Of a DNA stretch of 19,877 nucleotides, positions 1 to 19,877 are shown piece after piece. Made by a program: the position numbers and the translations under genes. The notes beneath the pieces were generated by a model. That model searched no databases and was not told the origin of the DNA. It saw nothing but the letters and a program-made list of their open reading frames with translations. Location of the stretch: positions 58,937 to 78,813 of the forward strand of contig PS015164.1 of assembly GCA_048213135.1 (NCBI GenBank). Reading direction: 5' to 3'. The stretch comes from Reclinomonas americana ATCC 50394 (taxonomy: Eukaryota). Every line of letters starts with the position of its first letter. Positions within the stretch are counted from its first letter, which is position 1.

Positions 1-179
1 ACGTTAGTGTTGGGGTAGGTAGGTCGAACGACGACCTACGTCGAACTACGTACGTATACTACGTGTAGACGTACCTACGAAGAAGTAGTAGTCTCGTCCG
101 CACTCTCTCTCTCTCTCTCTCCTCCTCTCTCTCTCCCTCTCTCTCTCTCCCTCCCTCTCTCCCTCTCCCTCCCACGCAC

Positions 180-2070
180 CTTCCGCTGGAGAAAATCTCC
201 TCCATTGCACGCCACGTATCGCGACGAAGCGTGGCATTGTCCATGTCGGGCTTGCTGGTGAACATTCGCACCAATGCCGAGCTGCATACACGCAACAGAA
301 AGGGAGAGAGGAGAAAATCAGATTGCATAAGTGTTGGAGATCTCTGGAGACGCCTCGGCAGGTTGCTTGTTGTACCGTCGCTCCGGTCCTGCATGTCATG
401 ATCAACTGTCAGCATCTCTTTTCCCAATCTCTCACTCGACAAGCAGTGGAATGTACCCGGGAAGTGGACAAGATAGAGGTCGACATAGTCGACGCCGAGG
501 CGGACCAACGACTGATCAAACTCCTGCAGAGTCGACTCGTATCTGTGTGCGCAATTATCAGTGCTGCAACTGGCGGTTCGACTGCTGCCATCACTCATAC
601 ACACCCAAGCTTGTCACGGCTGAGCTTGGTGCACAGGAAGATCTCTTCGCGAGGCACGCCCGACTCGCGGATGGCGCGTCCCACTGTCGACAATGTATCA
701 GTGTGCAATACCGAAACCGAACAGTTCGGTAACACACACCTTCTTCCTCGTTGTCGTACGACGATGCCGTCTGTCGCAAACATGGAGAATAGGGTTAGCA
801 GCTTGTCGTCGCGATATTCTTGCTGCAGCACGACGACGCAACATCGATGTGGCGGAATCCAAGTTGCAGTGCGCTCAGCTGCATTCGAGTGAGAGAAGAA
901 TCGCCACCACCACCACCATCACAGCACCACCTCACATCGTAGTGGTGTCTCACTGCATGATTGTCACCACTGATCCGGAAACGGAGAGAGAGAGATAGAG
1001 AGAGAGGGCAATCGCTGCTGAGGCTGTAGAGACAAGAATGCCTGATGTGTTATGTGCGTGCGTGCGTGTGTGCAAATGTGTGCGTATGCGTGCATGCTCG
1101 TCCCTACAAGTAGTGAACTCTAACTGTGCAGTCGCTGCACTGGTTGCGGAGAAGTGAATCACTGGTGACTGATGTGACGAAAAGTTGTGTGTTCGTGCAC
1201 TGTTCAAGACGTGACCGCGATGAAAGAACACACGACAGTGCAGTCGCTGCAGTGGTTGCAGAAAGAGAATGACTGGCGACTGATGCGATGCCAAGAGAAG
1301 CAGTGAACACATAACAGTGCAGTCACCGCAGCTGCAGTGGTTACAAAAAGGAGAATGACTGACGACTGACGTAAATACAAGCTTCTTGCGATGTGGAGAC
1401 TGGAGTGTGAGTGTGTGTACTGTTCCTGAGGTGACCGCGATGAAAGAACGCATAACGGTGCAGTCGCTGCAGTGGTTGCAGAAGGAGAATGACTGGCGAC
1501 TGATGTGATGCCAAGCGGCGACTTGTGATGTGGAGTGTGGGTGGGTGGCTGCGTATGTGTGGGTGTTCGTGCTTGCTCGCCTTCCAGAGGCAGTGAACGA
1601 GCACAGAACAATGCTGAGGCTGCAGTGGTTGCAGAAAGATGGCTGACGGCTGATGTGGTGCCAACAAGCTCTTGTGGCGACTGATGTGTTGTAGTCTGTA
1701 CGTGTGATCTCCTCTCTCTCTCTCTCTGCCACATGTCTCTTCTCTCTTTCCCCGCTCTCTCTATCCCCGCCCCGCTCTCGCACGCACCACCGACTCGTAG
1801 CACTCCTCGCCCTTGAGCTTCCACGTTCCATGTCCGAGAACAGGAATTCTGACCTCGCGGCCGTCGCGTGCACTCGCAGTCTTCAGCGTCAGTGTCGGAA
1901 TCGGGGCCGCCACCATGGTGGTGCCCACCTGCGATGATAATATTGTCGGTTTGTGAATACTGCAGCTCACTGCCTCTCTCTCTCCCTCCTCTCTCTCTCT
2001 CCTGTCTGTGACGTACCTTGGAGGTGCTCACGCCAGTCGGCTGCACGGTTGGAACAAACGTCGAGGTCAT
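180..2070 (-). CDS. Aldo-keto reductase paralogue 1 (multi-exon; 3' end runs off the window start)
   Basis: Spliced model: 2070-2017 (MTSTFVPT..SK), 1928-1788 (..IPVLGHGTWKLKGEECYESV), 878-843 (LSALQLGFRHID), [59 protein letters not shown], 13-nt exon 388-376, ..LRRDTWRAMEEIFSSGR (donor at 179). AKR motifs present with the Asp/Tyr/Lys/His tetrad intact. Confidence 0.92.
1122..1690. repeat. Degenerate interspersed repeat array (~5 units) within intron 879-1787 of AKR paralogue 1
   Basis: Core GTGCAGTCGCTGCAGTGGTTGCAGAAxGAGAATGACTGGCGACTGATG, or variants of it, recurs near 1126, 1238, 1317, 1458 and 1612. Confidence 0.9.
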
Positions 2071-2513
2071 TGTGTCTGCGCTCTCTCACTCGCTCTTTTG
2101 GAACTGAATCCTTGTCCGCAGCACAGCACAGCAGAACCGATCCTCGGACGGGCAGTAGAATCTCACTGTTGGAGCATAGCTACATTGGCCCCTTGTGCTT
2201 CCACTGTCTCTATGATTCTATGATTGCTTCTCGCACACCACGCCCTCTCGACAGTCTCCCTTGTTGGCGCGCGGCAGAGATGGTTGAGTGTACATACTTC
2301 CGCCATATGCGGTTGGCGAGTGAAGCATTCTGTCTTGGGAGAACGTTTCCTTTGAAAAGGGGTTTCATTCGTGCATGAAGCATGCTACAGGTGGGGAAAC
2401 AAGAAGAAGAATCTATTGGTGGTTGGTGTTAGTGGTGCTGGTGACAGTGATGCTCGTCGTGTGCTGTCCGCACAGCTGCTCCATTGAATCACACGGCACT
2501 CCCGCCCGTCGTC

Positions 2514-4922
2514 TTACACCACGGTGCGCGGGTCCGAGCAGTAGAACTTGCCCTGGTTGAGCGTGTCGATCAGACGCATCTCTTGGTCTGTCAGCTCAAA
2601 GTCGAAGATATCAAAGTTCTCACTCCGGTGATCCGAGTCCGCCGTGCGCGTCAGCACCACTGCACGTGTGTGCAGGTGAACCACTGAGAGCACGCAAGAA
2701 GCACAAATACAACACGCACCGTTGCCTTGCTGCAGGTTCCAGCGCAAGAAAATCTGCATGCGCAACCAAGAGAGAGAATCAGTCATTACTCACACCAATT
2801 CATGGTTGTCTGTGATGATGTCACCTGCGCGAGCGTCTTGCCGTGCCTCTCGCCAATAGTCTTCACGTCGTCGTTCGAGACGTCAACCAGCTGCGCAGCA
2901 CGGCGATCGTGAGCATTCATGATCATATGCATGATAACAACGTGTTGTGCCTACGCACGTTGCCAGTGCCGAGCGGCGAGAATGCTTCGACCACGATGCC
3001 ACGGTCGCGGCAGTAGCGCACCAGAGCGCTAGGTGACAGGTGTGAGTTCGTGGCGGTCACAATAATGAGTGAAGATCTGCAACATACAAAAGACACTCAC
3101 CGCCGAGTGAGGCGCGGATGCACCTCCACCTGGTTCACCGCAGGCGGCACCACACACTCGTGGATCAGCTCCTCCAAGTGAGAGATCTCAAAGTTGGAGA
3201 CGCCAATGGCACGGGCGCTGCGCAAGCATGATCATGACTCAGTGGACTCATCACATGAGCTGTTCATGTGTCTGTAACAGCATCAGCAACACTGACCGGC
3301 CGGTGGAGTGGATTTTCTCCATCGTCTTCCACGTCTCCAGACGGAGGAGTGAGTTCCTCGAGTCCGTCTCGTCGCTGTAGCTCAATTAATAGCTGAAGAC
3401 CCATACACAAGTGAACTGCGATAAGACAACACCCTGACGCACAGATCATGGGCGCCTGTGTGCATCGAGTGAGTGAGTGCTGACTGCTGACAAGTAGGGT
3501 GTGAATGAATTGCCTCACCAGGCCAGCCAATCAGGTACAGGTCGACGTAGTCCACCTGAAGGCGCTCGAGCGAGTTGTGGAAGCACTCCATGGCCTTGCC
3601 GCGACTGCAAGAAAAGTGTCAGTGGGGTCATCCTTTCAGGAGCTTACACACCGGTTCCACTCGCACGCAACCCCAGGTGCTTGTCATCCAAGCGAGTGGT
3701 CAGGAAGATCTCGCCACGAGGCACTCCGGAGTCGCGAATGGCGCGGCCCACTGTCACCGCCAGGACAAGTTAGCGTGATTTCGCACCAAGGACGCTATTG
3801 TACGACTCACCCTCCTCCTCATTGTTGTACTCGGCAGCCGTCTGCGCAGATTCACAACAGCACTCGTCAAGCCTCTCAACCTCACAGTCGCGTGCATCTC
3901 TCACTCACTCACATCAATGAGGCGGAAACCGGAGCGCAGAGCGCCCAGCTGTTTTGCATCGTCACAAACATCAGTATCGTTCTTGTCGACAACTCGATTC
4001 TGCCACCACTCACCACCGCATCGTAGCAGTCGTCACCAGTCAGGTTGAGAGTGCCAAAGCCGAGGACTGGCATGCGCACTTGGCGGCCGTCGCGCACACT
4101 CGGCGTCTTGAGCGTCACCATCGGCTGGTGCATGAAAGAGTAGCGCGTGCCGAGACCGCCTCCTCCCACTCCGCCGGTGCCACTGGTGCCGTAGATCTGC
4201 GACCCGCCTCCCTGCTGGTAGCCGCTGGTGGGGGTGCCGTAGATCTGGGAGCCCTGCGGGTACCCCGAGGTGAAGCCACCACTCACCGGGATCTGCGGTG
4301 ACAAGCACCACAGAATGAGAAGAATTCGAACGAGTCATTAGTGACGGGCGACGGCACGACTCACCGAGCGCACGCCACTGCGCAGTGGCACGCCGCTGCC
4401 GGAGACGTTCGACAGGCCAGTCGTGCCGGCGCCGCGCGTGTAGTCTTGCGAGAGCGGCACGCCCTGCTGCTGCTGCAACTGCTGCTGCTGGCGCCAGACG
4501 TCGCCAGAGCCCACTTGCTGGTGCTGCAACGGGCGCTGCGGATAGTTGACCGACTGCTCCGGAACGGAGAAGGGATAGGGGCCAGTGTTCTGCTGTTGCT
4601 GTTGCTGGCCCTGGCCCTGGCCCTGGCCCTGCGCCCACTGGCGTTGGTACTCGTACGCCGGCATCTGCTGCGTCTGCTGCGACGACTGCGCCCACTGGCG
4701 CTGGTACTCCGGCTGCTGCTGCTGCTGCTGCGACTTGAGGTACGTGTACTGCGGCTGCTGCAGCGTCTGCGACACCGGCTTCATCTGCTGCTGCTGCTGC
4801 ACGTACTCGGGCACGTCGCGGCCGAGCGTCGACGACGACGTCACACCGGTGCCGGTGGTGGTAATCGGAATCGCACGGCTCGTCGACGTGGTCGACACCT
4901 TTTCACGCGTCTGTGCGTACAT
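2514..4922 (-). CDS. Aldo-keto reductase-fold paralogue 2 with Q/G/S/Y-rich N-terminal extension (complete, multi-exon)
   Basis: ATG at 4922, exon 4922-4365 Q-rich, exon 4292-4014 ending [20 protein letters not shown]. Then [43 protein letters not shown], ..[14 protein letters not shown], ..[39 protein letters not shown], ..EAFSPLG, ..[11 protein letters not shown], ..[31 protein letters not shown] at 2516-2514. Confidence 0.92.
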
Positions 4923-5605
4923 ACCAGTAGCAGAAGGAGCAGTAGAGTATTAGGCATGATGTGCAGGTGTGATGCGAAGAGGCAAGCGCTTGAGAAACAG
5001 ATCTACTCGCAACGCAACATACGACATGGCGAAGTAGAAATGAGGAGAGGGTGGTGGCTGGTCTGCGCTCTGCAGTGAACGAAAAAAACAATGATGAAGA
5101 TCAAGCAGCGAGTAGACAGACGATCCTCGCATTTGAACCACGCGCCCGACGCTTCCGCCGCGCGTCGGAAATTCTTTGCATTTCTCCGCAGAATATTCTC
5201 CTGTATGATGTGCACGTGGTGGCAGTGGCGCGCCCTCTCGTGCACAGTCCCTTGACTCGTCTCGAGTGACCATCACGAGTGTAGTGAGATGGGCATCGGA
5301 AAGCGCGATGACGCGCGTTGCGTGCACTGATACCGTGACACAAAACACCTGTGTCCGCACACACACGTGCATATACGCACAAATGTGCAACGTGTGATTG
5401 CCACCACCTTCTTCGTCTTCTTTGCCAAAAGGATCATTACGCTCTCCCGCGTGGCCTTTGTCACGAATTCATCATATGCGACAGGAGATGATTGCAGCAT
5501 GCGGCTTTACTTTTTCTCAGTCATCATCGTCACTCATAACATACTCATGGATATCGTCATCTACGACAGTGGGCGACACGAGCCGCCAGTTGCATCTCCC
5601 CCCGC

Positions 5606-8600
5606 TCACTCGACCACCCGCGGATCTCGGTTGTAGCGGCGACCCTTGTTGATTCTGTCGATCGTCTCCATGTCGTCTTCGGTCAACTCAAAGTCGAACA
5701 CCTCCAAGTCCTCCTTGCGGTGGTTTACGTTTGAGGTGCGCACGGCCACAGCTGTGCACGCGAGTCAGTCAATATTCAGAGATAGTGTGTGTATTATGCT
5801 GCATCTGGCACTCACCATGTCCCTGCTGGATGTTCCATCGCAGGAAAATCTGCGCAACGACAAACAATAAAGTGCACGTTGAAGTGCAATAGCAGCTCGG
5901 CACGCACCTGTGCAGGGGTCTTGTGGAGGCGAATGGCCACCTTGTGTGCCTCATTCATCGCACGGATGGTGCGATCGCCCACGCCTGCGTTGAGACGCTT
6001 GAGAGCAGACGGCGGCTTCACCATCTGCAGCATCGCGAGCGTATCAGATGCAAGCCGAGAAAAGAGCGAGAGAAAGAGGATTGTCGCAGCTGAGACTCAC
6101 ATGCCCAGCCGCCAACGCTGACGCAGCCATGACCACAATCGCGTGGTCGTGGCAGTAGCGCACCAGAGGTCTGCATGTATGTGTGTGGAGGGGATAAATG
6201 GCTCTCACGAGGAAGAAGCGGACGACGACGATGCACATAGCATGCGCAACTTGCGTGTCAGCTTCGGGTGCACCTCGATCTGGTTGACTGCCGGCGGAAT
6301 GGTGCACTCATGCAGCAGTGCCTCCAAGTGCGAGATCTCAAAGTTGCTGACACCAATGGCGTGCGCCCTGAGTGCATGCGGACCAGTGCGGTGAGCAACT
6401 TATGCACAAAGCGATGCACCACCAGCACCAGCACTATATATTCGCAACTTGCCACTGGCGTGGATCTTCTCCAGCATTTCCCACGTCTCGCGTCGCAAGG
6501 CTGCGTTGCGTGGATCTGCCGCTGACCTGCACCAGCGATGTGAGGGAGAGACGACGACCAACGGCGATGGTACGGGAACTCAACAGATCGAGGGCACCCG
6601 GCCAGCCGACGAGAAACAAATCAAAGTACTCGAGACCGAGATGCTCCAGCGACGTCTGGAACGCTTCCAGGGCCCGTCCTCTCCTGTGGACACACAACAC
6701 AGTAAATATCATGGCGGTGGTGGGTGCGACAATACAGTGTGTCACGGACCCCAGATGACGGCCATCCAACTTGCCCGTCACAAAGATCTGACTGCGGGGA
6801 ACCTTTGAGTCGCGGATCGCCTCGCCCACTGTTGCACGATGGTGAGTATGTGATGAGTTCCACGTCCGCAAACGTGAGCGTACACGCACCTTCAGATTCG
6901 TTGCCGTAGAGGGGGCTCGTCTGCGTGTAGTCAGTGCGTGAGATGTGAAACGCGCGGAGACACGAGGAGAAGCAGTGCACACTCACGTCAATATGGCGGA
7001 AACCAGCCAGCAACGCCCCAAGCTGTACACACTCGGTGAGAAGAACAGCTCACAAACCACCAGCGCCCATCAGCGACAACTCACCGTGGCCTTGTAGGCA
7101 TTCTCGCCGCGCAAATGGTTCGTGCCAATGGCGATGATCGGCATGTGGATCATCTCGCCCTCGGCACTCGGCGTGCGCAGCGTGATGGTTGGCACGGCCA
7201 CCGTGTCATACGGCAGGCGTCGGAAGCTGGTGGTCGAGGTCGGTTGCTGCTCTTGCTCCTGCTCCTGCTGCTGCTGCTCGCCGCCACTGGTCTCACCTCC
7301 CGGCGTCACACCCGACAGTGCACCGCTTGGCAGCACGTCAGTCACCAGTCCGGCGGTCGGCGGCTTGGCGGCCACGATGCTGCTGGCAAATGGCACGGCG
7401 GCTGCCGCAATTGGACCCGCCAACACCTCGGCAGGCACCTGCGGCACGAGGTTGCGCGGCACCATGACCACCATGGGCACCGGAACCAAGTCCGTGTCGC
7501 CGCCAGCACCGCCACTGATACGTCGGATAGTCATGGGAATCGGCTCGCCATCGCCGCCTGGCGTCACGGCGGTGGCCAGCAGTTCGGCTGTCAGTGGCGG
7601 GTTCAGCACGCCACCACTGGGAAGGAGACCCCCTCCAAGAGCACTGGGTTGCGACGCCGCCGCCGCGATGGCCGCACCCGTGGCAGCCGTGCTCAACGCA
7701 GGCGACACCAGATCGGCGGGGTTGGTGATGTTCGCAGGTGCGGCACGTGGAAGTTGCTGCTGCGGCGGCGGCGCACTCGCCTCAGTTGTGTGAGGCTGGC
7801 TGTGTCGGTGGTGGTGTCTGGTAAACTGGACGGGGACTTGACGTGGCACGTGCGACTGCAGTGCGCCGGTGGCGGCCAAACTCTCCGGGCCAAATGTCAC
7901 CGGCTTCGGCGACTCGACCAGTGGACGCGGCACGAGAATGGCCGGCATGGTCTGCGGCCGCGACGGCGGGAACGATAGAGTCGGCTCGCGTGCTCCCTGC
8001 AGCCCCTCGTCACCCTCGTCTTCGTTGTCCGTCGAGAGCGGTTCAATGAAGCGGCGTGACAAGGGCACCGCAGGCGGGATGTTTTCCTGTTCCGCCATCT
8101 GAGGCGCTGAGGACGAAGGGAAGTCCAGCAGCGGCTCCTGTTGTTGTGCGGGAATTTGCGACCAGCCGCCCTCGTCGCCCTCCGTGGGCAGCGGCTCGAA
8201 GAAACGAGAGTACGGCTGCTGCTGCTGCGGCGGCGGCGGCAGTGGTTGCGGGAAGTCGATTAGTGGTTCCTGTTGCTGCTGCCAATCGCTCGGCTCGCCC
8301 TCCTCCTCCATCGGTAGTGCTTCAATGGTGCGACTCTGCGCCGCTGGCGCCGCAGTCCACTGCGGCGCAGCAGCGGGGAAGCCGATCAGCGGTTCCTGCT
8401 GCTGCTGCTGCTGCTGTTGCTGGGCCCAGTCGATCGGCTCGTCTTCCTCGGGCAGTGCCTCGATCGTGCGCTGCTGCACCGGCTCCACCCACGGCTGCGA
8501 CCGCGGGACTCCGCCGGCAAAGTCATGCACCGTCTCCTCTGGTTCTTGCTGTTGCTGCTGCTGCCGTTGCAGCCACTCGGACTCCGCGTCCTCGGTAGGC

Positions 8601-10262
8601 AGCGGCTCGATGATGCGCTGCGAGGCCGGCGGGGTGTTGTAGATGCTGCTGCTGCTGCTACTGGGCGCGCCAAAGTCGCCAACCGCCGGCTGCACATCGC
8701 GATCCTGCCACGCGGTGAACGCCTCCGGCTCCTCCGACATGGGTGTCACACCAAAGACGGTGGGGTCGCCACCACGGAAACTCTCAATCTGCGGCTCCTG
8801 CTGCGCCACGAGACGCGGCTCTCCGGCGGTCCAGTCGCCGCCGCTGCCGCTGCTGCGCAGTGGCTGCACAATGAAACCCGATCGACCGCCGCCGACATCA
8901 GGCTCCACCGGCTGGAAGACATAGGTCGGCGCGGGCTTGTTCGCGGACGACGACGGCACCAGAGGCACCACATCGTCTGCGGGCGGCGCCTCATAGTCGC
9001 TCGGGATCTCCTCCAGCGGATACAGAATGCGAGTGTATGGGGTGGCCTCCACCGGTGTCACATTCGGCACCACATTCGGCAGGTGCGACCTGCTGCACGG
9101 TTGCATTTGCATTTAGTATGCGGCAGATGTGCCCCATCATGATCACCAATCGATTGCTCACCTCGGCCACGATTGCACCTCGTCCGTGACATGACTCGTT
9201 GTCGGCAGTTCCTCCATGGCCTGGAACACGCCGCGATTCTGCTGCTGATTGTTGTCATAGGCTGCAGGCTTGCTCACAGGCACCGGCACTGGCTCGGCGC
9301 GCAGACTGGTGGGCTCCGGTGGAGGCGTTTCGAGGCCAGCCTCCTCCTCCTCCTCCTGCGTGCGCTGGCCAGTCCCCACCTCCGCAGTGCTCGGAGGAGG
9401 AGGAGGAGGAGGAGTCGCACGACGGGCGCCAATGGTGGTGGTGGGGTGATGGGAGCGAGTCTCATTGTCGACTATGGGACTCGAGTACGAGGGTGACGTG
9501 GAGCCGGCAGTCGGCATGGACTGCTGGTCGAAGCGACGCGCACCACTCGCATGCGTGGGTGCCGGAGGCGGGTTGTCGAGCTCGGCGGCCGACGAGGGTG
9601 ACTCTGTGCCGCCAAACGGCACCACCGTCGGCATGATCGGCATAGGGTTGTTCGGGTTCAGGCCGGTGGCACTGGTCGCCACCGCCGGCATCATGAACGC
9701 CGCGCGCTGGCCAATAGGCGACGCCGGCGACGGCGGAACAATGCGCAACTTGGACGCCACACCGCCGCCACCGCCACTGCCACCGACATCAGCCACGGGC
9801 GGATTGTCGGGCTCCACATGTGCCGCCTCGGACTGCGATTCGCCGATATCCGTGTCGGCACCATGAACCGCCTCCGTCGTCGCCGTCGCCGCCGTAGTTT
9901 TCTTCTCGTCACCGCCCTTGCTGGGCTTCATCTGTGCCACGCATCACAGAGTGAGCAACAACAATCCGCGAGAACCAAAAACACAAAAGATTCTCCCCGC
10001 ACAAACCAGCGAAGTCAAGCGGCGCTTGATCCAACTCACCGCCGACTCGTCGCTCTCCTCCTCCTCTTCTTCTTCTTCAGCTTCCTCCGGTTCCTTGGCG
10101 ACCGTGACCGTTTTCACTTCGCGTTCCGTGGTCACCGGCTGCTCCGCCGCATGAGCAATCGTTCCCTGTTCCACCTTTTACAGTGGAGCGACTTGTCTGT
10201 TCAGCAACAGCAGCACCAGCAGCAGCAAGCAGAAACGCGAATTACGAACTCACCGACGACAT
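5606..10262 (-). CDS. Aldo-keto reductase-fold paralogue 3 with a very long (~950 aa) low-complexity N-terminal region
   Basis: Probable start exon ATG TCG TCG at 10262-10254, then exons 10174-10040, 9931-9162 and ~9089-7085 (P/Q/E-rich, ending [20 protein letters not shown]). Then [43 protein letters not shown], ..[15 protein letters not shown], ..[25 protein letters not shown], ..[11 protein letters not shown], ..[27 protein letters not shown] at 5608-5606. Splice phases are consistent; the 5' linkage is less certain than the AKR domain. Confidence 0.85.
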
Positions 10263-10755
10263 GGGTCACAACAACAACAGTGAGGTTTCCGCGCTCTGCA
10301 CAGGCGGAGAATCGGGAATTTGAGCATTCAGTGATCGCGACAAGCGAAGGCTGGCCAAGGCTGAAAGAAACGGGGATAAGTTGGAAAGAAGGCAACAAGG
10401 AGCGCATGTAAAAAAAAGAGAGAAATTTGGAGATGGGCGTGCGTGCAAAGTGAAGGAGGAGGAGGAGAGGGGAGAGGGAGGAGAGGAAGAGGATGCACGA
10501 CAGAGAGAGAGAGAGAGTTTCGTGGGTGAAGTTGTGTCACCGAAGATTGAGGGGGCGAGGAGTTGTCTCGCGCTTACCATGTGTGCCTTTGACATCGCAG
10601 TTGCAGAATGAGTGAATGAGTGTGCAGACAGTGTGCAAGCGTTGCGCGTGCGCGGCTTGTGACAAGTCGACGCGACGTTGTGCACAGGACACTCACACGC
10701 GCTCATATCAGTCCATCGTCAAGCACACAACGAGTNNNNNNNNNNNNNNNNNNNN

Positions 10756-10846
<91 letters not shown>

Positions 10847-10858
10847 GAGAGAGAGAGA
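10756..10858. repeat. (CA)n followed by (GA)n microsatellite adjacent to assembly gap
   Basis: Direct inspection. Confidence 0.97.
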
Positions 10859-10989
10859 TGGTTGTTGTGAGATGGACCGCAGCGAGGCCTTCAGCTCGTC
10901 ACATTCACAGTTGTCGCCATCATGTGATGGAGGAAAGACTTGGATTCAAGATGTCCACTACGTTCTCATGTCTTGTTTGTGATGCGCAG

Positions 10990-12102
<1,113 letters not shown>

Positions 12103-12227
12103 AAAAACAAGTAGTGTGTGCGCACATTTATGTGCGTGAGAGAGGGGGAGAGAGAGTGAAAGTGCTGTTCTTTTCCTCTTGGCTTTATTTTACGTCATTA
12201 TTCTTCGTTATTACGTGCTATACATGT

Positions 12228-14948
12228 TTAGAACTTACTGTGACCCCCCATTGCGGCCCCAACGCCCAGGAGAATGGTCACGCCGTAGCCGATGCACACA
12301 CCCAGCACGAGGTTGGTGATTGCGAAACTGTTAATCTGTGAGTATCGTTGCGCGCCTGCTCTCATGTTCTCCATCGTGCGTACCTCCACACCTTGCTGGC
12401 ATCCACATTGTCCCTCAGCAACTGCACAAAGAAATACGGTTGCGCAATGGGCGCTCGGTTTGACCACTGCTGCGCGATGCTGTTTACACCGTCGTTGTAC
12501 ATGGCGATATCTTCATCGCTGTGCAGTGGCGACGCGGTGAGCTCCGGTCGCCGTGGCAGTGAGAAGAATGACGAAACGCACTTTGCATGGAGGAGACTCG
12601 CCGACGCCTCCACCACGGTAGACGATGTGGGATGCGCCCACGACTGCTGGCACGCAAGGCGCGCCGCTGTACACGTCTCCTCTGAGCCGGTGGTGTACTG
12701 TGTAGTGGATGAGGACGGAGTGCAACACCTTGCTTTCACGGCGTACATACCTGCTTGCACACGACGTATGCCTATCGTGCAAGTGCAGCAAGTCAGAATC
12801 AGCAAGCGTGAAGTGCCTCGCCCACCCTGGCTTACGCACCGATACTTTGGCGCCTACTTGTGCGTCGCGATCCGACGTGTACAGCGGGGCAACGGCCCTG
12901 CGCGAATAGCAGCAAATGAGCACCAGCAGCATGTTGGGCAAGCATGAGTGCTTGGTTGCCCCAACCAGAATGTGTAGCTGTGCCAACGACAATAAGCAAC
13001 AATAGGCGAGAAACTCGTTTCCCCACACACGCCACGCAACAAGGTTGTATCCTCGCTCGTGCCGGTCTCGAGGCACTGTGAGAACGACTGTTCGGCGGCG
13101 ATGAAGAACCCCGGTTGCAGGTTGAACTGGTTTGCCACGTCTATAGAGTGCATTCGGATGCTCAGCTGGACGCATCCACCACCACAGCCACCACCACCAC
13201 CGCTCACATCTCAACACACCTGCCAGTCCCAGCTGGCGCACCTGCTCGACGGTTACCGGCGCCCCGTGATCGTACTCGCGCCATTGTCGAACCACGGTGT
13301 AGTAGCGAAAGTCTATGCACAAACGAGTGAGTCAAATGTGCAGGCAGAGAGAGAGAGAGAGGCTCTTCCTCCACGCTCAACTGTAACCCACGACGGCACC
13401 GACGACGATGAACACAATGCCGAAACCGGCAAAGAAGACGAACTCCGAGCAGTGAATGGGACGCTGGGGGCCGTTGCCGCATAAGCAGCGGTAGCAGAGC
13501 CGCACCGTGAGAAACTGGAGGTAGACAAAGCCGCCTGTGATGCAGTCATCACGGTGTGAGACCACATCGCGTGCGTTATCCTATCCTCTCGTACGACTCA
13601 CCGACACAGCTGACAAGCACCGCATTGAGGGTCCCGTTAGTTCTGAGTGTTTTTCCCAGCAAGCAGAGACTGACGACAAAATACAGAAGCGGCCACAAAT
13701 AAAGTCGCGCTCGTGAGCCGCACTTTCTTGCGCGGCACAGGCCACGGCGTTTCCGCACAGGCTGCACTCTGTAGTGGTGGGAGGGAGCACGCTGCAGTTC
13801 AGAAAGAGAGAGAGAGAAAGAAGGCAACCAGTGCAGGGTCGACGCAACTCGACAGCGACAGGCGGTGGTGCTGTTTTCGTTGGCGAGAAGCTGATGGACA
13901 GAAACGACGAGTTAGTTCACCAGCTACGCGAGGTTCATCGCTGTTAATGACGCACATTGGCTTGCCGGCTGTGGGCGGCGGCCTGCGTGCGCAGAGTGAG
14001 ATGATCCGCACACATGGGAAGTGGTCTTGATTACGATCTCTCGCAACTGTTTCGTCGGCCTGCAGTGCACAGCAAGTGAGTGAGATGGAGGGGGCGCGAG
14101 ACTTTGAGCGACGCAACTGTTCCGTGTAAGCTGGCGTCTTCTTGGCCTCATCCAGACTGTCGCCACACAGTTGTTTGAAAAGATTGCGCCTGCAACACGT
14201 GTGGGCGAGTGCGCGAGTCACCTGCGCTGCGTCGCCAGGTACGTAGGAGCGGAGAGCGAGTCCTGACCACGTTGCAGCTCGCCACTGGCATGCAGTGCAG
14301 CAGTCACCTGCTCGACACGACTGCGCAAGTTGTCCACGGAGAGCATTGGTGCCAGATCTGCGACGATTTCGTCGACAGTGCGTGCTTGCTGTACATGCGG
14401 TTGTGTGTGTGAGTGTGGCAGTGTGAGCGGTGCAGAGTACTATGTGTGAGAGAGACAGGGGGGCACCACGCACCGTGCGACAGTTTTGCAACACAAGCTG
14501 TCGGAGCTGTCGTCAAGAGGTGTCATACAAACGGCGAAGGCCGTCGACATGCCACGCGTGCACAGTGATACGCAACAAGCTCGTCGATGTTGACCATGTC
14601 TTCTCTCTTCTCTCCAGCGTGTGTGAAAATCGATGGTGAAGCAGCAGTCGTTGCGGAATTTTTGGGATGACTGTGACAGCGGACGACATGCAGCGCGTTG
14701 TTGTCCTCTCTCTGTTTGTTGCACTGCTGCACGTAGCGCGCTTATAGCTTCCTCACGCACTCAACACACACCCCACATGCACACTCTTCCACACAGTGCA
14801 TGCATATGATTCGTGCGCATGCGCCGCGCTGCGCAGCGTTGATCATGACTATAGTACTCTCCTCGAGCTCTGTGATCTGATTGGATTGCCATTGGTTCCC
14901 AGCGTGCAACATCAGCTGGCACAATGCTGAGTGGCAGCGAACGGCCAT
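12228..14948 (-). CDS. Uncharacterised multi-exon probable membrane protein (start and several exon boundaries uncertain)
   Basis: Phase-compatible chain of exon candidates: ..EDMVNIDEL|QARTVDEIVADLAPMLSVDNLRSRVEQ..|RNLFKQLCGDSLDEAKKTPAYTEQ|PTKQLREIVIKTTSH.., ..RKRRGLCRARKCGSRARLYLWPLLYFV.., GGFVYLQFLT|FVFFAGFGIVFIVVGAVVGY|FRYYTVVRQW.., ..DEDIAMYNDGVNSIAQQW.., final hydrophobic INSFAITNLVLGVCIGYGVTILLGVGAAMGGHSKF*. No family recognised. Confidence 0.5.
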
Positions 14949-15181
14949 GGTCACACTGCGCGCAGAATGGACGCAGCGAACCCGAAAGAATTCGATCGAT
15001 ATCGCGAGACCGTTTTTTGCCGCGCCTTGCGATCGAAACGGTCTTCTCGGAGTGCAGTGATGCCTGACTCGCCCGTCGTAGCACATTGCTCCATCACTTC
15101 GTGGCATTCAGAAGCAGAGAAAACGCATGCAATGGAGAGCGCGAAACCTGCGCGCGAATTCGAAATCTGTACAAAGTACGA

Positions 15182-15736
15182 NNNNNNNNNNNNNNNNNNN
15201 NNNNNNNNNNNNNNNNNNNNNNNNNNNNNNNNNNNNNNNNNNNNNNNNNNNNNNNNNNNNNNNNNNNNNNNNNNNNNNNNNNNNNNNNNNNNNNNNNNNN
15301 NNNNNNNNNNNNNNNNNNNNNNNNNNNNNNNNNNNNNNNNNNNNNNNNNNNNNNNNNNNNNNNNNNNNNNNNNNNNNNNNNNNNNNNNNNNNNNNNNNNN
15401 NNNNNNNNNNNNNNNNNNNNNNNNNNNNNNNNNNNNNNNNNNNNNNNNNNNNNNNNNNNNNNNNNNNNNNNNNNNNNNNNNNNNNNNNNNNNNNNNNNNN
15501 NNNNNNNNNNNNNNNNNNNNNNNNNNNNNNNNNNNNNNNNNNNNNNNNNNNNNNNNNNNNNNNNNNNNNNNNNNNNNNNNNNNNNNNNNNNNNNNNNNNN
15601 NNNNNNNNNNNNNNNNNNNNNNNNNNNNNNNNNNNNNNNNNNNNNNNNNNNNNNNNNNNNNNNNNNNNNNNNNNNNNNNNNNNNNNNNNNNNNNNNNNNN
15701 NNNNNNNNNNNNNNNNNNNNNNNNNNNNNNNNNNNN
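15182..15736. other. Assembly gap (N run), expected to contain exon 1 of tectonin copy A
   Basis: N run whose flanks are homologous to the upstream region and intron 1 of copy B. Confidence 0.9.
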
Positions 15737-15763
15737 TCTCTCTCTCTCTCTCTCTCTCTCTCT

Positions 15764-15816
<53 letters not shown>
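15737..15816. repeat. (CT)n(CA)n microsatellite in first intron of tectonin copy A
   Basis: Direct inspection; borders the N gap. Confidence 0.95.
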
Positions 15817-15818
<2 letters not shown>

Positions 15819-15886
15819 ATCACACTCAATCGCGGTCACACTGCCCTCCTTGTCACCCCGATTCACCCTCCCTCTCCCGTGCACAG

Positions 15887-17025
15887 CCACTTTGGTGGCC
15901 TTGGGCAACGCCTACATGACTGGTGTGGCGGACACCACCTTTGAGCACACTGTGAGCGACGTGGAGGAGATGCGCGCAGAGCTCGAGCTGGACGCAGCCG
16001 AGGAAGACTACGGGTGAGTTTCCTCATTCTCCTCAGATGCCTGACAGGCCCACTCACAAGCCATTTCCTTCGCAGTTTCTACGCCGAAGCTGAAAGCCGC
16101 CACGCACGCCGTTGCCGTCATGCCAAGTGCGACGACGACGACGAGCCGCTGCCTCTTGATTTCCGGTGAGTCTGCAGCTGCAGAGAGATCCTCCCCGCGC
16201 AACACCTGCTCACATCCCTCATCGCAGCTGGCAGCAGCTCCCTGGCGGTGCCATTGACATCGGCTTGCAGCAGAAGCAACACAGGACCGCCGCTGTGTGG
16301 GTCGTTGGCGTCGAAGGCAACATGTTGAGTATATGAGCGCATTGCATGTGCTCGTCGACATGAAAGCGGGTGGTACTGGTGCTAACATACACTTGGCGCT
16401 CGCGCGCAGCTACAACTATGTGCACAAATCCGGAACATGGACTGGCTACGACGTCAAGAGCCGCGCGGTGAACATCGCCGTCGCCCCGGACGGCACACCG
16501 TACGCCTCGCTCAACGACAGCAAGCACATCATCATCTTCGACAAGACAAAGTTGACGTGGAGCGAGCTGCCGGGTGTCGACTGGGCCATCGACATTGCAG
16601 TCGGCTCCCAGTACGTCTGGTATCCACACATGAGTGGCGGCCGCGTGGTGCGCGTCGATCGCAAGACCTTCAAGTTGGAGGTCGATCCCCAGGCCGGTGG
16701 CATCATGCGCATCACCGCCGACGCGGACGACAACGTGTTCGCCATTCGCAATGACAACAGCATCTGGCGCATGGTCAAGTTTGGCCAGTGGCAGCAGATG
16801 CCTGGTCTTGGGCTGGACATCGGCGTCGGCTCCGATGGCTCGTTGTGGATTGTCGGCATGGACAAGGCATTCTACACGTACGCTCCCGCCGCTGGCGGCT
16901 GGATCTGCCTGCCGACGGCGAGAGGCATCCGCGTGTCGGGTGGACCCGAGGGGGGCCCGTGGCACGTGAACGACAACAAGGAGATCTGGCGCCCGATCTA
17001 CCCGGCGGACGCTGACAGCTACTAA
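15887..17025 (+). CDS. Tectonin-type six-bladed beta-propeller lectin, copy A (first exon hidden in N gap)
   Basis: Exons homologous to copy B: 15887-16013 (acidic segment), then FYAEAESRHARRCRHAKCDDDDEPLPLDF, WQQLPGGAIDIG..VWVVGVEGNI, and last exon 16410-17025 with five more WxxxPG..xDIxVGxxGxxWxV-like repeats. TAA ends at 17025. Confidence 0.8.
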
Positions 17026-17344
17026 AACCGAAGAAGTAAACTTGTCGGGTTTCGTCACTCAGAGTGTGAGTTTGGATTCGTTCGCATGCATTCGTGTTAC
17101 CGAATCATGACAACCGCCGAGGTTTCTCGTCCGCTAGCGCCAAAGTATTCCTATCTGCTGTTGTTGCAAAAGAGATTGTGGTCAAGAAATGTATCCATTC
17201 GCGCGCGACCTCGCATGCTCGTGAAAACGCTCCGTCCGCCTGCAGCTATTGCAGAACGTGTACACAGCAGCGGAGATCTGTGGCATTTGGAGGCCTTTGT
17301 GGTGAAGAATTTCGCCACACTACATAGCGAACGTTTCTCGCCGA

Positions 17345-17383
17345 GAGCGCGAAATCTGCGCGTGAAATCTGCGCGCGAAATCT
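17345..17383 (+). promoter_or_regulatory. Triplicated GCGCG(N)GAAATCT element upstream of tectonin copy B
   Basis: GCGCGAAATCT-GCGCGTGAAATCT-GCGCGCGAAATCT, ending 100 nt before the ATG. A related element lies at 15139-15168 upstream of copy A. Confidence 0.5.
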
Positions 17384-17482
17384 ACGAGTACGACCGTTAC
17401 TTCCCGCCTTCGTCGCGTTCAACTTCATTTCGTCTTTCGTGTGAGAGCAGACTACTTGGTTTTCTCCACGTTGCCAGATCTC

Positions 17483-18931
17483 ATGAATCGCCTTCTCCTT
17501 CTCATCGCCCTCTGTGCTGTGGCCATTGTGGCACTCGTCGGCGTGAACGCAGAGATGGAAACTGACTTCCAGCTCGGTGTGTGGACTCATTTATGGTTTC
17601 GCGCGCTCTCTTTCTCCCTCTTCTTTCTTTATTCTCCCGCGCGCGCGTTCTCTCACTACCTTTGTGAGTGTGAGTGTGATGCATCTCTCTCTCTCTCTCG
17701 ATCTCTCTCTCTCACTCATGATCACACTCAATCGCGGTCACACTGCCCTCCTTGTCACCCCGATTCACACACTCACCCTCCCTCTCCCGTGCGCAGCCTC
17801 CCTGGCGGCCTTGGGCAACGCCCACATGACTGGTGTGGCGGACACCACCTTTGAGCACACTGTGAGCGACGTGGAGGAGATGCGCGCAGAGCTCGAGCTG
17901 GACGCAGCCGAGGAAGACTACGGGTGAGTGTAGTTCCCATTCTTCTCAATTGCCGGACAACTCCCACTCACAAGCCATTTCCTTCGCAGTTTCTATGCCG
18001 AAGCTGAAAGCCGCCACAGACGCCGTTGCCGTCATGCCAAGTGCGAGGACGATGATGAGCCGCTGCCTCTTGATTTCCGGTGAGTCTGCAGAGACATCCT
18101 CCCCCGCACAGTCACCTCAAATCACCTGCTCACATCCCTCATCGCAGCTGGCAACAGCTCCCTGGCGGTGCCGTTGACATCGGCTTGCAGCAGAGGCAAC
18201 GCAGGACCGCCGCTGTGTGGGTCGTTGGCGTCGATGGAAATATGTTGAGTATAAGTGCACTGTGGACGATTGACATGAAAAACGGTGGCGCTGACATACA
18301 CTTGTCGCTCGCGCGCAGCTACAACTATGTGCACAAATCCGGAACATGGACTGGCTATGATGTCAAGGGCCGCGCGGTGAACATCGCCGTCGCCCCTTGC
18401 GGCAAGCCGTACGCCACGCTCAACGACAGCAAGCACATCATCGTCTTCGACAAGAAGAAGCAGACGTGGAGCGAGCTGCCTGGCATCGATTGGGCCGTCG
18501 ACATTGCCGTTGGCTCCCAGTACGTCTGGTTTCCGCACATGAATGGCGGCCGTGTGGTGCGCGTCGATCGCAAGACGTTGAAGTTGGAGGTCGATCCCCA
18601 GGCCGGTGGCATCATTCGCATCACCGCCGACGCGGACGACAACGTGTTCGCCATTCGCAGTGACAACAGCATCTGGCGCATGGTCAAGTTTGGCCAGTGG
18701 GAGCAACTGGTTGGTCTTGGGCTGGACATTGGCGTCGGCTCCAACGGCTCGTTGTGGATTGTCGGCATGGACAAGGCATTCTACACGTACGCTCCCGCCG
18801 CTGCCGGCTGGATCTGCCTACCGACGGCGAGAGGCATCCGCGTGTCGGGTGGACCCGAGGGGGGCCCGTGGCACGTGAACGACGGCAAGCAGATCTGGCG
18901 CCCGATCTACCCGCCGAATGCCTCCAGCTGA
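17483..18931 (+). CDS. Secreted tectonin-type six-bladed beta-propeller lectin, copy B (complete, 5 exons)
   Basis: Exon 1 at 17483-17576, MNRLLLLIALCAVAIVALVGVNAEMETDFQL (signal peptide). Exon 2 at 17797-17923 is acidic. Exon 3 has RHRRRCR. Exon 4 ends at 18243. Exon 5 at 18319-18931. Six tectonin-like repeats begin WQQLPGG, WTGYDVK, WSELPG, LEVDPQAGG, WEQLVG and WICLPT. Confidence 0.82.
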
Positions 18932-19385
18932 AGAGTGTGGGAAACTGCGACGCTGCGTTTCAAGAAAATGAACGCATGCACGGAAAACTAACTGCACGCT
19001 GCTTTCTGTATGCTCTGTTTGTTTCTTCTCCACTTTCCGCGAAGAGCGACGGCATGCAACGTCGGTCAAGTCCTGCATGCACACGTGAACTCCGTTTACG
19101 ATCCGTCGTTAGGGGGGGGCCGCAACCTTTTTGGCTCGCCCAGGATTGTCACTGTCCCCCATTTTTTCACCTCGTTTCGGAGGTGTCCCCCAACCCTCAC
19201 CAGGTCTCGCAACCTGTGCACGTCCGACTTGCACAGGCGCCCACCGTTAAAAAGTCCCATCCCCCAAAAAAATTTCTCTCGCGATCCACCGTACCCCAAT
19301 GGGTAAAAAAAGGGGTGTCCCCGTGTCCCCCAATTGTTGCGGTACCCCCCTGTCGTTTACGTGTAGTTGCATCTCCGCCGCGCAG

Positions 19386-19504
19386 ATGAGCACCACTCAA
19401 GTACAGCTGGACGAGAGCGGCCGCGACGCCGTGCGCGAAGTCACCGACCTCGACAGTCAAGTGCATCATCCGCAGTACCTGGTCTTTGAGGTCTGCATCG
19501 CAGA

Positions 19505-19543
<39 letters not shown>

Positions 19544-19779
19544 TGTGTGTGTGTGCGGAGAGAGAGAGAGAGAGTTGTTGTTGTCTGTGTGTGAAGTGCA
19601 TCGGAGCTCCTCTGCATCTTCGCATTTGCAAGTTTACCCGCCCTCACCCTTTACACACTCTTACACTTGTACAGAACCACGCCTTCCTCCGCAGCCGCGC
19701 TCTCCTCTCGCAACGTGGTTTCGCCGCAAACAACAGCTCATTGCTGGCTGCTGTGCGCCCTCTCCTTCCAGCGCTCAAA
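19386..19779 (+). CDS. Possible ADF-H (cofilin/coactosin/drebrin-like) domain protein, first two visible exons; continues beyond window
   Basis: Exon 19386-19490 MSTTQVQLDESGRDAVREVTDLDSQVHHPQYLVFE and phase-0 exon 19675-19779 NHAFLRSRALLSQRGFAANNSSLLAAVRPLLPALK, both with good splice sites. The pattern loosely resembles the ADF-H N-terminal helix plus Y-hydrophobic-F strand. Family call is tentative. Confidence 0.4.
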
Positions 19780-19877
19780 GTACGCACGCTGCCCCCTCCT
19801 CTCTCTCTCTCTCACACACACACGCACACTCACTGGGACACCTACTCACGCACACCTTATCTCTTGATATGTAACCG

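Follow-up and report, generated by a model that had tools for sequence, protein, structure and literature searches.

We analyzed a 19,877-nucleotide window of the Reclinomonas americana ATCC 50394 genome (assembly GCA_048213135.1, contig PS015164.1, forward-strand positions 58,937 to 78,813), within which six genes modeled by coordinates yielded 43 GT donors (Table 1). Three AKR paralogues occupy the minus strand; once spliced, their models can be aligned over the full length with 2,5-diketo-D-gluconate-reductase-like proteins, and a 40-aa piece, an AKR exon, matched Pfam PF00248 at 22.3 bits (E = 7.8e-5), slightly short of the 24-bit cut-off. The homologue alignment for this family was built from 25 of 47 retrieved proteins, 265-300 aa in length, 10 of which were displayed. 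Two tectonin genes lie on the plus strand. Their assignment comes from a match to Pfam PF19193 (E = 2.8e-8, 33.9 bits, cut-off 30); protein searches with a tectonin exon returned distant matches alone (15 longer and 7 near-length proteins, 27-35% identity), and a metagenome DNA scan with such an exon gave 71 pattern matches, among which no relative was found. The window additionally contains BUD31, for which no upstream exons were visible between 10270 and 10990, and an orphan membrane-protein gene. Six pieces of the latter matched no Pfam family, its best score in a protein atlas comparison (0.75) was not meaningful, and a search of 1.84 billion proteins for homologues produced one match (E = 2.5e-4).

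Table 1. Modeled genes, introns with displaced donors, candidate introns and a contrast case in the window. A slash marks the exon-intron boundary.
Feature	Position	Strand	Length (nt)	Phase	Donor	Remarks
AKR paralogue 1	180-2070	-				7 introns plus donor at 179; coordinate model, no internal stop
AKR paralogue 2	2514-4922	-				12 introns; coordinate model, no internal stop
AKR paralogue 3	5606-10262	-				13 introns; coordinate model, no internal stop
AKR paralogue 1 intron 3	771-842	-	72	0	GAT/GTTGCGT	spliced frame clean
AKR paralogue 2 intron 5	3605-3671	-	67	2	GGG/GTTGCGT	absent from the preliminary description
AKR paralogue 3 intron 8	6527-6584	-	58	2	TCT/GTTGAGT	
AKR paralogue 3 intron 9	6368-6448	-	81	2	CAA/GTTGCGA	
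AKR paralogue 3 intron 10	6171-6250	-	80	2	CAA/GTTGCGC	
Tectonin gene 1 last intron	16324-16409	+	86	2	CAT/GTTGAGTAT	
Tectonin gene 2 last intron	18244-18318	+	75	2	TAT/GTTGAGTAT	
Membrane gene, candidate intron	13313-13381	-	69		ACA/GTTGAGC	
Membrane gene, candidate intron	14060-14117	-	58		ACA/GTTGCGT	
Membrane gene, candidate intron	14507-14576	-	70 or 79		CTT/GTTGCGT	
Membrane gene, candidate intron	13792-13848	-	57		CGA/GTTGCGT	in frame, open; not picked by gene-model search
Membrane gene, candidate intron	12978-13040	-	63		CTT/GTTGCGT	in frame, open; not picked by gene-model search
BUD31 intron (contrast case)	11029-11096	+			AAG/GTTTGT	

Introns are short throughout (56-90 nt), and GTGAGT or GTGCGT accounts for the majority of donors (23 of 43), as a preliminary description of this DNA had proposed. 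The same genes also use weak donors such as GTACAT, GTACAA and GTGACA. Beside these we found a class of seven donors that begin with GTTG[AC]G, corresponding to 16% of those modeled (95% CI 7-31%), or about one intron in six, in a 20 kb sample with two paralogue families; six of the seven are independent. The preliminary description had listed eleven GTTG[AC]G strings, each of which is present where and on the strand it was placed. The six that it regarded as firm (842, 6584, 6448, 6250, 16324 and 18244) have stop-free spliced frames and are the best-supported donors; we add one at 3671. Its estimate of six to eleven such sites is thereby borne out for seven, and the remaining five, all in the membrane-protein gene, are unconfirmed. 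Its remark that none of these donors carries G at -1 describes its own list correctly and fails for the class, since the donor at 3671 reads GGG/GTTGCGT.

The GTTG[AC]G string occurs 48 times on the two strands of the window, not above chance, and inside modeled exons it is found 3 times in sense versus 10 times in antisense orientation; because of these 48 copies, the string by itself is no splice signal. Its use as a donor is instead indicated by the gene models. Removal of all seven introns, with GT at +1/+2 and AG at the 3' end, restores the frame, and retention leads to a stop or a frameshift in every case except 18244. We enumerated frame-preserving GT/GC..AG alternatives within 30 nt, and for six of the seven sites this exercise returned no same-length rival. 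These introns resemble the others in length (58-86 nt; the median is 68), and their branch-like motifs and CAG acceptors are of the same kind. A leave-one-out gene-model search blind to donor motifs recovered 22 of 36 modeled donors (5/7, 8/12 and 6/13 in AKR paralogues 1, 2 and 3, and 3/4 in tectonin gene 2) and three of the six GTTG donors tried, so coding statistics alone do not pin these sites.

Comparison among the AKR paralogues constrains the cut. It had been proposed that four AKR sites (842, 6584, 6448 and 6250) sit where a paralogue uses an ordinary donor, and for all four both the alignment column and the phase agree. The donor at 842 shares its column and phase with GAT/GTGAGT in paralogue 2 and GAC/GTGAGT in paralogue 3; its junction falls inside the conserved HIDTA motif, where the alignment to homologues is gap-free, and reading through the intron runs into a stop at codon 15. 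Its sole nearby rival is a GC donor that adds one codon. A GC-AG donor of this kind, three bases downstream, is available at four GTTGCG sites and was rejected, as it adds one codon, which at 842 would fall within HIDTA. The newly added donor at 3671 has the column and phase of TGG/GTGTGT in paralogue 1 and GTCCGT, preceded by GGG, in paralogue 3, and its read-through stops at codon 9. For the three remaining sites the ordinary counterpart is found in paralogue 2, at the same position and phase: TCT/GTGCGT for 6584, CCG/GTCAGT for 6448 and GCG/GTGAGT for 6250. At 6448 an 11-residue stretch of protein is aligned gap-free, and at 6250 the stretch HPKLTRK-PLVRYC is likewise aligned gap-free; neither site has a same-length rival, and read-through reaches a stop at codons 16 and 15, respectively. 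The site at 6584 lies in a variable loop and has three same-length rival pairs, all with poor donors (GTTCCC, GTACCA and GTCGTC), and is more loosely constrained than any other donor of the class. None of the AKR GTTG junctions leaves a gap in the alignment to the 25 homologues. As each of the five cases occupies its own intron position and is confined to a single paralogue, they appear to have arisen independently.

The other two members of the class open the last introns of the tectonin genes. Neither 16324 nor 18244 has a same-length rival, and alignment to an internal repeat spans the junction without a gap. Read-through stops at codon 4 at 16324 and is open at 18244. We nonetheless interpret the segment at 18244 as non-coding, because it shares 74% identity with that of the first copy, with 15 gap columns, whereas the exons are 92-96% identical, with 0-3 gap columns. 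Within this diverged segment, the first 10 intron bases are identical in the two copies.

The membrane-protein gene did not add to this set. Its five candidates (14576, 14117, 13848, 13381 and 13040) had been put forward as yielding phase-consistent models; the gene can be modeled in frame over its full length whether or not GTTG donors are used, and read-through is open at three of the five (14117, 13848 and 13040). In the frame used, the candidate at 13381 has a stop as its first codon; it carries a branch-like motif 15 nt from its 3' end, and was picked by the gene-model search whenever GTTG donors were permitted. At 14117 all three frames are open; this candidate was also picked, yet a full path exists without it. 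Use of 14576 needs an ATG at 14597, and the search favored an ATG at 14550, leaving the donor unused. With a recovery of 22/36, the blind search is too imprecise to decide the model of this gene.

We consider it very improbable that the class is an artefact, whether of wrong gene models with other nearby sites in use or of an extra T introduced by assembly or sequencing error. Such an account could draw on the fact that all junctions are deduced from DNA, on N gaps in the assembly and a homopolymer-rich, poor-looking stretch at 19100-19360, on the same-length rivals at 6584, and on the unconfirmed status of the membrane-gene candidates. It is countered by the lack of such rivals at the other six sites, by the gap-free homologue alignments at the junctions, and by the identical GTTGAGTATA carried by two separate tectonin loci. 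Moreover, approximately 8 kb of modeled exon stays in frame with zero indels; one-base insertion errors that strike 16% of donors, each time precisely at +3, are therefore not credible. Judged from sequence alone, the seven sites are genuine GT donors and the class is real in the window.

Position-by-position counts reveal what distinguishes these donors. Canonical donors (n = 34) carry G at +3 (29), A or C at +4 (31), G at +5 (31) and T at +6 (30), and the GTTG donors (n = 7) carry G at +4 (7), A or C at +5 (7), G at +6 (7) and T at +7 (5). Positions +4 to +7 of the GTTG class are thus equivalent to canonical positions +3 to +6, with the same block one base further from the cut. Among the 10 donors that lack G at +5, seven are GTTG[AC]G, an outcome with a probability of ~1e-13 under intron base composition, or ~1e-11 with the tectonin duplicates collapsed. 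The extra base is T in all seven, and GT[ACG]G[AC]G donors are absent among the 43 modeled; this uniformity is expected if the extra U pairs with A7 of U1. In addition, G at -1 is depleted, being present in 1/7 GTTG donors versus 29/34 canonical donors (Fisher p = 6e-4). Codon content explains part of this depletion: in two of the five AKR cases, T likewise occupies -1 in the paralogue that uses the ordinary donor.

One way to account for these features without any special register is that the GTTG sites are degenerate, weak donors. Short introns would then be defined mainly by GU, branch site, acceptor and length, and single-T insertions into GTG[AC]GT would incidentally create the displaced appearance. 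The use of GTACAT, GTACAA and GTGACA in the same genes speaks for this possibility, as do the uniformly short introns with clear branch-like motifs and CAG acceptors, and the weak U1 duplexes predicted for the class (see below). We nevertheless regard it as unlikely. A block that had become irrelevant should decay, whereas three of its four positions are retained without exception and the fourth in most sites, even though the paralogues have diverged strongly and the rest of their introns has turned over. The tectonin copies, similarly, share their first intron bases while the interior has diverged, and the inserted base is T every time.

We compared the donors with the 5' end of U1, using the generic sequence printed in PMC4856993, which may not be that of the host. 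GTTG donors form on average 5.0 pairs with this sequence in the canonical register, 7.0 in the shifted register and 8.1 in the bulged register; the corresponding values for canonical donors (n = 34) are 8.0, 4.8 and 6.3. By pair count, bulged +2/+3 is the best-fitting register of the seven sites. Duplex energies (ViennaRNA, nearest-neighbour, with pseudouridines and proteins omitted) are less favorable: the best duplex averages -2.6 kcal/mol for GTTG donors versus -8.0 kcal/mol for canonical donors, with a range for the former of +0.5 to -4.6 kcal/mol and mostly the downstream block alone paired. The suggestion of shifted-register recognition in the preliminary description finds support in the restored pair counts. 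Because pairing with generic U1 is weak, efficient use of GTTG donors still calls for explanation, and ordinary U1 pairing alone might fall short of providing it.

The reading we favor, and consider probable, is that these are genuine U2-type GT-AG introns whose donor is the ordinary consensus plus one extra U, most likely read by ordinary U1 in a non-canonical register. The 5' splice site would be (G)/GTG[AC]GT with a U added directly after GU, giving /GUUG[AC]GU. In a shifted register, the +1 G would lie opposite C9, the +2 U would be mismatched, the +3 U would lie opposite A7, and G[AC]GU would occupy positions 6 to 3; equivalently, one of the two U's could be bulged. Both registers are candidates; the shifted and the bulge +2/+3 mechanisms have been established experimentally, in human cells, for rare sites (Tan et al., 2016; PMC4856993). 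Lack of G at -1 is predicted by the shifted register, in which the +1 G replaces the -1 G, and not by a simple bulge such as the +2/+3 model of human sites. Under either arrangement, cleavage would remain in front of GU, and U1, and later U6, would accommodate the extra U. The U6 contact speaks against this reading, since the +5 G and +6 U, with which U6 normally pairs, ordinarily lie a set number of bases from the cut.

A variant U1 snRNA, and possibly a variant U6, offers another solution: with a 5' end complementary to GUUG[AC]GU, it would establish two parallel recognition systems for U2-type introns. The sharp definition and frequency of the class (7/43) and its weak pairing with generic U1 fit this idea, and there are precedents in the co-evolution of snRNAs and splice signals reported in an Entamoeba preprint (10.1101/2022.06.08.495308) and in a passage on Ostreococcus that raises the same possibility (PMC2483917). 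We find it quite unlikely, on three counts. Searching the window with Rfam returned no match of any kind, snRNA genes included. A variant U1 with one extra base should still favor G at -1, which is depleted. Finally, members of the AKR family have changed between ordinary and GTTG donors five times independently, which suggests an easy, one-step change and a single, tolerant machinery. U12-type introns resemble our class in providing a second kind of donor beside the major one in the same genes. Compared against the U12 motifs, however, none of the seven introns carries an [AG]TATCC or [AG]TATCCTT donor or a CCTTAAC-type or TCCTTAAC branch site, and we rejected this assignment.

Non-canonical U1 registers concern a few hundred human sites and matter mainly for the interpretation of disease mutations. 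Shifted-register sites in human genes were reportedly described by Roca and Krainer in 2009, and bulged registers by Roca et al. in 2012. In Table 3 of Tan et al., bulge registers number 1 (+2), 68 (+2/+3) and 51 (+3), or 120 of 201,541 human sites (~0.06%; PMC4856993). As at human shifted-register sites, the introns analyzed here start with GU, are poorly complementary to U1 in the normal register and well complementary when moved by one base, carry a conserved AGU-type block one base further downstream, and can dispense with the -1 G, the +1 G being predicted to lie opposite C9 instead. They differ in that the human sites are a rare curiosity and ours comprise 7/43 donors in one window, and in that GUUG[AC]GU has GUG[AC]GU, not GUAAGU, as its underlying consensus and is known here from DNA. 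Human bulge +2/+3 and +3 sites loop out the nucleotide after GU and pair normally elsewhere, as the bulged register would have it for our seven sites, yet in humans a base other than U also occurs at +3, whereas U is found in 7/7 cases here.

Remodeled donors are known from other lineages, including the lineage-wide changes in 5' splice signals of the tunicate Fritillaria (PMC13326754), the GTGCGTG consensus of Ostreococcus (PMC2483917), and Entamoeba (10.1101/2022.06.08.495308). As in these accounts, a departure from the textbook donor raises the question of a changed U1 or U6 or another register; in contrast to them, where the consensus is replaced or tightened, GT-AG is retained here and single genes combine ordinary and displaced forms. 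In the main texts of the literature on shifted or bulged registers, on the GTGCGT/GTGAGT consensus and on protist introns, we found no description of a GUUG[AC]GU donor class, and a literature search for the motif strings returned primer-like matches only.

The GTTG class may be common genome-wide. The preliminary description's proposal of a major splicing mode is an extrapolation from 20 kb with two paralogue families. In its strongest form, this would mean that splicing routinely employs a second register at the 5' splice site, used by roughly one-sixth of introns across the genome, with the G[AC]GU block one nucleotide more distant from the scissile bond and the two forms freely interconverting by insertion or loss of a single T. 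We hold this to be possible but doubtful. It would need either U1 and U6 contacts that put up with a one-base slip as a matter of routine, or a second set of snRNAs, and would open to study, in nature, how a cleavage site is set once the snRNA register has shifted. If a sizeable share of introns does use shifted or bulged donors, evolution can alter the register in which 5' splice sites are recognized, and a considerable fraction of the introns in this organism would be mis-annotated by gene finders whose training covers six intron bases. Many natural pairs, with an ordinary and a displaced donor at the same intron position in paralogues, would then be at hand for studying how U1, U6 and U5 fix the cut site. 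Should the high frequency be local to these two gene families, the class would amount to a few donors, unusual yet explicable.

BUD31 provides a contrast within the window. Its AAG/GTTTGT donor has T at +3 but retains G at +5 and T at +6 in the normal register, as well as G at -1, and a second donor of this kind, CAG/GTTTGT, lies at 11937. Because GTTTGT donors of the BUD31 type keep the normal register, T at +3 alone does not define the GTTG class.

The window (19,877 bases, eukaryotic, G+C 57.8%) is interrupted by three N gaps and includes microsatellites as well as short GT-AG introns. Using its DNA, homologous proteins, and the literature, on which all results below are based, we modelled six genes by coordinates: three aldo/keto reductase (AKR) paralogues, designated P1, P2, and P3, two tectonin genes, and the 3' part of the splicing factor gene BUD31. 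Family names were taken from single-exon Pfam matches (PF00248, PF19193, and PF01125, the last to BUD31 at E = 7e-11). The six models are free of internal stops and yield 43 GT donors and 42 complete introns, 40 of which measure 56-121 nt and two 220 and 909 nt. BUD31 is represented only from about residue 80 on; no 5' exons are visible upstream of this part, in a region that includes an N gap and an extended (CA)n run, and an additional BUD31 intron of ~788-789 nt contains an N gap and is nearly pure CT-rich low complexity.

Modelled genes and GTTG[AC]G donor sites, with the ordinary donors found at the same position in other AKR paralogues
Feature	Position	Strand	Ordinary partner donor	Remark
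AKR P1	2070-180	minus		runs off window
AKR P2	4922-2514	minus
AKR P3	10262-5606	minus		long low-complexity N-terminal extension
Region with BUD31, 3' part	10270-12102	plus
Two tectonin genes		plus		in tandem
Donor in P1	842	minus	GTGAGT
Donor in P2	3671	minus	GTGTGT/GTCCGT	absent from preliminary description
Donor in P3	6584	minus	GTGCGT
Donor in P3	6448	minus	GTCAGT
Donor in P3	6250	minus	GTGAGT
Donors in tectonins	16324, 18244	plus

The donors comprise 15 GTGAGT, 8 GTGCGT, 7 GTTG[AC]G (hereafter GTTG donors), 3 GTGTGT, 2 GTTTGT, and eight singletons. Among the 34 that lack T at +3, G occupies -1 in 29, +3 in 29, and +5 in 31, with A or C at +4 in 31 and T at +6 in 30. In the GTTG donors, the same consensus lies one base further on: all seven have G, A or C, and G at +4, +5, and +6, respectively, five also have T at +7, and the extra base is invariably T. 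They account for seven of the ten donors without +5 G, for which intron base composition gives a probability of ~1e-13. G is found at -1 in just one of the seven, compared with 29/34 of the donors without +3 T (Fisher p = 6e-4); the preliminary description had put this number at zero, which no longer holds once the newly found site is counted. Both BUD31 donors are GTTTGT with G at -1, and thus T at +3 is also possible in the ordinary register.

All 11 GTTG[AC]G strings reported in the preliminary description are present at their coordinates and on their strands. The string is common, however, with 48 occurrences in the window on both strands, so that the whole case hinges on the sites being exon-intron boundaries. 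Each of the five AKR sites matches, in alignment column and phase, an ordinary donor of another paralogue. When the spliced proteins were aligned with 2,5-diketo-D-gluconate-reductase-like AKRs (25 of 47 retrieved proteins of 265-300 aa), there were zero gaps at the GTTG junctions, and the gap-free alignment takes in the invariant HIDTA, AIGVSNF, and NQVE.HP stretches. We then enumerated all frame-preserving, stop-free GT/GC..AG pairs within 30 nt of each boundary, which gave no same-length rival for six of the seven sites; at 6584, which lies in a variable loop, there are three, each with a poor donor. A GC donor three bases downstream at the four GTTGCG sites, which would add one codon and at 842 would break a conserved motif, was rejected. 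Across the tectonin junction (N-I|Y), a different blade of the protein aligns without gaps. Exon identity between the two tectonin copies is 92-96%, with 0-3 gap columns; the segment beginning with GTTGAGT, of 86 nt in one copy and 75 nt in the other, has 15 gap columns and an identity of 74%, and the two ordinary tectonin introns diverge in the same manner. Retention of the intron would produce a stop or a frameshift at six of the seven sites. On these comparisons of sequence, we regard all seven as real donors.

The preliminary description counted six to eleven such sites. Its six firm ones are among the seven that proved sound; the other five, in an orphan membrane-protein gene on the minus strand (14576, 14117, 13848, 13381, and 13040), were not confirmed and are best treated as candidates. 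A gene-model search blind to donor motif, which recovers 22 of 36 known donors, built full-length frames of this gene without any GTTG donor and also with three (14117, 13381, and 14047, the last a sixth motif outside the original five). An open frame runs through the candidate intron at 14117, 13848, and 13040. One phase-consistent reading requires a 32-nt GT..AG 'intron' (14190-14221, minus), and we distrust it because this is much shorter than any of the 42 modelled introns (minimum 56 nt). Six pieces of the gene gave no Pfam match, a protein atlas contained no meaningful neighbour, and comparison with 1.84 billion representative proteins returned one marginal match.

GTTG donors make up 7/43 of the total (16%, 95% CI 7-31%), or 6/39 with tectonin duplicates collapsed. 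Finding at least 6 in 39 has a probability of 2.5e-6 if the true rate is 1% and 0.012 if it is 5%; from the statistics of this one 20-kb window, it is plausible that these donors represent a major genome-wide splicing mode. The AKR cases fall at five distinct intron positions, each in one paralogue only, which we interpret as ordinary and displaced forms having replaced each other repeatedly and independently. In length, branch-like motif, and CAG acceptor, GTTG introns otherwise resemble their neighbours. GTTGCG is also found at 296, 2766, and 5858 (minus), each time 10-20 nt before an acceptor (..GTTGCGTGTATGCAG, ..GTTGCGCATGCAG, ..GTTGCGCAG), where it may be due to chance or part of a 3' intron signal.

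Counted against a generic U1 5' end (sequence from PMC4856993), which may differ from that of the host, possible base pairs of ordinary donors average 8.0 in the canonical register, 4.8 when shifted by one base, and 6.3 with a +2/+3 bulge; the corresponding values for GTTG donors are 5.0, 7.0, and 8.1. The latter counts are the signature of the shifted and +2/+3-bulged registers, both of which are established at rare human sites (PMC4856993). U1 would pair with GTTG donors in one of these two registers, and the shifted-register recognition proposed in the preliminary description fits the data. In the shifted register, the +1 G would occupy the slot of the -1 G and the +3 U would pair with A7. 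The invariable +3 U and the scarcity of -1 G favour this register over the bulged one, a preference that is weak because there are six independent sites and codon constraints act on -1. Under standard energy rules, duplexes with the generic U1 average -2.6 kcal/mol for GTTG donors vs -8.0 for ordinary donors, a point against a simple U1-pairing account. U6, which makes contact later, normally recognises +5 G and +6 U at a set distance from the cut, and pairing of U1 in a shifted or bulged register leaves unexplained how this contact would accommodate the extra base. A dedicated U1 variant serving the GTTG donors is a less likely, still live explanation. U12-type splicing is excluded because its motifs are missing from these introns.

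Of 201,541 human donors, 120 in all use the bulge +2, +2/+3, or +3 register (Table 3 of PMC4856993). Donor signals have changed lineage-wide in tunicates (PMC13326754), Ostreococcus (PMC2483917), and Entamoeba (preprint 10.1101/2022.06.08.495308), but the available parts of these reports describe no one-base-displaced copy beside a normal consensus, unlike the R. americana window. Our literature search, which covered main texts, turned up no GUUG[AC]GU donor class; one may already have been described.

The AKR genes show several further features. P1 intron 2 (879-1787, minus), the sole long AKR intron at 909 nt, contains a 110-nt pair of 88% identity and, at intervals of 79-153 nt, 5-6 degenerate direct repeats (~46 plus 35 nt), of which Tandem Repeats Finder detected only fragments. 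In the 'L(I/V)HWP' stretch, P2 and P3 (3519-3604 and 6585-6683, minus) have G in place of the H found in P1 and all 10 homologues inspected; we take this H to be catalytic, and P2 and P3 may thus be non-catalytic. The N-terminal extension of P3 (~970 aa) contains repeated 'IEPLP/IEALP...W' units and has no Pfam match. P1 and P2 each contain a 13-nt micro-exon between short introns (376-388 and 3443-3455, minus), which in P1 is the least certain part of the model; P3 lacks the upstream intron of the flanking pair. A tandem CAGCAG acceptor at 9089-9092 (minus) would allow two in-frame products one residue apart. Elsewhere, many G, C, and A homopolymer runs give 19100-19360 the look of low-quality sequence; a gene may start shortly after it, at 19387. 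The two tectonin genes are each preceded by a similar GC-rich repeated motif (15140-15180 and 17340-17390, plus), which may be a shared promoter element.
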